64,000 nt of DNA, taken from the IMG/VR virus record IMGVR_UViG_3300047310_000412, positions 1 through 64,000 of that record; one strand, 5' to 3'. Both the position numbers and the translations under genes were made by a program. The notes beneath the pieces are model-generated. The model was not told the origin of the DNA. It saw only the letters and a program-made list of their open reading frames with translations, and did not search any database. Shown in pieces: positions 1-64,000 of this stretch. Within the stretch, counting starts at the first letter, position 1, and each line of letters starts with the position of its first letter. The DNA is from a virus.

Positions 1-1038
1 CGCAACGCGGCTGATCTTCTGCTCTTTCAAGAGTTCGATATAGCCGTTGAGCGCGCGGCGGTAGGCGGCGCGTTGCTTGGGCAGCATCGATAGTTCGATG
101 ACGTTCGAACTGACATTGGTGTCTTGGATTTCCGACAGCGACAGCGACATCATCATGTGCCTGAGTTTGCCCTTGAGGATGTCCATCCGGCGGACGTGTT
201 CCTTGCTGCCGGGTTTGGGGAAGACGTATTGCACGCCCCTAAAGGGGAGGAACTGACGGACGCCAAAGGCCTCTTCGAAAAAGCGCCGGGCGGTGCTGAG
301 GCTCTCGCCGCCATCCATCAGAAAAGCCTCGGCCCAAAGCACAAAGGGATCGCGGCCAAACGGTGTACCGGTGAGACCGGCCCGCCAGCGGCAGTGCTGG
401 ACAAGTTCGACGGCGATCTTAAAGCGCAGCGCCTCGTCGTTCATCGCCTTGTGGATCTCATCGATGATCACACAGTCGAAGAACTCGGCTGTAGCCCGCA
501 ATTTCGGATAATCGGGATAGCGCTTATTACGCCCCTTTTTCGCCCCTCGGGCGACTTCCCGTATCTCGGAAAACAGTACCTGTAGCGTGGACCATGTGGT
601 GCAGACCGCGTCGGCCGAGCTTCCCAGCGCGTCGCACAATTCGTCCCAAGCCCCTGGCCCCGATCGGACAAACCGGATGTCGAGCGCGCTGTGAACGCGG
701 TACTGGCTCTCCCACTCATCGATGCCGATCGGGGCGTGCGCGATGATCAGCGCCCGTTGGACTTTGCCTGTCGCCCGCAGGAACGAAAGCCAGTCGAGCG
801 AGAGCTTGGTCTTGCCGGTCCTGGGGTCCCAGTACCACAGCACGCGCTGCGCCCAGATGCCAAAGGCGAGGCCCTGGATTTGCGAAAGTCGGGGAGGGGT
901 GCGGAAGCGGGGTTCCGCACCGTTGGCGATCTTGGCGATCAGATCGAAGCACCAAGTCGCATCTTTCGCCTTGATATCAATCGTTAATTTCGGTTGGGCC
1001 GTGAGGAAGCGATTGATGGCTTCGGGAGAAGTCGGCAT
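1..1038 (-). CDS. SNF2/SF2-family helicase, N-terminal part (runs off the window; absent from the ORF track)
   Basis: Manual translation from ATG 1038 (MPTSPEAINRF...) is open to position 1. It shows Walker A DPRTGKT, DExH box VIIDEIH and motif III GLTGTP. Confidence 0.85.
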   Translation of the reverse strand, partial: MPTSPEAINRFLTAQPKLTIDIKAKDATWCFDLIAKIANGAEPRFRTPPRLSQIQGLAFGIWAQRVLWYWDPRTGKTKLSLDWLSFLRATGKVQRALIIAHAPIGIDEWESQYRVHSALDIRFVRSGPGAWDELCDALGSSADAVCTTWSTLQVLFSEIREVARGAKKGRNKRYPDYPKLRATAEFFDCVIIDEIHKAMNDEALRFKIAVELVQHCRWRAGLTGTPFGRDPFVLWAEAFLMDGGESLSTARRFFEEAFGVRQFLPFRGVQYVFPKPGSKEHVRRMDILKGKLRHMMMSLSLSEIQDTNVSSNVIELSMLPKQRAAYRRALNGYIELLKEQKISRVA

Positions 1039-1278
1039 TTATCCCCGCTTTTCCACATTTTCTCCACATATTTTCCCACAGAGGTCGGCCCGGATATATT
1101 CCGTAGCTTCGACACCATCCTCACACGTGCCGAGCCACACATTGTCCTGGCACCATTGCTGGCCAATGCTCGGGTCCGCGCAGCATTCCGGCTCCAGCCA
1201 GATGCGCTCGGGGCTATTCTGCCGCCATGGCTCGTCGGGGGGCGTTGTCCCCGTCGTCAAACTGTCGTGCGATTTCAT
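1039..1278 (-). CDS. small hypothetical phage protein (start uncertain)
   Basis: Its stop abuts the helicase ATG. PERIWL...WC..W...EYIRAD pattern resembles small phage proteins. Confidence 0.5.
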   Translation of the reverse strand: MKSHDSLTTGTTPPDEPWRQNSPERIWLEPECCADPSIGQQWCQDNVWLGTCEDGVEATEYIRADLCGKICGENVEKRG

Positions 1279-2656
1279 CGGTCACCGTTTTGGTCATGTA
1301 CGTGCTGTCGATACAGAACTGCCCCGTCGCATAGGACTGCGTGATCGTCGCGCTCCATTTATCCGGTGCATTGCGCGCCGCATCGACATATACCCGTGCT
1401 ATACCCAGCCCGCGTTCGTCCTGGGATTGCGAATAGGTCACAGCCGTGTCAACGGTGCCCAAGAGCGACCAGTCCTCCGCGATATGCGTGCCCGTCACCG
1501 TCTTGGCTGTCGCCGACTGGCGGTTGGTCTGCGTCGCGGTAACGAGCGCAATATTGCGTTGCACGGCGATCCCGCGCAGCGCCACGCCCATCCGGCCCAG
1601 CGACAGCCGGTGCTGCCGCACGTCGCCGATATCCATCAGATTGATGTAATCGATGATCAGCATGTGAGGTTTGAAGCCTTCGCTGCGCTCCAGATGATCG
1701 AGCAGATTGTTGATTTGGCCGATCGTCAGCGTGCCAGTCGAGAACTCTTGCACCAGCAGCTTACCCGGTGATCCCGGCTTGCCGGTAAACTGATACGGCT
1801 CGATCGCCTGTGCCAGCGATCCCGGTGTCTTGTCGATAAGCGACACCGTATCGATCTGATCCTTGAAGTCCAGCCGGAACCGGCCCACTGCATCAAAGAC
1901 GAAGAGCGGGACACGCATCGTCCGCGCCTGCTCGACGGTCAACTGCAAGAACGCCTGCGTGTAGCGCTGCTGCGTGATCGTGCTTGAGTTTTCCAGGGTG
2001 ATATGCAGGACATCACTGTGCGCCTGGACCGCGCGGCGGCCAATCTGGATCAGCGCCCATGTCTTGCCGGATTTGCGCGGCCCCATGTGAAGGTAGACTT
2101 CGCCGCGATCGGGATGGATGCCGCGCTCGTCCAGATCATCGATCCCAGAGGAAAATTCGAAGCCCTCCTTCTTATTGAGAAACGAGAACCACCGCTCGGT
2201 CTCATGTAGCCAGACGCCTTGTGGCAACTTCATCACAATACCGGCCACAGCCAGCGCTTCGCGCGCGCCCTCGATGTCTTCGTTATTGAGCGCGTCGTAG
2301 GCCGTATCCATCGACATCATCATCTTGCGCTTGGCGATGAACTTGTCCAGTGCGTCTTGAACCGGCTTGCTCTGTAAACCGGGATGCAGCTTCTCCATGT
2401 TATTGATGATATTGCGTAGGAACTCCCCGTCGCGATGGCGGAGTTCCTTTTCGAGATAATCGCGCAGATGTCCACGCGGAGGCACGCCGTATTTCGCAAT
2501 ATGGTCCAGCGCGAACTGCGCGATACGCTGATATTCCCGTGTCGAGAACATCTCGGCCGTGACCTGCATGGCAATGGTCGGGGCTTGATCAAAGTCCCAG
2601 CACAGCATCGTCAGGACGTTGTCCTCGTGCGCATCTTTCAGTTGTCGATCAACCAT
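1214..2656 (-). CDS. dnaB: DnaB-like replicative DNA helicase
   Basis: Walker A GPRKSGKT, HITLEN, IIDYINLM, ATQTNR motifs. Confidence 0.9.
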   Translation of the reverse strand: MVDRQLKDAHEDNVLTMLCWDFDQAPTIAMQVTAEMFSTREYQRIAQFALDHIAKYGVPPRGHLRDYLEKELRHRDGEFLRNIINNMEKLHPGLQSKPVQDALDKFIAKRKMMMSMDTAYDALNNEDIEGAREALAVAGIVMKLPQGVWLHETERWFSFLNKKEGFEFSSGIDDLDERGIHPDRGEVYLHMGPRKSGKTWALIQIGRRAVQAHSDVLHITLENSSTITQQRYTQAFLQLTVEQARTMRVPLFVFDAVGRFRLDFKDQIDTVSLIDKTPGSLAQAIEPYQFTGKPGSPGKLLVQEFSTGTLTIGQINNLLDHLERSEGFKPHMLIIDYINLMDIGDVRQHRLSLGRMGVALRGIAVQRNIALVTATQTNRQSATAKTVTGTHIAEDWSLLGTVDTAVTYSQSQDERGLGIARVYVDAARNAPDKWSATITQSYATGQFCIDSTYMTKTVTDEIARQFDDGDNAPRRAMAAE

Positions 2657-2666
2657 CGATTATCCT

Positions 2667-3365
2667 TCAGTGGCCAAGTTCCTGGCCCCAAACGAGAACA
2701 TGAAGTTGCGGAAGGGCCGTGCAATTCGCTAGCCGGGGCCGCTTGATGACGGCCTCGGCCAGCCAGTGATACCGCTTGATGACCGCGACGGCGGGCAGCG
2801 CGGCACTAATATCGGTGCCGGCCGAGAGATACATTTGCACGTCGGGCAGGAACCGATGAATACGCTCGGCAAAGTCCAGATCGGCATCGTCAAAGCAGAC
2901 GATTTTAAGCACCATGCGCGCGCGCAACCGGGCAAAATACTTTTGCAGGATCGCCGGATCGAGCCGATCGGCCATCCCCGATGACGGCGGCTTGGGCGAC
3001 ACGGTGACGAGATGGCAGTATTCGAGCCATTCCTGCCAGAATGCTCCCTGAGTTTCCACTGCAATCTTGTAGTCGCTCAGCGGCACCACGACGGCGGTCA
3101 AATCCCAATCGACCGGGTCGCCCCCGGTCAGTGTCACCCAGGGGGCCGGCGCGCGCAGACGGTGAACCGCATCCACGATCTGGTCGGCTGTCATCCGGTG
3201 GGCTTTATGGCTCAAAGCAGGATCGACCGCGTGCATACTGTCACACCAAGTGCAGCGGTAGGAGCAGCCAAACGTCCGGATGAAATGCGAGAGCTTGCCG
3301 GCGACCGCGCCTTCGCCCTGGATCGTCGGGCCGAATATCTCGCGCACCATGATATGGTCGGGCAT
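2667..3365 (-). CDS. queE: 7-carboxy-7-deazaguanine synthase (radical SAM)
   Basis: EIFGPTIQGEG, CxxxCxxC (CSYRCTWCDS), TLTGGDP, VETQG, VSPKPPSSG, LPQLH. Confidence 0.93.
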   Translation of the reverse strand: MPDHIMVREIFGPTIQGEGAVAGKLSHFIRTFGCSYRCTWCDSMHAVDPALSHKAHRMTADQIVDAVHRLRAPAPWVTLTGGDPVDWDLTAVVVPLSDYKIAVETQGAFWQEWLEYCHLVTVSPKPPSSGMADRLDPAILQKYFARLRARMVLKIVCFDDADLDFAERIHRFLPDVQMYLSAGTDISAALPAVAVIKRYHWLAEAVIKRPRLANCTALPQLHVLVWGQELGH

Positions 3366-3556
3366 CAGAGTTCATCCAGTTCTACGATCTGGTAGTCGGC
3401 GTAACCGTTACGGAACTCTTTATTGGCGTCGCAATAAGCAATCGCCAAATCCATATTGGCAAATACTACAATTCCATTGCTATCAAGCACAGCCTCGACC
3501 GGCGCGTCATCGTGAGTATTGGAGCGGTAAAGGATAACGCATTCCAATGACATCAT
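3365..3556 (-). CDS. hypothetical protein
   Basis: 63-aa ORF translationally coupled to queE. Confidence 0.6.
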   Translation of the reverse strand: MMSLECVILYRSNTHDDAPVEAVLDSNGIVVFANMDLAIAYCDANKEFRNGYADYQIVELDEL

Positions 3557-3658
3557 CTATCTCCACACAGGAAGAAATAGAGCCACAATACCGGCTTTAA
3601 CCAATCGCCCCCACCAAAGTGATCGGGGTTTTCCTGGCGAATTTCCTTTATTCGTTCA

Positions 3659-5464
3659 TCAGACAGCGGCGGCGCTATCTTCCGTCTGCTGCCCCACCAA
3701 CCGCGAACCGGTGTCATCCTTAATGATGCACAATTGCTCAACAAAGCCGCTATGCGCGAGCGCGCGGTGATCGCATATCCAGATCGAGCGGTTGCCGGTC
3801 TCAGCACGCGCCCGGAGGCTTTCGAGCAAGTCCTCAACGCCCTGTTCCGATAGCCAAGCTGTCGGTTCGTCAAATACCTCAAAATCAAACCTGACGCCAG
3901 CCCAACGCTGGATGAGATTGGCAAGGCCAAGCGATACGGCGAGCCGCGCCCGTTGGCTTTCCCCTCCCGACATCACGTCGAATTTGCTCTGCCCGGCGGG
4001 CGACGCGACATCGATCTGAACGCCCAGCTTGACCGTCCCAGACCGTGTCTCCGTCGCCGTCTTAAAGACTATACCCCAATCTGGCAGACCAAGCGCCAAT
4101 AAGCTATTGCGCGTTTCCAGACTTAGCTCCTCTAAAACGCGTTCCAGACAGTAAAGGCGAACACGGCGAAAGCCCTGCCGCCAGAAATCAAAGCTCTGTT
4201 GTTGTCTGAGGATATGCTGTTCATCAATTCGCTGTAGCTCCAGCACGTCTTCCAGACGCTGATACTCCGCTACCGCTGCCTGGGCTTGGGCCTCGTAAGG
4301 ACTGGTCTCCTTGGCGAGACGGGTTGCCTCTAGGTCCATACGGTTAAGATCGCGTTGTAGGTTCGCGATTTCCGTCTCTAACACGGCGCGTTCCGATCGA
4401 CGCTGCTGATTGGTCACCGTCGCCGCACGCCATGTCTCCTCGGCCCCGCGCACGGTGCCGGCGGTGGTCTCGATGTCTAGCATGGCATTGGCGATCAGCT
4501 TATCGAGTTCCTCGATGCGCGGCACGGTGCGCTCGGCAAAGGCTTCGACATGGGCGGCGTCGATCGGCTGGTCACACGTCGGGCAATTATCGTTCTCTTC
4601 AAAGAATTTGAAGGTCGCCTCGATCACGCTCATCTCGACATCGAGCGTCGCCTTCGCCCGCACGGCATCGATATTGCGGTTGCGCGCGGCCGACAGTTCC
4701 TGGCTCAGCCGCCGCTCGTCCAACAACTCCAGGGGGTTTTGGTACGCCAGTTCGAGAGCGTCAAGGCGCGCTTCCGTCGCTTCGAACGGCTTCATCAGCG
4801 CCTCGAAGCGGGCCTGCTTCTGGGCCTCCCATTGGTCCTCGAGTTCGCGAAAGCGCTCGAAGTCGCCCAGGCCTTCCTGCTGCCCCAGCGTGCGCTGTAT
4901 GGCCTCGCGTATCACCGTCAGCGATTGGGTCGCCTTGCGGTATTCCTCACCGGCCAGATCGGCGGCCTCCATCCACATTTCCAGATCGAGGACTTCGTCC
5001 AGCAGATCACCACGCGCCGGCACCGGCAGATCGATAAAGAGCGGCACGGCCTGACCAAAGATCACCGAATTGAGAAACCGCGACCGGGTCAGTCCGATCA
5101 GTTCCTCGATCGCCTGCTGATCGACTTGTTCACCGCCGATAAAGACGCGATTAGGCGGTGCAGAGCGCTGGATGGATACCGGCTCGCCGTCGATCGCCAG
5201 CGTCAGTTCGCTAGAGACGTTGAGCTTGCCGTAGGACACCAGATCAGAGGACCGCAGTCCCTTGACCGATGTCCCGTAAAGCACAAAGCAGACGGCGTCC
5301 CAGAGTGTCGATTTGCCAGCCCCGTTCGCGCCCAGCCGTGGCTCGGCGCGGTTGTCACCGGAGATGAGCTTGAGGCCGGCCCCCGTCGTCAGATCAACTG
5401 TCGTTGAGCCAACAAAGGACCGGAAGTTGTTGAGCTTGATCCGCGTCAGACTGATCTGTTTCAT
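3659..5464 (-). CDS. SbcC/Rad50/gp46-like SMC ATPase (recombination nuclease subunit)
   Basis: NFRSF, Walker A GANGAGKS, coiled coil with CPTC hook, signature SGGE, Walker B FDEP; start taken at MKQISL. Confidence 0.92.
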   Translation of the reverse strand: MKQISLTRIKLNNFRSFVGSTTVDLTTGAGLKLISGDNRAEPRLGANGAGKSTLWDAVCFVLYGTSVKGLRSSDLVSYGKLNVSSELTLAIDGEPVSIQRSAPPNRVFIGGEQVDQQAIEELIGLTRSRFLNSVIFGQAVPLFIDLPVPARGDLLDEVLDLEMWMEAADLAGEEYRKATQSLTVIREAIQRTLGQQEGLGDFERFRELEDQWEAQKQARFEALMKPFEATEARLDALELAYQNPLELLDERRLSQELSAARNRNIDAVRAKATLDVEMSVIEATFKFFEENDNCPTCDQPIDAAHVEAFAERTVPRIEELDKLIANAMLDIETTAGTVRGAEETWRAATVTNQQRRSERAVLETEIANLQRDLNRMDLEATRLAKETSPYEAQAQAAVAEYQRLEDVLELQRIDEQHILRQQQSFDFWRQGFRRVRLYCLERVLEELSLETRNSLLALGLPDWGIVFKTATETRSGTVKLGVQIDVASPAGQSKFDVMSGGESQRARLAVSLGLANLIQRWAGVRFDFEVFDEPTAWLSEQGVEDLLESLRARAETGNRSIWICDHRALAHSGFVEQLCIIKDDTGSRLVGQQTEDSAAAV

Positions 5465-5693
5465 TGAGTTCCGCGAACCGTGAGAGGAGAAAGACGGCGT
5501 ATTGCTGAACCCACACACGTAGCGCCGGATTATGTGACCGTTCCAGATGACCCAGGCGGCGCGTCAGTGAAATAGCGATGCCGTTGATGACATCGATCGT
5601 AGTGCAGTCGTCAGGGATGTTGGCGTCGATGATTGGTGACAGTGTGTCTGCTAAATCTATACCCGATCTTGTGATAAAAAGCTGGTCGGTCAC
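5394..5693 (-). CDS. hypothetical protein
   Basis: GTG start just downstream of the tRNA; the longer ORF-track version overlaps the tRNA. Confidence 0.45.
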   Translation of the reverse strand: MTDQLFITRSGIDLADTLSPIIDANIPDDCTTIDVINGIAISLTRRLGHLERSHNPALRVWVQQYAVFLLSRFAELNETDQSDADQAQQLPVLCWLNDS

Positions 5694-5718
5694 GGTAGCC
5701 CCTTCTGTCCCTTCTGGT

Positions 5719-5794
5719 TGGGGTGAGCGACGGGGATCGAACCCGCGCATAACCGCTCCACAAGCGGTCGCGTTACCACTTCGCCACGCTCACC
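5719..5794 (-). tRNA. tRNA-His (GUG) with encoded G-1:C73 and CCA
   Basis: GGTGAGCG...CGCTCACC-CCA acceptor; anticodon arm ACCGC-TTGTGGA-GCGGT; T arm GCGGG-TTCGATC-CCCGT. Confidence 0.95.
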
Positions 5795-5799
5795 ATGGA

Positions 5800-5982
5800 T
5801 TACTTTTCGAGGCGGCAGCGCTGACAGGACCGCCAGAAGCGGCCATGCCGACAGGTTAAGTGACTGCCTTCCTTGAACGGTCGTTGGTATGTCGGCGGGG
5901 CCTTCGATCCAGAGGCCTGCTGGCGTAGTTCCTTTGGCTCATATTGCTCATATTCTTCTTTTGGCCATCGTGTCCCCATCAT
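5800..5982 (-). CDS. small hypothetical protein (C-terminal CxH...CxxC)
   Basis: ATG overlaps the stop of the SbcD-like gene. Confidence 0.5.
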   Translation of the reverse strand: MMGTRWPKEEYEQYEPKELRQQASGSKAPPTYQRPFKEGSHLTCRHGRFWRSCQRCRLEK

Positions 5983-6953
5983 CCCCGCACCGCCTCCAGC
6001 AGATTGACACCGGTCAGTAGCAGTTCCTCTGATATACCCTCGCGCGCAGCAAAGCCGCGCAGGATCGCTTCGGGCGTTTCTTGGCTGTCGAGATTGCCCG
6101 GCGTGCGGACGCCGATAATGACTTCGGTCCCCGCCACGGTGACGCCCTTCTCGCGCGCCCACTGGATGATGCGCTGCTCGGTCTCCCCCCAGTTCTCGAT
6201 CGCCGCCGCGAGACCATTAAAGCGGATTTTGATCTGGTCGCCGTGCCGGACCGTCAGGCTGTCGAGTTCGCCGACATCGCGGATGTCGGCCATCAGCTTT
6301 CGCGGCGGTGACAGGGGAATTTCCATAATGATATTATAGTCATTATCAAGCACCACCATCCGACAGGGGAAACTATCACCAAACTTGATCGGATGCGGTG
6401 CGCCCACATAGACCACATTGCGCACCGTCTGCGGTACATGGACATCACCGGAATAGAATTTCACCGTGCGCGGCAGGATCGGGAAGTTGGAATTTTCCAT
6501 GATAATCCCGTTTTCCACCACCGCGCCGGTCACCGTAGCATGCATAAACGCTGCCTTATAGTCGGCCAGATTTAGATCGGCCCAGTCGGTCTTCGGCCGC
6601 GCGGTGAAGGGCAGCAGCAGATGCGAGAAGAAGGGACGCGGATGCGAGACGTATTCGAAGCCCTGGATCGCGGTAGCGGCAAAATCGAAATAGCTCGGCG
6701 GTGTCATCGCGGTGTCGTGGTTGCCGCGCAGCACCACCAACCGGGCACGGTTGCATATCCGGTAGACTTCATCGAAGAGCCGGTTGATAAAGCGCGCCGG
6801 GAAGCGGTCCTTGCGATCGACCCAGTCGCCCAGAATGAACACGGTCTCGATACGGTACTGGATCACCGCCTGGAGGATATGCTCCCAGATCGCCCAGCGA
6901 TAATCGTTGTCCGGATTGTCATCGAGATGAAAGTCCGTCGCCAGCAAATACAT
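5979..6953 (-). CDS. SbcD/Mre11/gp47-like metallophosphoesterase nuclease
   Basis: TDFH, LGDWVD, GNHD, MH, GDVH motifs; near the SbcC-like gene. Confidence 0.9.
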   Translation of the reverse strand: MYLLATDFHLDDNPDNDYRWAIWEHILQAVIQYRIETVFILGDWVDRKDRFPARFINRLFDEVYRICNRARLVVLRGNHDTAMTPPSYFDFAATAIQGFEYVSHPRPFFSHLLLPFTARPKTDWADLNLADYKAAFMHATVTGAVVENGIIMENSNFPILPRTVKFYSGDVHVPQTVRNVVYVGAPHPIKFGDSFPCRMVVLDNDYNIIMEIPLSPPRKLMADIRDVGELDSLTVRHGDQIKIRFNGLAAAIENWGETEQRIIQWAREKGVTVAGTEVIIGVRTPGNLDSQETPEAILRGFAAREGISEELLLTGVNLLEAVRG

Positions 6954-7171
6954 CAGTTCGACATCCGGTAGCGGATCGATTGCAGATCAGTGATCAACTG
7001 ATCGAGCACCGGATTGGTCAAATGCGCCACAGCCACGTCGGCCTCATAATCCCCCAGGACGATCACCGTCGTCCCGCAGTCCGGGCAAAAGCCGACTTTG
7101 ACCACTTCAGCATCGAAGATGCCGTCATCGTCATCGTCACCCTCGTGTTCGTGAAGCATTGGGTCATCCAT
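6953..7171 (-). CDS. hypothetical protein (CPDC)
   Basis: Coupled 72-aa ORF. Confidence 0.6.
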   Translation of the reverse strand: MDDPMLHEHEGDDDDDGIFDAEVVKVGFCPDCGTTVIVLGDYEADVAVAHLTNPVLDQLITDLQSIRYRMSN

Positions 7172-7802
7172 TGCCTACCTCGTCTCGAACATGTCGTATA
7201 AGCACTGGGCGAGGCGCTCGCGGAATTGGCTGTCCAACAGGCTCGCTAGCTGGTCCGCTGGGGACCAAGGCACGCTGTCTGTCATCGAGATTGCCCCTTC
7301 GCCGGATCAAACGACGGTACGCCGTCGCCGGTTCAAACTGACATACCTCTGCATTCCATCCCGGCAGGATGATCTGCGCCGGATATCGGAACACAGCCTG
7401 TATCGATGTCGTGACCACAACGATCGGATAGAGATTTTGACGGGCGATCAATACCGGAGTTTTATTATACCGTTGCGCGCTTTCGCAAGCCTTCTGCCAA
7501 AAATTCCATAAGACGCCGGTTTGACAGATAAAGCCTCGACCAAAGCCCAGATCGCGAATGTGCTTGCATTCGATAAACAGGTGCTCGGCAAATTCGTAGG
7601 CCTCCTGACTGATCGCCGTCAGATCGCCGGCCTGCGCCATATTGACAAACTCGCGACGAAGTTGCAGCGTCGCCCGGCCGCCGCTCATTGCGCTGCGCCA
7701 GAACAAATCGTCGCGCTCGCCTTCGGAGAGCCAGAGGGACAATCGCTTGCAAACCAGCCGCTCGAAAACCCCCCCTTTGGCTTTCCCCCCGCCGCTCCTC
7801 AT
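7164..7802 (-). CDS. Holliday junction resolvase (PD-(D/E)xK, Hjc-like)
   Basis: GKAKGxxFER, GDL, IECK motifs; next to recA. Confidence 0.8.
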   Translation of the reverse strand: MRSGGGKAKGGVFERLVCKRLSLWLSEGERDDLFWRSAMSGGRATLQLRREFVNMAQAGDLTAISQEAYEFAEHLFIECKHIRDLGFGRGFICQTGVLWNFWQKACESAQRYNKTPVLIARQNLYPIVVVTTSIQAVFRYPAQIILPGWNAEVCQFEPATAYRRLIRRRGNLDDRQRALVPSGPASEPVGQPIPRAPRPVLIRHVRDEVGNG

Positions 7803-8842
7803 GTCGCGTATTTGCGCAGTGGCGGCGTCATAGCTTCCTCGATTTCCCGCCAGCGGGCATGCGTCGCAGCCGACAGTTCCGCGCGCAGCGCGGCCAGACG
7901 ATCAGTGTCGCGAGCGCGGCGGATACGGCTCAGCGCCGCCGGATAGGCATCAAACGCATAGCTGAGGTCGCCCTGATATTTGTTACGCTTTAACCAGTTC
8001 ACCATCGATAACTCGTCATCGACGCCATAGTTGAAAAAGATCGAAATCTCGCCCTCGGCAAAGGCCGGCCCCAGCTTGTTCTTCTTATTCTTGAAGCGCA
8101 CGCGGATGCCCACCGTGCGCTCGACATCGCTCACGGTGCGAACGATCTTGCCGGCCTCGTAGAGCCAGACAATCTGCGAAGCGTAGAAATCCATCGCGTG
8201 ACCACCGGCCCGCGTCTGGCTCTCGCCAAACGTCACGCCGACTTTATCGCGGATTTGCGAGATAAGCATCAAACAGCAATTCGCCTTGGCCAGCGGCTTC
8301 ATCTTCCGGCGGAAGAACTCGCTTAGCATCTTCGCCTTGCGGCCCATCGTCGCCTTGCCCAGTTCCTCGTTGCCCATCTCCTGAGTGTCGGACATCGCGT
8401 CGATACTGTCCACGATGTAAAGCGATGGGCCGGTCGGATGAGCATCCAGCCATTTTTCCAGGTCTTCGAAGAAATCCTCCACGGTCACAGAACCGTGACC
8501 GTTCTCGGTGTCGTCACCGGTAAACGAGACACCGGGTGGTAGGCCCAGCGAATAGGCGTAGACCCGATCGAATGCCGCCTCGGTCTCGTTGTAGCGGATG
8601 TTCTCGGCCCCGTGCAGTCCGCCAAAGTTAATCGCTGCCTCGATCGCCAGCAGCGTCTTGCCAGAACTGCTATCCCCCACGATGTTTACCATCCGCCCTC
8701 GGCCCCAGCCGCCATTGTGACCGAGGTCCAAGAGCGTCGAGCCGGTCGGGAATGTCGTGCCGGCAACCGGCAGGACGGCAACGGGGGCAGCAGCAGCTTC
8801 CGCTGCCGCCTCCGGACGCGGGTTTAATCGAGGTCGGGGCAT
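7799..8842 (-). CDS. recA: RecA/UvsX recombinase
   Basis: TGSTLLD, GDSSSGKT, IVDSID, ISQIRDKVGVTFG, GGHAMDFYAS, KNK. Confidence 0.93.
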   Translation of the reverse strand: MPRPRLNPRPEAAAEAAAAPVAVLPVAGTTFPTGSTLLDLGHNGGWGRGRMVNIVGDSSSGKTLLAIEAAINFGGLHGAENIRYNETEAAFDRVYAYSLGLPPGVSFTGDDTENGHGSVTVEDFFEDLEKWLDAHPTGPSLYIVDSIDAMSDTQEMGNEELGKATMGRKAKMLSEFFRRKMKPLAKANCCLMLISQIRDKVGVTFGESQTRAGGHAMDFYASQIVWLYEAGKIVRTVSDVERTVGIRVRFKNKKNKLGPAFAEGEISIFFNYGVDDELSMVNWLKRNKYQGDLSYAFDAYPAALSRIRRARDTDRLAALRAELSAATHARWREIEEAMTPPLRKYAT

Positions 8843-9832
8843 CTATTTGCGACCGGCAAACCGCTCGCGCAGCGACGCCGCCTTGGACGCTGTCGCGGAC
8901 GCCGCAGCGGGAGCCGGTTCACGCTCGGCCGGCGCTGTCGGGCGCGGACGATCCTGCTCGACATCCTCTTCCTCGGGCGGCTCAGACGGCGGATCACCAG
9001 CCATATCAAAGGGAAGCGGCTGCTCGGAAGCGGGGCGGTTGAGTTGCGGGCGGACCGGGCGCTCGGATTGGGCGGGGCGCTCGGATTGGGCGGGACGCTC
9101 GGATGTCGGCCGGCCGGCCCCGTTGGTAGCTTCACGCATAAGGGGGCGCGGCTCTGCCTTAGGCGACGGTCCGCCGCCTTCGAAGAGGTTTTGGATTTCC
9201 TCGTAATCGCGCACCAAAAGCGTATCGGTCAACGGATGCTTATTGACATATTCTACCCATTCCGCTTCGACCGATGTCGCCCGGCGGGCCAGCACGACGC
9301 CCGTGTATTTGGTGCCGATCCCCTCGCCGTCACGATCAAAATAGACATCGAAGCCCTCCTCGGGGCTATCGATATGATAGAATTTGCCGGTCGTGCGGTC
9401 TTTGCTGACTTTGGTAATAGCCGCATCGAGCGTCCACGGCATCCCCCAGATAACCGGTCCCTTGTCCTCGTCCTTGCGGTCGATAAGCCAGACCAGCACG
9501 CGCCTTGACGAGCGCAGTTCCTTACTCAAATCATCATCGCCACGCTTTTCGGCGAGCGAGCGAGCCTCGCAGATCGGGCAGCGCTCATTAACCATACGAT
9601 ACGGGCAGAGAACGGTCGCCTTGTCCGGTCCCACGCCAAAATGCGTATGGACATCCATCCCGTAATGCGTCGCGCCTTCCCACGTCGGCGGCAGAATACG
9701 GATCGCGTTTTCGCCCTTCTTCAGTGTGTAAAGGCGGTAGTCGTCAAGAATATATCCTTGAAAGCCGCCGCCCTTCTGAGAAGCCCGCTTCTCCCAATCC
9801 TCGTCGGATCGCGGTTTATACTGGAACGCCAT
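8843..9832 (-). CDS. single-stranded DNA-binding protein (gp32-like)
   Basis: IRILPP, H...CP...CPIC zinc motif, acidic/Pro-rich tail; next to recA. Confidence 0.8.
   Translation of the reverse strand: MAFQYKPRSDEDWEKRASQKGGGFQGYILDDYRLYTLKKGENAIRILPPTWEGATHYGMDVHTHFGVGPDKATVLCPYRMVNERCPICEARSLAEKRGDDDLSKELRSSRRVLVWLIDRKDEDKGPVIWGMPWTLDAAITKVSKDRTTGKFYHIDSPEEGFDVYFDRDGEGIGTKYTGVVLARRATSVEAEWVEYVNKHPLTDTLLVRDYEEIQNLFEGGGPSPKAEPRPLMREATNGAGRPTSERPAQSERPAQSERPVRPQLNRPASEQPLPFDMAGDPPSEPPEEEDVEQDRPRPTAPAEREPAPAAASATASKAASLRERFAGRK
9057..9104. repeat. 18-bp tandem repeat (about 2.7 copies) encoding SERPAQ in the SSB linker
   Basis: gggcgctcggattgggcg x2 plus a partial copy. Confidence 0.85.
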
Positions 9833-9847
9833 TAAGTCCTCCTCCCA

Positions 9848-9991
9848 TCATGTGCGTCTATGTGCGTCTTGAATGGACCGCATCACACCCATCGTGACCA
9901 GACGGCCCGCGTAATAGAGAAAGAAGCCGATCAGCAACATGGCGACTACGCCGCCAGCCACGTACAGCAGAAGATGCAGTAGCTCATACAT
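9848..9991 (-). CDS. small membrane protein (47 aa)
   Basis: MYELLHLLLYVAGGVVAMLLIGFFLYY..., hydrophobic; directly behind a GGGGTATA motif. Confidence 0.55.
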   Translation of the reverse strand: MYELLHLLLYVAGGVVAMLLIGFFLYYAGRLVTMGVMRSIQDAHRRT

Positions 9992-10043
9992 GATGGACGC
10001 CCTACCGTTTGGGCTTATATACCCCTAACTGGCGGCATTCCAA

Positions 10044-10505
10044 TCATTCCGATTTAGCTTCTTGCCGGGCAGCGTTCATTGCTGCCCGGCGTCGCTCGTA
10101 AGCGGCTGACGGCGTGATAAACCCGGCGACAGTCATCTCGCAGGCTTTTTGCAGCAACGAAGATTTCGTTCGCAGCGACCGCACCAGATCACCACACAGC
10201 CCCGCATACGTCTTGGCGTGGTTGTAGTTTGACCGCGCTTCCTGAACTTCCACAGAGAGCGGCAGCAAGCGCTCGATCGCCGCCTCGGTGATCTTCTCCT
10301 GCTCCTGGCGCAGTTGCAGCCCGACTTCAGCCTTGATGATGTCCAGTGCCAGATGACAGGCGTTCTCGTCGTTCATCGCAATAGCGGCGAGTTCGGCGGC
10401 TTCCTGCACCAGCGGCGGCATCTTCATCAGTTCATTGTCAAGGTCTTCCAGATCGAGGCCCAGCCGGGCGCACAGCGCGTTGTAGTCATCGGGATAGGTG
10501 GTCAT
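10044..10505 (-). CDS. UvsY-like recombination mediator
   Basis: Helical ~150-aa protein (LDNEL...KITEAAIE) between the clamp loader and SSB/RecA. Confidence 0.55.
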   Translation of the reverse strand: MTTYPDDYNALCARLGLDLEDLDNELMKMPPLVQEAAELAAIAMNDENACHLALDIIKAEVGLQLRQEQEKITEAAIERLLPLSVEVQEARSNYNHAKTYAGLCGDLVRSLRTKSSLLQKACEMTVAGFITPSAAYERRRAAMNAARQEAKSE

Positions 10506-11437
10506 GACAGCCAGATCACCCTCTTCATTGCCGCGTAAAACTGGGCTTTGGGATCAAAAGTCTGCGTCGGGAAGTTGATCGCATCGATCATCTCGGCGAG
10601 ATGCTTCGCTTTATTAGGACCGGTCTCGCGCAGGAATGCGCCGATCAGCCGCCGCGTCAGCGGGATCAAGAGGCCCTCGTAGCTCTCGGCCTCCTCCAGC
10701 TTGTTGAAAAGCGGCCGTAACTGTTCCCAGGACGCGCGGCCCTGGATCAAGAGCGTGGCAATCTCGCCCAGCGTGTCACTGTCGCTATCGAGGATCGAGA
10801 TGATCCGCTTGGCCTCGGTGCGGTCGCGGGCCTCATAGCAACGCTCCAAGAGCGTGATTGCCTTGCGCGGCTGGCCGGTCGCCTCCTCCACCAGCAGTGC
10901 CATAATATCGTTGCTGACTACCCATTTCTCGCAGTCGCAAATGGTTTGCAGCAGTTCCTCGATGTATTTGCGCTCCACCGGTTTGAGCGCGATCGGAAAA
11001 CACCGGGTCTTCCAAGTCTCCGGTATCCGGTGCGCCTCGGTGGTGCAGAGCGCCAGAAACAGATGGTCGGGCGGCTCTTCCATGATCTTTAGAAGCGCTT
11101 GCTTGGCCGGTGCCGAGAGACCGTGACATTCATCGATGATGAACATCTTGTACTTCACGTCGCTAAGCGGCAGATGCTGACCGTTCTCGATGAGTTCGCG
11201 GATCATGTCGATCGAGCCGGATGAGCCGGCGTCGATTTCCAGCAGTTCCGCACCGATATGGTTGGAAATGATCCGCGCCACAGTGGTCTTGCCGATCCCA
11301 GAAGGGCCGGTCAACAGAAAGGCGTGCGGTGGTCCACCGCTCTCCAGCCGGCGCTGGAGCTTCGCCATCATCTCGTCGTGTCCCAGTACCTCCGAAAAGG
11401 CGATGGGGCGGTATTTGGTAATGAGCGGCTCGTCCAT
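10502..11437 (-). CDS. clamp loader AAA+ subunit (DnaX/RFC-like)
   Basis: KYRP, GPSGIGKT, IIDECH, LLKxxEEPP. Confidence 0.9.
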   Translation of the reverse strand: MDEPLITKYRPIAFSEVLGHDEMMAKLQRRLESGGPPHAFLLTGPSGIGKTTVARIISNHIGAELLEIDAGSSGSIDMIRELIENGQHLPLSDVKYKMFIIDECHGLSAPAKQALLKIMEEPPDHLFLALCTTEAHRIPETWKTRCFPIALKPVERKYIEELLQTICDCEKWVVSNDIMALLVEEATGQPRKAITLLERCYEARDRTEAKRIISILDSDSDTLGEIATLLIQGRASWEQLRPLFNKLEEAESYEGLLIPLTRRLIGAFLRETGPNKAKHLAEMIDAINFPTQTFDPKAQFYAAMKRVIWLS

Positions 11438-11439
11438 CT

Positions 11440-14358
11440 CTATTCCTTGTATAACGGCACCACCGATCCATTTGGAACCAGCCGATAATGGAATAACCCG
11501 CTCTCGATCCGCTCCCGATGAACCTCATGAGAGCCAAAATCGGATTTACGAAAATCCCGCAGTCGCGCCGATATCGACGCCTCAGGATGGCCCGTCGTCG
11601 CAGACAGCCCGTGAAGGGTATGCCAATGTCCGTCACGCATCGCCCGCCATACATCCGTCGCCTGTTGATTTAGCCGCACATAATCTTGATCGTGATCGTA
11701 GGTTACACCATCACGATCACCCGATGGCGGATCATCCCATTCCGGTGGTGGTGGTGGTCGCGGCGGTAGTCGCGGCGGTCCCAGAGAGGACGGCTGGGGC
11801 GGCGGCACCGCGCTGCCCTTCACATAGTCGCCCGTGTGGACGTGGATCGCTTCCATATCACACCAATTATACCCCACCGACGCTTCCACAATCAGCGGCA
11901 CGATCTGCCACCGATAGCGGACTTTGGTCATCACACGCTCAATTTCGGCGAGATACTGATCGATGCGATCATCTTGTTCCGGCACGATAAATGTCAGATC
12001 GTCGTGGACGTTGATGCGCGGCATCAGATACATGTCGTCGTATTCGATCGCCAACTTCTGTAGTTCGTTCTGGCAGTCGAGAATGATCACCGCTTCACCA
12101 TTCTGGATCGGCTGAATAACCGGCTCGTTCCCGGTCATGACACCAAACCTCATCTGGCCGTTCAGCGTTCTGACACCACCATAATCGCGGTATTCGGTGC
12201 GACGCGCGGTGAGCCAGCGTTTAGCAACGTGAAACCGTCCCCAGAAATCACCGAGAAGTTCACTGATAATCGAGAGCGGGATGCCGGTACGCTCGGCACA
12301 GTTGTCAGCCGTCGTGCCAAAAAAAGACGCGAAGACAAAATCGGTCTTGATGAGGTCGCGGCCTTTTTTACGCAGCACGTCCTCGGAAGCCGTGTCGAGG
12401 TTTAGCTTTTGACGCAGCCGGTCGAGATATTCCGGATAGATATCGATCAGCTTGCCCAGCCAGTGGCTGTGGATGTCTTCCTTGTCGATAAAACTTTGGC
12501 AAAGCACCGGATCACGGCTGGCCATGCCGTAGATGCGCCCCTGGATTTGCCCCTCGTCGCAAGAAAGTAGGACGTGACCGGGCGGCGCAACGATCTGCTT
12601 ACGAAACTCGCGGTGTCGCCGCTTTGGCATGTTCTGGATATTGATGTCACTGGCCGATGTACGGAACGTCGCCACGTGCATGGTGGTGTAGCTGGGATGA
12701 AGCAGCCCGTCGCTGTGCATGTCGTCCAGCTTCAACACCGGCTCGATGTAAGTGCTGTCGTGCTTTACCGCCTCGCGGTATTCCATCACACAGCGGGCCA
12801 GCGGATTTCCGCCTTCGGCGATCGGCCGCAACAATTCTTCTTCTGTAGAATAAGATTTCTTGTTCCTTGGCAACTCGCAGCGCCCGTAATCGACCAAGGC
12901 AACGCCGACATGGTCGGGATTACCGATGTTAAATTCCTGCTGCCGCTCGCGCTCGAACTGGCGGACTTCGTATATCGTCGTGGCCTCGATACGCTTTTCG
13001 GCAGCAATACTGCCCCATTGGACCTTGAGCGCACGCGCCGCCTCCCGGTCCGCCGGCAAGCCCAGAAATTCCATGTAGGCCGTACTCTCGATCGCCCCGA
13101 TCAATCGCGCATATTCGTCCTTTAGCACGGCACGGTGGTTGTGCAATCGGTCATCGATCCTGACCGATGCCCAGGCGTCGAGACCGTTATAAGGGAGAAT
13201 TTCATCGAGGCTGTAAGCCTCCATGTGCTTCGCATTGACACGCGTCAGCTTTTTGACGTTGGTGCCCAAGATGATCCGCGACATCGTGCCGAGGTCCAAG
13301 AGCGTATTGCGGCTGTGGTAGAGCCGGCCTAGCGCCATGCTGTCGTCAAAACCATGCGGCTTCCACAGGGGCATGCCAAGCTGGCGGGCGGTCCATAGCA
13401 GCCACACGAGTTCGAAGGCTGCGTTATGGCCAACCCACTGCCGCTCGTTAGCAGCCAGCAACAGCAGGACCGCTCCCCAGGAATTGGCGGCGTCCGGATG
13501 CTCTATCGGAAAGGCGAATGTCGTCTTGCCGTCGCTCAGCGCCGCTGACAACAGCTTGGCGTCGTGATGATACGGCTTTAACTTTGATGTCTCGATATCG
13601 ATCCCGATTGGGCCTTCCAGGCGGTCATAGAGCGCATAAGCCTCGGTCTCGTTGTAGACGCAGATCACGTCGCTCGGCTTGGGCTTCTCGATGACTGGCG
13701 GCTTCCACTTGTCCACGTCGGTAAAGAAGTTCTTTATTGACGTGGCAAATACCGGATATTCCCGCGCCCGCTCGGCCCCGTTGTGCAACAGAAAGGCAGG
13801 ATGAAAAGTCGGGTAGTACCAGAGCGGCCGGCCGCCGATTTCCACCGGGAAGCGGACGCCCACCATCTGGCTGACCGAGGCTTCATTGAAGAAGTGAATA
13901 AGCGGTGCGCCACCCAGCCCCAGGATCGCCTTAAACGCGCCGGCCGTGATGTCGGTCTCCAGATGGACGGAGCAGCAATGCATTTCATGCCCGGTCGGCG
14001 TGCGGTTGCCGGGTGGGCGGCAGCGGACGGCATTGCTGTAAGCGACGCGGTCCATCAGCCGGTGCGGTATGTGCCGCCGCAGCATCTTTCCGGAGGGGCC
14101 GATAAACGGCTCGCCACGGTCATCCTCCTGCTCTCCAGGGGCCTCCCCCAACGCGAGGATGTCAGCACCAACCGGACCGGTCATGGCCATCTGTGACGTC
14201 CCCAGGCGGGGCCACGTCGATTGTAACGGGCAGGCATCGCAGCCGCGCTCCCCGCTCATCCCTTCCTCCGCTTCACGGACGATCGAACCCGCGCGCGGGC
14301 TTGAACGGCGTGGCTCGATCAGCGTGGCAATGGCGGCCTCGTCGTAACAGAACCCCAT
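11440..14358 (-). CDS. family A DNA polymerase with N-terminal family-4 UDG domain, 3'-5' exonuclease and C-terminal HTH-like extension
   Basis: UDG: GEAPG, EPFIGPSG, NAVRCRPPGNR, FHPAFLL. Exonuclease: DIETS, HNAAFE, YNGLD. Polymerase: NIQNMP, CDEGQIQGR, RDLIKTDFVFASFFG, VHDD. Confidence 0.92.
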   Translation of the reverse strand: MGFCYDEAAIATLIEPRRSSPRAGSIVREAEEGMSGERGCDACPLQSTWPRLGTSQMAMTGPVGADILALGEAPGEQEDDRGEPFIGPSGKMLRRHIPHRLMDRVAYSNAVRCRPPGNRTPTGHEMHCCSVHLETDITAGAFKAILGLGGAPLIHFFNEASVSQMVGVRFPVEIGGRPLWYYPTFHPAFLLHNGAERAREYPVFATSIKNFFTDVDKWKPPVIEKPKPSDVICVYNETEAYALYDRLEGPIGIDIETSKLKPYHHDAKLLSAALSDGKTTFAFPIEHPDAANSWGAVLLLLAANERQWVGHNAAFELVWLLWTARQLGMPLWKPHGFDDSMALGRLYHSRNTLLDLGTMSRIILGTNVKKLTRVNAKHMEAYSLDEILPYNGLDAWASVRIDDRLHNHRAVLKDEYARLIGAIESTAYMEFLGLPADREAARALKVQWGSIAAEKRIEATTIYEVRQFERERQQEFNIGNPDHVGVALVDYGRCELPRNKKSYSTEEELLRPIAEGGNPLARCVMEYREAVKHDSTYIEPVLKLDDMHSDGLLHPSYTTMHVATFRTSASDINIQNMPKRRHREFRKQIVAPPGHVLLSCDEGQIQGRIYGMASRDPVLCQSFIDKEDIHSHWLGKLIDIYPEYLDRLRQKLNLDTASEDVLRKKGRDLIKTDFVFASFFGTTADNCAERTGIPLSIISELLGDFWGRFHVAKRWLTARRTEYRDYGGVRTLNGQMRFGVMTGNEPVIQPIQNGEAVIILDCQNELQKLAIEYDDMYLMPRINVHDDLTFIVPEQDDRIDQYLAEIERVMTKVRYRWQIVPLIVEASVGYNWCDMEAIHVHTGDYVKGSAVPPPQPSSLGPPRLPPRPPPPPEWDDPPSGDRDGVTYDHDQDYVRLNQQATDVWRAMRDGHWHTLHGLSATTGHPEASISARLRDFRKSDFGSHEVHRERIESGLFHYRLVPNGSVVPLYKE

Positions 14359-14369
14359 CTCTCGTCCTC

Positions 14370-15449
14370 TCAAACCGCCTTGCCGTGGACCCCAAAGAGG
14401 AAATCATTCGGCCCGCGAAACATCAGCATATGACGAGCGACGTAATCAAAGACCACACGGTCAGCCGATCCCAACGCGCGGAAAATGCGGCGCGGCTCGA
14501 GTTGGATCGGGCTAATGTCAAACGGCTCCTCGGACTGCACGAGATAATACTCCGCCGAGAAGCTGATCGCGTCCTCGTAATAGAGCCGTGTCGCCCCTTC
14601 CTCGACCGAGAGCGACATCCGCGCCTTGGTCTTGTCCTCGGCCAACGCATCGACGCGGCGGACAAAGGCCGCCAAGCTCTCACGGTCGATCGGCAGCGAG
14701 CGCTCTTGGCCACGCAGCGCGGCGGCAATCGCCCGTAAATCCTTCTTCAAGTCCGCCTTGCGGCGGACCACCAATTTGGTGGTCGGTGTCTGGCAGTAGA
14801 TGCTGTCCTCGGTAATCGACACGGCGGCCTCGCCCCGGCAGACATCGGCCAGGAGCGATAAGGCGTCCGGTGCCAGTGTGATCCGATCGGCAAAGGCATC
14901 GCTGCGGTCGCCCAGCCGGCAGGAGGCGATCGAATTGTTGTCGCTGGCATAGGCATAAAGCCCACCGGGTTCGTTCTCGATCACCACACCGTAAAGGCCC
15001 ACCGAAATATAAGCCTGTGAGCCGCAGCCCAGCGCCGCCAGTTGCAGCCCCCGGCCAAAGCCCTCGCCCACCGGGATCATCTCCCCCCGGCCGTCCCACG
15101 GCAGCGCCGGGATGTTGATATCGTTGGTGATCAGCGAGAAATGCCCGGTCATCTCGTATCTTTTGGTCTCGCCCGGGTCTTCGCAAAACCACTCGAGTTT
15201 ATTGCCCGTCACTGCCAACTGGAAATTCCCGGCCGGCGCGGTGCTTAGCACCTGTAGAAACCGCGCGGTGTCCACATAGGCTTCGGCCTCGATCCCCAGG
15301 TTAGCTTCCACTTCCATGACACCAAAGGGGGAATGGCCGCGCACCGCTGTCGGTGTCAAATGCAAAGCCTTGTAGGACGGTGTCAGAAGTTTCTCATGCG
15401 CCAGCAGCGTGAAGGGACGAAGCTGCTGATAGATTTCACTGGCTTGCAT
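14370..15449 (-). CDS. probable sliding clamp (DnaN/beta-like)
   Basis: 359 aa, alpha/beta repeats, YASDN resembles the ATD motif; adjacent to the polymerase and clamp loader. Confidence 0.6.
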   Translation of the reverse strand: MQASEIYQQLRPFTLLAHEKLLTPSYKALHLTPTAVRGHSPFGVMEVEANLGIEAEAYVDTARFLQVLSTAPAGNFQLAVTGNKLEWFCEDPGETKRYEMTGHFSLITNDINIPALPWDGRGEMIPVGEGFGRGLQLAALGCGSQAYISVGLYGVVIENEPGGLYAYASDNNSIASCRLGDRSDAFADRITLAPDALSLLADVCRGEAAVSITEDSIYCQTPTTKLVVRRKADLKKDLRAIAAALRGQERSLPIDRESLAAFVRRVDALAEDKTKARMSLSVEEGATRLYYEDAISFSAEYYLVQSEEPFDISPIQLEPRRIFRALGSADRVVFDYVARHMLMFRGPNDFLFGVHGKAV

Positions 15450-16542
15450 TTGGCTTGATCCATTCTTCCAGCATCTCGGTGTACTTCTTAAACGGTTCGA
15501 CGTTGAGAAGACCGTCCGGATCGGTATGGTAGGCCCGCATCCGCGCCGCGTGATTGTGCGAATTAATGTAATAGTAGCTCGCGAGCGGCCGGCGGTTGCC
15601 GGCGTAAATCAACGCGGGTAGGATCGACGGACTGACACCAACCGCCATGTACAGATCGAACTCCGGTAGTGACACTGCCGGGGCCGTAGCACAGGGACTG
15701 GTGACAAAACCGTTGATCGGGCGGAAGACCGGGCGTGGTGTCAGACGCACTTCCTCTTCCAGCTTCAAGAAAAACGTCGCGGCGATATAGGCGTGCGACA
15801 GCCACGTCCGCCGTGATTTGCGGTTCTCGCGAAGTTCGTCCAGATCGATATCGAGCGCCTCGATATGCTCACGGAGGATGTCCAAATCCTCGCCCTCGAT
15901 CATCGAGATGTCGCGGGCGTGGTTGCTATGGATGAGGGTCTCGGTGAGGTCGGGGAAGATCAGATCGTCGTGTTTGCTCTTGGTGGTGTGCCGATGGTTG
16001 AGCCGCCCGGTCGGGATGCCATGCAGCATAATCCGGCCCCACTTCGGACCGCGCAGCCAGGATGAACTGTCGGCTGATGCCCATGGATACTTAAAAAGCG
16101 TCGGCACGTGGCTATTGCCAAAAGCGTGGACCAAGACGGTCGGTTCGCCGGCCGCGTTGACCACATGCGACCATGCAAGTTCGAGCGCGTTATCAATCGC
16201 AAAGCCACGGGCGCTGGTGGTCGAGAACCCAATGTAATCGCAGCCCAGATCGAGCATGCGGTCGATCCAATCGAGGCTCTCCCGCGCGTGCCAGATCGGT
16301 ATCGGGGTAAAGCCGCGACGGCGCATCTCCTTCAGATTGTTGAAGCTGATCTGCGCCGCCTCTTCCGGCTCATCGGGGGCTATGTGGTCAAGCACGACGT
16401 ACATGCCAACCCAGTCCGCGTTCTGTTCGAGGAACTCACAATACGCGTTGAGGTCGATCGTCTTGCCCAACCGCCACGCCGAATATCCGCCGCTGTCCAC
16501 CAGCGTCTTCACCGTGCCGTTGGTCAAATCGGTGCCTTCCAT
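15436..16542 (-). CDS. dpdA: DpdA/TGT-like 7-deazaguanine transglycosylase (alternative TTG start at 16527)
   Basis: VDSGGYS, VVLDHI, PIPIWH, YIGF, VHAFG, YPWASADSSSW TGT-fold motifs; queE and queC are in the window. Confidence 0.75.
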   Translation of the reverse strand: MEGTDLTNGTVKTLVDSGGYSAWRLGKTIDLNAYCEFLEQNADWVGMYVVLDHIAPDEPEEAAQISFNNLKEMRRRGFTPIPIWHARESLDWIDRMLDLGCDYIGFSTTSARGFAIDNALELAWSHVVNAAGEPTVLVHAFGNSHVPTLFKYPWASADSSSWLRGPKWGRIMLHGIPTGRLNHRHTTKSKHDDLIFPDLTETLIHSNHARDISMIEGEDLDILREHIEALDIDLDELRENRKSRRTWLSHAYIAATFFLKLEEEVRLTPRPVFRPINGFVTSPCATAPAVSLPEFDLYMAVGVSPSILPALIYAGNRRPLASYYYINSHNHAARMRAYHTDPDGLLNVEPFKKYTEMLEEWIKPNASQ

Positions 16543-16709
16543 TTTTCGGCCGCTGCTTGCGGATCGTCGTCGTAACCGCGCGGCTTGATATTTTGCAGGA
16601 GACGCAGGGCCTTGAGATGAAGCGACGCCGTCAGCGGGTCGGCCATGTTGGCGGCCTCGGCCCACTGGACGATACGTCCCAGTTCTTCGGCGGTAAGATC
16701 GATATTCAT
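16524..16709 (-). CDS. hypothetical protein, probably leaderless
   Basis: ATG lies 6 nt after GGGGTATA. Confidence 0.6.
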   Translation of the reverse strand: MNIDLTAEELGRIVQWAEAANMADPLTASLHLKALRLLQNIKPRGYDDDPQAAAEKWKAPI

Positions 16710-16724
16710 TTGGATTATACCCCT

Positions 16725-18506
16725 TCAATCGGCGGCGCAAGCCCTCTCGCCGGTCAAAGGATCGGGAAAACAGGCCGCGCCCGCGACATCTTCCTGCTTT
16801 GGCTGGAGGATGCCCATACGCTTGCCGTTGGTATTGAAAAGCGAGCAGGATTTGGCCCCGCCGTTCCAGGCTCTGAGGTAGAGCTTTTTGAACTCGTCAA
16901 AAGTGACACCGTCGCCCTGGCCGGCAATTTGGCCGTTGACGTTGCACGTCTTGCTGATCGAATTATCGACGTAGCGTTGCGCTCGGCAGAGCACGTCCAC
17001 GTGCTCTTCCCCGCTGATCGCGTTTGCCGTCCGCCCGCTGACGCCGTAATGGGCGTAGGCATAATCGGTGACCGAGAAGATGCGCGGCCCCTGCGGCGTC
17101 AGCACGGTGCGGTCGCCTTCGACCATAAAGACCGGCTCGATCCCGCTCGATACATAATCGGCCGCTTGGCTGATCGTGCCGGTCGGGGCGATCGACGTGA
17201 GCAAGCCGTTGCGCAAGCCGTACACGCCAATGTCGTGACGCAATTCCTCGGGGAGCCGCGTCTTGAAGAACTCACCCTCGACGTATTTGTCCACGTGCCA
17301 GAGCGGGAAGGGGCCGCGTTCCTGCGCCAATATACAAGAAGTTTCATAAGCCTGGATGAGGATGCGTTCGAGGATTTCGTCCTGCTTGTCGAGATAGCCC
17401 GGTGTCGCATAAGGCAACCCACAGACTTCCAGCGCATTCGCCATACCGGTGACGCCGACGCCCATGCGCCGCTTAGCCAGCGCCTCGGCTTTCTGCTGCT
17501 CCAGTGGGTAGACCGTGCGGTCGATCACCATGTCAAAGGCCCGCACCGCTACATCGACCACGTCATCGATCTTATCGAAGTCAATCTCGTAGCGCACCGT
17601 TTGCACACCGCTCTGCGCCGCCAGCGCCAGACCGTTGGTCTCAAAGACCGGTCGCAGGAATTTCACCAGATTGACACTGCCCAGGAGACACGCGCCCCAC
17701 GGCGGCAGCGCCTGCTCGGCGCAGGGATTAGTGGCAGCGATGGTCTCGCAGTAGTAAAGCGGATTGAGCCGGTTGATCCGGTCGATAAAGATGGCACCCG
17801 GCTCGGCCCAATCCCAGTTGTTTTCCATGATGGCGGCCCAGACATCGACCGCGCGGACTTGACCAAAAACAGTGTCACCAAACCGCAGTGTATAACGCCC
17901 GTCATTTTCGAGCGCTTCCATAAATTCGTCGGTGACAGCGACACTGATGTTGAAGTTGGTTAAGCTCGACTGATCCTGCTTGGCGCGAATGTAGGACATG
18001 ATGTCGGGATGATCGACACGCAGCACCGCCATCATCGCGCCGCGCCGCTCGCCGGCTGACATCATCGTGCGACACATGCCGTCCCAGCAGTTCATGAATG
18101 ATATCGGCCCAGAGGCCATCGCACCGTGGCCGAGACCGCGCACCGGTTCACCGGCCGGTCGCAGGGAAGAGAAATCCATCCCGATCCCGCCGCCGGCTCT
18201 GAGCGTCAATGCGCTATCGCGCAGCGCCTCAAAGATCGCCGCCGTGCTATCGAAAATCGTCCCCATGACAAAGCAGTTGAATGCCGTTGTTTCAAAGGGA
18301 CGGCCCACAGCGCGCTGCTGCCGCCCAGCGGGCAAGATCGTCTGGTCGCGTAGGTAGTTCAGCAGTCTCCGGAACTCGTGCGGTTCGTCAGCCACGGTCC
18401 GCGCGTAGCGAATACAGTAGTCATCGAATGTTTCCCCCGGATCGCGATATTTCATCGCGTGGATTAACTGACCGTATTCATTACGTGGTCCGTAGATTTC
18501 CGGCAT
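16725..18506 (-). CDS. nrdJ: class II (B12-dependent) ribonucleotide reductase
   Basis: AFNC, GGGIG, RRGAMM, TNPCAEQ, CLLGS, IAPTGTIS; no small subunit nearby. Confidence 0.88.
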   Translation of the reverse strand: MPEIYGPRNEYGQLIHAMKYRDPGETFDDYCIRYARTVADEPHEFRRLLNYLRDQTILPAGRQQRAVGRPFETTAFNCFVMGTIFDSTAAIFEALRDSALTLRAGGGIGMDFSSLRPAGEPVRGLGHGAMASGPISFMNCWDGMCRTMMSAGERRGAMMAVLRVDHPDIMSYIRAKQDQSSLTNFNISVAVTDEFMEALENDGRYTLRFGDTVFGQVRAVDVWAAIMENNWDWAEPGAIFIDRINRLNPLYYCETIAATNPCAEQALPPWGACLLGSVNLVKFLRPVFETNGLALAAQSGVQTVRYEIDFDKIDDVVDVAVRAFDMVIDRTVYPLEQQKAEALAKRRMGVGVTGMANALEVCGLPYATPGYLDKQDEILERILIQAYETSCILAQERGPFPLWHVDKYVEGEFFKTRLPEELRHDIGVYGLRNGLLTSIAPTGTISQAADYVSSGIEPVFMVEGDRTVLTPQGPRIFSVTDYAYAHYGVSGRTANAISGEEHVDVLCRAQRYVDNSISKTCNVNGQIAGQGDGVTFDEFKKLYLRAWNGGAKSCSLFNTNGKRMGILQPKQEDVAGAACFPDPLTGERACAAD

Positions 18507-18523
18507 TTTGTCCCTCCGTTGAA

Positions 18524-19045
18524 CTATACCCCTGTCTCCTCGGGGATACGTTCGATTTCCTCGACGCTAAATTCGATTTCGACTTCCCGGTTCAAAATTT
18601 GAAAAAGCAGCCCGGCACGCTCTTCGGTTGACCACCGGACGATCGCTTCATGATTTTGCAGTGCGCCCCGTGTGATGCGGACGCGCGTGTTCACGGTGAA
18701 CTCCGGCCCCACTATCGAAGCAGTGGAACGGAGATACCGTGTCAGACCAACGATGAAATCTTCGGGGACGCGCTGCGGTAAACGAAAGTCGCTATTCTTG
18801 ACAACGCGTGTCAGAAGGCGGGAAACACCATAAGTATTACTAATACTCGACCAGGGATGGTCTTCGAATAGGTGAACGAATACATAGGACGCAAATACTG
18901 GTCGAACAACGGTTTGCTTTAACTTCTTTGTGGTCGAAAGGTAGAAAGGATAAAACGCTTCAAAGCCTTGACGCCGCAAATTAAGGAGCGCGCGCTGTTC
19001 CTGCGCAGGCTGTGTTTGCGCGCATGCCCAAAAGGATGCGGCCAC
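18524..19045 (-). CDS. NusG/RfaH-family transcription elongation/antitermination factor
   Basis: NGN domain (W..T..xE..A..NL..QG...PVFASYVFV, TYGVSRL) and KOW-like domain (VRITRGAL). Confidence 0.85.
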   Translation of the reverse strand: MAASFWACAQTQPAQEQRALLNLRRQGFEAFYPFYLSTTKKLKQTVVRPVFASYVFVHLFEDHPWSSISNTYGVSRLLTRVVKNSDFRLPQRVPEDFIVGLTRYLRSTASIVGPEFTVNTRVRITRGALQNHEAIVRWSTEERAGLLFQILNREVEIEFSVEEIERIPEETGV

Positions 19046-19142
19046 GCTGCCCCCTCGACCGTCACTGATGGGAATGTTTTAGTCTGGTGACAGTGAGGCT
19101 ACGCGGCGGTGACAGCCGGCGCAATGGTGACTGTTCTTACTT

Positions 19143-19889
19143 TTACGCGGCGGGTGGCGGTTCCTCCTCCTCTTCACTGGTTAAATCCAGTTCAGCTTGA
19201 CGCGGCATAATCAATTGTCGAATGCCGTCTCGCGGATGAATTTCACCGCTGTCGATCGCAGCCTGCAAACGACGAGATAACCTGTCTAACTTATCTTGGA
19301 CGCGCGTCGCTGATATTCGAATATCCTCTTCAAAATTTGAAATATCGACAAAGATTTCTTGGGCAAAAATACGTTCATGAACTGGCAGCGCTGTCCAATC
19401 AGCGCTTTGCATGAGATAAGCCAGTTGCTGTCGCTTAGTAGTGGCAAGCGAAGCCACTCTTGCTGCCGTACCGTGCCGCTCCGCTGCCACATGTGGTGCC
19501 CGTATCTCCCAAAAATCACTGACAGGATCAATCCGAAACGGAACCGAACCTTCATTGGTCATGCGTGGATGCATCGCGGTATTGTTAATCTTAGAACGTA
19601 TCTGATGACGACGTTGCAAATGTCCCAGCCACGCATCACTATTCTTTGGCGCATCGGCTGGAGGCAATTCTAGAAGTCTGCGTTCAGCCAGCCAGTTATC
19701 AAAGGCGTCCTTGGAAAGAATGCTGCCCACGGGAAACTGGGCGACAAGTGCCTTAGCGTGATCAACAAAAGATATCTGGGCACTATCATAACCCAGCCCA
19801 CGCCGGGGATTGGCGTTACCCCATTCTTTTGGAGCGGGACGGACGACAACGGTTTGGCGTCTAACAAGATGACGGCGTGCGGCTGTCAT
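19143..19889 (-). CDS. hypothetical protein
   Basis: 248 aa, coupled to the upstream ParB-like gene, visibly more AT-rich. Confidence 0.75.
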   Translation of the reverse strand: MTAARRHLVRRQTVVVRPAPKEWGNANPRRGLGYDSAQISFVDHAKALVAQFPVGSILSKDAFDNWLAERRLLELPPADAPKNSDAWLGHLQRRHQIRSKINNTAMHPRMTNEGSVPFRIDPVSDFWEIRAPHVAAERHGTAARVASLATTKRQQLAYLMQSADWTALPVHERIFAQEIFVDISNFEEDIRISATRVQDKLDRLSRRLQAAIDSGEIHPRDGIRQLIMPRQAELDLTSEEEEEPPPAA

Positions 19890-21268
19890 ATGATGCCTCT
19901 TTCTGTTAGTAGAGCTATTGCCCTTTTTGCGGCCTCAACCGCGTTGCGAAATTCCTCTGTAGTCAACAACGTCACACCGCGCGGACGGTGACGGTCTTGA
20001 TTAAGTTCTTCGAGTTTTACGGCGGCAGAGAGCATACCACGGCATTGCCGAGAGAACTGTCGCTGCCAGTCACGCACTTTTGTATCCCAATCCGCGCGGA
20101 GAAGGCGTTGCCGCTCAGCACGCGTGATCCGGTTCTGCTCGGTATTACGACTAAGAACCATCGCAGTAATATGTTCACGGATATAAGCAACCGTAAACTC
20201 GGCCCCTCCCATACTTGCCTCCTCGACCAGCGCCTTCGCGAGAGCCGCCTGCTGGTCTCTGGCCAAGCTGAGACGCAAGCCATCACCAAGCACCATTGTA
20301 CGAAACGTATCAATATGGCTGGGATTGCTCATCCATCGGGATACGCCGACAAAATCAAAGGGGGCGGCGTCACCATAATCTGCGGCACGACGCTCGGCCG
20401 CTTCATCGGTAACTCCCTGCTCGTGACTGATTGCAGCCTCGCCTGCTTCCACCGCTGCCGCATGCTCGGTCTCAATAGCGGCAGCGGCTTCCTGCTCTTC
20501 TTCGGCCTGCCGTTGTTCCTCCTCGGCCTTTTGGGCGGCCTCTTCGGCAGCGCGACGCTCCGCTTCCTCGGTGGCAGCGGCGGCCTCCAACCGGCGGCGC
20601 TCAGCTTCCTGACGCGCGGCCTCGGCACGCTGCTCGGCTTCCAAGCGTGCTTCCTCGGCACGCTGTCGTGCTGCTTCCTCGGCTCGCAGCCGTTCCTGCG
20701 CCTTGGTTATCTCCTCACCGACGATCCGATCGTAATCGCCTGATGTTTTGATGTTGGCAAGTTGTTGACGAATGACGGCATCGCCGTAGCCGGGAATGTT
20801 CTTTAATATTTCGAGAATGAGGCGGCGTCCGACACCCTCACGGCGACCACCACGGCCATCTTGATTTTGCGTGTCAAATTCGACACGCAAAATGTCGTTA
20901 TCAAATTCTTTCTGTAAAATCAATCTAATAGCGGCGGCGACGCTGCCTGCAATGGCCGGGCTGGTGTTGCCACGCTGCGTCGCGTTCTCTTCCGCATAAA
21001 TCTGGACCATCCCCTCATCGGTGATCGTGTCACTGACAAATAGCTCGGCGTAAGTATGCCCAGCTTGAAGTGCCATACGGACGCGGACATGGCCGGCACC
21101 GATTTGGAGTTCACCATTTTTGCGGCGGACAACACTACCGCCCCAAAAATCATGGCGTTGGATGCTGGCGAGAATTTTGGGATCGTCTTCGATCGGATCG
21201 ACAGTCAAATCCCGAAACGGATTTGGCTTTAGCGTGCGCAAGTCAACGCGCATATTTTTCTTCTCCAT
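19886..21268 (-). CDS. ParB/Srx N-terminal domain protein with a long Ala/Glu coiled coil
   Basis: LKPNPFR, GAGHVR (ParB GxxR), EEN; EAA-rich coil. Confidence 0.7.
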   Translation of the reverse strand: MEKKNMRVDLRTLKPNPFRDLTVDPIEDDPKILASIQRHDFWGGSVVRRKNGELQIGAGHVRVRMALQAGHTYAELFVSDTITDEGMVQIYAEENATQRGNTSPAIAGSVAAAIRLILQKEFDNDILRVEFDTQNQDGRGGRREGVGRRLILEILKNIPGYGDAVIRQQLANIKTSGDYDRIVGEEITKAQERLRAEEAARQRAEEARLEAEQRAEAARQEAERRRLEAAAATEEAERRAAEEAAQKAEEEQRQAEEEQEAAAAIETEHAAAVEAGEAAISHEQGVTDEAAERRAADYGDAAPFDFVGVSRWMSNPSHIDTFRTMVLGDGLRLSLARDQQAALAKALVEEASMGGAEFTVAYIREHITAMVLSRNTEQNRITRAERQRLLRADWDTKVRDWQRQFSRQCRGMLSAAVKLEELNQDRHRPRGVTLLTTEEFRNAVEAAKRAIALLTERGII

Positions 21269-21547
21269 CTTCGTCCTACAGGACGCTTAAAGATGCGACA
21301 ATCCGCATGTCATCCATAAATGTCAAGGTTTGGTGACGGTCACGCTACGGCGTAGCAGCATGTTGTGCCGCTTTTGCGGCCTCGGCGGTTTTCGTCACGC
21401 CGCCGCCGTACCTTTTCAAAAATCAGCCCCCGAATGAGGCTGTACAAATCCGTTATACCCCATCCGATTAGACGTTACGCTAAATTACTGGTACTATAAC
21501 ACACCCCCGCCATACACGTGGGACGAACCGGAGTAAATCTGTCTACG

Positions 21548-21576
21548 CTTGACGTATGATGAAGAGATGCCTATAT
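21548..21576 (+). promoter_or_regulatory. RpoD-type promoter
   Basis: CTTGAC-N17-CTATAT exact. Confidence 0.85.
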
Positions 21577-21599
21577 GTAAAGGCAGAAGGAGGCAAACC

Positions 21600-22304
21600 A
21601 TGCCTATGGAATTTCCACGTATCGTCGCAGCCTGGAAGCGCCGCGACCAGTCTCAGTGGGAGATTGGCGACGAGATTATCACCGTCGCCGGGAGGCCGGA
21701 TACACCGGGCGTCCATAACGATACGCTGGTGCGGATCAAGGCCGAAATCGAAACCAATGGCTTCGATTGTCCTATCGGTGCGCTGCGTGATTACCGTGGG
21801 ATCGCCGCCGCCTTTGCTGCTGGCGATCGATCGCCAGCAGCAAGTTGGACGGCCCATTACATCGCGGGCAATCCCGATACGCTCGTCCGGATCACCGCAG
21901 CAGCAGGCAACCGGCCACTGACGGCGGCGCTGACGCGGCAATTGAAGAAGCAGATCGCGGAGGCCGATGCCGCAGCCATTGCAGCCGCAGCCCCAGCAAC
22001 AATCCCCGCAACCACCACCGGGGCCGCGACCACCACACCGGCTCCCACGACTAGCAGTACAGCCACGACTAGCGGGGGCAGTAGTACAACCGAGCCGACG
22101 ACAACGGAAACCATGGAGGCCCCCGATTTCCTGGCCCAGTTTATCAGTGACGTTGACGCTTTGACGGAGCACGTCGCGGCTAATTGGAGCGATGCCGACG
22201 AAATTGCTGCATATCGCGAGGGAATTGCCGCCACGCGAGCCAGCCTGGACCGCTTTGAAGCGGTTCTCAATCACGGCCCGCGTACCGCAGCCGCCGCCGA
22301 TTAG
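21600..22304 (+). CDS. hypothetical protein with Thr-rich linker
   Basis: AAGGAGG RBS; QWEIGD motif. Confidence 0.75.
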   Translation: MPMEFPRIVAAWKRRDQSQWEIGDEIITVAGRPDTPGVHNDTLVRIKAEIETNGFDCPIGALRDYRGIAAAFAAGDRSPAASWTAHYIAGNPDTLVRITAAAGNRPLTAALTRQLKKQIAEADAAAIAAAAPATIPATTTGAATTTPAPTTSSTATTSGGSSTTEPTTTETMEAPDFLAQFISDVDALTEHVAANWSDADEIAAYREGIAATRASLDRFEAVLNHGPRTAAAAD

Positions 22305-22501
22305 GATACGGTACGGCGGTTGAGGACGGGGCGGGCGGGACGCCATTCAGCTTCAATCATCGCCTTCTCGACCAGCTTACGAATGAGCCACGTCACCGAG
22401 CGGTCCTGCCGCTCGCTTTCCCGATCGAGCCATGCCTTTTGTGCGGCGGTCAGACGAACGCCCATCGACACCACAACTTCTTCTCCACGTAGACGGTTCA
22501 T
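22301..22501 (-). CDS. ribbon-helix-helix (CopG/Arc-like) regulator
   Basis: MGVRLT beta-strand followed by KAWLD...RSVTWLIRKLV helices. Confidence 0.75.
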   Translation of the reverse strand: MNRLRGEEVVVSMGVRLTAAQKAWLDRESERQDRSVTWLIRKLVEKAMIEAEWRPARPVLNRRTVS

Positions 22502-22602
22502 CGTTAAAATCCATTCGTTCCGAGAACTGGACCGATACAAAAAGATAAGCAGCCGCCCGCATTACGTCAATTGCTTTTAGCCACATTTATTTTCATTTAG
22601 CC

Positions 22603-22631
22603 CTTGTGCGCACATTAGGCGCTTGCTATAT
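22603..22631 (+). promoter_or_regulatory. RpoD-type promoter
   Basis: CTTGTG-N17-CTATAT. Confidence 0.6.
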
Positions 22632-22722
22632 GGCATATAGCGCCCACAAAAGCAGCGGACGCGATATTAAATCTAGGCGGCAGAACGGTGCTGATCCCCT
22701 GCCCCGGAAAGGAGGAACACCA

Positions 22723-23109
22723 ATGCCAATTCATGTTCGTAAGAACGACTACGGTCCGATTTCGAGCTTTATGGCGAAATATCTGCCGGATTTTCCCGCC
22801 AGCCGTATCGCCGAGCTTGAGGACGATATGATCCTAGCCGTCGTCCTGCAAACTGAACCGGTGCCGGGATCGACGGCCGACGCACGGGGCGAAGCTATTT
22901 CCCTCATGCAAGCCGCGATCGATATTCTGGAGCCGGGGCAGTCGATCAATTGGGATCGTCTGAAGGATGTGAGCGGCTTGCCCAAGCACAACCGCTCGGA
23001 CAATTCGTTCATCTGGCACTGGGCGAAGGATAATCATCTGCTTGAGCACAATCCGTCGCGCGGCGCGCATTTCGTCAAGATGATCGGTCCCTCGACCGCG
23101 ACGCACTAA
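22723..23109 (+). CDS. hypothetical protein
   Basis: AAGGAGG RBS; followed by a terminator. Confidence 0.7.
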   Translation: MPIHVRKNDYGPISSFMAKYLPDFPASRIAELEDDMILAVVLQTEPVPGSTADARGEAISLMQAAIDILEPGQSINWDRLKDVSGLPKHNRSDNSFIWHWAKDNHLLEHNPSRGAHFVKMIGPSTATH

Positions 23110-23126
23110 CTAGCCCTAGCTAGCCT

Positions 23127-23164
23127 AAGGGGGCGGGCATTTCAGCGATGTCCGCCCCTTTTTT
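23127..23164 (+). terminator. rho-independent terminator
   Basis: GGGGCGGGCAT...ATGTCCGCCCC followed by a T-tract. Confidence 0.8.
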
Positions 23165-23185
23165 CTCCCTCAAAGGAGCTTTACC

Positions 23186-24043
23186 GTGCCGGATCAATTA
23201 CCACCATTTCTCGAAGACGATGCCCAGCGATTGCGTGTGACATGGCGCAAATCGGTCAATTTCTTTAACACATTCGCCACGCAATGGCTCGAATTAAAGC
23301 AGCGGTTTGATACCGGCGAATTTGACCATCGCCGCCAGGAACTGCGCTTTTCGAAATGCTCCCTGCCCATGTTTGACATCTGGGCGCAGGAATTTGGCTT
23401 CGACAGCTCCTTTATCGCCAGCATCTTAAAGGCCCATGAACTGGCGCTGGCCGATGATCAGCGTCGCATCGTGCGTGCAAAACTGGACGAGCAAAAGCTC
23501 CAGCGTATTCAAGCCGCCACGGCCGCAGTCGAGGCGCAGGCTCGATTGCGGCAAAAAAAGGCACAGGAGACAGAGGCCAAGCAACGAGCCAAAAGCAATA
23601 AGACGATCGAGAAGACCGTCGCCGCCAACAGAGAGAAACAGGCCAAAAAGCGCGAGACCGCTCGCCAAAAGCTGATCCGGCGCGGCCCAGTCCATCCGGA
23701 ACTACGCGAACTGATCAAGGCCAGCGGCTATCTGCGACAGCGCAAGCCGGTCGATGAAATCTCGCTGGGCAATTGCTACTGCATGATCCGGATGTTGTTT
23801 GAGGATCGACCGGATATCGTCTTGGCCGAGGGCAAGATGCCGAACAACGATATGTTTAGCTGGGGAACGGCCCGCGAGCTTTACATCGAAGAAAGCCCCG
23901 ATCCGCTGATCAAGAACGACAAGCGCAGCGTCGAGCGGCTGATCAAGAAATATATCGCCCAACTGGCACCGGGGACAAAGCCGATGCTGCGATCACGCGA
24001 GGAGCGGGCCTTGCTGGGCATCAGCCAAGCCGCCGCCCAATAA
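23186..24043 (+). CDS. hypothetical coiled-coil basic protein
   Basis: AAGGAG RBS with GTG start, 285 aa. Confidence 0.7.
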   Translation: MPDQLPPFLEDDAQRLRVTWRKSVNFFNTFATQWLELKQRFDTGEFDHRRQELRFSKCSLPMFDIWAQEFGFDSSFIASILKAHELALADDQRRIVRAKLDEQKLQRIQAATAAVEAQARLRQKKAQETEAKQRAKSNKTIEKTVAANREKQAKKRETARQKLIRRGPVHPELRELIKASGYLRQRKPVDEISLGNCYCMIRMLFEDRPDIVLAEGKMPNNDMFSWGTARELYIEESPDPLIKNDKRSVERLIKKYIAQLAPGTKPMLRSREERALLGISQAAAQ

Positions 24044-24386
24044 CTGAAAGAGAAGAAGTCATGAATGTCATTGAACGCATTGCCGTCTGGCACAAGAAAC
24101 TGTGCGAGGAACCCGACTACAGCCAATATCTGACTGCCTTGGACGCAACATAATAGAGGATACGTTCACTCATATGGAAAGCATACTGGAGCCAAAGCCA
24201 AAACGCGAAAAAACCTGGGTATCCGATAGACCGGTCAACGGCGAGGCATCCCCTGTCGAAACGACACCGAATAACCCGCCTTCAGCGCCATCTCGGCGTC
24301 GCTGAACACCAACGGCCATGCGCCCGGCGGATAATCAAACCAGCGGCGGCGCAGCCAATTGTCGAGCGCCGGGGAGAGCCGGAAGA

Positions 24387-25364
24387 TCAGCGCACCCGCC
24401 GAGCCGACACATAGCCCTTCACCGTCGCCGTCCCCGTCCCAATCTGCGCCACCAGATACAGATCGACCGGATCAGTCGAGTTCGAACGGCACTGCCCGGT
24501 GATCAGCACCTGTCGCTGACCGGCGGCGAGCGGCGAGAAGATCAACTGCATGACACCCGTCCCGAGGATCAGTTCCTCGTCGGTGGGCAGGCTAGCCGGC
24601 GTGACGCTGATCCCGCAGCCGAGTTGGCTGGGCTGGATCACCGCCAGCGGAACGGGAACATCGACAAAGAACACCCCAGCCGCCACGGCAAAATCACAAC
24701 AGCCCCAGATTTCCCAACATCCCGGCGGCAGCGTTATGGTGCAGACCAGCGCTGTCACATTGGCGGTGATCGGCACACCGTCGATATTATCGACGGTGAT
24801 ATATTCGCCGACATCGCCGGGTTGCGCATCGGTGCCGTCCGTTATGCCGACAAAGGTATTGGGGACAAAGATGTAGTCATCGCTGCCGAGAACCGCGCGG
24901 TTGCCGGGGTCGGTGCTGACGACGATCGGCCCGTCCTGGCCCGTCGCCCCGGTCGCCCCGGTATCGCCTTTATCCCCTTTATCGCCCGTAGCCCCTGTCG
25001 GACCCGGTGGACCCGCCGGCCCGGTTTCGCCCTGCGCCCCCGGCGGACCGGGCGGTCCTTCGACAACCGGTGTGTAGGCTTGCTCAAAGGCAAGTTTCGG
25101 TTCCCAGAGTTCGGTCTGGTCCGGATCGGAATAGGCAACAAAATAGTCGCCTATTTCCGGTTCGCCCTGCTGCGAGAAGAAGAGCGGATCGACATCGATG
25201 GTCTGCGGCACGCCCGCGTTATCGACGGTAACTTGCGGTGGATCGAGGCTGTAGCCGGTGATGACCGCCCCTTCTACCAGACGGTATGTCTGGTAAAAGA
25301 TCGGCAAGCCCAGATCGGGCCTGGGGTTCTGCTCGGGCAGCGGGGGAAGATCGTCAAGGCTCAT
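24387..25364 (-). CDS. collagen-repeat protein (virion decoration/fibre-like)
   Basis: About 13 Gly-X-Y triplets ([13 protein letters not shown]...); GGGAGG RBS. Confidence 0.75.
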
Positions 25365-25467
25365 GGTGTCCTCCCTCAAAAGGGCTGGCCGCGCCAAGGA
25401 TGTGGACCAGGGGAGGCGTCACAACCAAGGAGACGGGGGTCAGCAGCGCGGCCAGCAGGGGGACGAG

Positions 25468-25923
25468 CTATGCTGCCACAATCTCAGCCTTTGGCACAAG
25501 ACGGTAGAGCAGATTGGACGCCCAATAACCCGGAAAGGAATGGTCCATCGCCAGCCCGACATGGTGGATGCCGTCAAGCAGCGCGGCGGGATCGTCGTGC
25601 GGCCGTTGACGGCGGTCCAGATCACGGGCGATCGCCTTTATGCAGATCAGGACCAGCCCATAGACTTGTGTCTCGGTCAGACCGGTCGTCTGGTCGCCCA
25701 GCCAGTCAAAGAGGTCATTGGTGCGGGCCGATATCCCCAGCTTGCGCAGTTGCGCCAGAGGCGGCCGGATACGGCAAATTTCCTGTATGGCATCAGCGAC
25801 ATATTGCTGGGGTCGTGTCAAATTTCGCCCGTCGTCCTTGTCGGCTACGAGCAGGGCATCGAGTTGTCGGCGATCGACGGCATCCAGTTGCTGGATGACG
25901 GCGAGGATTTCTTCTGGTGTCAT
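25468..25923 (-). CDS. hypothetical protein
   Basis: 151-aa ORF. Confidence 0.65.
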   Translation of the reverse strand: MTPEEILAVIQQLDAVDRRQLDALLVADKDDGRNLTRPQQYVADAIQEICRIRPPLAQLRKLGISARTNDLFDWLGDQTTGLTETQVYGLVLICIKAIARDLDRRQRPHDDPAALLDGIHHVGLAMDHSFPGYWASNLLYRLVPKAEIVAA

Positions 25924-25977
25924 AGCCGGATGATAGCCCTATTTTGTTGCAATTCAAAGGATATCCCGATGAACTAT

Positions 25978-26184
25978 CTATGTACCCTGTCGGTTCCAAG
26001 CCTCATAAGCTGCCACAGCCGCAGCAGCCTGCTTTAGCACCCAGAAGCGGACTGCTTGGCTGGCTCCATCCCATGTATGAGGATCATGCCTGTCTACGCC
26101 GTATTTACTCTCTTCGGCTAATCCCCAGTGGGTCATATAGATGGCGCGGGCTACTGCTTCGACACGTGTGTCACCAGTTTTCAT
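25978..26184 (-). CDS. hypothetical protein
   Basis: GAGGT RBS, MKTGDTRVEAVARAIY. Confidence 0.6.
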   Translation of the reverse strand: MKTGDTRVEAVARAIYMTHWGLAEESKYGVDRHDPHTWDGASQAVRFWVLKQAAAAVAAYEAWNRQGT

Positions 26185-26194
26185 TTCATCACCT

Positions 26195-26540
26195 CTAAGC
26201 AGGATGCTGTCCAACCCCAATTTGACGGTGGGTTCGGTCCGGGCAGACCACGCCCGTCCGAAAACGGGCGTGGTTAACTTTGACGGTTGGGACGCCATGG
26301 TTGACGATGGCTTAGCCCGCCTATCAATCTGATAGGCTCCGCAGGTCAGCGGTCTCGGATTACTGGGCCGCACGTCTCTGACTGTTTCGCACCGCAAGCC
26401 GTCAGCCATCCAAAGCTCGCGGAAGCTGCGTAGGCGTAATCCCACGCATCACATTCGGTCTGCTGGTAGCTACGATCATCGCCTCATCCACCGGCTGAGC
26501 TTCCTCAGCCGCGATCTAGGCTCCCGTGCCAGTGCTACCT
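26195..26540. ncRNA. candidate structured non-coding RNA (or ssDNA hairpin array)
   Basis: At least five hairpins, plus complementary loops GGATTAC / GTAATCC. Confidence 0.4.
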
Positions 26541-26708
26541 ATAGTCCTTGTTGCTTCGACCGCGACCGGGCTTGCTGCCAATGCCGCGATCCTGTTTGAT
26601 GCTTCTGAATGTCGAAGGCTTTTTGGCAAGCGACTGAACTCGGTCCTTCCAGACATCTTCTCGCTGCTCTTTGATGAGCTTCTGAAGTTCTTTCCGGCGG
26701 TTCGTCAC
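26535..26708 (-). CDS. small basic protein (57 aa)
   Basis: GTG start, VTNRRKELQKLIKEQRE...; below the ORF-track length cutoff. Confidence 0.4.
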   Translation of the reverse strand: MTNRRKELQKLIKEQREDVWKDRVQSLAKKPSTFRSIKQDRGIGSKPGRGRSNKDYR

Positions 26709-26852
26709 AGCCAAGCCCCCGACAAAACTGCTGCCGATATCGGGTGTTGCAGGAGGGGCTGAGTTGCGGTATTAACCCGCATGGCAGTCCCGTCTGCCGC
26801 ACGCTGATGGGGACGGCAATCCCGCACAGCATCTCGGTTCTAAACCGAAAGG

Positions 26853-26882
26853 GACGCCCTCCGCAAGGGGGGCGTCTTTTTT
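26853..26882 (+). terminator. terminator-like hairpin
   Basis: GACGCCCTCC-GCAA-GGGGGGCGTC-type GC stem followed by a T-tract. Confidence 0.65.
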
Positions 26883-26888
26883 GTGCCT

Positions 26889-26898
26889 GGGGTATAAT
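26889..26898 (+). promoter_or_regulatory. GGGGTATA-class phage promoter (representative copy; about 15 copies listed in findings)
   Basis: GGGGTATAAT about 25 nt before the ATG at 26924. Confidence 0.65.
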
Positions 26899-26923
26899 CT
26901 GAAGCCCATCACAGGGGGCCGTC

Positions 26924-27133
26924 ATGCGTGTCCTATGCACGATCGAAGAAACCGAATTAGAGAACGACGAAGGCCGCACGGTGGACGGTGTCGAGGCGAC
27001 GTGCAGCCGGTGCGAGCACACCACCGAGAGTTATGGCACCGATACCCCATCCCGGCGGCGCTGCCTTGTGCTGCTGCGCGAGGAATGCCCCATGGGGGAG
27101 CACAATTTCTACGTCGATGAGGAAGACGACTGA
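26924..27133 (+). CDS. hypothetical Cys-containing protein
   Basis: CSRC...C...CP. Confidence 0.7.
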   Translation: MRVLCTIEETELENDEGRTVDGVEATCSRCEHTTESYGTDTPSRRRCLVLLREECPMGEHNFYVDEEDD

Positions 27134-27456
27134 TGAACGAAGACTGGTTTGTCCGAGTTCAGGAGTTCGTTTGCCATGGCTGCGGCCGGTTCATGATCGC
27201 CTTTGGTGCGCTCGACATGGCGCATCCGATCTGCGGCGCGTGCATGACGCAGCCGGGCTGGACCATGTGGCCCGATCTGGTCCGCGCCTTTGATCCCGAG
27301 AACGATCGCGATCCGGCGGCGATCACCATGACCGTCAGCGAACTCGAATGCCGGGCCGAATTGGCTACCGCGCTCTTCGACTGGCTCGGCCAGAATGTCA
27401 AGATTGTCGAGGACTACCGGCCCCCCGAGGCGCTGGAGCAAAAATGGCTTCACTGA
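27133..27456 (+). CDS. hypothetical protein (CxxC...CxxC)
   Basis: Coupled ORF. Confidence 0.65.
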   Translation: MNEDWFVRVQEFVCHGCGRFMIAFGALDMAHPICGACMTQPGWTMWPDLVRAFDPENDRDPAAITMTVSELECRAELATALFDWLGQNVKIVEDYRPPEALEQKWLH

Positions 27457-27556
27457 GTTGGATGAGTAGGATTGCCCCGCTAAAGCCCTAAGCCGGGTAT
27501 ACTAATAAGCACAAGGGGCTGGCCGAAAAAAAGATGCGATCGGAGTAAAGTTTCCG

Positions 27557-27616
27557 CTTGACTCCTGGCTTGCTATCCCCTATATGTACAGTGCGACGGG
27601 AAATTGTTTCCGTTGC
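27557..27616 (+). promoter_or_regulatory. RpoD-type promoter plus conserved leader hairpin
   Basis: CTTGAC-N17-CTATAT, then gcgacGGGAAAttgTTTCCGttgc. Confidence 0.85.
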
Positions 27617-27633
27617 CAACAAGGGAGCCAGTC

Positions 27634-28962
27634 ATGGCTATGAATTGGCCACGGTGGATCAAGCGGGAATGGGCGCGGTGCGCCCTGGAGGCCGAGCTTT
27701 CGGGCGCGACCCTGCGGATCACGCCGTCCCCGCTTCGGGACCCGCTCTATAGCGACATCGACGCGGTATGGGCTTTCTACGTGTCGCGGGCGCGGGACGC
27801 CGGCCGGCAGGTGGAAATTGAACTGAACCCCTCCGACAGCGCTGCCTACAACATGGCGCGGGTCGTCTGGCTGGCTGGCGAATTGGCCAGCGACAGTCCG
27901 GTGATCAGCGGCTGGCGGTTGTCTTCGACACGGCGGCGGGCCTTCGACCGGTACAATTTCACATTGGTTCCGCTGGGGCGGACCGTGGGCTTGTCGGTGC
28001 GGGTGTCGCGGGCGGTTCACGGCGACGCGGCCTGGAACATCGTCCGGTCGAAATGGCTGGAGGCCCAGGTCGGGCATCTGGTGCTGAGCGGCGCATCGAG
28101 CGCGGCAGCGGCTCCTCGGACGCCAGCGGAAGCAGCGGTGACCGGGACAGTCGGACCGGCGGTGGTGCTGGATTGGACCAATCTCACCTACGGGATCGAG
28201 ATTGAATGCATCCGGCCCAGCAACGTGTCGATGGCCGAGTTCGCCCGGCAACTGACCGAGGCCGGTGTGCCGACCAACGCCGAGCACTACAACCATCACG
28301 TCCGGAACTACTGGAAGATCGTGACCGATGGTTCACTGAGCGACCGGAACGGCGTGGGCATGGAATTGGTCAGCCCCATCCTGCGGGGCACGGCCGATTT
28401 CGAGATGGTGCGGAAGGCCGCTGCGGTCCTCCACGGCGACGGGCCACGGGCGCTCTGCCGGATCAACAAGACGTGCGGTCTCCACGTTCACGTTGGTCTG
28501 CCTCGGCGGGAACACACACTGCCGATCAACGTGCTGCGGCTCTACCATCACTACGAGAACGTGATTGACGGCTTGATGCCGCCGTCACGGCGGGGCACGG
28601 CCAACAGCTACTGCCGGCCGACCACGTTCACGCCTCGGATGGCGGGCGCGACCACGCTCGAAACGCTGCGGTCGAGCTACGGCTACGACAGATACCGGAA
28701 GGTAAATCTGGAGTCGATCTGGCGGCACGGCACGGTCGAGTTCCGGCAGCATGCCGGGACGATCGAGGCCGACAAAATCATCTCTTGGGCCACATTGGTT
28801 CTCAAGATGATGGCAATCGCCAACAGCGCACCGCCGCTGCCTGAGGGGCCAGCCACGCTGGAAGGCCTCCTGGCCCTGACCGGCGCTGACGAGGCCGCGA
28901 CATCCTTCTGGATGCAGCGGCAGAGCCAGATGGCTCCAGCCAGCATGGCGGCAGCAGCCTAG
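27634..28962 (+). CDS. amidoligase (COOH-NH2 ligase, Amidoligase_2-like) with N-terminal extension
   Basis: YGIEIE, WKIVTDGSL, ELVSP, CGLHVH, RYxKVN, TVEFRQH. Confidence 0.85.
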   Translation: MAMNWPRWIKREWARCALEAELSGATLRITPSPLRDPLYSDIDAVWAFYVSRARDAGRQVEIELNPSDSAAYNMARVVWLAGELASDSPVISGWRLSSTRRRAFDRYNFTLVPLGRTVGLSVRVSRAVHGDAAWNIVRSKWLEAQVGHLVLSGASSAAAAPRTPAEAAVTGTVGPAVVLDWTNLTYGIEIECIRPSNVSMAEFARQLTEAGVPTNAEHYNHHVRNYWKIVTDGSLSDRNGVGMELVSPILRGTADFEMVRKAAAVLHGDGPRALCRINKTCGLHVHVGLPRREHTLPINVLRLYHHYENVIDGLMPPSRRGTANSYCRPTTFTPRMAGATTLETLRSSYGYDRYRKVNLESIWRHGTVEFRQHAGTIEADKIISWATLVLKMMAIANSAPPLPEGPATLEGLLALTGADEAATSFWMQRQSQMAPASMAAAA

Positions 28963-28974
28963 ACCACCACCACC

Positions 28975-29003
28975 GGGCGACGGGATGTCCCGTCGCCCCT
29001 TTT
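28975..29003 (+). terminator. rho-independent terminator
   Basis: GGGCGACGGGA-TG-TCCCGTCGCCC followed by TTTT. Confidence 0.7.
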
Positions 29004-29020
29004 GCAAGCGGAGCAGTACC

Positions 29021-29278
29021 ATGATCCACACCAATGACGGCCAGACACTGCGTGCGACCGAGCCTGAGGCGATCGTCGCGGAGCTAAACGATCTGAGCTT
29101 TTCGCCCGAGAAGACACCGGGAAAGTTCATGACCGAGAGCGCGGGGCGCATCCTCGCCTTCTCGGGGCAGAAAGTCCGCACCGACAGCGCCGAGAACTAC
29201 GTCAGCGATCTGTTCGATTACGGCTTTCTCAGCACCGAGGAAGAGCCGGAACGGCATCATCGCCGCCAGCGCCGCTAG
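29021..29278 (+). CDS. hypothetical protein
   Basis: GGAG RBS. Confidence 0.65.
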   Translation: MIHTNDGQTLRATEPEAIVAELNDLSFSPEKTPGKFMTESAGRILAFSGQKVRTDSAENYVSDLFDYGFLSTEEEPERHHRRQRR

Positions 29279-29418
29279 GAAGCTCGTGGAGCGCAGGAAG
29301 GGCTTGGCTGGTGTCATACCACCGGACCGGGCCTTTCCGCGCATCCTGGGCCAGCCTAGAGGCCCGGCCGGCGGCGATCGGGGCCGAGGTATATCAATCT
29401 GCACAACGGAGAGGAGCA

Positions 29419-30429
29419 ATGCTAGAAACCAACGGCTATAACCTCAGTAGCCAACAACGCGCCGTCATCGATTACATGCGTAGCGTCTACCAGATCGATG
29501 ACATCAAAGTGCGGGCGGGAGGCAAGCATCTGCACGTCGAATATGTCTACGCGGGGCGCAGGCACAAAGATACGTTCCCGCGAGGCAGAGGCCTCGATCC
29601 CAACTGGGTCGATACCAGAAAGCACGATCTGCGCAAGGAGCTTGGCTCACCACCGGCCGATCCGCCGCAACCAACCAAGAGGAAACTCGATGATATGACA
29701 CAGGAAGTCCAAGCAAGGGCCGATCTGCTAGGCAGCACCGCTGCCGGTGCGGTGATCCATCCCAAGGCAAAGGCGACGATCGCCACCGGTAAGACCGCAA
29801 CCGCGCCGCCCCCGGTGCCGCACCAGCATTACGGCTGCACCATCGGGACACTCAAGAACTCGACCAACATCGCGTTTTATCTGGGCCTTGAACTATACGC
29901 GGCGATGGAACTGCAATTTGGCAAGGGACGGCGCTACGTCTTCTCGTACCACCATCCCAATACGTGGACCGCCCGCCCGAGCCGTGACGCGGGCCAGATA
30001 ATCGATCCGGCCAATCACCGGCTGCGCTGTGCCGGTGCCGAGGCGATCAAGCGTCTGGGCATGTTCGCCTCAACCAAGGCCGAGGCGATCATCCACCACA
30101 ACCGCGTCGAGTTCCGGATGATGCTGCCGGTCTCTACGACGTTTGAAGCGGAACCGGCAATTGCCATGCCGGCCACGGCAATTGCCACGCCGCCGCGTGC
30201 AGAAGTTGGTGCCCCCGTCGCCCCGATCGCCATCGTGATGAGCGAACCGAGGCCGATCAGGGCAGCGCCACCGCCGCCGCCGGCCGATCCGCGCGAGCGG
30301 CTGCGGCATGTGCTGCGGCTGATCCGGCAGATCGAGGAGGAGGGCGTCTACCGGCTGATCCCCAACGACAGCATAGGCAACAGCAACGGCTGGCGCTGGC
30401 GGGCAACCGATATCGGGCTGGAGGATTAA
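29419..30429 (+). CDS. hypothetical protein
   Basis: GAGGAG RBS, 336 aa. Confidence 0.7.
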   Translation: MLETNGYNLSSQQRAVIDYMRSVYQIDDIKVRAGGKHLHVEYVYAGRRHKDTFPRGRGLDPNWVDTRKHDLRKELGSPPADPPQPTKRKLDDMTQEVQARADLLGSTAAGAVIHPKAKATIATGKTATAPPPVPHQHYGCTIGTLKNSTNIAFYLGLELYAAMELQFGKGRRYVFSYHHPNTWTARPSRDAGQIIDPANHRLRCAGAEAIKRLGMFASTKAEAIIHHNRVEFRMMLPVSTTFEAEPAIAMPATAIATPPRAEVGAPVAPIAIVMSEPRPIRAAPPPPPADPRERLRHVLRLIRQIEEEGVYRLIPNDSIGNSNGWRWRATDIGLED

Positions 30430-30661
30430 AATGAGCGTCATCATCGAGACCTGCCCAAAATGTGGCGCGCAGGGTTTTGCCTTCATCTGTTCAGAACCGG
30501 GATGTCCGGTTAACGGAGGGGCTGCTTATGGGCCAGAGCCGCCACCGGATGAACCAGCCGAGCCGTGCATCATCCCGCCCGGTGAGCCGCTTCGTTTCCG
30601 CGAATAACCCACTGGTAAAGATTTCCCCCTACGGGGGAAATCCGAGCCGGGGAAGAACCCA

Positions 30662-30916
30662 ATGCCGATCGTCTGGGCGCAAGCCCCATCCTCCTACACC
30701 GACAGCACGTCGGGTTACGGCGACATCCTCCGCTACGTCAGCCGCTACGGCCGCCTCGACACCTACGACCTCCTTCTGTCGAACTTCGAAAACGTCAATT
30801 ACACCACCGATCCCGAGCGGCGCGAAGGCTGGCTCGACCGGCACGCTGCCGCTACCAAGCGACGGCAGAAAAAGCGAGTATTTTTCCGCCGCCATCCCTT
30901 GACACATAGGCCATAA
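30662..30916 (+). CDS. hypothetical protein
   Basis: 84-aa ORF with phage-like codon usage. Confidence 0.5.
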   Translation: MPIVWAQAPSSYTDSTSGYGDILRYVSRYGRLDTYDLLLSNFENVNYTTDPERREGWLDRHAAATKRRQKKRVFFRRHPLTHRP

Positions 30917-30926
30917 CTCCCTATAT
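30898..30926 (+). promoter_or_regulatory. RpoD-type promoter
   Basis: CTTGAC-N17-CTATAT. Confidence 0.85.
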
Positions 30927-31058
30927 ATAAAGCGAAGGGAGATTGGTCATGATGATCGCTGGTGCAATGCTTCTGATCGCTGCGGCCCTCTATTTCATGT
31001 CCTGCCTGGAGGCCGGTGAGCCTCACCAATATCAAGCTATCCAAGCGGAGTATTGATC

Positions 31059-31295
31059 ATGAGCAAGAAAGCTATCGCTCTCGAAATTCTCGCGGCGGGC
31101 GGCTATTTCCGGAAGGCTCTGGAAAGCAGCTACTACGGTGGCGAGAAGTTCGCAACGCGGCTCTACCGGCCCGGCCGGATTGCCGTCAAGGGGATTGGCA
31201 TCAAGACGCTTTGGGCGCTTGAGGCCGAGGGCTTGCTGAAAAAGCGGTCCTGCCCGAAAAGCTCCACGTGGGGCGAGGAATGGGAGCTAGCGTAA
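31059..31295 (+). CDS. hypothetical protein
   Basis: GGAG RBS. Confidence 0.65.
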   Translation: MSKKAIALEILAAGGYFRKALESSYYGGEKFATRLYRPGRIAVKGIGIKTLWALEAEGLLKKRSCPKSSTWGEEWELA

Positions 31296-31510
31296 TGGCT
31301 TGGAACCAAAGCTCTGCCTTCCCATCCGAGCGGCTGCGGAAGCGGGACGCCCGGTGGGATGAACGGGGACTGGCCTACTGGCAGCAGAAGCTGACCGAGA
31401 CCGAGGCCAAGTTCATGGCTGCGCGGGCGTCTGCATCCCAGGCAAGACGGGCAATGCAACGGTTTGAAGAGGCGAAATACGCCGTCTGGACGCTTGAACA
31501 ATCACGGTAA
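31295..31510 (+). CDS. hypothetical protein
   Basis: TAATG coupling. Confidence 0.6.
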   Translation: MAWNQSSAFPSERLRKRDARWDERGLAYWQQKLTETEAKFMAARASASQARRAMQRFEEAKYAVWTLEQSR

Positions 31511-31553
31511 AGGCGTTATATGTAAAGCGGACGCGGGAAATCGTTTCCGGTCC
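31493..31553 (+). promoter_or_regulatory. RpoD-type promoter plus conserved leader hairpin
   Basis: CTTGAA-N17-TTATAT, then ggacgcGGGAAAtcgTTTCCGgtcc. Confidence 0.8.
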
Positions 31554-31573
31554 CAAAAGCGGGAGATAAAACC

Positions 31574-32500
31574 GTGGCAGCACCAACCAAATTATATTGG
31601 GCTTATGGCTCAAATCTCAACATGCAGCAGATGATCCGGCGGTGTCCGGCGGCGGTGCCGCTTGAGGCGCTGGTCGTGCAAAATCTCATCCTGCGGTTCC
31701 GGGGCGTCGCTGATGTCGCGTATCGGACGGGAGCCTATTGCGAAGGCGCGCTCTGGGCGATCACGCAGGAATGCGAGAAGGAACTCGATATCTATGAGGG
31801 CGTCGGCAACGGCAATTACGGTCTGTATCGGAAATGTTACTTCGACTACACCGATCCCGACAGCGGGATGGCGCACAAGGTTCTCTATTACAAGATGAAC
31901 CGGCACGGCATCATGCCGCCGAGCGAGGGCTATCTCGACTGCATTGTCGAGGGCTACGCCGATTTCGGCATCGATACCGGCCGGCTGCTGCGGGCGCTGG
32001 AACATTCCTGGCGGAAGAAGGATTTGAGCGGCTTTATGTCCCAGCGGTGGCATAAGGCGGGCAAGCCCAAGATGGCGCGGCCCGAGCGGATCGCCACGAT
32101 CTACGGTGAAGCCGACGAAGCCGACGAGGAGGACAACGGCAACATCGCCGCGCTCCGGACCGAACTCGCGCCCGAGGAACTGCCCGATTTGCCGCCGCCG
32201 GCCAAGCAGAAGATCAAGCGGCAACCGGTGAAGCTCAACGGCCGGGAAATCGGCGTGATCAAGCGGCGGGTCTCGGATGAGCCGCTGCCGGATGTCTGCT
32301 TGCGGATCGATCCGGACAATGGCAACCACTGTCGGGCGGTCACGCTCAGCGAGAAGGCCGAGGATTACTTCGCCGACAACATCAAGGCGGCGAAGCTCGC
32401 CAGCGAGTGGCTCTTCCGGTTCTCGACGCACGTGGTCGCCGGCCTCCTGCAAAAGAAGGGGCTGACCGTCGCCATCCTTGAAAAGCTGAAAAAGTCATGA
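31574..32500 (+). CDS. gamma-glutamylcyclotransferase (AIG2-like) with C-terminal extension
   Basis: YWAYGSNL, FRGVAD, LDIYEG, PSxxY. Confidence 0.85.
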   Translation: MAAPTKLYWAYGSNLNMQQMIRRCPAAVPLEALVVQNLILRFRGVADVAYRTGAYCEGALWAITQECEKELDIYEGVGNGNYGLYRKCYFDYTDPDSGMAHKVLYYKMNRHGIMPPSEGYLDCIVEGYADFGIDTGRLLRALEHSWRKKDLSGFMSQRWHKAGKPKMARPERIATIYGEADEADEEDNGNIAALRTELAPEELPDLPPPAKQKIKRQPVKLNGREIGVIKRRVSDEPLPDVCLRIDPDNGNHCRAVTLSEKAEDYFADNIKAAKLASEWLFRFSTHVVAGLLQKKGLTVAILEKLKKS

Positions 32501-32814
32501 GATGCCAGACGTGCCAGGGCGACGGTAAACGCCTTAACCCGGGATTGATGGTCACCGTTTACGACGACGATCGTATCGATGTCCACAATCCCTGCTTTCT
32601 GCCGGTGATGGTCGAATGCCCCGAATGCCGGGGCAGCGGCGAAGCCAATGGCGTGGTGCCGTCACAGCGGATGAAGCTGACGATCGAGGATGTCGATGGC
32701 ATGATCAGCGAAATCTGGCAGTACCAGCCGCTACTCAACGCCAAGCGCCGCGCCTTGCTCAACCGGCTCTACCGTGTGCGCCATAATCTCGAAATCATGC
32801 GGGGGGCGACATGA
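32497..32814 (+). CDS. hypothetical Zn-finger protein (CxxCxGxG x2)
   Basis: CQTCQGDG and CPECRGSG. Confidence 0.65.
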   Translation: MRCQTCQGDGKRLNPGLMVTVYDDDRIDVHNPCFLPVMVECPECRGSGEANGVVPSQRMKLTIEDVDGMISEIWQYQPLLNAKRRALLNRLYRVRHNLEIMRGAT

Positions 32815-33128
32815 CCGATAGCATCGAGGACCAGCACCGCATTGCCCGCGAGCTATGGAACCGACAGCAGTCGCGCGCCGCCACCGGCAACCGCAGCGGT
32901 GAACCCGAATTGCTGGCCGAGGCGCGCGAGGCGCTGGGCTACACCACGCAAGGGCTGGCCAATTTCCTGGCTTATCGCGGGGACCACTGGCTGCGCCGCT
33001 GCGAGAAGGACGAAGCCGACATCCCGACGCTCTTGTGGCTGGTGCTCTTCTACATGCTGCGCGAAGCCGACAAGCGTGAGTTAATGGATCGCGTTCACAA
33101 CATCATTATTCAACGGAGGCCCGGTTGA
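32811..33128 (+). CDS. putative HTH DNA-binding protein
   Basis: AREALGYTTQGLANFL, Cro/XRE-like. Confidence 0.55.
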   Translation: MTDSIEDQHRIARELWNRQQSRAATGNRSGEPELLAEAREALGYTTQGLANFLAYRGDHWLRRCEKDEADIPTLLWLVLFYMLREADKRELMDRVHNIIIQRRPG

Positions 33129-33218
33129 TTGTCGAAATAGTCGTCGCGGCGTGGATCGGGATTAACGTACTCGGTCTCGCCGCTGGTCTGATCGTCTACT
33201 TTCAGCGGAGGCGGACTG

Positions 33219-34160
33219 ATGGCAATCCTCTGGAGACAACTCTTCGACGCAATCAACATCCGCTGGATCGATCGCGGGCATAATATCGGCAAAGACCACG
33301 TCAATATCCGCTGCCCGTGGTGCGGTCCCAGCGATCCCTCATATCATCTCGGGATCAATGAAGCGGACGGGGCCTACTACTGTCTGCGCTCGCATCCCCC
33401 GCATCACGGGCGATCACCGTACCGGCTCCTGGGCGAAGGCCTCAAGATCGAGCCGTACCGGATCGATGCGCTGCTGCGCAGCTATTCCGACGACAGTCCG
33501 CCGGTCCGCACCGTCCCCTACCACGACACCACCGAGTGGGACCGCTTCAAGAGCGTCACCGAGTATCCGATCGCGGTGAATTATCTGGTAGAGCGCGGTA
33601 TCGATCCACCGCGACTGATCGCCCAGCGCTACGACTTGCGCTACGGCGGCAATACCGGCCGGCATGCTTGGCGGATATTGCTGCCACTGCATCTGAGCGG
33701 TGCGCTGATCGGCTGGACCGGGCGGGCGATCCGCGATCAGACGCCGCGCTATCAAGCCAATGATCCCACCGGTTCAGCCTCGCTCTACATCCCGGCCTTC
33801 CCGACCGAAGCGACGCGCGTGATCGTCATTGTCGAAGGGCCGTTCGACGCCATCGCGATCACCGACGCCTTTTACTCGACGCACGAAATCATCGCGATTG
33901 CAATTGAAGGCCTCGCCGTCAATACGCGCCGTCGCCTTCATCTTGCTGATATTATTGGCCTCGTAAAGAACCCGCGTCTATTGCTGACGCTCGATGCTGA
34001 CCAAGATCGGAATACCGTGGAAAACTTCAAGGAACTGCTTGTATTAGGCACCAGTATTCCTCATCCTGAGAGTTTCCCGCTGCCCCCCGGCTTTAAGGAT
34101 GCCGGGGAGATGTCACGTGGCGAAATCCGAGCTTGGTTTAAGCAACTGCCAAATCAGTGA
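33219..34160 (+). CDS. DNA primase (Zn-binding domain plus TOPRIM)
   Basis: CPWC...H...C, GWTGR, IVEGPFD, LDAD, KDAGE. Confidence 0.9.
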   Translation: MAILWRQLFDAINIRWIDRGHNIGKDHVNIRCPWCGPSDPSYHLGINEADGAYYCLRSHPPHHGRSPYRLLGEGLKIEPYRIDALLRSYSDDSPPVRTVPYHDTTEWDRFKSVTEYPIAVNYLVERGIDPPRLIAQRYDLRYGGNTGRHAWRILLPLHLSGALIGWTGRAIRDQTPRYQANDPTGSASLYIPAFPTEATRVIVIVEGPFDAIAITDAFYSTHEIIAIAIEGLAVNTRRRLHLADIIGLVKNPRLLLTLDADQDRNTVENFKELLVLGTSIPHPESFPLPPGFKDAGEMSRGEIRAWFKQLPNQ

Positions 34161-34167
34161 GGGGACG

Positions 34168-34695
34168 ATGGCGGTAAACGGTTTTACACCGGAATGGCAA
34201 GGCGTCTTCGAAAACTGGACCAAGGCGTATTTTAAGGTCCACCACTGGAAAATCCGCTGCGAGATGGATTTCAAGGATGCCGTGCAGGAGGGGGCGCGGA
34301 TTTTCTCTTGGTGCCTGCGCAAGACCACGGCGCAGGGGGGCCGGATCGACAATGAGAAATGGTTCATGCGCTACTACCAGCGTGCGGTGTCCACGTGGTT
34401 GATCGACAAGGCGGCAAAGGCTACCGCCCAACGTGATACTCTCCTGGCTCTGGTCCAACAGCAGCCAGTTAGCACTACCGATCAAAACGGGCCGCTTTTC
34501 ACCGCACTCAAACACGATACGTCCAGCGAATTACAGCACGTGCTGCGCGTCATCACCGGAACACCGAGCGAGTTCTTCCTTGGCATGTTGTTAAGCTCCG
34601 GTCCGGACAATGTCTGGTCGCGGCGGATATGTCGGCTGTGCGGCATTCCGGTCAACGAGAATATCATCGGCGAACTGCGCAAGCTACTAGAGTAG
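34168..34695 (+). CDS. putative phage sigma-factor-like protein (region 2 only)
   Basis: DFKDAVQEGARIF...WFMRYYQRAVSTWLID resembles sigma-70 region 2 (DLxQEG...F..Y.....lD). Confidence 0.5.
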   Translation: MAVNGFTPEWQGVFENWTKAYFKVHHWKIRCEMDFKDAVQEGARIFSWCLRKTTAQGGRIDNEKWFMRYYQRAVSTWLIDKAAKATAQRDTLLALVQQQPVSTTDQNGPLFTALKHDTSSELQHVLRVITGTPSEFFLGMLLSSGPDNVWSRRICRLCGIPVNENIIGELRKLLE

Positions 34696-34701
34696 ATCGA
34701 C

Positions 34702-34730
34702 CTTGCCAGTCGATACTCCAATAATTATAT
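34702..34730 (+). promoter_or_regulatory. RpoD-type promoter
   Basis: CTTGCC-N17-TTATAT. Confidence 0.6.
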
Positions 34731-34755
34731 TAATCCCCCAATGGAAGGAGCAATC

Positions 34756-35328
34756 ATGCCGGAAACGACAGATACTACCGCCGAGACCGAGGCTGAACAC
34801 ACGATCAACAGCGAAATGCTCGCCGCGATCAAACAGTTCAAGCCGAGCTTCCGGGCGCAAGGCGTAAACGAGGAAGACGAAAAGTACATCACGCGCTTCC
34901 TGCAAGCCGTCGCCGACGTGCCGGATGAACTCTATAATGCGCTCTCGCCCGAGGCCCTGGATTATTTCGCCGAGGCCGCGAAAATCTCCAATGCCCAAGG
35001 CACACCGTCACCGCCAGAAGGCTTTGTCTCGAATTACAAGCCAAAGCCCGCCAAGGAGGCCAAGAAGAAGCTGATCACGCGCGAAAGGCCGCAGAAGCCG
35101 GTCAAGACCGTGGGACCGACAATGGGGACGCTGATCCGCCGGGCAATCATCGACAACCGCAATATCTCCGTTCAAGACCTGGAGACCATGCTAGCGGCGA
35201 ACGGCTTTACCGACATCAAGCGCTCGACCGTCTTCTCGTTCCAGCGCGGCTCGCTGGACACGCTGAAGGTAGCCGAGGCGATGGGCCGCTTTACGTGGCC
35301 AGCGGGGCAAGCTGCTGCTGCGGATTAA
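34756..35328 (+). CDS. hypothetical protein
   Basis: AAGGAG RBS. Confidence 0.75.
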   Translation: MPETTDTTAETEAEHTINSEMLAAIKQFKPSFRAQGVNEEDEKYITRFLQAVADVPDELYNALSPEALDYFAEAAKISNAQGTPSPPEGFVSNYKPKPAKEAKKKLITRERPQKPVKTVGPTMGTLIRRAIIDNRNISVQDLETMLAANGFTDIKRSTVFSFQRGSLDTLKVAEAMGRFTWPAGQAAAAD

Positions 35329-35358
35329 GGAGACTAAACCTAACCGGTTTAGTTACCG

Positions 35359-35386
35359 AGGCCCCCGTAAAAAGCGGGGGCCTTTT
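35359..35386 (+). terminator. rho-independent terminator
   Basis: AGGCCCCCG...CGGGGGCCT followed by TTT. Confidence 0.75.
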
Positions 35387-35409
35387 CGTTGGGGTATAAG
35401 AGAGGCAGC

Positions 35410-36369
35410 ATGGCACAGGATCGGGAAAAAAGCATGGATGACGCAGCCCCGCAAATGGTCACGCAAGAGCGCGCCGGGCCGATCGACAAATCGGTGCTGC
35501 TCTTCTCGGGAGGTATGGACAGCCTCTGCTACGCCCGTCTGCTCAAGCCGGATTTGCTGCTCTACATCCCGACCGGCGCGCGCTACGAGGATACCGAAAG
35601 CTGGTGGGTCAGCCAGTTGCTGTTCCAGCACATGCTGCCAGACGCGTGTGAGTTCCTAACACTGGGCGGGGTGCTCGATCTGGGGCGCTACGAGCGCGAC
35701 GATCTGATCGTCCCCAACCGCAACGCCCATCTCTTGATGCTGGCCTCGCATTACGGCGATCGGCTCTATCTCTCATCGGTCGAAGGCGACCGCTCAACCG
35801 ACAAGGACGAGCAGTTCTACGCGCTGATGACCGTGCTGCTCGACCACATGTGGCAAAAGCAGCACTGGACCGATCGCCGCTGCTTCAAGATCGAAGCCCC
35901 GTTCAAGGAGTTCACCAAGCGGCAACTCGTCGCCATGTACTTAGAGAACGGCGGCGATCCGGATGGCTTCCGCGTCAGCTATTCCTGCTATCGCGGCGAG
36001 CGCAAGCACTGCGGCACGTGCAAGCCGTGCTTCCGCAAGCGCGTCGCGCTCGAACTCAACAACATCATGCTCAAGGATTACTGGGAGAAGGATTTCTGGC
36101 ACTGCCGCTGGTACACCGATCTGCTGCCGATGATCCAGACTGGCCAGTATCGCGGGACCGAGGACGCAGATGTCATGGCATTTGCCAACCGTATCCGATG
36201 TCCGAGCCATCCGACAGCGAGCTTGTTGCCCGGCAATATTCGATCCTCCGCGAACTCGATGAGCACAAGCAAAGCAAGGCCGCACTCGAAACCGAAATGC
36301 AGCAGATCGCAACCGAGCTACAACGCCGGCTCGATGCCGAGCGCGAAGCCTACTGGGTCGAAATCATGA
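35410..36369 (+). CDS. queC: 7-cyano-7-deazaguanine synthase
   Basis: PP-loop LFSGGMDS, VPNRN, APF..TK, SYSCY...HCGTCKPC. Confidence 0.9.
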   Translation: MAQDREKSMDDAAPQMVTQERAGPIDKSVLLFSGGMDSLCYARLLKPDLLLYIPTGARYEDTESWWVSQLLFQHMLPDACEFLTLGGVLDLGRYERDDLIVPNRNAHLLMLASHYGDRLYLSSVEGDRSTDKDEQFYALMTVLLDHMWQKQHWTDRRCFKIEAPFKEFTKRQLVAMYLENGGDPDGFRVSYSCYRGERKHCGTCKPCFRKRVALELNNIMLKDYWEKDFWHCRWYTDLLPMIQTGQYRGTEDADVMAFANRIRCPSHPTASLLPGNIRSSANSMSTSKARPHSKPKCSRSQPSYNAGSMPSAKPTGSKS

Positions 36370-36953
36370 CCAGCAACGAAGCCGCCGATCGCTTTGTCCG
36401 AAAATATAATGGCGGAAAATTCGTCCCCTGGACCCGGCAAGCAAATTACAAAAAAGGAGTATATGGCCATATCATCTATTGGCCGCCTGACACCCCCAAT
36501 TGGGTTTGTCACGACGAGCGTCAGCCAATGATAATGCGCGCCTGCTGTGGTGCGATTATCAACCAAACCGGCTCACGGCATTTTCACGATGTCTTGGTTC
36601 GCTATCTACGGCGTCGCCGCTATAACGAAACTGATCCCCACGAGATAAGACAATTTATTAAAGTTTTGCTGGACAGGCTCGTCAATAACTGGGCGGTCAA
36701 GCGAGGACATGCGTGGTTCTCGCAAGCACGGTCGCATCATTTGCACCGGATTGCACTCGAACTCGCTGATCCGGATTATGCATTTTACCGAGGAACACGC
36801 CGCTGGCGTGACGACACCAAAACGGTCGTTGTCGAAAAGATCGTTGAAAAACAGGTCTTTGTTGTACAGCGGCGTAAGCTCAGCCAGCGTAGCGATCGGA
36901 TCATCGCCGACGCCGTCCGAGGACTTGGGTTAATCAAGGAGCAGAAGAAATGA
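36198..36953 (+). CDS. hypothetical protein
   Basis: MSEPSDSELV...; overlaps the queC tail. Confidence 0.6.
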   Translation: MSEPSDSELVARQYSILRELDEHKQSKAALETEMQQIATELQRRLDAEREAYWVEIMTSNEAADRFVRKYNGGKFVPWTRQANYKKGVYGHIIYWPPDTPNWVCHDERQPMIMRACCGAIINQTGSRHFHDVLVRYLRRRRYNETDPHEIRQFIKVLLDRLVNNWAVKRGHAWFSQARSHHLHRIALELADPDYAFYRGTRRWRDDTKTVVVEKIVEKQVFVVQRRKLSQRSDRIIADAVRGLGLIKEQKK

Positions 36954-37447
36954 GCAGGATCGAACTGACGCTGGCCCTTACCGAACTAATCCAGAGCTTG
37001 CCGCGTCGTACTCGGCGCGTGCGTGAAGAACGCTGGCGCAATCTCGTTACCAGCAATCCGCTATTGGCTGAAGCCGCCGCCGACTTTTTCTTCTCGCTCT
37101 ATTATCGGAATGTTCTCGCGACACTGTCAGCAGGCCCGGAAACCGAGCGGCAGCGCCGCTCACGGGCCGCTGTTTTGGTGCAGATCGAAGCCGATTGGGC
37201 GGCAGAAGTCGCTGCTACTCAAGCGGAAATCGTCAATAATCTGCTGGAATTTTTAACGCCGCTGGGCAAGCCGTTAGGCGATTGCACGGGAGCGGAATGC
37301 CTCCACATGGAAGGATTTTTTGGCCGTGTCGGCAGATCGATCCCTGCCAATGGCCGTGTGCGCGAATACCTCAACAACAACGAATTGCGCGACATGATAC
37401 GACAGCAAATGCCGAGCAACCAAAACGAGCAGAGAACCAACGTTTGA
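36950..37447 (+). CDS. hypothetical protein
   Basis: Coupled; TPLGKPLGDCT motif. Confidence 0.65.
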   Translation: MSRIELTLALTELIQSLPRRTRRVREERWRNLVTSNPLLAEAAADFFFSLYYRNVLATLSAGPETERQRRSRAAVLVQIEADWAAEVAATQAEIVNNLLEFLTPLGKPLGDCTGAECLHMEGFFGRVGRSIPANGRVREYLNNNELRDMIRQQMPSNQNEQRTNV

Positions 37448-37457
37448 GGAGGAAGTC

Positions 37458-37817
37458 ATGTTTTGGAAGAAGTTTCGCGAGGAACAGGAACGCCGCCGCC
37501 GCGAAGAGCAGGATCGCCGTCGTCGCGAGGAGCAATACCGCCAGGATGCAGCCGCTCGCCGCAGTCAGGAGGATACGGCCTTGATGACCAATGCCGTGAC
37601 GATTGCCACGCTGGCAGCGCAACAGGATACACCGACGCAGTCCGCCAAGCCGACGCCGGATACGCATACGCCAACCGGCACCACGCACCACCACACCGCG
37701 ACGCACCATGCCGATACCACCACGCATCACGCCGATAGCGGCGTCACGCACCACCACGTCGATACGACGCCTTCAATGCCCGACAGCGGGAGCGGCGGCA
37801 GTTTCACCGGTTGCTAA
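37458..37817 (+). CDS. low-complexity His/Thr-rich protein
   Basis: GAGGAGG RBS; REEQxRRR repeats, THHH repeats. Confidence 0.6.
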   Translation: MFWKKFREEQERRRREEQDRRRREEQYRQDAAARRSQEDTALMTNAVTIATLAAQQDTPTQSAKPTPDTHTPTGTTHHHTATHHADTTTHHADSGVTHHHVDTTPSMPDSGSGGSFTGC

Positions 37818-37830
37818 AGAGGCTACGCGA

Positions 37831-37998
37831 TTGAACCCGAACCAGCGCGCCGCCTTTATCCTGACCGTGCTGGGCTTCCTACCGGTCGCCGTCCACGGTC
37901 CTGGCGTGGTCCATCACAGCATGGCGCATTACATACTGCTGGCGAGCTTCCTCATCGGCATGCTCGCCTTTGGCTGGATGATCAGCATCTGGAAATAA
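37831..37998 (+). CDS. small two-TM membrane protein
   Basis: GAGG RBS with TTG start; two hydrophobic segments. Confidence 0.5.
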   Translation: MNPNQRAAFILTVLGFLPVAVHGPGVVHHSMAHYILLASFLIGMLAFGWMISIWK

Positions 37999-38254
37999 AC
38001 CCGGACCGCCGGCCTGCTACCGCGCCCGGTCTGTGAGCTTAATTAGGCAGGCACTCCCTCACAGCATTGGCGCATGCCGGTGATCCGCGTCGCTCGATGT
38101 CCCTGGTCCCATCGCAGGGCACCTCACAAACGCAAACGGCCGACAAACTAGCGGTCTCAGCGCTGAAGCCGCAGCACTCATCGAGAGCAAGGGTGACCGG
38201 TTCTGGCCATGGGTCGCAGCCGCTCCGGTAGGCGATCCCTCGATTGCGCCAATC
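37996..38254 (-). ncRNA. candidate ~260-nt structured ncRNA
   Basis: GGGTATAG immediately upstream; closing helix ATTGGCGCA/TGCGCCAAT; two loop-loop pairings; terminal hairpin followed by U-run. Confidence 0.55.
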
Positions 38255-38302
38255 ACTAGACTATACCCTGCCAAAATAAATACTCCAAAAGCCGATTACG
38301 GC

Positions 38303-38331
38303 CTTGCAATATGAGGTAGTATTCCCCATAT
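38303..38331 (+). promoter_or_regulatory. RpoD-type promoter
   Basis: CTTGCA-N17-CCATAT. Confidence 0.7.
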
Positions 38332-38439
38332 GTATAGTGCGGCGGATGGCCGTGTGGGAGAAAGGGAAAAGAGGAAAGCCGGAAGATCGCGGAGGCCGCC
38401 TGGAGGCTGGCCTCCGATCCTGTAACCGAGGAGAGGATA

Positions 38440-38748
38440 ATGGCAAAATATCGCATTTACTACATGCGCCCCGAATGGTTCCGCAACGGCATCTGCAACC
38501 AGAAGCCAGTGATCGCCGAACTCGAGAAGACGCACGTCTTTCTGTGCGAGACCGAGGCCCGCGATCTGGACCACGTCTTTTACAACATGCAAGGCGAGAT
38601 TTGGTCGCCCAACGGCGAAGCCCGCGAACTGATCCAGAGCAAGGGCTTGCGGCACACCAGCATGTCGGTAGGCGACGTAATCGAACTCGACGGAAGCTAC
38701 TGGCTGGTATCGAGTTCCGGATTTGAGGACTTGACATATGCAGCTTAA
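38440..38748 (+). CDS. YodL-like domain protein
   Basis: LDHVF...HTSMSVGDVI...GF motif. Confidence 0.6.
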   Translation: MAKYRIYYMRPEWFRNGICNQKPVIAELEKTHVFLCETEARDLDHVFYNMQGEIWSPNGEARELIQSKGLRHTSMSVGDVIELDGSYWLVSSSGFEDLTYAA

Positions 38749-38758
38749 AGCCCTATAT
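38730..38758 (+). promoter_or_regulatory. RpoD-type promoter
   Basis: CTTGAC-N17-CTATAT. Confidence 0.85.
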
Positions 38759-38781
38759 GTAATGAAGAAAGGAGACCGACC

Positions 38782-39249
38782 ATGACGTTGTTCATCGATC
38801 TAGATGGCGTCTTGGCCGATATGGACTCGGCCTACGAGGCCCTCACTGGAATACGGCTCGACAAGCTGATCGACAATGTGGACTGGGCAGCGGTCGCCGC
38901 TGAACCCGACTTCTACGCCAATCTGTCGCCCATGCCGGATATGGAAGCCCTTTGGGCCTACGCTTCGACGTGGCCCGACGTGGTGGTACTGACCGGTGTG
39001 CCAAAGGCCGTGCCTGCCTCGACAGCGGATAAGCGGGCGTGGGTCACCAAGCATCTCGGGGCGCACGTGCGGATGATCGCCTGTGCCTCCAAGGACAAGA
39101 GCCGGTACGCCAAGGCTGGCGACATCTTGGTGGATGATTGGACGCGGTATCGGTCGCACTGGCTGAAGATTGGCGGCATCTGGATCACACACACTAGCGC
39201 TGCTTCCTCGATCGCCGCACTAAAGGAGCTAGCATGGGCAACGCTCTAA
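38782..39249 (+). CDS. HAD-family 5'(3')-deoxyribonucleotidase (NT5C-like)
   Basis: DLDGVLAD, LT, K..W, ILVDD. Confidence 0.85.
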   Translation: MTLFIDLDGVLADMDSAYEALTGIRLDKLIDNVDWAAVAAEPDFYANLSPMPDMEALWAYASTWPDVVVLTGVPKAVPASTADKRAWVTKHLGAHVRMIACASKDKSRYAKAGDILVDDWTRYRSHWLKIGGIWITHTSAASSIAALKELAWATL

Positions 39250-39449
39250 GCTACCACCCGAACAGCCAGAAGCTGATCCAGGTTAAACGGAACGGCGTGC
39301 ATCTGTGCTGGATCGATCGGTCCTATGTGCGGCCGGCCACGGGCTTGAACCGGCCACGGTCCGTTAAATGGGAAACGCTGGTCAACGGCGTCACCATGCG
39401 GGCGCGGAGCCTCAGCGCCTTAAAGGCGAAACTGGGAGATTTGCCATGA
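39234..39449 (+). CDS. hypothetical protein
   Basis: AAGGAG RBS. Confidence 0.55.
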   Translation: MGNALSYHPNSQKLIQVKRNGVHLCWIDRSYVRPATGLNRPRSVKWETLVNGVTMRARSLSALKAKLGDLP

Positions 39450-39598
39450 AAAAGCTGCTGTGCCAGTGGTTCCTGCTGTGCCGCAACGTCGCTACCACGA
39501 CGCTGATGCATCCGGTGCTGGGCCGCGTGAAAGTCTGCGAGCGCTGCGCCAAGAAGACGGCGCGGCTCGAAGCAGCGGCAGAACGGCGGGCGGCATGA
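39446..39598 (+). CDS. small Cys-rich protein
   Basis: CQWFLLC...HPVLG...CERC. Confidence 0.6.
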   Translation: MKKLLCQWFLLCRNVATTTLMHPVLGRVKVCERCAKKTARLEAAAERRAA

Positions 39599-39795
39599 CC
39601 GATCGCGCCGACTACCGCGAAAGCTACATCGTCATCTGCCGCGACGACGGCACCGAGGATTGTCCCGGTGCCTACGTCCTGGCAACGCGGCGCGTCTTTG
39701 CCGATCTGGCCACGGCCGAACACTACGCCAGCGGCGTCGCCGCTGGCCGCACGCCGATCGTGGTCGCCGGTCGCTGGCACCAACTGAGGTTCTGA
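39595..39795 (+). CDS. hypothetical protein
   Basis: ATGA coupling. Confidence 0.55.
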   Translation: MTDRADYRESYIVICRDDGTEDCPGAYVLATRRVFADLATAEHYASGVAAGRTPIVVAGRWHQLRF

Positions 39796-39796
39796 C

Positions 39797-39834
39797 TGTA
39801 AGATTTCCTGACGAGACTGTCAGATAATCTTACA
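39797..39834 (+). promoter_or_regulatory. tandem sigma-54 enhancer sites (PrsR/NtrC-type TGT-N11-ACA)
   Basis: TGTAAGATTTCCTGACG (39797-39813) and TGTCAGATAATCTTACA (39818-39834), 21 bp apart. Confidence 0.75.
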
Positions 39835-39884
39835 GTTTACAGGGAGATATCAGCGGGAAGCGTTGAAATCCCTAGATTATTGGC

Positions 39885-39901
39885 TTGGCCCGCTGCATGC
39901 A
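39885..39901 (+). promoter_or_regulatory. sigma-54 (-24/-12) promoter
   Basis: TTGGCCCGCTGCATGCA: GG and GC at canonical spacing, 52 nt before the ATG. Confidence 0.75.
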
Positions 39902-39952
39902 TACCTCTCTCGATGTCTGGACATCCAGGCATCTCATGCATGAGAGGAAACC

Positions 39953-40702
39953 ATGATTAAGTATCTAACGCTTGCCGGGGCCTTGCTAGCCTCGACCGCG
40001 TTGACCCTACCGGCCAACGCGACATTGCAAATCTCTGCCGACATCAACGGCACGAGCTTTACCTGCGCCGACCAAGCCGCTTGCGACACCAACAACGCTG
40101 TCGGGCAGTTGCAGATCGCCAATCAGACGATTGCCGGTGTGCAGTTCCTCGGCTCGGCACAGACGCAGGTGATCGGCCCGTCGAACTCGCTGAACACGTC
40201 GTCGTTTCAGGTGATCAACAACAACACGGGCACGGTCTCGATCCAGCTTGCCGTGAGCGGGACCAGTTTCCTTGGTCCGGTGACGGCGTTCACCGCGAGC
40301 GGTGCCGGGACGTTCCAATCCGGTATCGGCTCCAGCGTCACCGAGACATTCTTTGGTGATGCAACGAACACGCAAGGCGCGGACACCCCGACCGATCTGC
40401 CGGGTTCCTTGCTCGCGACCTTGACGCACGCCGCCGTGGTCGATCCTGACTCGTTCTCGCAGAACTTCTCAGGTGTGTTCGACAGCACCGGTCCCTACTC
40501 CCTGTCGGAGGGGACGACCGGTACGCTGATCGCTGGTGCGTCGCTGGTTGGGCGCACGCAGTCCATCGTTACCACGCAAGCCGTGCCGGAACCGGCGTCG
40601 TTGGCAATCTTCGGCTCCGCGCTGCTCGGTATGGGCGTCGTGGGCCGTCTGCGCCGTCGCAAGAATGGCAAGACCGATCTAAGCGGCACGTCCGCCGCTT
40701 AG
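39953..40702 (+). CDS. PEP-CTERM sorting-domain protein 1 (secreted, Ser/Thr/Gly-rich)
   Basis: Signal peptide ending PANA; C-terminal VPEPASLAIFGSALLGMGVVGRLRRRK. Confidence 0.95.
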   Translation: MIKYLTLAGALLASTALTLPANATLQISADINGTSFTCADQAACDTNNAVGQLQIANQTIAGVQFLGSAQTQVIGPSNSLNTSSFQVINNNTGTVSIQLAVSGTSFLGPVTAFTASGAGTFQSGIGSSVTETFFGDATNTQGADTPTDLPGSLLATLTHAAVVDPDSFSQNFSGVFDSTGPYSLSEGTTGTLIAGASLVGRTQSIVTTQAVPEPASLAIFGSALLGMGVVGRLRRRKNGKTDLSGTSAA

Positions 40703-40709
40703 TACAACC

Positions 40710-40739
40710 GGGGGCGGGGGCAATCTCCCGTCCCCTTTT
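40710..40739 (+). terminator. hairpin/partial terminator between the PEP-CTERM genes
   Basis: GGGGCGGG...CCCGTCCCC followed by TTTT. Confidence 0.55.
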
Positions 40740-40761
40740 ATGGGGACAAGGAAAAGGGAAC

Positions 40762-41520
40762 ATGAAGAAATTTACGTTACTGATGGCAGGCGCTGCGGCG
40801 GGGGCCTTACTAGCCTTTGCCCCTGCGACTGCCGACGCGGCGGTACTGCTTTCACTCAGTGACGCGCTCGGCAACTGCGGCGGGGCCTGTCAAGGCCTCA
40901 CCTATACGCTGGAAGAGGAAATTCCAAATCCTCTCCAGCCGCTGACCGCTGAATTTGCCCTGCTGATCACCGGGGAAAATTCAGGCACCGACACGATCGG
41001 CGGACGCACTGGCATCAACGCCATTTCGTTCAACACGGTGTCGAATAACAACCCGGCTTCGGGCGCGTTCGTGGGGACGCTCATCAACGGCGTCACCACG
41101 CTCGGCACGGCTGGGTTCCTCTTCAAGCCGGGCGGGCTGTCGTCATCGGGCTGCGATGGGAACGGTGGTTTCTACTGCTTCGACAACACCGCCATCCCGC
41201 CGATCCCGGCGTCGCCGCTGATCACCGGGCCGGTTGTCCTCGCGTTTGAGGCAACGCTGGACGCCGGTAGTTCATGGACCGACTACACCACGGCACTGAA
41301 GATCGATTGGGTTGGTCCAAATCAGAACAACTACAGTCTGGTGTCGAAGGATATCCCGGTCAACAGCAACGACTGCCCGGACTGCGTGATCAATCCGACC
41401 GGTGTCCCAGTTCCGGAACCCGGCTCGCTCGCTATCTTTGGCGCGGCGCTGCTCGGCTTCGGTGCGGTCGGCTGGTATCGCCGCCGCAAGGACAGCGGCA
41501 TCGACGGCGCTGCTGCATAA
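40762..41520 (+). CDS. PEP-CTERM sorting-domain protein 2
   Basis: Signal peptide ending TADA; C-terminal VPEPGSLAIFGAALLGFGAVGWYRRRK. Confidence 0.95.
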   Translation: MKKFTLLMAGAAAGALLAFAPATADAAVLLSLSDALGNCGGACQGLTYTLEEEIPNPLQPLTAEFALLITGENSGTDTIGGRTGINAISFNTVSNNNPASGAFVGTLINGVTTLGTAGFLFKPGGLSSSGCDGNGGFYCFDNTAIPPIPASPLITGPVVLAFEATLDAGSSWTDYTTALKIDWVGPNQNNYSLVSKDIPVNSNDCPDCVINPTGVPVPEPGSLAIFGAALLGFGAVGWYRRRKDSGIDGAAA

Positions 41521-41539
41521 AGCACCTTCTGCGAACTCC

Positions 41540-41569
41540 AAAGAGCGGCCTCGGGCCGCTCTTTTTTTT
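41540..41569 (+). terminator. rho-independent terminator
   Basis: AAGAGCGGCC-TCG-GGCCGCTCTT followed by a T-tract. Confidence 0.85.
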
Positions 41570-41589
41570 AACTCTTTTGCCGACACCGA

Positions 41590-41618
41590 CTTGACATATA
41601 GCGGTATCTCCCCTATAT
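41590..41618 (+). promoter_or_regulatory. RpoD-type promoter
   Basis: CTTGAC-N17-CTATAT. Confidence 0.85.
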
Positions 41619-41637
41619 ATAAAGCGAAGGGAGACCG

Positions 41638-41838
41638 GTGATGTTTTTAGAACCCTCTGAGATGAATGTCGAAATGGCCATGGAATGGGTAATGGCTGGT
41701 CTCGGCAAGCTCTACAGCAACGAGCGGGCCGCGAAATTCGCGGAGAAGTTCGAAGCCTGGGCCTACAAGGCCGAGGCCGAGAAGGCAGGCTGGAAATTCC
41801 CCGCCGCCCCCAGCGCCGCCCCTTGGGCGCTGGCCTGA
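41638..41838 (+). CDS. hypothetical protein
   Basis: GGGAG RBS after a promoter. Confidence 0.6.
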   Translation: MMFLEPSEMNVEMAMEWVMAGLGKLYSNERAAKFAEKFEAWAYKAEAEKAGWKFPAAPSAAPWALA

Positions 41839-41856
41839 CCGAGAGGAGAGACTGCC

Positions 41857-42048
41857 ATGAAGCTCAATTACAAAAAGATCACCGCCGCCGCCGTCAAGGC
41901 CATGAAGGGCCTAGCAAGCCCTGGCTGGTGCGTGAAATGCGGCAAGGAACACAAGGGCATCGAGCCTGACGCGCGGAAATATCCCTGCGCGAAATGCGGT
42001 TCCGCCAGCGTCTACGGCGCTGAGGAACTGGTTTTGATGCTGTCCTAG
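41857..42048 (+). CDS. small Zn-ribbon protein
   Basis: GWCxxCG...EPDAR.YPCxxCG...VYGAEEL. Confidence 0.7.
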   Translation: MKLNYKKITAAAVKAMKGLASPGWCVKCGKEHKGIEPDARKYPCAKCGSASVYGAEELVLMLS

Positions 42049-42224
42049 CCGATCACAGAGGAGATTGCCATGACCAAATTTATCGAGTTGGTAACAGCGT
42101 ACTCCCGGCTAACCGCTGCTGAGTTGGAGTCCTATCTCGAATTACGGCATCTATTGGAAACCGAGCAGGTTCGGGCAATACTCTTTATTAAGTCGCGGAA
42201 CATCAGCGTGGAGAGGAAGACACC

Positions 42225-42614
42225 ATGACCAAATATCTCGAAGCTACCGATCCCGGTGCGTTCACCGATCGGGCACGGAAGAGCGCCCAGCCGGGCTACG
42301 GCTACACCGCACGGTGTCCGCTGTGCCGGGGCTACGGTGGCTGGAACCTAAAGCTAAACGCCTATCGGCTCCCGGCCGGTCAGCGGAACACCAAGGCCAA
42401 TCGGGCGGCGTACTGCCATTTCTCCTGCTGCTGCTCGCAGTGCAACGGCTGGGGCTGGGTCCATCCATCAAACGTCGCGTGCGTCCATGAATGGCAGGAA
42501 GTCTCCGCTGCCAAGGCGGCAGAACTGGGCGTCCCGCATTTCGGCAACTGCTACCACGTCTACGTCTGCACCAAGGGCTGCGGGCGGACGCGGGCGACCG
42601 ACAGTAGCGGTTAG
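42225..42614 (+). CDS. Cys-rich hypothetical protein
   Basis: CPLCxGYGGWNL, CSQCNGWG, CxHEW, DSS. Confidence 0.7.
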   Translation: MTKYLEATDPGAFTDRARKSAQPGYGYTARCPLCRGYGGWNLKLNAYRLPAGQRNTKANRAAYCHFSCCCSQCNGWGWVHPSNVACVHEWQEVSAAKAAELGVPHFGNCYHVYVCTKGCGRTRATDSSG

Positions 42615-42667
42615 GAGCGCGAAAAGAAGCGCGCGAAACGCGCGGCCCGCGCAAACCGCGCGAACCC

Positions 42668-42695
42668 AAAGAGAGGCTGAGGCCTCTCTTTTTTT
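42668..42695 (+). terminator. rho-independent terminator
   Basis: AAGAGAGGC-TGAG-GCCTCTCTT followed by a T-tract. Confidence 0.75.
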
Positions 42696-42716
42696 GCCCG
42701 AAGAGTTATTTCCCCT

Positions 42717-42779
42717 GTTGACATCTGGCGCGATATCCCCCATATGTAACGTGGAACACGGGAAATCGTTTCCGGTTCC
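42717..42779 (+). promoter_or_regulatory. RpoD-type promoter plus conserved leader hairpin
   Basis: GTTGAC-N17-CCATAT, then ggaacacGGGAAAtcgTTTCCGgttcc. Confidence 0.8.
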
Positions 42780-42796
42780 AACAAGGGAGAACCCCG

Positions 42797-43570
42797 ATGT
42801 TCGCATCTGCAAAAACGGTGACGCTTGTCACCAAATCCCCAGCGAAAGGCAAGCCGTCCAAGCCCGTCGATCTGATCGAGGGCTGGGAAGAGCTATGCGC
42901 GCTCGACGCGGTATCCAAGGCGCTCGCCGGTCTGGTCACGATCAAGAAACAGGCGATCGAGGAGGGGCCGGTCACCGAGTTATTGGTGTCACGGGGCCTT
43001 GCGACCGGGCGGAAGCCCGAGAGCTTGTCGCCGGTCGAGGGCGAGGGCAAAGGCTCGGCCTACATCGCTAAGCGGTCCACGCGGTCCGCGCTGAGCGAGG
43101 AGGAGCTAGAGCTTCTCACCGAGACTGTCGGTGAGGAGGCGCTCGGCAGCTACACCGAGACTGTCGAGGCTCTGCCAGCGCTGCTGGCGGTCAATCCGGC
43201 CTATGCCAACGACGAGGCGTTGCTCCGGAAGATCGACAAGGCGCTCAGCGGCATCAAGGGCATCCCCGAGGATTTCATCGTCCAGCAGGAGGCGGTCTCC
43301 AAGACGGTGGTCAGCGACGAGGCGACCAACGCCATGTTCAAGCTGACGCCCGAAAAGCTCGACGCGGTGTTCTCGATCCTCGCCGGGATCAGCATGCGGC
43401 CGGTCTATGGTGCCGGTCTCGAAAAGGCTTGGGAGGCCATCCGGCCGCTCATCCCCGAGGCCGAGGCGATGCCCGAGAAGCCCAAGAGCCGGAAGGTAGC
43501 ACCGCCCACGCCAGTCGCGCGGTCGAGCGCCGAATTGAAGGAGCAGTTCCGGAAATCGGCCACGAAATAG
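42797..43570 (+). CDS. hypothetical protein
   Basis: GGGAG RBS, 257 aa. Confidence 0.75.
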   Translation: MFASAKTVTLVTKSPAKGKPSKPVDLIEGWEELCALDAVSKALAGLVTIKKQAIEEGPVTELLVSRGLATGRKPESLSPVEGEGKGSAYIAKRSTRSALSEEELELLTETVGEEALGSYTETVEALPALLAVNPAYANDEALLRKIDKALSGIKGIPEDFIVQQEAVSKTVVSDEATNAMFKLTPEKLDAVFSILAGISMRPVYGAGLEKAWEAIRPLIPEAEAMPEKPKSRKVAPPTPVARSSAELKEQFRKSATK

Positions 43571-43579
43571 GAGGAACCG

Positions 43580-43894
43580 ATGACAACGACCAATCTGAAA
43601 ATCCGATTTAACGAACTGATCCTGGCCGATTACATCTACATGCTCGATCGCTACCGGCTCAATTCGGCGGGCACCAGAAGGCTGCTGGGCAACCATGCTT
43701 CGCCACTGGAAATGGTCAAGGCCCTGCTGCGAACCCGGCACGTGCAGATCGGCTTCTACGACTGCTATCGCCTGGGCGAGGGCGAGCGGACATTCGAGCG
43801 GCGGGCGCTCCAGCCGGAATTTAGCGAACTGTTCACCAATGTCGAATTGAGCGAGGCCCAGCGTCGCGTCAACGCCATGGCGGCAATGGCCTGA
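43580..43894 (+). CDS. hypothetical protein
   Basis: AGGAGG RBS. Confidence 0.7.
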   Translation: MTTTNLKIRFNELILADYIYMLDRYRLNSAGTRRLLGNHASPLEMVKALLRTRHVQIGFYDCYRLGEGERTFERRALQPEFSELFTNVELSEAQRRVNAMAAMA

Positions 43895-44051
43895 GGAGCT
43901 ACCAGTATCCCAGGCGTTCGCGCCGGGACGCGGCAAGTCGGCGGAGTGCCGCGCTCAGTAACCCCCGACAGCGGGCGGCGGTGTCATCGGCCGCGCGGCT
44001 CAGCACCACGGTCAGCGAGGGGTCCTCCTCCCCTGTGGCTGGCAAGAAGGG

Positions 44052-44085
44052 AAGGGAGCGGCAGTCCAGTGCCGCTCCCTTTTTT
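44052..44085 (+). terminator. rho-independent terminator
   Basis: AAGGGAGCGGCA...TGCCGCTCCCTT followed by a T-tract. Confidence 0.85.
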
Positions 44086-44096
44086 GCGCCGTCATA

Positions 44097-44125
44097 CTTG
44101 ACATATTCGCAGATATGCCCTATAT
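44097..44125 (+). promoter_or_regulatory. RpoD-type promoter
   Basis: CTTGAC-N17-CTATAT. Confidence 0.85.
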
Positions 44126-44145
44126 GTAAAGCAAGGAGAAACGCG

Positions 44146-44781
44146 ATGAAATACGAGAGTTTCCGGTATCTCTGGCCTCCCCGGCCCGAAACCAAGATCG
44201 CCCCCACCGATTTGGGCGTGATCGAGAGCATGGGCTGGTGGGGACAGGCCAAGATGAACGGCACGTGCTGCACCATCTACGTGGACGGCTCTGGAGCCTC
44301 TGTAGCGATGGGAAGGCACGGCCCCGAGCATAAGCTCGACTGGCAACCCGGCAAGCCGTGGCAAGCCTTCGCGGCGTCGCTACCGGGCAAGGGCTACTAC
44401 GTCTTTGTCGGCGAACTGCTGCATTCGAAAGGCGTCGGCGTCAAGGACACGATCGTCCTCTTCGATCTGCTGGTCGAGGATGGCGACTATCTCGTCGGCA
44501 AGAGCTTGCGGGAGCGGTTTGCGCGGCTGGAGCGGCTGCTCAAGGCCTACAACAGCGAGCCGCAGATCGCGATGACGCACCGGGAATATAACCAAGGCGT
44601 CTGGTTGGTCGAGAACCACGGGCGGGCCTTCCGGCTGTGGTTCGATGCCGAGGCCCCCGCCATGGTTGAGGGGCTGGTGTTCAAAAACCCGAACGCCCCG
44701 CTGCGGCTGTGCGCACGGGCGAAAGACAATTCCGGTTGGCAAGTTAAATGCCGGAAACCAAAGGCGAATGTGAGCTTCTGA
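44146..44781 (+). CDS. minimal ATP-dependent ligase-type nucleotidyltransferase (DNA/RNA ligase family)
   Basis: KMNG (motif I), VGEL (III), LFDL (IIIa), EGLVFK (IV), WQVKCRK (V). Confidence 0.75.
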   Translation: MKYESFRYLWPPRPETKIAPTDLGVIESMGWWGQAKMNGTCCTIYVDGSGASVAMGRHGPEHKLDWQPGKPWQAFAASLPGKGYYVFVGELLHSKGVGVKDTIVLFDLLVEDGDYLVGKSLRERFARLERLLKAYNSEPQIAMTHREYNQGVWLVENHGRAFRLWFDAEAPAMVEGLVFKNPNAPLRLCARAKDNSGWQVKCRKPKANVSF

Positions 44782-44783
44782 GA

Positions 44784-44812
44784 CTTGACATATCGACCAA
44801 TCCTCCCTATAT
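44784..44812 (+). promoter_or_regulatory. RpoD-type promoter
   Basis: CTTGAC-N17-CTATAT. Confidence 0.85.
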
Positions 44813-45014
44813 GTACTGTGTAAGGGATGGAGAGTTCGATGTTCTTCCCGTTTTTCGTTTCCATGTTTTCCAGCTACGTCGCCAGCGTCCACGTGACCGT
44901 GTTCCACGCGGTCGAGTTGGCTGCTTTCGCGGCCCCGATGGTCATGACGTTCAAGACCATGATGAAGCCCGGCATCAACTATCCCATGCCAAAGCCCGCC
45001 TAGAGGATCGTCCG

Positions 45015-45275
45015 ATGAAACTGACCAAGACCGAGAAAAAGATACTGGACCACATGAACCGGCGGTACGGGCACTACGGAGCCACGGTTGCCAGCGGCAC
45101 CGGTCCCGATGGCGGCAGGATCGTCAACGAGGGGCTGCGGGAGTTCAACGCGTGCAAGCGGCTCGTCGCGCGGGGGCTTGCCGAGCTTCGGGGGCCAACG
45201 CGGTTCTTCACCGTCATCCGGGCGGGCTACGGCGTGCATTGCACCGAGATTTCGATCCAGTTGCCGAGCGCTTGA
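45015..45275 (+). CDS. hypothetical protein
   Basis: GAGG RBS, MKLTKTEKKIL. Confidence 0.6.
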   Translation: MKLTKTEKKILDHMNRRYGHYGATVASGTGPDGGRIVNEGLREFNACKRLVARGLAELRGPTRFFTVIRAGYGVHCTEISIQLPSA

Positions 45276-45573
45276 GATGGTTGTCTTCCTCCTCGCTTGC
45301 ATTGTCGTGCTGCTGCTGCCGCGCGGGTTCTTCATCAACCTATTTGCCATTGCCGGGATTATCTATCTGCTGTTGCACTGGGGCGTCATCCACTAGGGGA
45401 TTGCCATGGCTCTCATCCATCCCGCCGCGCTCAACATGGCGTTCACCACCATCACCGAGGAGAAGCCGCAGCGCTGCCGCTGCTGGCTGGTCCTCGCGAT
45501 CGTCCTCGCCGTCGTCCCGTATTTTATGCTGATGCGGACACTCGCTCATATGTATCGACCGTAGGAGACATCG

Positions 45574-45798
45574 ATGACACGCCGCTTTGCTCACTCGGCC
45601 CAACAACGCATGTACGATGCGATGCTGATCCACGGCAGCGCTGACCGAGTTACCCCCGGCGGCGGCACCGCTGCCGCGTTCTATCGCGGTTACCACGGCA
45701 TCCTCACACAAGCGAACACTTATGGCCGTACCACGCTCGCCTACGCGGCATGGGCGGCTGGTGTCGATCGCCGCCGCGCGGAGCAGCCGAATGTTTGA
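45574..45798 (+). CDS. hypothetical protein
   Basis: AGGAG RBS. Confidence 0.6.
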   Translation: MTRRFAHSAQQRMYDAMLIHGSADRVTPGGGTAAAFYRGYHGILTQANTYGRTTLAYAAWAAGVDRRRAEQPNV

Positions 45799-46141
45799 TC
45801 TGAAACGCCCCTGCGTTAACTGCCCGTTTCGGATCGGGCAAGGCAGTCGGTTCCAGATGATGCCAGAGCGGCTTACCGAGATTTTTACGCGGGCACCGGC
45901 ATTCCAATGTCATAAAACTCTGCTGTACGACGACGACGGGCAACCGATGGTCAACGGACCAAAGACCCAGCAATGCGTTGGGCTGATGGCGATCCTCCAC
46001 CGCGAGGATCGCGCCAACCAGATCATGCAAGTGGCCGAGCGGTTTGGTGAACTCGATCCGGCCAGCCTCGATCCCGAGAACGAAGCCTACGCCTCGATCA
46101 CCGAGGCCATGGCAGCACATGATGGAAAGGAACCGACATAA
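45791..46141 (+). CDS. Cys-rich hypothetical protein (PCxxCPF...FxCHKT...C)
   Basis: Cys/His pattern typical of phage proteins. Confidence 0.7.
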   Translation: MFDLKRPCVNCPFRIGQGSRFQMMPERLTEIFTRAPAFQCHKTLLYDDDGQPMVNGPKTQQCVGLMAILHREDRANQIMQVAERFGELDPASLDPENEAYASITEAMAAHDGKEPT

Positions 46142-46356
46142 TGGCCGCGTCCGATCGCACCGTGCAGGAAGTAGCAAAAGTTATCCTGCGTCATATCAGT
46201 TCTCAGGCCGCGCGAGGGATCGTCGCCGATCTGCGCACCGTCGAGGGCAACCAGAGCTTCCGCGAGACCATCGCCAAGCTCGCTGACGAACTCGACGCGC
46301 AGAACAGCGGTCTCGACCGCGCCTACATGCATCCCTGGACCAAGCCGTTGGATTGA
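46141..46356 (+). CDS. hypothetical protein
   Basis: TAATG coupling. Confidence 0.6.
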   Translation: MAASDRTVQEVAKVILRHISSQAARGIVADLRTVEGNQSFRETIAKLADELDAQNSGLDRAYMHPWTKPLD

Positions 46357-47627
46357 AAGCGATGAAGACCGCCAAGCCTAAGCCCGATCTGGCCTTTCTC
46401 GATAAGGTCCACGACTGGACGTTCCGCAAGCACGCTGTCAACGGTAAGCCGCTGTCGCGTGAAGTCCAGCACGTGCAAGCCCGGTTGCGCAGCAAGCTGC
46501 GCAACGCGCAACGCTTTATCGTGGATGACGCGGCGATCGAGCTTACCGCCGGCCTATCGCGCGAGTTCGACCGGCTTGAGACATGGTCCTTCCTCGCCCG
46601 CTTGCCCTACGACACCATGTGGCTGCAATTCGATCTGCACCACAAGATCGAGAGCCTGCGCAAGCTCGATGACCGGATGATCCCGGTCGATCCCGATATC
46701 GTGTCGCCGGTTGTCGGCTATCTCTTGTTCCGCGACAGCGATGGACCGTCGCCAGTTTGGATCGCCCACGAGTTCTACCAGTCCCCCAGCACGGGCGAGC
46801 CGTATGTCGGCATGCTCGCCTACGTCTTCGATCCCGAGGGCGACACCATGTGGCCGGTGCGCGGATCGAGGTACTGGCGCACGCCGACACTATCGCTACG
46901 CAAGGGCTTCCCGCGCATGCCGGTGGAAATCACCGGCCCACGCCACGATGACAAGCCGATCACCATCAAGGCAGATGCCGCCCCCGAAATCGCGCTTTGC
47001 GGCATCTTCCAACCGTCTGAGGAAATCGAAGTCAAGGAAGCCGGTGACATCACCGCCTTGACCGAGGCTGTTACCGCGCCTCCCTGGTTTGTCAACCGGG
47101 GAGCGGTGATTGTCGATCCCTGGTGGGACCACTATTACGCTGATCGCTGGAAGGACGATCCCGATCGCGTCCATCGTCTGTTGATGCACGAAATCAACGA
47201 ATGCCGGGGCGTGATGAAGTTCATCATCGCACTGCTCGCGGCGATCAACGGTTTGCCACGCGATGTCCGCCCGATCCTGACCAAGCCCGGCAAGCGGCCG
47301 GTCGGGATGAACATGCTGCCCTATCTGGGGCACAGCCATCTGAAGATCGAACTTCCCCGCGACAACCGCGTCGTCTGGGCACGGCAGACAATGGATCACA
47401 CGGCCCACGCGCGCGGCCGGCGAGAGCATTATGTACTCGGTCATTGGCGCGTAGTCGAACGCGGCAAGCGCGTCAAGTTCATCTGCCGCCACATGCCGAC
47501 GATGGTCGAGCATGGGCTGGGCATGTGCGAGAACTGCGAGATGCTGATCCGCTGGATCAAAGTTCACAAGCGAGGCGATCCCGAGCTAGGCATGGTCGAG
47601 CATGATTTATATGAAGTTACCGCGTAA
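46353..47627 (+). CDS. hypothetical protein (C-terminal RxHxVxGHWR...WIxxHxRGD)
   Basis: 424 aa; paralogue-like to 50481-51479. Confidence 0.75.
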   Translation: MKAMKTAKPKPDLAFLDKVHDWTFRKHAVNGKPLSREVQHVQARLRSKLRNAQRFIVDDAAIELTAGLSREFDRLETWSFLARLPYDTMWLQFDLHHKIESLRKLDDRMIPVDPDIVSPVVGYLLFRDSDGPSPVWIAHEFYQSPSTGEPYVGMLAYVFDPEGDTMWPVRGSRYWRTPTLSLRKGFPRMPVEITGPRHDDKPITIKADAAPEIALCGIFQPSEEIEVKEAGDITALTEAVTAPPWFVNRGAVIVDPWWDHYYADRWKDDPDRVHRLLMHEINECRGVMKFIIALLAAINGLPRDVRPILTKPGKRPVGMNMLPYLGHSHLKIELPRDNRVVWARQTMDHTAHARGRREHYVLGHWRVVERGKRVKFICRHMPTMVEHGLGMCENCEMLIRWIKVHKRGDPELGMVEHDLYEVTA

Positions 47628-47633
47628 TTCCCA

Positions 47634-47694
47634 CTTGAAACATGAGGCAGAATGCCATATATATAAAGCGGACACGGGAAATCGTTTCCGGTCC
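47634..47694 (+). promoter_or_regulatory. RpoD-type promoter plus conserved leader hairpin
   Basis: CTTGAA-N17-ATATAT, then ggacacGGGAAAtcgTTTCCGgtcc. Confidence 0.8.
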
Positions 47695-47711
47695 CAAGCG
47701 GGATAAAAGCG

Positions 47712-48179
47712 ATGAGCGGACATTTGATGACGGTGCCAGCGACAATCCGGCAGTTCACGCTCGCCGGGCTTGCGACGCTGACCCTCAAATCCACGCGGAC
47801 CGGCGCTCACTACACTTTCAAAGTGAAGCAAGCGCCGGCCGATGAGGCAACTGGTGAGGAGAAAGCCTTGTGGTTTGTCTCGGTGCTGGCCGACAGCGAT
47901 CGGTACATGTACGTGGGCTGCATCGCTGGCGCTGCCGAGAATTTCAAGCTGACCGGCGGCAGCAAATTCACCGAGGCCGCCGGTTGCACCAAGGCATGGC
48001 GGTATTTCTGGGCGGGCATCCAGACCGGCGTCGTCAAGCCGGAACTCGAGATAAGACACGAAGGAAGATGCGGCCGGTGCGGCCGGGAACTGACCACACC
48101 CGAGAGCGTGGATACCGGGTTCGGTCCGGAATGCGCGGATCGGTTGGGAATACCCTGGATGACGCGGGAGGATGCATGA
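47712..48179 (+). CDS. DUF6011-like Zn-binding protein
   Basis: CGRCGRELTTPES...GFGPEC. Confidence 0.75.
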   Translation: MSGHLMTVPATIRQFTLAGLATLTLKSTRTGAHYTFKVKQAPADEATGEEKALWFVSVLADSDRYMYVGCIAGAAENFKLTGGSKFTEAAGCTKAWRYFWAGIQTGVVKPELEIRHEGRCGRCGRELTTPESVDTGFGPECADRLGIPWMTREDA

Positions 48180-48451
48180 CAGTGGAACACACACCAGAAC
48201 AACAGGACATCATTCGACGCATCGGCGACGTGAACAAGCGGATCGATGAAGTAGCTGCGGAACATCGCGCTCTACAAGCCGCAGAGGCGCGCAAGCTATC
48301 CGACGCCGCACACGCCTTGAACGATGTCGGACAAGCCTTAGTCGATATAACGCGCGCCTTGACCGATGCCATAAATCGATCCGAGGAAATGCACCGCCTG
48401 TGTCGGCAACACGGCGATCTGTTTCGTGAATACCTCGACACTCTGCTGTAG
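48176..48451 (+). CDS. hypothetical coiled-coil protein
   Basis: ATGA coupling. Confidence 0.6.
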   Translation: MTVEHTPEQQDIIRRIGDVNKRIDEVAAEHRALQAAEARKLSDAAHALNDVGQALVDITRALTDAINRSEEMHRLCRQHGDLFREYLDTLL

Positions 48452-48460
48452 GACAATGTC

Positions 48461-48979
48461 ATGACCACATTAACCCTGGACCAGCTAGTCGATAGCGGCG
48501 TCGCCCACGCACGCCATATCCTCTTGAAAAAGCGCGCGAAGCAGCTAGAGGCGTTCTACACGCTGATCACCGAGGATAACGAGATGATCCTGCTGCCCTG
48601 CACGTTTCAGAACGATTTCGAGAAGGACGTGACGGTCGCGACAGTCAAGGCTACGGCGCTGTTGACCCACGCGGTTATGGCACTTTATGTCAACGAAGGC
48701 TGGATGGTGAAACTGCCGCCGCCTCTCAGCCCGTGGCATGCCAAGCGGCAGATGGAGAATTTGCCGAAACCGTCTGAAAGTCCCGATCGGATCGAGATTG
48801 TCCAGGCGCTGGCGACCGATGGTACTACTGTCAAATCGCGGTGCTTACAGATGGTTCGCGACAAACCGGGTGGTAAACTAATCGCACTCGTCCCGATGGC
48901 ACAACCCGACGAAGGCACCAAATATCAAGGCAGGATGATCGACGGGCTGCTCCCGCCGAGAAAGGAAGCGACATCATGA
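48461..48979 (+). CDS. hypothetical protein
   Basis: EGW...PSESPDRIE motif. Confidence 0.7.
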   Translation: MTTLTLDQLVDSGVAHARHILLKKRAKQLEAFYTLITEDNEMILLPCTFQNDFEKDVTVATVKATALLTHAVMALYVNEGWMVKLPPPLSPWHAKRQMENLPKPSESPDRIEIVQALATDGTTVKSRCLQMVRDKPGGKLIALVPMAQPDEGTKYQGRMIDGLLPPRKEATS

Positions 48980-49584
48980 ACAAAGATTTGTCCCGGCTGA
49001 GCATGGCCGAGGAACTGTGGCTCTGGCGCATCCGCCAGCCCAGCATGCCGCGACCGGGAAGTACCTTCCGGCGTAACGACATGACGCGCGGCGAGGCCGC
49101 GAAGTTTCTCGGCATGTCGCTGGAGCGCTACAAGAGCCTGGAAGCCGGCAAACGCATCAACATGGCGATCGAGGAACTGCCGTCGCTGGCGTTCCTGCGC
49201 ATGCCGCGTCCCGAGATGTCACTGCGCGAGCAGTTGATCCTGGCACGGCAACGATCGGGTCTTTTCATCCGTCAGCTAGCCCTCGAATACGGCATGTCGC
49301 ACACGCGATTGCTGACGCATGAGGACATGGGAGCGCGGCGGCTGATTGACTTCTGGTCAGCAAAGGGCTTCCACGGCTGGAACATGCCGGAAGAAGCCAT
49401 TGTGCGGCCAGTGGAACCACCGGTTCGAACACCGCCACCCCCGCCGAGCCTGCCGATCCGTCGCGGCGTCCTCATGACGGAACCGGAACCGGCGGTTCGA
49501 CCGCGACCGATGCTAATCCGGCGCGGGGCTGTAGTGCCGCCGCCGCCCCCCACGCGGCCGGTGCTGCTGCGCCGCAGCGCCTAA
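48976..49584 (+). CDS. tandem HTH (XRE-like) protein with Pro/Arg tail
   Basis: MTRGEAAKFLGMS..Y..LE and RQRSGL...LA..YGMS. Confidence 0.6.
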   Translation: MNKDLSRLSMAEELWLWRIRQPSMPRPGSTFRRNDMTRGEAAKFLGMSLERYKSLEAGKRINMAIEELPSLAFLRMPRPEMSLREQLILARQRSGLFIRQLALEYGMSHTRLLTHEDMGARRLIDFWSAKGFHGWNMPEEAIVRPVEPPVRTPPPPPSLPIRRGVLMTEPEPAVRPRPMLIRRGAVVPPPPPTRPVLLRRSA

Positions 49585-49596
49585 GGGTATAGAGGA

Positions 49597-49756
49597 TACG
49601 GCAGACCAAATCCCTTACTGGCGAGTTCCTGTCGTGCTGTTTCCCTGTCTCCCCCGCCGACGACAAGCTGGGCTGGGGGAGGCAAAACCCTTCACCAGTG
49701 GTGAACAGCACAACGCGTGCAGCCGTGCGGCCCCAAAGGACAGGATGCAGGGGCCA
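49597..49756 (+). ncRNA. candidate structured leader/ncRNA with pseudoknot
   Basis: Follows GGGTATAG; nested stems plus TCCTGTC/GACAGGA pairing. Confidence 0.4.
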
Positions 49757-49782
49757 CTTGGAATGGTTCAAAGGAGCGCTCA

Positions 49783-50322
49783 ATGGGCACAAAAGCAGAG
49801 CCATCAGTCTATGATTGCTGGGCAAAGGCCGAGGATGACGAGGAGATGTTCATCCTCCTGGGCCGTGACCGGCACGCGGCAGCGCTGGTGCGGCTATGGG
49901 CCGAGATGCGCGAGCGCGAAGGCGAAGACCCGATGGTGGTCGAGGAGGCACGCGAATGCGCCGATCGGCTGGAAGAGCAAGCGCGGGCGCTGGGCAAGCC
50001 GGTGATGAACCTAGAGAGCCTCGTCATGTTCGCCACCACGCTGCGCCAGGAGAAGGAAGAGGCAGCGGCGACAGCGGCCGTGCCGGCCGCTCCCACCGGC
50101 ACCTATGCGCTGGCGGAACAGGAGATTGTCATGGTGGGACATGGCGGTGCGGCGAAACTCGTCCGCATTTTCCCCCCTGACGCCGAAAACGACGCAGTAC
50201 GCGGCAAGGCCAATGTCCTCTTCCCGCGTTCGAACGGCCCGGTGACGGTCGATCTCATCCAACTACGCCGGGCGATGCCCGAGGAAGTCGAAGCGTATCG
50301 ACTGGCCGGCGGACGCCTCTAA
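49783..50322 (+). CDS. hypothetical protein (DEEMFILLGRD)
   Basis: AAGGAG RBS. Confidence 0.7.
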   Translation: MGTKAEPSVYDCWAKAEDDEEMFILLGRDRHAAALVRLWAEMREREGEDPMVVEEARECADRLEEQARALGKPVMNLESLVMFATTLRQEKEEAAATAAVPAAPTGTYALAEQEIVMVGHGGAAKLVRIFPPDAENDAVRGKANVLFPRSNGPVTVDLIQLRRAMPEEVEAYRLAGGRL

Positions 50323-50481
50323 TGCTGTCGCGGGGAAGGTCGCTGGTTAGCACAGATAAACCGCTGCTATGTCGGCCTCTTCGACACTGCCGAGGAAGCT
50401 GCACGGGCCTATGACCAAGCGGTAATCGCAGTCCACGGCGAATTTGCTTACTTGAACTTTGGGAGGCCAAAATCTTTTTAA
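50323..50481 (+). pseudogene. AP2 DNA-binding domain remnant (from an HNH-AP2 endonuclease)
   Basis: GRWLAQI...[30 protein letters not shown] with no usable in-frame start codon. Confidence 0.75.
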
Positions 50482-51479
50482 TGGATACCATAGCCAACGC
50501 GGCGATGATGGTCAGGACCGCGCGTCTGCCGAATGATCCGCTGCTCAAAATCTTCCCCGCGATCGATCAGAAGCTGCGCGGCACGCCGCGCTTCCTGCTC
50601 GATGAGAACGCGATCCACACCGCTGTCGAATTAACTCTCGGACGCCCCAAAGTGCTCTTGGAGGCGATGCGACATCTGCGCATCCCCTACCGGCGGCTTT
50701 GGGTCGAATGGCCGGAAAGCGGCCGGGCGAAGCTGCGCGAGGAATTTGGCGACCAAGGCTATATCGGCCCGGACCGGCCGCTCCCCGAGCGGCTGGGCTT
50801 CCTGCTCGAATGCGACGAGAGCGGGCGTAAGGGTCAGGTCACCTGGATTTGGACATCACCCGAACACGAGGAGCTAGGCGGCAGCTTCCCCAATGTCGGC
50901 GCAATCTCGCCTTATTTCGATCTGGACAGTCAGACCGCGCAGCCCTCGATCCGGATCGAGGGCTTCCTGCGCGGCAATCTCTGCCGTCTGTGGAAAGATA
51001 ACCCAATACAGACCGAGGCGCTTTTCGACATCTGGCGCACCGCCGAGCACCGCCCCAGCGACTGGGGCTACGAATACATCACGACGATCGCCGGCCAGGG
51101 AGCCAGTGTCGAGCACGCGATTGCCAATATGTGGGCGGACGTATACGGCGAGTACATCATCATCTGGGCGGTCATGCTGCTGCTCACGTCGAGCCGCAAG
51201 ACGGTGGACTACCGGCCGGTGGACCGGTCGCGGATTAACAAGCTGCGCCAAAAGCGCAAGCAGTTCCCGCTCTTCGACCACACCGAAGTTATCATGCATC
51301 TCGGCCAGCACAGCCTCCAGGGGCAGCGTCGCCAGCCACTGAACTTCAAGCGTAAGCCTCCGCGCATCCACGTAGTGTCGAGCTTCCTCAACCGTCGCGG
51401 CGACAAGCACTGGGTCGTCGCGCCATTCATGCGCGGATCGGGCGATACGATCCACCGACAAATCAAAGTTCGAGCTTGA
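50481..51479 (+). CDS. hypothetical protein, paralogue-like to 46353-47627
   Basis: RFLLDENA, RIPYxxLWVE, PRIHVV...W..PFMRG. Confidence 0.75.
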   Translation: MDTIANAAMMVRTARLPNDPLLKIFPAIDQKLRGTPRFLLDENAIHTAVELTLGRPKVLLEAMRHLRIPYRRLWVEWPESGRAKLREEFGDQGYIGPDRPLPERLGFLLECDESGRKGQVTWIWTSPEHEELGGSFPNVGAISPYFDLDSQTAQPSIRIEGFLRGNLCRLWKDNPIQTEALFDIWRTAEHRPSDWGYEYITTIAGQGASVEHAIANMWADVYGEYIIIWAVMLLLTSSRKTVDYRPVDRSRINKLRQKRKQFPLFDHTEVIMHLGQHSLQGQRRQPLNFKRKPPRIHVVSSFLNRRGDKHWVVAPFMRGSGDTIHRQIKVRA

Positions 51480-51503
51480 ACTTTGGGGCAGTATCCTCTA
51501 TAT
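51475..51503 (+). promoter_or_regulatory. RpoD-type promoter
   Basis: CTTGAA-N17-CTATAT. Confidence 0.75.
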
Positions 51504-51538
51504 GGCACGGCACGATCAAACGGGGAAAGGAAACAACC

Positions 51539-51745
51539 GTGTCACTCGTTGATGTTGCTCGCCGGATAAGAACACCAAACCTACTGATGGACATAAAACT
51601 TGTCGCTGACAAGCTGGACATCATGCTTGAAGATGACGCTGACGACCTCCGCAACCATATCTCGCAAGCAGACCAATCAAAAATACGTGCAGCCCTGGCT
51701 GAACTGTCGGCCCGGATCGACGCGGTAACAGCCCAAATGCCATGA
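51539..51745 (+). CDS. hypothetical protein
   Basis: AAGGA RBS with GTG start. Confidence 0.55.
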   Translation: MSLVDVARRIRTPNLLMDIKLVADKLDIMLEDDADDLRNHISQADQSKIRAALAELSARIDAVTAQMP

Positions 51746-52050
51746 GGGGGGGCAAAATGGCAGAACTCAGTGGTAGCGAAATCCGTCTCAGCAGCGGCGT
51801 GGTAGCCATCATGGCTGAAGGCGGAACGGTAACCGTGGTCGAGGCATCGGCAGAGGCCGAGACCAAATTCTATTTCAGGATGACGGTTACCCATAAGAAC
51901 GATATCGGCAAGGCTCGCCCCTTGGGGATCAAGCCAACCCAGGCATGCTCTGCCGATTACGACATCCTCATCGCTTTTCTAAAGCAGCTTGAAAATTGCG
52001 ACTACGTCATGACCAATCTTGAGCGCGTTTCCGGCAGCATGCCGGCGTAA
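51742..52050 (+). CDS. hypothetical protein
   Basis: Last gene of the plus-strand arm. Confidence 0.6.
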   Translation: MRGGKMAELSGSEIRLSSGVVAIMAEGGTVTVVEASAEAETKFYFRMTVTHKNDIGKARPLGIKPTQACSADYDILIAFLKQLENCDYVMTNLERVSGSMPA

Positions 52051-52453
52051 AGGCATAGCCGAGGCCGTGCTAGTGCGGCGCGAGGCTAGGGGGCCGATCG
52101 GGGGAGGGGAACCATAGGACATGCGCGATGTCCTCCCCGTCGAAACCGGTCGGCTCCCGGCGCTTTCAATCCAAAAATGCAAAAGCGGACAAGCGGACAG
52201 ATTTTGGCCGCTTTTGCAGCTTTTTTTGCGGCCATTTCGGCATATTATCCATAATTCTCAATGCTCTAACATAATTGGCCGGCGGCAACTAATTGTGGCC
52301 CCGTTTAACGTAATTATGGCCAACTGAGCAATTTCAAGCGGTTACGGCTCGCCGAAGTCGCGATGCTTGCATCGTTACCGGCGATGACAAACCGTGACAC
52401 ATCGCGACACATGAGGCCGCCGGCCAAAAAGCCTCTAGGAAGCCCGTAGACGC

Positions 52454-52496
52454 AAAAAGGGGGCCGCAAGCTGGTAATCACCAGCCGGCCCCCTTT
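52454..52496 (-). terminator. terminator of the late (structural) arm, possibly bidirectional
   Basis: AAAAAGGGGGCCG...CGGCCCCCTTT. Confidence 0.75.
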
Positions 52497-52530
52497 CGCT
52501 TACCAGCAGCCTGCCTGCGCGGGCGCTGGC

Positions 52531-52839
52531 CTATTTCGGCGGTGCCGGATCGGGCGGGACGACAGCCGCGCCCGAATGATGCGGCGTCACGTGGCGGTGA
52601 TAGGACGCCGGATGCTTCGAATAGGAATGATACGAGTGATAGTAGTGGTGGTGGATCACGTAGTAGTGGTGCCAGCGCCCATGATGATGCTCGCGATACG
52701 GCGGCGGGTTCGGGACGGGCGTGTCCTCGATTACCGTTGGCGCGGGCGGGATGGCCGCAATGGGTACAGGTGCGGGAGGCGGCGGTTCCGCACAGGCCGC
52801 CAATGCGGCGCAGGCAGCAAGCAAGAGAACGCGGCGCAT
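52531..52839 (-). CDS. lipoprotein with Pro- and His/Tyr-rich tail
   Basis: Lipobox LAAC after a hydrophobic signal; AGGAGG RBS. Confidence 0.7.
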   Translation of the reverse strand: MRRVLLLAACAALAACAEPPPPAPVPIAAIPPAPTVIEDTPVPNPPPYREHHHGRWHHYYVIHHHYYHSYHSYSKHPASYHRHVTPHHSGAAVVPPDPAPPK

Positions 52840-52849
52840 GGCGGCCTCC

Positions 52850-53455
52850 TTAGGCAGGACGGGAGTTCAGCACGGGTCTTGTCGGTGCCGCCGACGCCGC
52901 TGCGGGTTCCTGGCCCGGTGGTGTCATCGGAGGAGGATGCGGCGCGTATTCCGGAACCGGCGGATACAGTTCCATCGGCGGCACGTCGCTATCCGGCAGC
53001 ACATGACTTGGCGGCAACGGCGGCGGTACGAAAGGCGGCATGGTAGGCATCGGCGGCCGGGCCGGCGGCATGGTAATCGGCGGCGGTGTGTATGTCGGGA
53101 TCGGTGTACCCATTTCCGCTGACGCCCGCGCTGACGGCGGCGGCAGCGGCGGATGGGCCGATCCGGTGTAGGTGTAGCCCCAAGCCTCGAGTTCAGCGAT
53201 CAGCAAAGCCTGCTGGCCTTCGAGCGCGGTAATGATATTGGCAAGCGCGGTAGGATCGCTGATCGCCGGATACAATTCGACGCGGGTCGCTACCGGCAAT
53301 GTCCCTTCGGACTGATCGGCGGGCGGCACCGGGGGCGCACTGACACCGATCGCAAAGACCGTCGAACCGGCTTTGAGCGACGCAATCGCCCGCTCGATAT
53401 CAGCAAGCTGTCGCTGCGTGTCGGCTGCATCGGGTATCTCATTGATATCGGGCAT
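52850..53455 (-). CDS. tail-fibre-associated protein (paralogue family), Pro-rich
   Basis: N-terminus similar to 59710-59991 and 59988-60602. Confidence 0.65.
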   Translation of the reverse strand: MPDINEIPDAADTQRQLADIERAIASLKAGSTVFAIGVSAPPVPPADQSEGTLPVATRVELYPAISDPTALANIITALEGQQALLIAELEAWGYTYTGSAHPPLPPPSARASAEMGTPIPTYTPPPITMPPARPPMPTMPPFVPPPLPPSHVLPDSDVPPMELYPPVPEYAPHPPPMTPPGQEPAAASAAPTRPVLNSRPA

Positions 53456-55623
53456 TATGCTCTCCCTTCTAGGGCTTCAACTTTTGCCGCCAGTTCTCTC
53501 ACCGCATTGACCAAGGCATACAGCACGGGCGTTGCCTCGATCCCCTTAAATCCTTCGGGCGCACCTTCATGCGTGCGAATAAGTTCCGGCATCAGTTCCT
53601 CGACTTCATCCGCAACCAGCCCGATCTGAGTTTTTCCATCATCGACGGTTGGCGACACACCGTTGTACTGAAAGCGGCGCGGCTTCAGCTTGCGGATCAC
53701 GTCAAGACCGGGTCGGTAGTCCTCGATATTTTTCTTGAGCCGCCGTTCCGAATAATTGACCCACATTTGGCCGTTCTGCTTATAGCCTTCACCGGCATTG
53801 GCGATTTGGAATAAACCGGGAGCGGTAAAACTAACGTCGAATAGACTGCCGGTGCCTACCGCACCAGTCATCCACGACACGAAATACCCGCCGGCCATAT
53901 AAAAACCTTCTAGCCCCTGCCCTATCCGCGTGGCCATGGGTCTCGGAGTGTAAGATTGCTTACCGACATAGTAGATAATTCCATCCAGCAGGCTCATTTC
54001 GGCATTCGGTCCGCCGATCCAGGTATAGCCGGCCACAGAGCAAGCACCGGAAATGTAAGCATTGGCTCCCACTGTGATATAACCAGTGTAGGTCGAGCCG
54101 CCAATCCAGCAGCCACCGTTGTCTTGAATGTAGTTGGTGATGACCGCGCTGTTAGTGACCACATTGCCATTGCAACTGAGCGTGCCTGCCGCATAAATAC
54201 TTCCTGCACTGTTTATATAATTATCGGCCTGGATAGCCCCACCCGTGCGGAAATTACCGCCAAAATACAGCCAGCCATTACCAAGATCATAGATACCGGG
54301 CTGACCACCGATCAAAAGCTGTCCGCTTACACGAATATTGCTACTGGCCTGAACTTCACCCGCTGACCAGATATTGCCGCTGGAAACACTGAGGCCGTTG
54401 TAAATATTGGCACTGCCGTAAACGGTCAGCCCGCCGCTAACCGACATGTTGCTTTGGGCGCTGACTGGACCAAAGAAAAAGGCACCGCCGTTCATATCGA
54501 TTTCAAAACGGATCGCACCGCCGGTCTCGTCGGCAATGGAAAAGAGACCGCTGTTCAGACAGCCGACAGACCAGTCGCGCGTGCCGCCGCTGACATAACG
54601 CGTGCGGGCATAAAAGCCGTGATCGGCGTAAACTTGCCATGGGTCATTGCCGCCGGGGATATAGGCCCGGCCGCCGCCATTGAGATAGCCAATGGCATTG
54701 GAGATAAACTGCCCGAGCACATTGAAGTTGTTGTGAGCGTAAATCCAGCCTGCCGTGTAGATATGCGTGTCGGTGACCGTACCCCCACCAAGCTGCAAGA
54801 TATTGCCTGAAGCGGAAAGCCCCAGCACGGCCCGCGCTTGACCGCCATTGTCACGGCAGTAGAAGAAGTTATTATTGCCGGTGACGACATTGCCGCTGGA
54901 CCACACCGAGTTGCCGCCGACATCGGCAAAGACCGTCGCATTGCCGCCGATATGAACCGCGTTGTCGGAAAGGAAGCCGACGATCGGCCGCGCACTGCCG
55001 CCTGTGTCCCGCCCCGAATAATAGATATTATTGCCGATCAGCGGTGTGCCGTTGAAGATCACATAGGGTGCGGTGCCGTCGTTGATGTAGACGTTGTTGT
55101 CGCTGCCCTTGAGGATGAGACCGCGCGCCGTGCCTCCCGTGTCCTTACCGTAATACCACGTGCTGTTGGACAGCACCGTCGAGATGCCCGGCTGGAAATA
55201 GATGGTGCCCACCATCGTACCGCCCGCGAGAGGTAGGTACGCGCCCAAGTTCGGGCCGGCGGGGATCAGCGCCTCGACAAAGGCCGAAAGCGCGTTCTGA
55301 AATTCGGTGATCCAGTTGATCTGGCTCCCATCATCGGGGATGTAGATATTGCTCTGGTTGCTGATCCACTGGCAGAGGCTCGACGCGACAAACGTCCCCT
55401 GCCGCAAAGCACGGTTGTTAAAGCCCGAAACCGCCAGTCCCGGCAGATTGCCGGTGCCTAAGAGCGGGTCGGTAAAGTAAGCCGGCAAGGCTTCCAGATT
55501 GGCTCCTACCCCCAATGCGACCGATTTGAAGTCGGTGCCGGGACCGGCCAGCGGATTGACGCCGGGACCGGCTAGCCGATTTACGTCGTGACCATTGCCC
55601 GCGCCGTTCGAGATATCAGCCAT
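53455..55623 (-). CDS. tail fibre with C-terminal S74 intramolecular chaperone
   Basis: N-terminal FNNRALRQG baseplate-attachment-like region; Gly/Asn repeats; YSERRLKKNI...GLVADEV...LVNAVREL. Confidence 0.85.
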   Translation of the reverse strand: MADISNGAGNGHDVNRLAGPGVNPLAGPGTDFKSVALGVGANLEALPAYFTDPLLGTGNLPGLAVSGFNNRALRQGTFVASSLCQWISNQSNIYIPDDGSQINWITEFQNALSAFVEALIPAGPNLGAYLPLAGGTMVGTIYFQPGISTVLSNSTWYYGKDTGGTARGLILKGSDNNVYINDGTAPYVIFNGTPLIGNNIYYSGRDTGGSARPIVGFLSDNAVHIGGNATVFADVGGNSVWSSGNVVTGNNNFFYCRDNGGQARAVLGLSASGNILQLGGGTVTDTHIYTAGWIYAHNNFNVLGQFISNAIGYLNGGGRAYIPGGNDPWQVYADHGFYARTRYVSGGTRDWSVGCLNSGLFSIADETGGAIRFEIDMNGGAFFFGPVSAQSNMSVSGGLTVYGSANIYNGLSVSSGNIWSAGEVQASSNIRVSGQLLIGGQPGIYDLGNGWLYFGGNFRTGGAIQADNYINSAGSIYAAGTLSCNGNVVTNSAVITNYIQDNGGCWIGGSTYTGYITVGANAYISGACSVAGYTWIGGPNAEMSLLDGIIYYVGKQSYTPRPMATRIGQGLEGFYMAGGYFVSWMTGAVGTGSLFDVSFTAPGLFQIANAGEGYKQNGQMWVNYSERRLKKNIEDYRPGLDVIRKLKPRRFQYNGVSPTVDDGKTQIGLVADEVEELMPELIRTHEGAPEGFKGIEATPVLYALVNAVRELAAKVEALEGRA
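55537..55584. repeat. 24-bp imperfect duplication (VN[R/P]LAGPG x2)
   Basis: gccgggaccggc(c/t)agc... x2. Confidence 0.7.
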
Positions 55624-55632
55624 CGGTATCCC

Positions 55633-57135
55633 CTATTTCCTATCCCAGACGGTGTCGCCGTCATCCCAGGTGGTCTCGTCGCCGCCATCATCGCGTGCCA
55701 GTCCGGTGCCCCCGTCCCAGACCGTGCCGACACCAGGGATGTAGCCTTCACCAGGGGCCAGCATGACGCCCCAATACCCAGCATCCCAACCTTGCACCGA
55801 CGTGGACGCGGCATCCCAGGCAAAGAAGGGCTTGCCCGGTGTCGGTTGCAGCACATAAGCGCGCAGCGCGATACCCTCGGGGCGCAAATCCATCTGACCG
55901 GTCGTGAACAGCGACAACAGCACGATATCCGGTGCGCTCTCCGACAACAGACCGTAGAGCATGGTCATGTTGCCGTAGTCTTGAATGACAACCTTGAGGC
56001 CGGTGTACTGGAAGAGCGTGTCCCACGCCTCATAGGCTTTGGGGATCGAGCCGTCCCAGTGATTGGCGATAATGGTCGAATAGAGCAGAAGCCGGTAGTG
56101 ATAATCGTCCAGCCGCTGGAGCGCGTTGTCGGCGTCCATCGGCCCTTTCCAATTGGCTTGGTTCCAGCCTAAGCCTTCCTCGTCCCAGCTAAAATAGACG
56201 GCGGGAAGTTCGATCCAGCGGCTCTTGCCAATCCATTCCCCGGTGAAATCCTCCTGCTGACCGACACTGTAATCGAGGTCAAAAAGGCCCGGAATACCGG
56301 CGACAAGTTGCTGATCCCCGATCATCGCGCCAATGCTTTCCGCCACGGTTGCCATATAGCGGGGGCGCTGGTTGTGCTCGCTGGTGATCAGATTGAGATA
56401 ATCGATCGTGTTAAAAGTCGGGAACGGCAGCGGATAAGGCGGCAGCGGCACCGCAACTTCAGCAATTGCAAATGCCGCTCGCGCCCGCGCCGTGATCCTG
56501 CCGACGAGAATGTTTTGCCACGGTCCCGCGAAGCCAAATATCTGGGCGCGGCCCGCGATCCGTCCCGCCAGCGGCGCGACATAATAGGGACCAGTAAGAA
56601 GCCGCGTCTGGCTTCGGCTGGTGATCCTCCCCGAGAGGCTCAACGGCTCGGGCGAGATATGGGCGATACGCAGCCGTATCCGGCCTGACGCAATAATCCG
56701 GCCGGTCAGGAAAGTGGCGGGTATCGTGACAAGGATCGCATCCAGCATCCACGCTGATGACTTAGCGGTGATGCCGCCGCTCAAAATGGCGGTAAAGCTC
56801 GGTGGTCGAAGCTCGGTATAAGCGCGCGCGGTGACGCGCCCGTAAAGCATCCGCAGGATATTCGGCGGCGTATTAAAGATCAGCGGCAGCGCGCCGCCCG
56901 AACTGCGTGCGGTGACGCGGGCGATGAGATAAGGCGGGAACCGGCCGTGTATCTGCCCGCGTGCAGTGATCCGCCCGCTGAGATAAGGCGGCAGCACGCC
57001 AATGAATTGACTGATCGCGGTAATGCGGCCGGCCAGGACCGGCACATTAATACTTAGGACACGCCCGGCACTTCTCGCGGTGATAGTCCCCGCAAGATTA
57101 ACTTCTGCTAGCCCAGAGACAATCTCGTCAGCCAT
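55633..57135 (-). CDS. baseplate wedge protein (DUF2612-like C-terminus) with N-terminal LxGRITAR repeats
   Basis: LITSEHNQRP, FDLD..VGQQ.D, LDD..YR, NHWDG, QDYGNMT. Confidence 0.75.
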   Translation of the reverse strand: MADEIVSGLAEVNLAGTITARSAGRVLSINVPVLAGRITAISQFIGVLPPYLSGRITARGQIHGRFPPYLIARVTARSSGGALPLIFNTPPNILRMLYGRVTARAYTELRPPSFTAILSGGITAKSSAWMLDAILVTIPATFLTGRIIASGRIRLRIAHISPEPLSLSGRITSRSQTRLLTGPYYVAPLAGRIAGRAQIFGFAGPWQNILVGRITARARAAFAIAEVAVPLPPYPLPFPTFNTIDYLNLITSEHNQRPRYMATVAESIGAMIGDQQLVAGIPGLFDLDYSVGQQEDFTGEWIGKSRWIELPAVYFSWDEEGLGWNQANWKGPMDADNALQRLDDYHYRLLLYSTIIANHWDGSIPKAYEAWDTLFQYTGLKVVIQDYGNMTMLYGLLSESAPDIVLLSLFTTGQMDLRPEGIALRAYVLQPTPGKPFFAWDAASTSVQGWDAGYWGVMLAPGEGYIPGVGTVWDGGTGLARDDGGDETTWDDGDTVWDRK

Positions 57136-57795
57136 CTACGCAAGCGTGATCGACAGTGAATTGGCAGGGAATGTCGCTTGCACATTGGCGATGATGCTTT
57201 GCGTGGCGACCTTGCGGACACTGCCATCGCCGCTGGTGATACTGTTGACCGCCAGCCCGCCTTGGGTCGTGGTGAAGGTGTCGGTCAGACTGTTGGCGAC
57301 AAGCAGCGCCCCGGTCAGACCGCCTTGATTGTAAGTCGGTGCAACGCCGCCATACTCGAGCGAGAACATCACCGTGTCGCCGTTGAGGAAATTATGCCGG
57401 GGCGATGTAATAACGGCCGGCGCGGCAGCGCTGACCGTGCAGGGTAACCACGCAAAGGCCCCGAAATAATCCCATGCCATGAGATTACCCGCCGTCGCCG
57501 CGTCGTAGATACCAAAAGCGAGGACCGTGCCCCAGCCTGCCGTCGAGACCGGAAAGACGATCGGGTTCGCGTTCTGGATAAGGCTCGGGGCCTGCGAACT
57601 GGGGGCTGACCAGTCGGTCGGTGCCGTGGCCACGCGTGAATAGGCTCCCCCGGCAACTTCGGTAAAGCCGGTCCCGTCATCCGCCCCTGCGGCGGTAAAA
57701 AGCGCCACATAGGCCGTGCGCAGCGCGAAGATCGCGGTCTTGCCGGTAATGTGACCAAGCACTCCTTGTGAAGTGTACGTCGTTAGCCCAGACAT
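57136..57795 (-). CDS. virion structural protein
   Basis: YVALFT...EV.GG.Y.R...N...I.FP....WG....GIYDAATAGN pattern typical of tail/baseplate proteins. Confidence 0.7.
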   Translation of the reverse strand: MSGLTTYTSQGVLGHITGKTAIFALRTAYVALFTAAGADDGTGFTEVAGGAYSRVATAPTDWSAPSSQAPSLIQNANPIVFPVSTAGWGTVLAFGIYDAATAGNLMAWDYFGAFAWLPCTVSAAAPAVITSPRHNFLNGDTVMFSLEYGGVAPTYNQGGLTGALLVANSLTDTFTTTQGGLAVNSITSGDGSVRKVATQSIIANVQATFPANSLSITLA

Positions 57796-57808
57796 GGTCT
57801 TGCTCCCC

Positions 57809-58987
57809 TTATGAGACAGTGACGGTGATCAAGTCGGCTTCACACATTGCCGCCTCGATAAACGAGATAGAAACATCGGCACTGGAAGGCGGCGCACCAT
57901 CGCGCGATTGCTGGACCAGTGTAACATCGTAGGTCAGCCCGTCCGGTTCCGGTAACTGCGTCGCCGCGATCAATTTGGAGATGTAGCTGTCGTAGCCGAT
58001 CGGCAGCGTCACCAAATAATTGATAACCTGATTGACGATTTCTGTCTCGATCGCCTGGGTGAAACCAGCAAGTGCCTTCAGATAAATGTTCACCCTGACC
58101 GGCACCATGATCAATTGGAAGAAATTGATCCTGGCCGGGATACCACGTATGTCATAGATGATGATCGACGTGGTGCCAAAAGTCGGACTGCCCGGCGTCT
58201 TGCGCAGCGCGATGGCGTTGGCGATAGCCTGGGCGTCGCCGCCCTGCACCACCACTGCCATCGAATAAGCCGGGATGCCGTTTACATCGGGCGCGTTGGT
58301 CGGGTTCTCGTAGACCATCACGCGCTGCACACCATAGAGATTTTCGATCGCGCCCTGGATGCCAAGCACCACCGTCTGCGAAGGATTAGCTGTCGATTGC
58401 GTCTGGCGGCGGCGCAACTGCGCATCGCTCTCGACCGGTGCGCCGACAAACGCCGCAGATACGTCGTTATTCACCGTCTGCCAGCCAGGGACCGGTGTCA
58501 AAATCTGCGTGATCGTACCGACATTAGCTACCACCGCGCCCAGCGTCGTACAGGTCGCTGTGACCGTGATTTCGCCCTCGGGAGGGATGATGATCCCGTC
58601 AGGCAACAGCCACTGCGTGCTGAGATTAAGATCGTCGCCGACAAGGCTACCGCCAATATTCGTCCCAGCCTGCCCGACACAGCGGACGGCAACCGTGCTA
58701 AAGGACGCCACCAAGCGGCGGATGCCGTTGATCTTAACCACCGAACTGAGGCCGCCGCCAACAGCATAAGAGGGGCTATAGGAGAGATAGGTCGCGGCGA
58801 CCGTCAGATTGGTGTCGTTGATCGCCTTGGCGATCACCGATAACCACTGCCCGTCCTGAGTATCCGGGTCAAGATCGACATCACTTCCATAGATCGCTTT
58901 GTACTGATCCTGCAAATAGACCAGAACATCAGTAAAGAGCGGGACAGTGACACCGTTGCCATCGATCACGGTAATCGGAAAAGCCAT
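57809..58987 (-). CDS. baseplate J/gp47-like protein
   Basis: IYGSD..DTQDGQW, INGIRR, GxxxESDAQLRxR, VYEN.T..D.NG.P. Confidence 0.88.
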   Translation of the reverse strand: MAFPITVIDGNGVTVPLFTDVLVYLQDQYKAIYGSDVDLDPDTQDGQWLSVIAKAINDTNLTVAATYLSYSPSYAVGGGLSSVVKINGIRRLVASFSTVAVRCVGQAGTNIGGSLVGDDLNLSTQWLLPDGIIIPPEGEITVTATCTTLGAVVANVGTITQILTPVPGWQTVNNDVSAAFVGAPVESDAQLRRRQTQSTANPSQTVVLGIQGAIENLYGVQRVMVYENPTNAPDVNGIPAYSMAVVVQGGDAQAIANAIALRKTPGSPTFGTTSIIIYDIRGIPARINFFQLIMVPVRVNIYLKALAGFTQAIETEIVNQVINYLVTLPIGYDSYISKLIAATQLPEPDGLTYDVTLVQQSRDGAPPSSADVSISFIEAAMCEADLITVTVS

Positions 58988-58993
58988 CGCTTT

Positions 58994-59488
58994 TTACCTC
59001 GCTGGCAAGCGCCGCAACAGCGGGGGAACAGGCCAGCCTTGGGGCATGCGCGGGGCCGGGGCAACAGCCACATTGATCGCCGGCTGTGCCGTTTCAGTCT
59101 GCTGGTTGATAGCCAGTTCGAACTGACGGCCATAGATCGTGTCGATCGTCGCGCCAACCGCAAACGCCCGCGTGTCCGGATCGACCGCGCTGTAGTAATT
59201 ATTCAGCGTGAACACGCCGTCAGTCGTGACAATGCGTTCGCGGATCGCGGCGTCCCGCGACAATTGCGTGTGGACACCTAAAATCCGGCCCTGCCGTACC
59301 ACCAGATCATTGAGCGGGAAACCGCCCCATGGAGTTCCAGCGGTGGTGTCGAGAAACCATTCACCCGTGAACAGCAAGAGGCGCGTCATAACCGATTGCC
59401 CGACGCCTTCCGGCTGGTCATGCCAGAAATCGCCCGCACTGTGGCCGAACTGCATGTCCCGATTGGCGTCGAGCTTTCGGTAGCGCAT
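58994..59488 (-). CDS. baseplate wedge/sheath initiator (gp25/gp46-like)
   Basis: MRYRKLD..DMQFG, TRLxLFxGEWFLD, TIYG. Confidence 0.8.
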   Translation of the reverse strand: MRYRKLDANRDMQFGHSAGDFWHDQPEGVGQSVMTRLLLFTGEWFLDTTAGTPWGGFPLNDLVVRQGRILGVHTQLSRDAAIRERIVTTDGVFTLNNYYSAVDPDTRAFAVGATIDTIYGRQFELAINQQTETAQPAINVAVAPAPRMPQGWPVPPLLRRLPAR

Positions 59489-59688
59489 TAGTTGGGCATC
59501 GACGGCGGGGGCATGCCGATCTGGTCCACGCCATTCTGCGGCATTTGCTGCTGCAACTGGTTGCTGATCGACTGGATCAGCGGCGCGGCCAGTTCGTAAG
59601 GGGCCTTGACCAAGGCCGCCATCACACCATTCCACTGCTGAGCTTCGAGGCTGATGTTAAGCTGTGTCGTCGGTGAAATCGGGTCCAT
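59488..59688 (-). CDS. small structural-region protein
   Basis: AGGAGG RBS; ALxKxPY...PLI..I. Confidence 0.7.
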   Translation of the reverse strand: MDPISPTTQLNISLEAQQWNGVMAALVKAPYELAAPLIQSISNQLQQQMPQNGVDQIGMPPPSMPN

Positions 59689-59709
59689 CGCTCTTCCTCC
59701 TCCTGGGGT

Positions 59710-59991
59710 TTACTTCCTGACATCCAAAGCCGTTAACTCTTGGTCGATCGCCTCGTTGCGTGCATAGAGCGCGGCCAGTGCCTGCACTACCAGATCGGGC
59801 GGATTGGGCGGCGGCAACGGGATCGAAACTGCCACTTGCAGCGTCGGCGGTGGATCATCCGTTGGCGTCGGCGGATTGATCACTAGCATACTGAGCGTGC
59901 CGCCTCTATTCAGATAATCGATTGCCATCTGAACCTGTTGCTGCTCCAGATAAAGCGCGTGGACTTGCGGGATATTGCTGTAATCGGTCAT
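59710..59991 (-). CDS. tail-fibre-associated protein (paralogue family)
   Basis: MTDYSNIP...GGTL. Confidence 0.7.
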   Translation of the reverse strand: MTDYSNIPQVHALYLEQQQVQMAIDYLNRGGTLSMLVINPPTPTDDPPPTLQVAVSIPLPPPNPPDLVVQALAALYARNEAIDQELTALDVRK

Positions 59992-60602
59992 GCGTGCCCC
60001 CGGCTAGCTGGTGGTGCGGTAACAACGACACTATTCGACGGCGGTGCTGTAGTTGTACCGATCGCATTGCTCGCCGTCACCGTGCAGCCGATAGTCTGCC
60101 CGACATCGGCAAAGCTGATCGGATAAAGTGATGCGTTGGTTCCTATCAGCGTGCCGTCATCCTTCGCCCACTGATAGGCGTAGGTAGCTGGCGATTGCTG
60201 CATGTTGTTCCAATTCCCCATGGTGCAGGTCAGATTATTGCCGGCCTGCTCGACATAAGGGACATCGACATTCTCAGGCGGATCGGTGATCGGCGGCGGC
60301 GGCGGACCGACATCGTAAGTGGCAAGTTCATCGACAATATTCTGCTGCCGCGTCGTCAGCCAATCGTTGAGCGCATTGATCATCTCATCCGACAACGGCT
60401 CGGTGACCTGGATATTGACCGACATCATCATCGTCGTCGGAAGAGGAGGAGGCATCCCATCGAGCGCAGGCGGCGGGACCGGCGGCGCAATCGTGAAATT
60501 CGACATGGTGCCGCCGGCAGCGAGCATGTCGAGCGCCTGTTGCGTTCGCTCGCTCTCACCGTGCAGCGTCGTGACAGTCGGGATGTCGGCGTAATCGGTC
60601 AT
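59988..60602 (-). CDS. tail-fibre-associated protein with C-terminal Ig-like domain
   Basis: MTDYADIP...GGTM; LTCTMGNW...YAYQW...[14 protein letters not shown]. Confidence 0.7.
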
Positions 60603-62926
60603 GCGCGGGCCTCCTTCAAACTGGCTACTTCAGCAGCCAGTTCTTTTACCGCATTGATGAGCGCGGCGGTAATTTGCGCGTAATCGATGGCCAAGCGCGG
60701 CTCATCGCCTAAATTGGTCTCGATCAACTTTACAGCTTGCGGCAGGACCGTCTGAACTTCCTGGGCGATCAAGCCAAGCTCCTCGCGATCCGGTGTCGCG
60801 CGGCGGCGAAAGGTCTTAGGGACCAGACCAAGAATACAAACGAGACCGATATCGCTGGCGGCAATGTTGATTTTTAACCGCTCATCCGAATAGGCATTAA
60901 AGGCCGATGCCGTCATCGCGCCGTTGCCGGCGTAGAACACCGAGTCACCCGCCCCGCTACCAGACCAAAAGGCATTGATGACGCCCCCGGAGTAGCAAAG
61001 ATACCGCCCGCCATTGCACTGGTAGTCTCCAGCGGCTCCAACAGTACCGTGGGACTGAAGTGATCCCGCAATGCAGGCATTGGGGCAGTTCAGTTGGTTG
61101 CCGGAATTGATGTTTCCCGCGTTCCAGATATCGCCGCGTGAATAGAGACCGGCAGCATGTACAACTTGGTCGAAGTAAGCGTAGCCGCTGTTGTTGTAGA
61201 GGCGATTGCCACCAAAATAGAGACTGCCGTTGGTCTGAAGATCACCATCGGTGTGGAACGAATTTGTTGTCCACCACCAGCCGCTATTGTTGTGAACCTG
61301 CAATCCTGCGAGATAGAAATAGTTATTACAAGTAATATTGTTGGCTTGGAAATCACTATCAGTATGGATCGGGTTCGGCGTCCACCACCAGCCGCCGTTG
61401 TTCCACCATTGGCATCCTCCAATAAAGAAGCTGCCACTCGAATAGACATTGCCGCCAGTGAAAGACCCAGGACAGGAGCAGTTCCCGCCACCATCCGCAA
61501 AGAAGATACGTGCGCCGCCGTAGTTGCGCATCTCGACGCCGATGTTGGCGCTCCCCGGCTTGAGGATCAGATAATTGCCGTCACCGTAGACCAGCGGCCC
61601 GCCAGAGCCATTGACCGGTTGCCCGCCGGAACTGTTGAGCCAAAGATACTGGCCCGCACAATAGTAGTTTCCGGCACAGTTGAAGTTATTACGCGAGTAT
61701 ATGTCGTAGACATTGACCGATCCGCCGACATAGAACGAGCTATCGCACTGTACCGGCCCCGGAAATTCGATATTCCCCCAAACGCCTGCCGACGCTCGGT
61801 AGTAGCCGATCTGTGCCCAGTTTGCCGAGGTCTCGGGCTTGAAGGTAAGAAAGGAATTTCTATCGCTCTTGTAGACCGTGAGGCTGTCGCCCCCATCAGC
61901 CCCCTGGACCGCGATAGCGTTAGACTGAACCGGCCCGTTTGACTCCAGGCGAACCGGGCCGCCACGATAATGCGTGCTGCGGTTGGTCTCACTGAAGTAC
62001 AATTCGTTGTTGGTGTAGAAAGTGCAGATAGTCTGCGCCGCCCCGGTAGTATCCTTGGCTTGCAAATACGTGCCGTTGTTCATCACGACGTAGCCGTTGG
62101 GGTACACCGAAAGCAGATCGCTCGTGCCGGTGTTCCACAGACGGGCAATATTGCTCGTGGCGTACCAACCCCAAGAGGAAGTTCCGGTACGATCGGCAAA
62201 CAAGAGAATGGCGTTGCTGCCTGCGGAAGAGATACTGTTGCCAGCGCTGATATTGCCGGGCAGTGTCAGATTGCCGGTCCCGCTCAGTGTCATCATTATC
62301 GCGGTGCCGGCAAACCACTGAAACTGCGCGGTGCTGCCGGGGACCGAAAACCACAGTGTGCCGCTTGCCATACCAAGGGCATAGTCAACGGCGGCACCAC
62401 CAAGGCCATCCCACAACGTGAATTTAGTCCCCGGAGAGCGCGTGGTGAAGGTCGGATTACCCAGACCGACATTGTTGAAGTGAATTAAATTCGACGTGCC
62501 GTTATTGGCTGAAATTAGTCCCGGCGCGGTCGTCCAGTCAGTCGCGACAAAATGGCCGGCCCCGTCGCTGTACTGGATTTGCCCAGCGGTGCCCACCGAT
62601 GTCGATGTTCCCTGCGGGCCGATCGGCCCCTGCGAGCCGACTGGCCCCTGTATCCCCTGCGGCCCCTGTGGGCCGGTCGGTCCCGGCACTGTCGAGGTGG
62701 GGCCTACTGGACCCTGCACGCCGGTATTTCCGGTCGAACCCTTTGGCCCGACTGGACCCTGGATACCCTGTGGCCCCTGTGGCCCCTGTGGGCCGGGCGG
62801 CCCTTGATAGGCGCTCTGGGTGGAATAGGCCTCCCATTTCTGGCCATCCCATTTCCACGTGTCACCAGCGGTCGCGTCGCTGAACATCTGGCCGTTGGTT
62901 GGATTGGCTGGGAAGTCAAGAGACAT
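60599..62926 (-). CDS. tail fibre with collagen segment and S74 chaperone
   Basis: LDFPANP...WKWDG N-terminus; GPQ repeats; YSDERLK..I...GLIAQEV...IDYAQI. Confidence 0.85.
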
Positions 62927-64000
62927 ATCTTGCCTCCAAGGCCTCGACGCGCGCCGTCAGCGCACTATTGCTGGCGGCAAGCTCCTGGCAGGCTTTCCAG
63001 AGGACCGCCACAAGCTCGGTCTTATCGACCGCCTCATGCTCGCCGTCGCGGTGGTAGCCGCCCCAATCCTCGCCGATGACCGTCGCCACCTCGTCGGCGA
63101 CAAAGCCATAATGCACTCGGTTGTCGGGGACTTTGTCTTGACGCCAGCGAAATTGAACGGCGCGTAGCGCGCTGATCTTCTCCAAGGCCGGCGACAGTTC
63201 CGCGATGTCGGTTTTCAAATTACGGCTAGACGAACCCGGATAGCCAAGCGAATAGACATTGCCCCAGGCTTGGCCGTTCATACCGCAATTGGCGCTGTTG
63301 CCGGTAACAGGAGCGAAGTTTAGGTTGGTAAACTGGAACATATTACCGGCGGCGCTATGCCAGAGATAAGCCCAATCACTGCTGGCGTACCAGCCAAAGT
63401 TGTTGGGTGCGTTGCGGTTGTCGAACGAAAGCATCGCCGAACTACCAACGGTATGATATGACTGCGCCTGGGACCCGCCGTTGATAGTTTCGACGCCGTT
63501 GACCGTGACCGCCGCTAGGCTTGATGCTCCGTTGACAGTAAGCCCACCACCTATGGAGCAAGCACCATCTGCGTGCAGACCGGCGTAAGAATACAAACCA
63601 TTGCCACCGGCAAGAACACCAGCAGCTACGTAAAACCAGCCGTTGTTGTAAATATCCATACCGTTAAGATTGAAATGGCCTTGAACAGTTAATTGTCCAC
63701 CTACGATAACTTGGTTTCCAGTGTTATTACCGTTGAGCCAAATAGTGGTGTTACTTTCAATGTGGGCGTTGCCATCATCGAATATCTGGAGATAATTGCC
63801 GCCGTTGTTACATTGGATGATGTTGCTGGCACTGCTATTGGTCATCGTGAGGCCGGTATTGCAGTACACCCCGTGACCAAATGTTATGTTACCGTTGGAG
63901 AGAGTTACAGTGAGGGGGCGAAGCCCGTTCCAATTACCCCAAGCATCGTTTACAGCGGTCAGCAGCAGATACATATTCGCCGTGTCGGTGTACCACATCG
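62916..64000 (-). CDS. tail fibre C-terminal part with S74 chaperone (5' end outside the window)
   Basis: SSRNLKTDI...YGFVADEV...LWKACQEL. Confidence 0.82.

What the first reader, a model, noticed from the sequence alone, without database searches (positions are those of the whole stretch)
37996..38268. Stand-alone ~260-nt structured RNA on the strand opposite its neighbours, with two kissing-loop pairings
Seen: a GGGTATAG motif (38262-38268, minus strand), then a 9-bp closing helix (38245-38253 with 38066-38074). It encloses stems 38237-38244/38180-38187, AGTGCTG/CAGCGCT and CCCTG/CAGGG. Two further hairpins follow (38058-38064/38031-38037 and 38024-38029/38001-38006) and then a U-run. Loop complementarities: CCCAT/ATGGG (38209-38213 with 38108-38112) and GCCTGC/GCAGGC (38047-38052 with 38012-38017). 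There is no credible ORF. I do not recognise the family.
Basis: partly seen in the sequence, partly recalled or inferred. Interest (0 to 1): 0.7.

Follow-up and report, generated by a model that had tools for sequence, protein, structure and literature searches.

The report
Orphan antisense RNA unit in phage
A 441-base non-coding gap in an uncultured soil phage carries a good promoter and terminator on the "wrong" strand, so it probably makes a ~255-nt antisense RNA, but nothing shows that this RNA is conserved, expressed or specially folded.

Summary
The window is an IMG/VR soil or rhizosphere phage. The finding lies in a 441-nt gap (37999-38439) between two plus-strand genes: D, a 55-aa two-TM peptide, and E, 102 aa.

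Confirmed:
- No frame in the gap looks coding.
- The described helices exist.
- A hairpin plus U-run closes the unit on the minus strand.

Corrected: GGGTATAG is not part of the RNA. It is the -10 element of a promoter (TTGGAG-N17-TATAGT). Its GGGTATA core recurs upstream of genes, and several copies lie at matching sites in two relatives.

Not supported as a structured RNA family:
- Rfam gives nothing.
- Folding energy is ordinary for the whole RNA (z -0.08) and only mildly low for the 5' domain (z -1.9).
- No homologue turned up in any collection searched, so covariation cannot be tested.
- No transcript evidence was obtained.

The two loop-loop complementarities are uncommon (about 1% of shuffles). 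One of them competes with the terminator stem.

The gap sits in a ~2.6-kb accessory island that the one complete close relative lacks.

Best reading (0.4): an orphan promoter-terminator unit making a cis-antisense sRNA against the D-E intercistronic transcript. This is an ordinary kind of thing for phages, and here it is unverified.

The scan noted this stretch once before, on the same genome.

The parts
38283..38288 (-). -35-like hexamer TTGGAG
   Evidence: Read. It lies 17 nt upstream of TATAGT. A 5/6-or-better match to TTGGAA/TTGACA at 16-18 nt occurs at 2.3% of random genome positions. A syntenic promoter in G000, G001 and G002 has TTGGAA or TTGGGG at the same place.
38260..38268 (-). GGG + TATAGT: -10 element of the phage's recurring GGGTATA promoter type
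   Evidence: GGGTATA occurs 15 times in the genome against about 7.5 expected. This is the only copy that faces against the local genes. The motif is kept at several syntenic sites in G001 and G002.
38066..38253 (-). 5' domain of the predicted transcript: multibranch fold closed by a 9-bp helix stacked on an 8-bp helix. The start at about 38253 is inferred.
   Evidence: MFE -82.3 kcal/mol, z -1.9. P1 base-pair probability is 0.6-1.0 and P2 about 0.75. The start is inferred from promoter geometry and was not measured.
38031..38064 (-). Hairpin with a 7-bp stem and a 20-nt A/U-rich loop (holds GCCUGC and UAAUUAA)
37993..38029 (-). Intrinsic-terminator-like hairpin (38001-38029) plus U-run. The U-run overlaps the stop codon of gene D on the other strand.
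   Evidence: Fold energy -15.9 kcal/mol. There is no U-run on the + strand side, so it faces the minus strand only. The only population variant in the gap, 38011 G>A, turns a G-C pair of this stem into G-U. The tool's terminator scan missed it because its loop rule is 3-8 nt.
37831..37998 (+). Gene D: 55-aa peptide with two hydrophobic segments, convergent with the RNA
   Evidence: Positive coding score. It has an RBS and a TTG start. Three protein clusters at 73-98% identity exist. A contig of the RNA library holds 37840-37997 at 100% identity in different flanks.
38440..38748 (+). Gene E: 102-aa protein of unknown function, divergent from the RNA promoter
   Evidence: Relatives in 8 other phage records, none with the gap sequence. 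The model has pLDDT 84 and no PDB fold match.
36198..38780 (.). Accessory island (genes A-E plus the gap), absent from the one complete close relative
   Evidence: G001 has a single 96-aa gene between the QueC-like gene and the NT5C gene. Contig break points and identity steps lie near 36590 and 38744.

Best explanation
The gap holds an orphan minus-strand transcription unit. It consists of a sigma-70-like promoter of the phage's own GGGTATA type, a non-coding transcript of about 255-260 nt, and an intrinsic terminator that ends at the stop codon of gene D.

The plus strand has no terminator between genes D and E and no convincing promoter for E. Plus-strand transcripts therefore probably read through the gap, and the minus-strand RNA would be perfectly complementary to that intercistronic stretch.

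The most likely action is that of a cis-encoded antisense RNA. It would pair with the read-through mRNA, giving a duplex that RNase III-type enzymes can cut, and/or cause convergent transcriptional interference. Either way it would tune or uncouple expression of gene E and the genes downstream from the genes upstream.

Shown: the promoter and terminator signals, the non-coding nature of the gap, the strand, and the island context.
Inferred: transcription itself, the transcript ends, read-through of the plus strand, and the regulatory effect.
For: - Promoter: TTGGAG-N17-TATAGT preceded by GGG.
- The GGGTATA core is twice as frequent as expected, and this copy is the only one facing against the local genes.
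- GGGTATA is kept at several syntenic sites in G001 and G002 despite 65-85% protein identity.
- A -35 match this good has a 2.3% background.
- The terminator hairpin (-15.9 kcal/mol) with a U-run faces only the minus strand.
- The single population SNP in it is pair-preserving.
- All frames of the gap are non-coding by codon score. A protein search with the longest ORF found nothing, not even a called gene in this phage's own contigs.
- No part of the RNA matches or complements another site of the phage beyond chance, which favours a cis over a trans role within the phage.
- Antisense RNAs with defined starts are common in lytic phages: 20 in five Pseudomonas phages (PMC10914365).
Against: - There is no expression data for the gap.
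- No homologue exists to show that the unit is under selection.
- The RNA covers neither ribosome-binding site, so any effect must be indirect.
- Plus-strand read-through is inferred only from the absence of a recognisable terminator.
- The promoter fails the tool's stricter sigma-70 consensus scan, because its -35 matches TTGACA at only 3 of 6.
- The host is unknown.
Confidence: 0.4

Rival explanations
1. There is no functional RNA. The gap is a mosaic-junction spacer inside a recently acquired island. The promoter-like and terminator-like signals and the helices are chance or relics, perhaps of the donor genome.
For: - Folding energy is ordinary (z -0.08 for the whole RNA).
- A 9-bp helix occurs in 14% of shuffles.
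- No homologue was found in any collection.
- The island is absent from the complete close relative G001.
- A mosaic break lies exactly at 37997/37998.
Against: - The joint occurrence of GGGTATA (about 4% chance in a 441-nt gap), a fitting -35 (2.3%) and a correctly oriented terminator 255 nt downstream over ORF-free DNA is unlikely by chance.
- Phage genomes rarely keep 441 nt of useless DNA.
- The gap is essentially invariant in the four soil runs laid, while a backbone stretch differs by about 10% in one of them.
Confidence: 0.3
2. It is a trans-acting sRNA, possibly Hfq-dependent, made by the phage to regulate host mRNAs.
For: - The anatomy fits: its own promoter, a terminator with a U-tail, and an A/U-rich single-stranded stretch (UAAUUAA in a 20-nt loop) just upstream of the terminator.
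- It has a moron-like autonomous layout inside an accessory island.
- Phage-encoded sRNAs acting on host targets are known (review PMC12197685 and preprint 10.1101/2024.10.31.621285, listed; neither was read in depth).
Against: - The host is unknown, so no target can be sought.
- At 255 nt it is long for this class.
- No homologues were found.
Confidence: 0.15
3. This is the first reader's reading: a new family of structured RNA whose fold is locked by two loop-loop (kissing) contacts, with a structural, catalytic or multimerising role.
For: - Two loop pairs of 5 nt or more occur in only 1% of shuffles and 0.7% of genome windows.
- The 5' domain has z -1.9 and a high-probability closing helix.
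- There is no Rfam match, so it would be new.
Against: - The whole-RNA z is about 0 and ensemble diversity is ordinary.
- The second 'kissing' pair overlaps the terminator stem.
- One claimed stem is not in the MFE structure.
- No homologues were found, so there is no covariation.
- Known large structured phage RNAs (GOLLD, ROOL, pRNA) are conserved across many genomes, whereas this one is confined to one island.
Confidence: 0.1
4. It is a type I toxin-antitoxin-like pair. Gene D (a small hydrophobic peptide) is the toxin, and the convergent RNA is its antitoxin, pairing with the 3' end of the D mRNA as RatA does with txpA or RNA II with fst.
For: - D is 55 aa with two hydrophobic segments.
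- The RNA is convergent and ends at D's stop codon.
Against: - D is the last gene of a four-gene run with a normal RBS. It is not a monocistronic unit with a long structured leader.
- The RNA does not overlap the D coding sequence.
- A contig holds D at 100% identity with unrelated sequence starting right after its stop codon, so D and the RNA are not inherited together.
Confidence: 0.05

Closest known systems
Cis-antisense RNAs of phages (lambda OOP, P22 sar; the antisense RNA species mapped in Pseudomonas phages LUZ19, LUZ24, YuA, PAK_P3 and phiKZ, PMC10914365)
   Same: It has its own promoter on the strand opposite the surrounding genes and a defined terminator. It is non-coding and complementary to a neighbouring mRNA.
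   Different: OOP and sar are about 70-80 nt (from my own knowledge) and overlap coding or RBS regions. This one would be about 255 nt and covers only an intercistronic stretch. It is not shown to be expressed and shares no sequence with any of them.
Type I antitoxin RNAs that pair at the toxin's 3' end (RatA/txpA, RNA II/fst; PMC2887945)
   Same: An sRNA convergent on a gene for a hydrophobic peptide of under 60 aa, within a phage or mobile context.
   Different: The peptide gene sits in an operon. There is no overlap with its coding sequence. The peptide gene occurs elsewhere without this RNA.
Moron-type accessory units of phages (promoter-gene-terminator cassettes)
   Same: It is an autonomous promoter-to-terminator cassette inside a strain-specific island, oriented against the flanking operon.
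   Different: The cargo is non-coding. The phage shows no sign of lysogeny in the parts examined.
phi29 pRNA and other RNAs with functional loop-loop pairing
   Same: Only that complementary hairpin loops are present.
   Different: No Rfam match to any family, pRNA included. The genome type and position are different. Here the pairing would be intramolecular and is unproven.

Membership tests
Any Rfam 15 family | Covariance-model score at or above the gathering threshold | tested here: not met
   The whole window at gathering threshold gives only a tRNA at 5722-5793. The region 37850-38450 at E<=10 gives two chance rows: NEAT1_3 at 15 bits and the MS2 hairpin at 12 bits.
Cis-antisense phage sRNA | Promoter on the strand opposite the surrounding genes | tested here: met
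   TTGGAG-N17-TATAGT with the phage's GGGTATA core. This is sequence evidence only.
Cis-antisense phage sRNA | Defined 3' end (terminator) and no coding capacity | tested here: met
   Hairpin of -15.9 kcal/mol plus a U-run. Codon scores are negative in all frames.
Cis-antisense phage sRNA | The RNA is actually transcribed and overlaps a sense transcript | not testable with these tools
   Only assembled contigs could be laid, and none from an RNA library lies on the gap. Sense read-through is inferred from the lack of a plus-strand terminator.
Type I toxin-antitoxin | Small hydrophobic toxin ORF next to the RNA | tested here: met
   Gene D is 55 aa with two hydrophobic segments. Its toxicity was not tested.
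Type I toxin-antitoxin | The antisense RNA overlaps the toxin mRNA | tested here: inconclusive
   The RNA ends at D's stop codon. It overlaps only if the D mRNA has a 3' UTR running into the gap.
Type I toxin-antitoxin | Toxin and RNA are inherited as a pair | tested here: not met
   One contig holds D (37840-37997) at 100% identity with unlike sequence from 37998 on.
Conserved structured ncRNA (new family) | Homologues with compensatory base changes | tested here: not met
   No homologue was found in 10 related virus records, INPHARED, IMG/VR, JGI metagenome contigs or GTDB genome contigs. The collection scans were exact-word searches, so diverged copies could have been missed.
Conserved structured ncRNA (new family) | Fold more stable or better defined than chance | tested here: inconclusive
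   Whole RNA z -0.08. The 5' domain has z -1.9 (4% of shuffles fold as well). Ensemble diversity is at the 21st percentile. Loop-loop complementarity has p of about 0.01.

The most novel reading that the evidence does not exclude
The ~255-nt transcript is the founding member of a new structured phage RNA. Its 5' multibranch domain would be locked by a CCCAU/AUGGG loop-loop contact. It would be carried as a mobile promoter-to-terminator cassette that moves between soil phages.
Probability: 0.1. Interest if true: 0.6.

Novelty: new member of a known kind. Interest (0 to 1): 0.3.

Why it matters
If the RNA is real, it would be one more phage-encoded antisense RNA. Two things would set it apart. 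It comes from an uncultured soil phage lineage far from any cultured phage (PolA is at most 31% identical). It also appears to travel inside a small accessory island.

That would illustrate that non-coding "morons" exist and that phage-specific promoter motifs can reveal them. It would not open a long-standing question. Without a host, a transcript or homologues, its value is that of a lead.

Tried and rejected
- **Rfam.** Scans at gathering and at permissive thresholds gave nothing.
- **DNA similarity.**
  - INPHARED in distant mode: none.
  - nhmmer on eight loci with gene E relatives: none.
  - Whole-record searches of ten related virus records: only chance words.
- **Exact words from the RNA.** Three in IMG/VR gave 0. 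One in the metagenome contigs gave two contigs that share only a chance 21-mer. One in the genome contigs gave 0. Records very near the window may have been withheld by these tools.
- **Pseudo-ORF trick.** A protein search with the 71-aa ORF found nothing.
- **Neighbouring genes as anchors.**
  - Genes A and B have no relatives in IMG/VR.
  - An alignment of gene D found no locus in the viral, metagenome or genome collections.
  - A gene D relative (P0003) gave no match in INPHARED.
  - Cluster look-up gave no accessions.
- **Sequencing runs.**
  - Only contigs were available.
  - The one RNA library (X24) has no contig on the gap. It has one on gene D, from a different genome context. This says nothing about expression of the gap.
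  - The three DNA runs laid were identical across the parts of the gap they cover, apart from one SNP, so there is no microdiversity for covariation.
- **Trans-target search.** RNAduplex over the genome gave inflated, uninformative energies and was dropped. Longest exact complements to the start regions of nearby genes are at chance level.
- **CsrA-sponge idea.** My own count on the sequence gives 6 GGA motifs against about 5 expected, so I rejected it.
- **Coding and leader ideas.** A leaderless or small-protein reading is rejected by the codon score. A riboswitch or leader reading is rejected because no minus-strand gene lies downstream.
- **Gene E as an RNA-binding partner.** The model is confident but has no PDB fold match and no Pfam, PHROG or PDB sequence match.

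Full report
**Setting.** The window is the first 64 kb of an 83,952-bp IMG/VR virus record, estimated 77% complete. The phage encodes PolA, ribonucleotide reductase, an SbcC-like nuclease, an amidoligase, a QueC-like enzyme and tail fibres. Its PolA is at most 31% identical to that of any cultured phage. Near-identical DNA occurs in 23 soil and rhizosphere DNA runs.

**The finding's location.** The finding lies in a 441-nt gap, 37999-38439, between two plus-strand genes.
- Gene D (37831-37998) has a TTG start behind an AAGAGG ribosome-binding site. It is 55 aa long with two hydrophobic segments.
- Gene E (38440-38748) is 102 aa.
- Both have positive codon-usage scores. Every frame of the gap scores negative.
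- A protein search with the gap's longest ORF found nothing.

So 'no credible ORF' and 'opposite to its neighbours' both hold.

**What the sequence shows on the minus strand.**
It is GGG plus the -10 hexamer TATAGT (38260-38265), and TTGGAG (38283-38288) sits 17 nt upstream.
- GGGTATA occurs 15 times in the genome against about 7.5 expected. Most copies sit just upstream of genes, and this copy is the only one that faces against the local genes.
- In the two relatives found through PolA, the motif is kept at several syntenic sites. These relatives are G001 (114 kb, complete, direct terminal repeats) and G002. Their shared proteins are 65-85% identical to this phage's.
- One syntenic site also keeps a TTGGAA or TTGGGG hexamer at the -35 position (G000 10024, G001 6593, G002 2931).
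- A -35 match as good as the RNA's occurs at 2.3% of random positions.
- About 255 nt downstream lies a GC-rich hairpin, 38001-38029 (-15.9 kcal/mol), followed by GUUUAUUU.
- The plus-strand side of that hairpin has no U-run, so it is a one-way, minus-strand terminator.
- The tool's generic scans missed both signals. The -35 matches TTGACA at only 3 of 6, and the hairpin's loop exceeds the 8-nt rule.
- The predicted transcript runs from about 38253 to about 37995.

**The claimed structure.**
- Present: the 9-bp closing helix, the 8-bp helix stacked on it, CCCTG/CAGGG, the 7-bp hairpin 38058-38064/38031-38037, and the terminator hairpin. Most of these are in the MFE and centroid folds. Base-pair probabilities are 0.6-1.0 for P1 and about 0.75 for P2.
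- Not in the MFE: the stem AGTGCTG/CAGCGCT.
- CCCAU and AUGGG do lie in two hairpin loops of the 5' domain.
- GCCUGC lies in a 20-nt loop, but its partner GCAGGC is partly inside the terminator stem. That pairing is therefore an alternative fold rather than an extra contact.

**Structure against chance.**

| Measure | Result |
|---|---|
| Whole-RNA energy vs dinucleotide shuffles | z = -0.08 (0.01 in the tool's own test) |
| 5' domain energy vs shuffles | z = -1.9; 4% of shuffles fold as well |
| 5' domain energy vs genome windows, corrected for GC | z = -1.3 |
| Ensemble diversity | 21st percentile |
| Perfect 9-bp long-range helix | 14% of shuffles |
| Two loop pairs with 5 or more complementary bases | 1% of shuffles; 0.7% of 1,288 genome windows |

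The last figure is the only uncommon feature. About nine such windows are expected in this genome by chance alone.

**Known families.** Rfam 15 gives nothing at the gathering threshold and only two chance rows at E<=10.

**Conservation.** I found no homologue.
- The gap sequence is absent from G001 and G002, from eight other phage records that encode gene E relatives, and from INPHARED.
- Exact words from three parts of the RNA gave nothing in IMG/VR. In the genome contigs, and in the metagenome contigs, they gave nothing beyond two chance 21-mers.
- Synteny explains this. In G001 the QueC-like gene is followed by one 96-aa gene and then the NT5C gene. In this phage about 2.6 kb (36198-38780) stands there instead, holding genes A-E and the gap.
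- Genes A and B have no relatives in IMG/VR.

**What the laid contigs add.**
- One strain is about 10% diverged at 36385-36585 but nearly identical from 36595 on.
- Another contig breaks at 38744.
- A contig from the one RNA library carries 37840-37997 (gene D) at 100% identity, with unrelated sequence on both sides. The break lies right after D's stop codon.
- Together these mark the island as mosaic, and show that gene D occurs without this gap.
- Across the parts of the gap that the three DNA runs cover, there is one variant, 38011 G>A. It changes a G-C pair of the terminator stem to G-U.
- With no diverged copies, covariation cannot be tested.

**Expression.** Only assembled contigs were available, and none from the RNA library lies on the gap. 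That is not evidence either way.

**Mechanism.**
- The signals argue for a real minus-strand unit. A lineage-conserved promoter core with a fitting -35 hexamer lies over ORF-free DNA, and a correctly oriented terminator lies 255 nt downstream.
- The plus strand shows no terminator after gene D and no convincing promoter for gene E. A TATAGT at 38333-38338 lacks both the GGG and a -35 hexamer at usable spacing. Gene E is therefore probably expressed by read-through, and the minus-strand RNA would be fully complementary to the D-E intercistronic RNA.
- It covers neither ribosome-binding site. The likeliest action is therefore duplex formation followed by processing, or convergent transcriptional interference.
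- I found no complementarity beyond chance to the rest of the phage genome or to the start regions of nearby genes.
- A type I toxin-antitoxin reading (D plus RNA) is attractive on anatomy (PMC2887945). It is weakened because D sits in an operon, because the RNA does not overlap its coding sequence, and because D occurs elsewhere without the RNA.
- A host-directed trans-acting sRNA cannot be tested without a host.
- The structured-RNA reading rests on one 1% statistic.

**Comparison and novelty.**
- Antisense RNAs with their own promoters are common in lytic phages: 20 were mapped in five Pseudomonas phages (PMC10914365).
- If real, this would be a new member of that kind. It would be notable only for its length, its island context and the uncultured lineage.
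- It matches no Rfam family.

**Limits.**
- The collection scans are exact-word searches and may withhold records very near the window.
- The one RNA-duplex scan I ran was uninformative.

**Verdict.** The promoter motif was misread as part of the RNA, and the structural claims are statistically weak. The interpretation as a stand-alone non-coding unit is reasonable. The claim of a kissing-loop structured RNA family is unsupported. Interest: 0.3.

Noticed in passing
window 4076, 5664, 10024, 16722, 18531, 21460 (-); 26890, 27495, 35392, 49585 (+): (G)GGGTATA(A/G/T) recurs, mostly just upstream of genes, and faces the way the genes run. Several copies follow terminators, and several are kept at syntenic sites in two relatives. 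Most have no -35 hexamer. This looks like a lineage-specific promoter class, perhaps needing a phage factor.
   Followed up: partly
window 16706-16722 (-): The -10 TATAAT of one GGGGTATA site ends only 6 nt before the ATG of the next gene. This may be a leaderless mRNA.
   Followed up: no
window 36198-38780: A strain-specific 2.6-kb island (genes A-E plus the gap) replaces a single 96-aa gene of relative G001 (G001 34545-34850). The insertion leaves the QueC-like ORF with a ~57-aa arginine-rich tail (36198-36369) that overlaps gene A.
   Followed up: partly
window 37840-37997: Gene D (a 55-aa two-TM peptide) is present at 100% nucleotide identity in a soil metatranscriptome contig. That contig has different flanks and a different start (ATG, 'MTQ' instead of 'MNP'). 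This marks a sharp mosaic module boundary at both ends of a 158-nt block.
   Followed up: partly
window 38440-38748; L002-L009 at about 3001-3320: Gene E belongs to an unnamed family of about 100 aa found in phages of 40-71% GC. The family has an invariant core (Q.E.WSPNGEA...I......HTSMS.GD). The model has pLDDT 84. There is no Pfam, PHROG or PDB sequence match and no PDB fold match.
   Followed up: partly
window 37458-37817: Gene C is low-complexity. Its N-terminus is a charged Arg/Glu-rich helix, and the rest is a Thr/His-rich stretch (THHH repeats) ending in Gly-Cys. It may bind metal.
   Followed up: no
window 38390-38416 (+): A perfect 8-bp GC hairpin lies about 10 nt upstream of gene E's ribosome-binding site. 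The 100-nt leader has z -1.5.
   Followed up: no
window 39953-40702 and 40762-41520: Two adjacent phage genes end in PEP-CTERM sorting motifs. This hints at a Gram-negative host with an exosortase.
   Followed up: no
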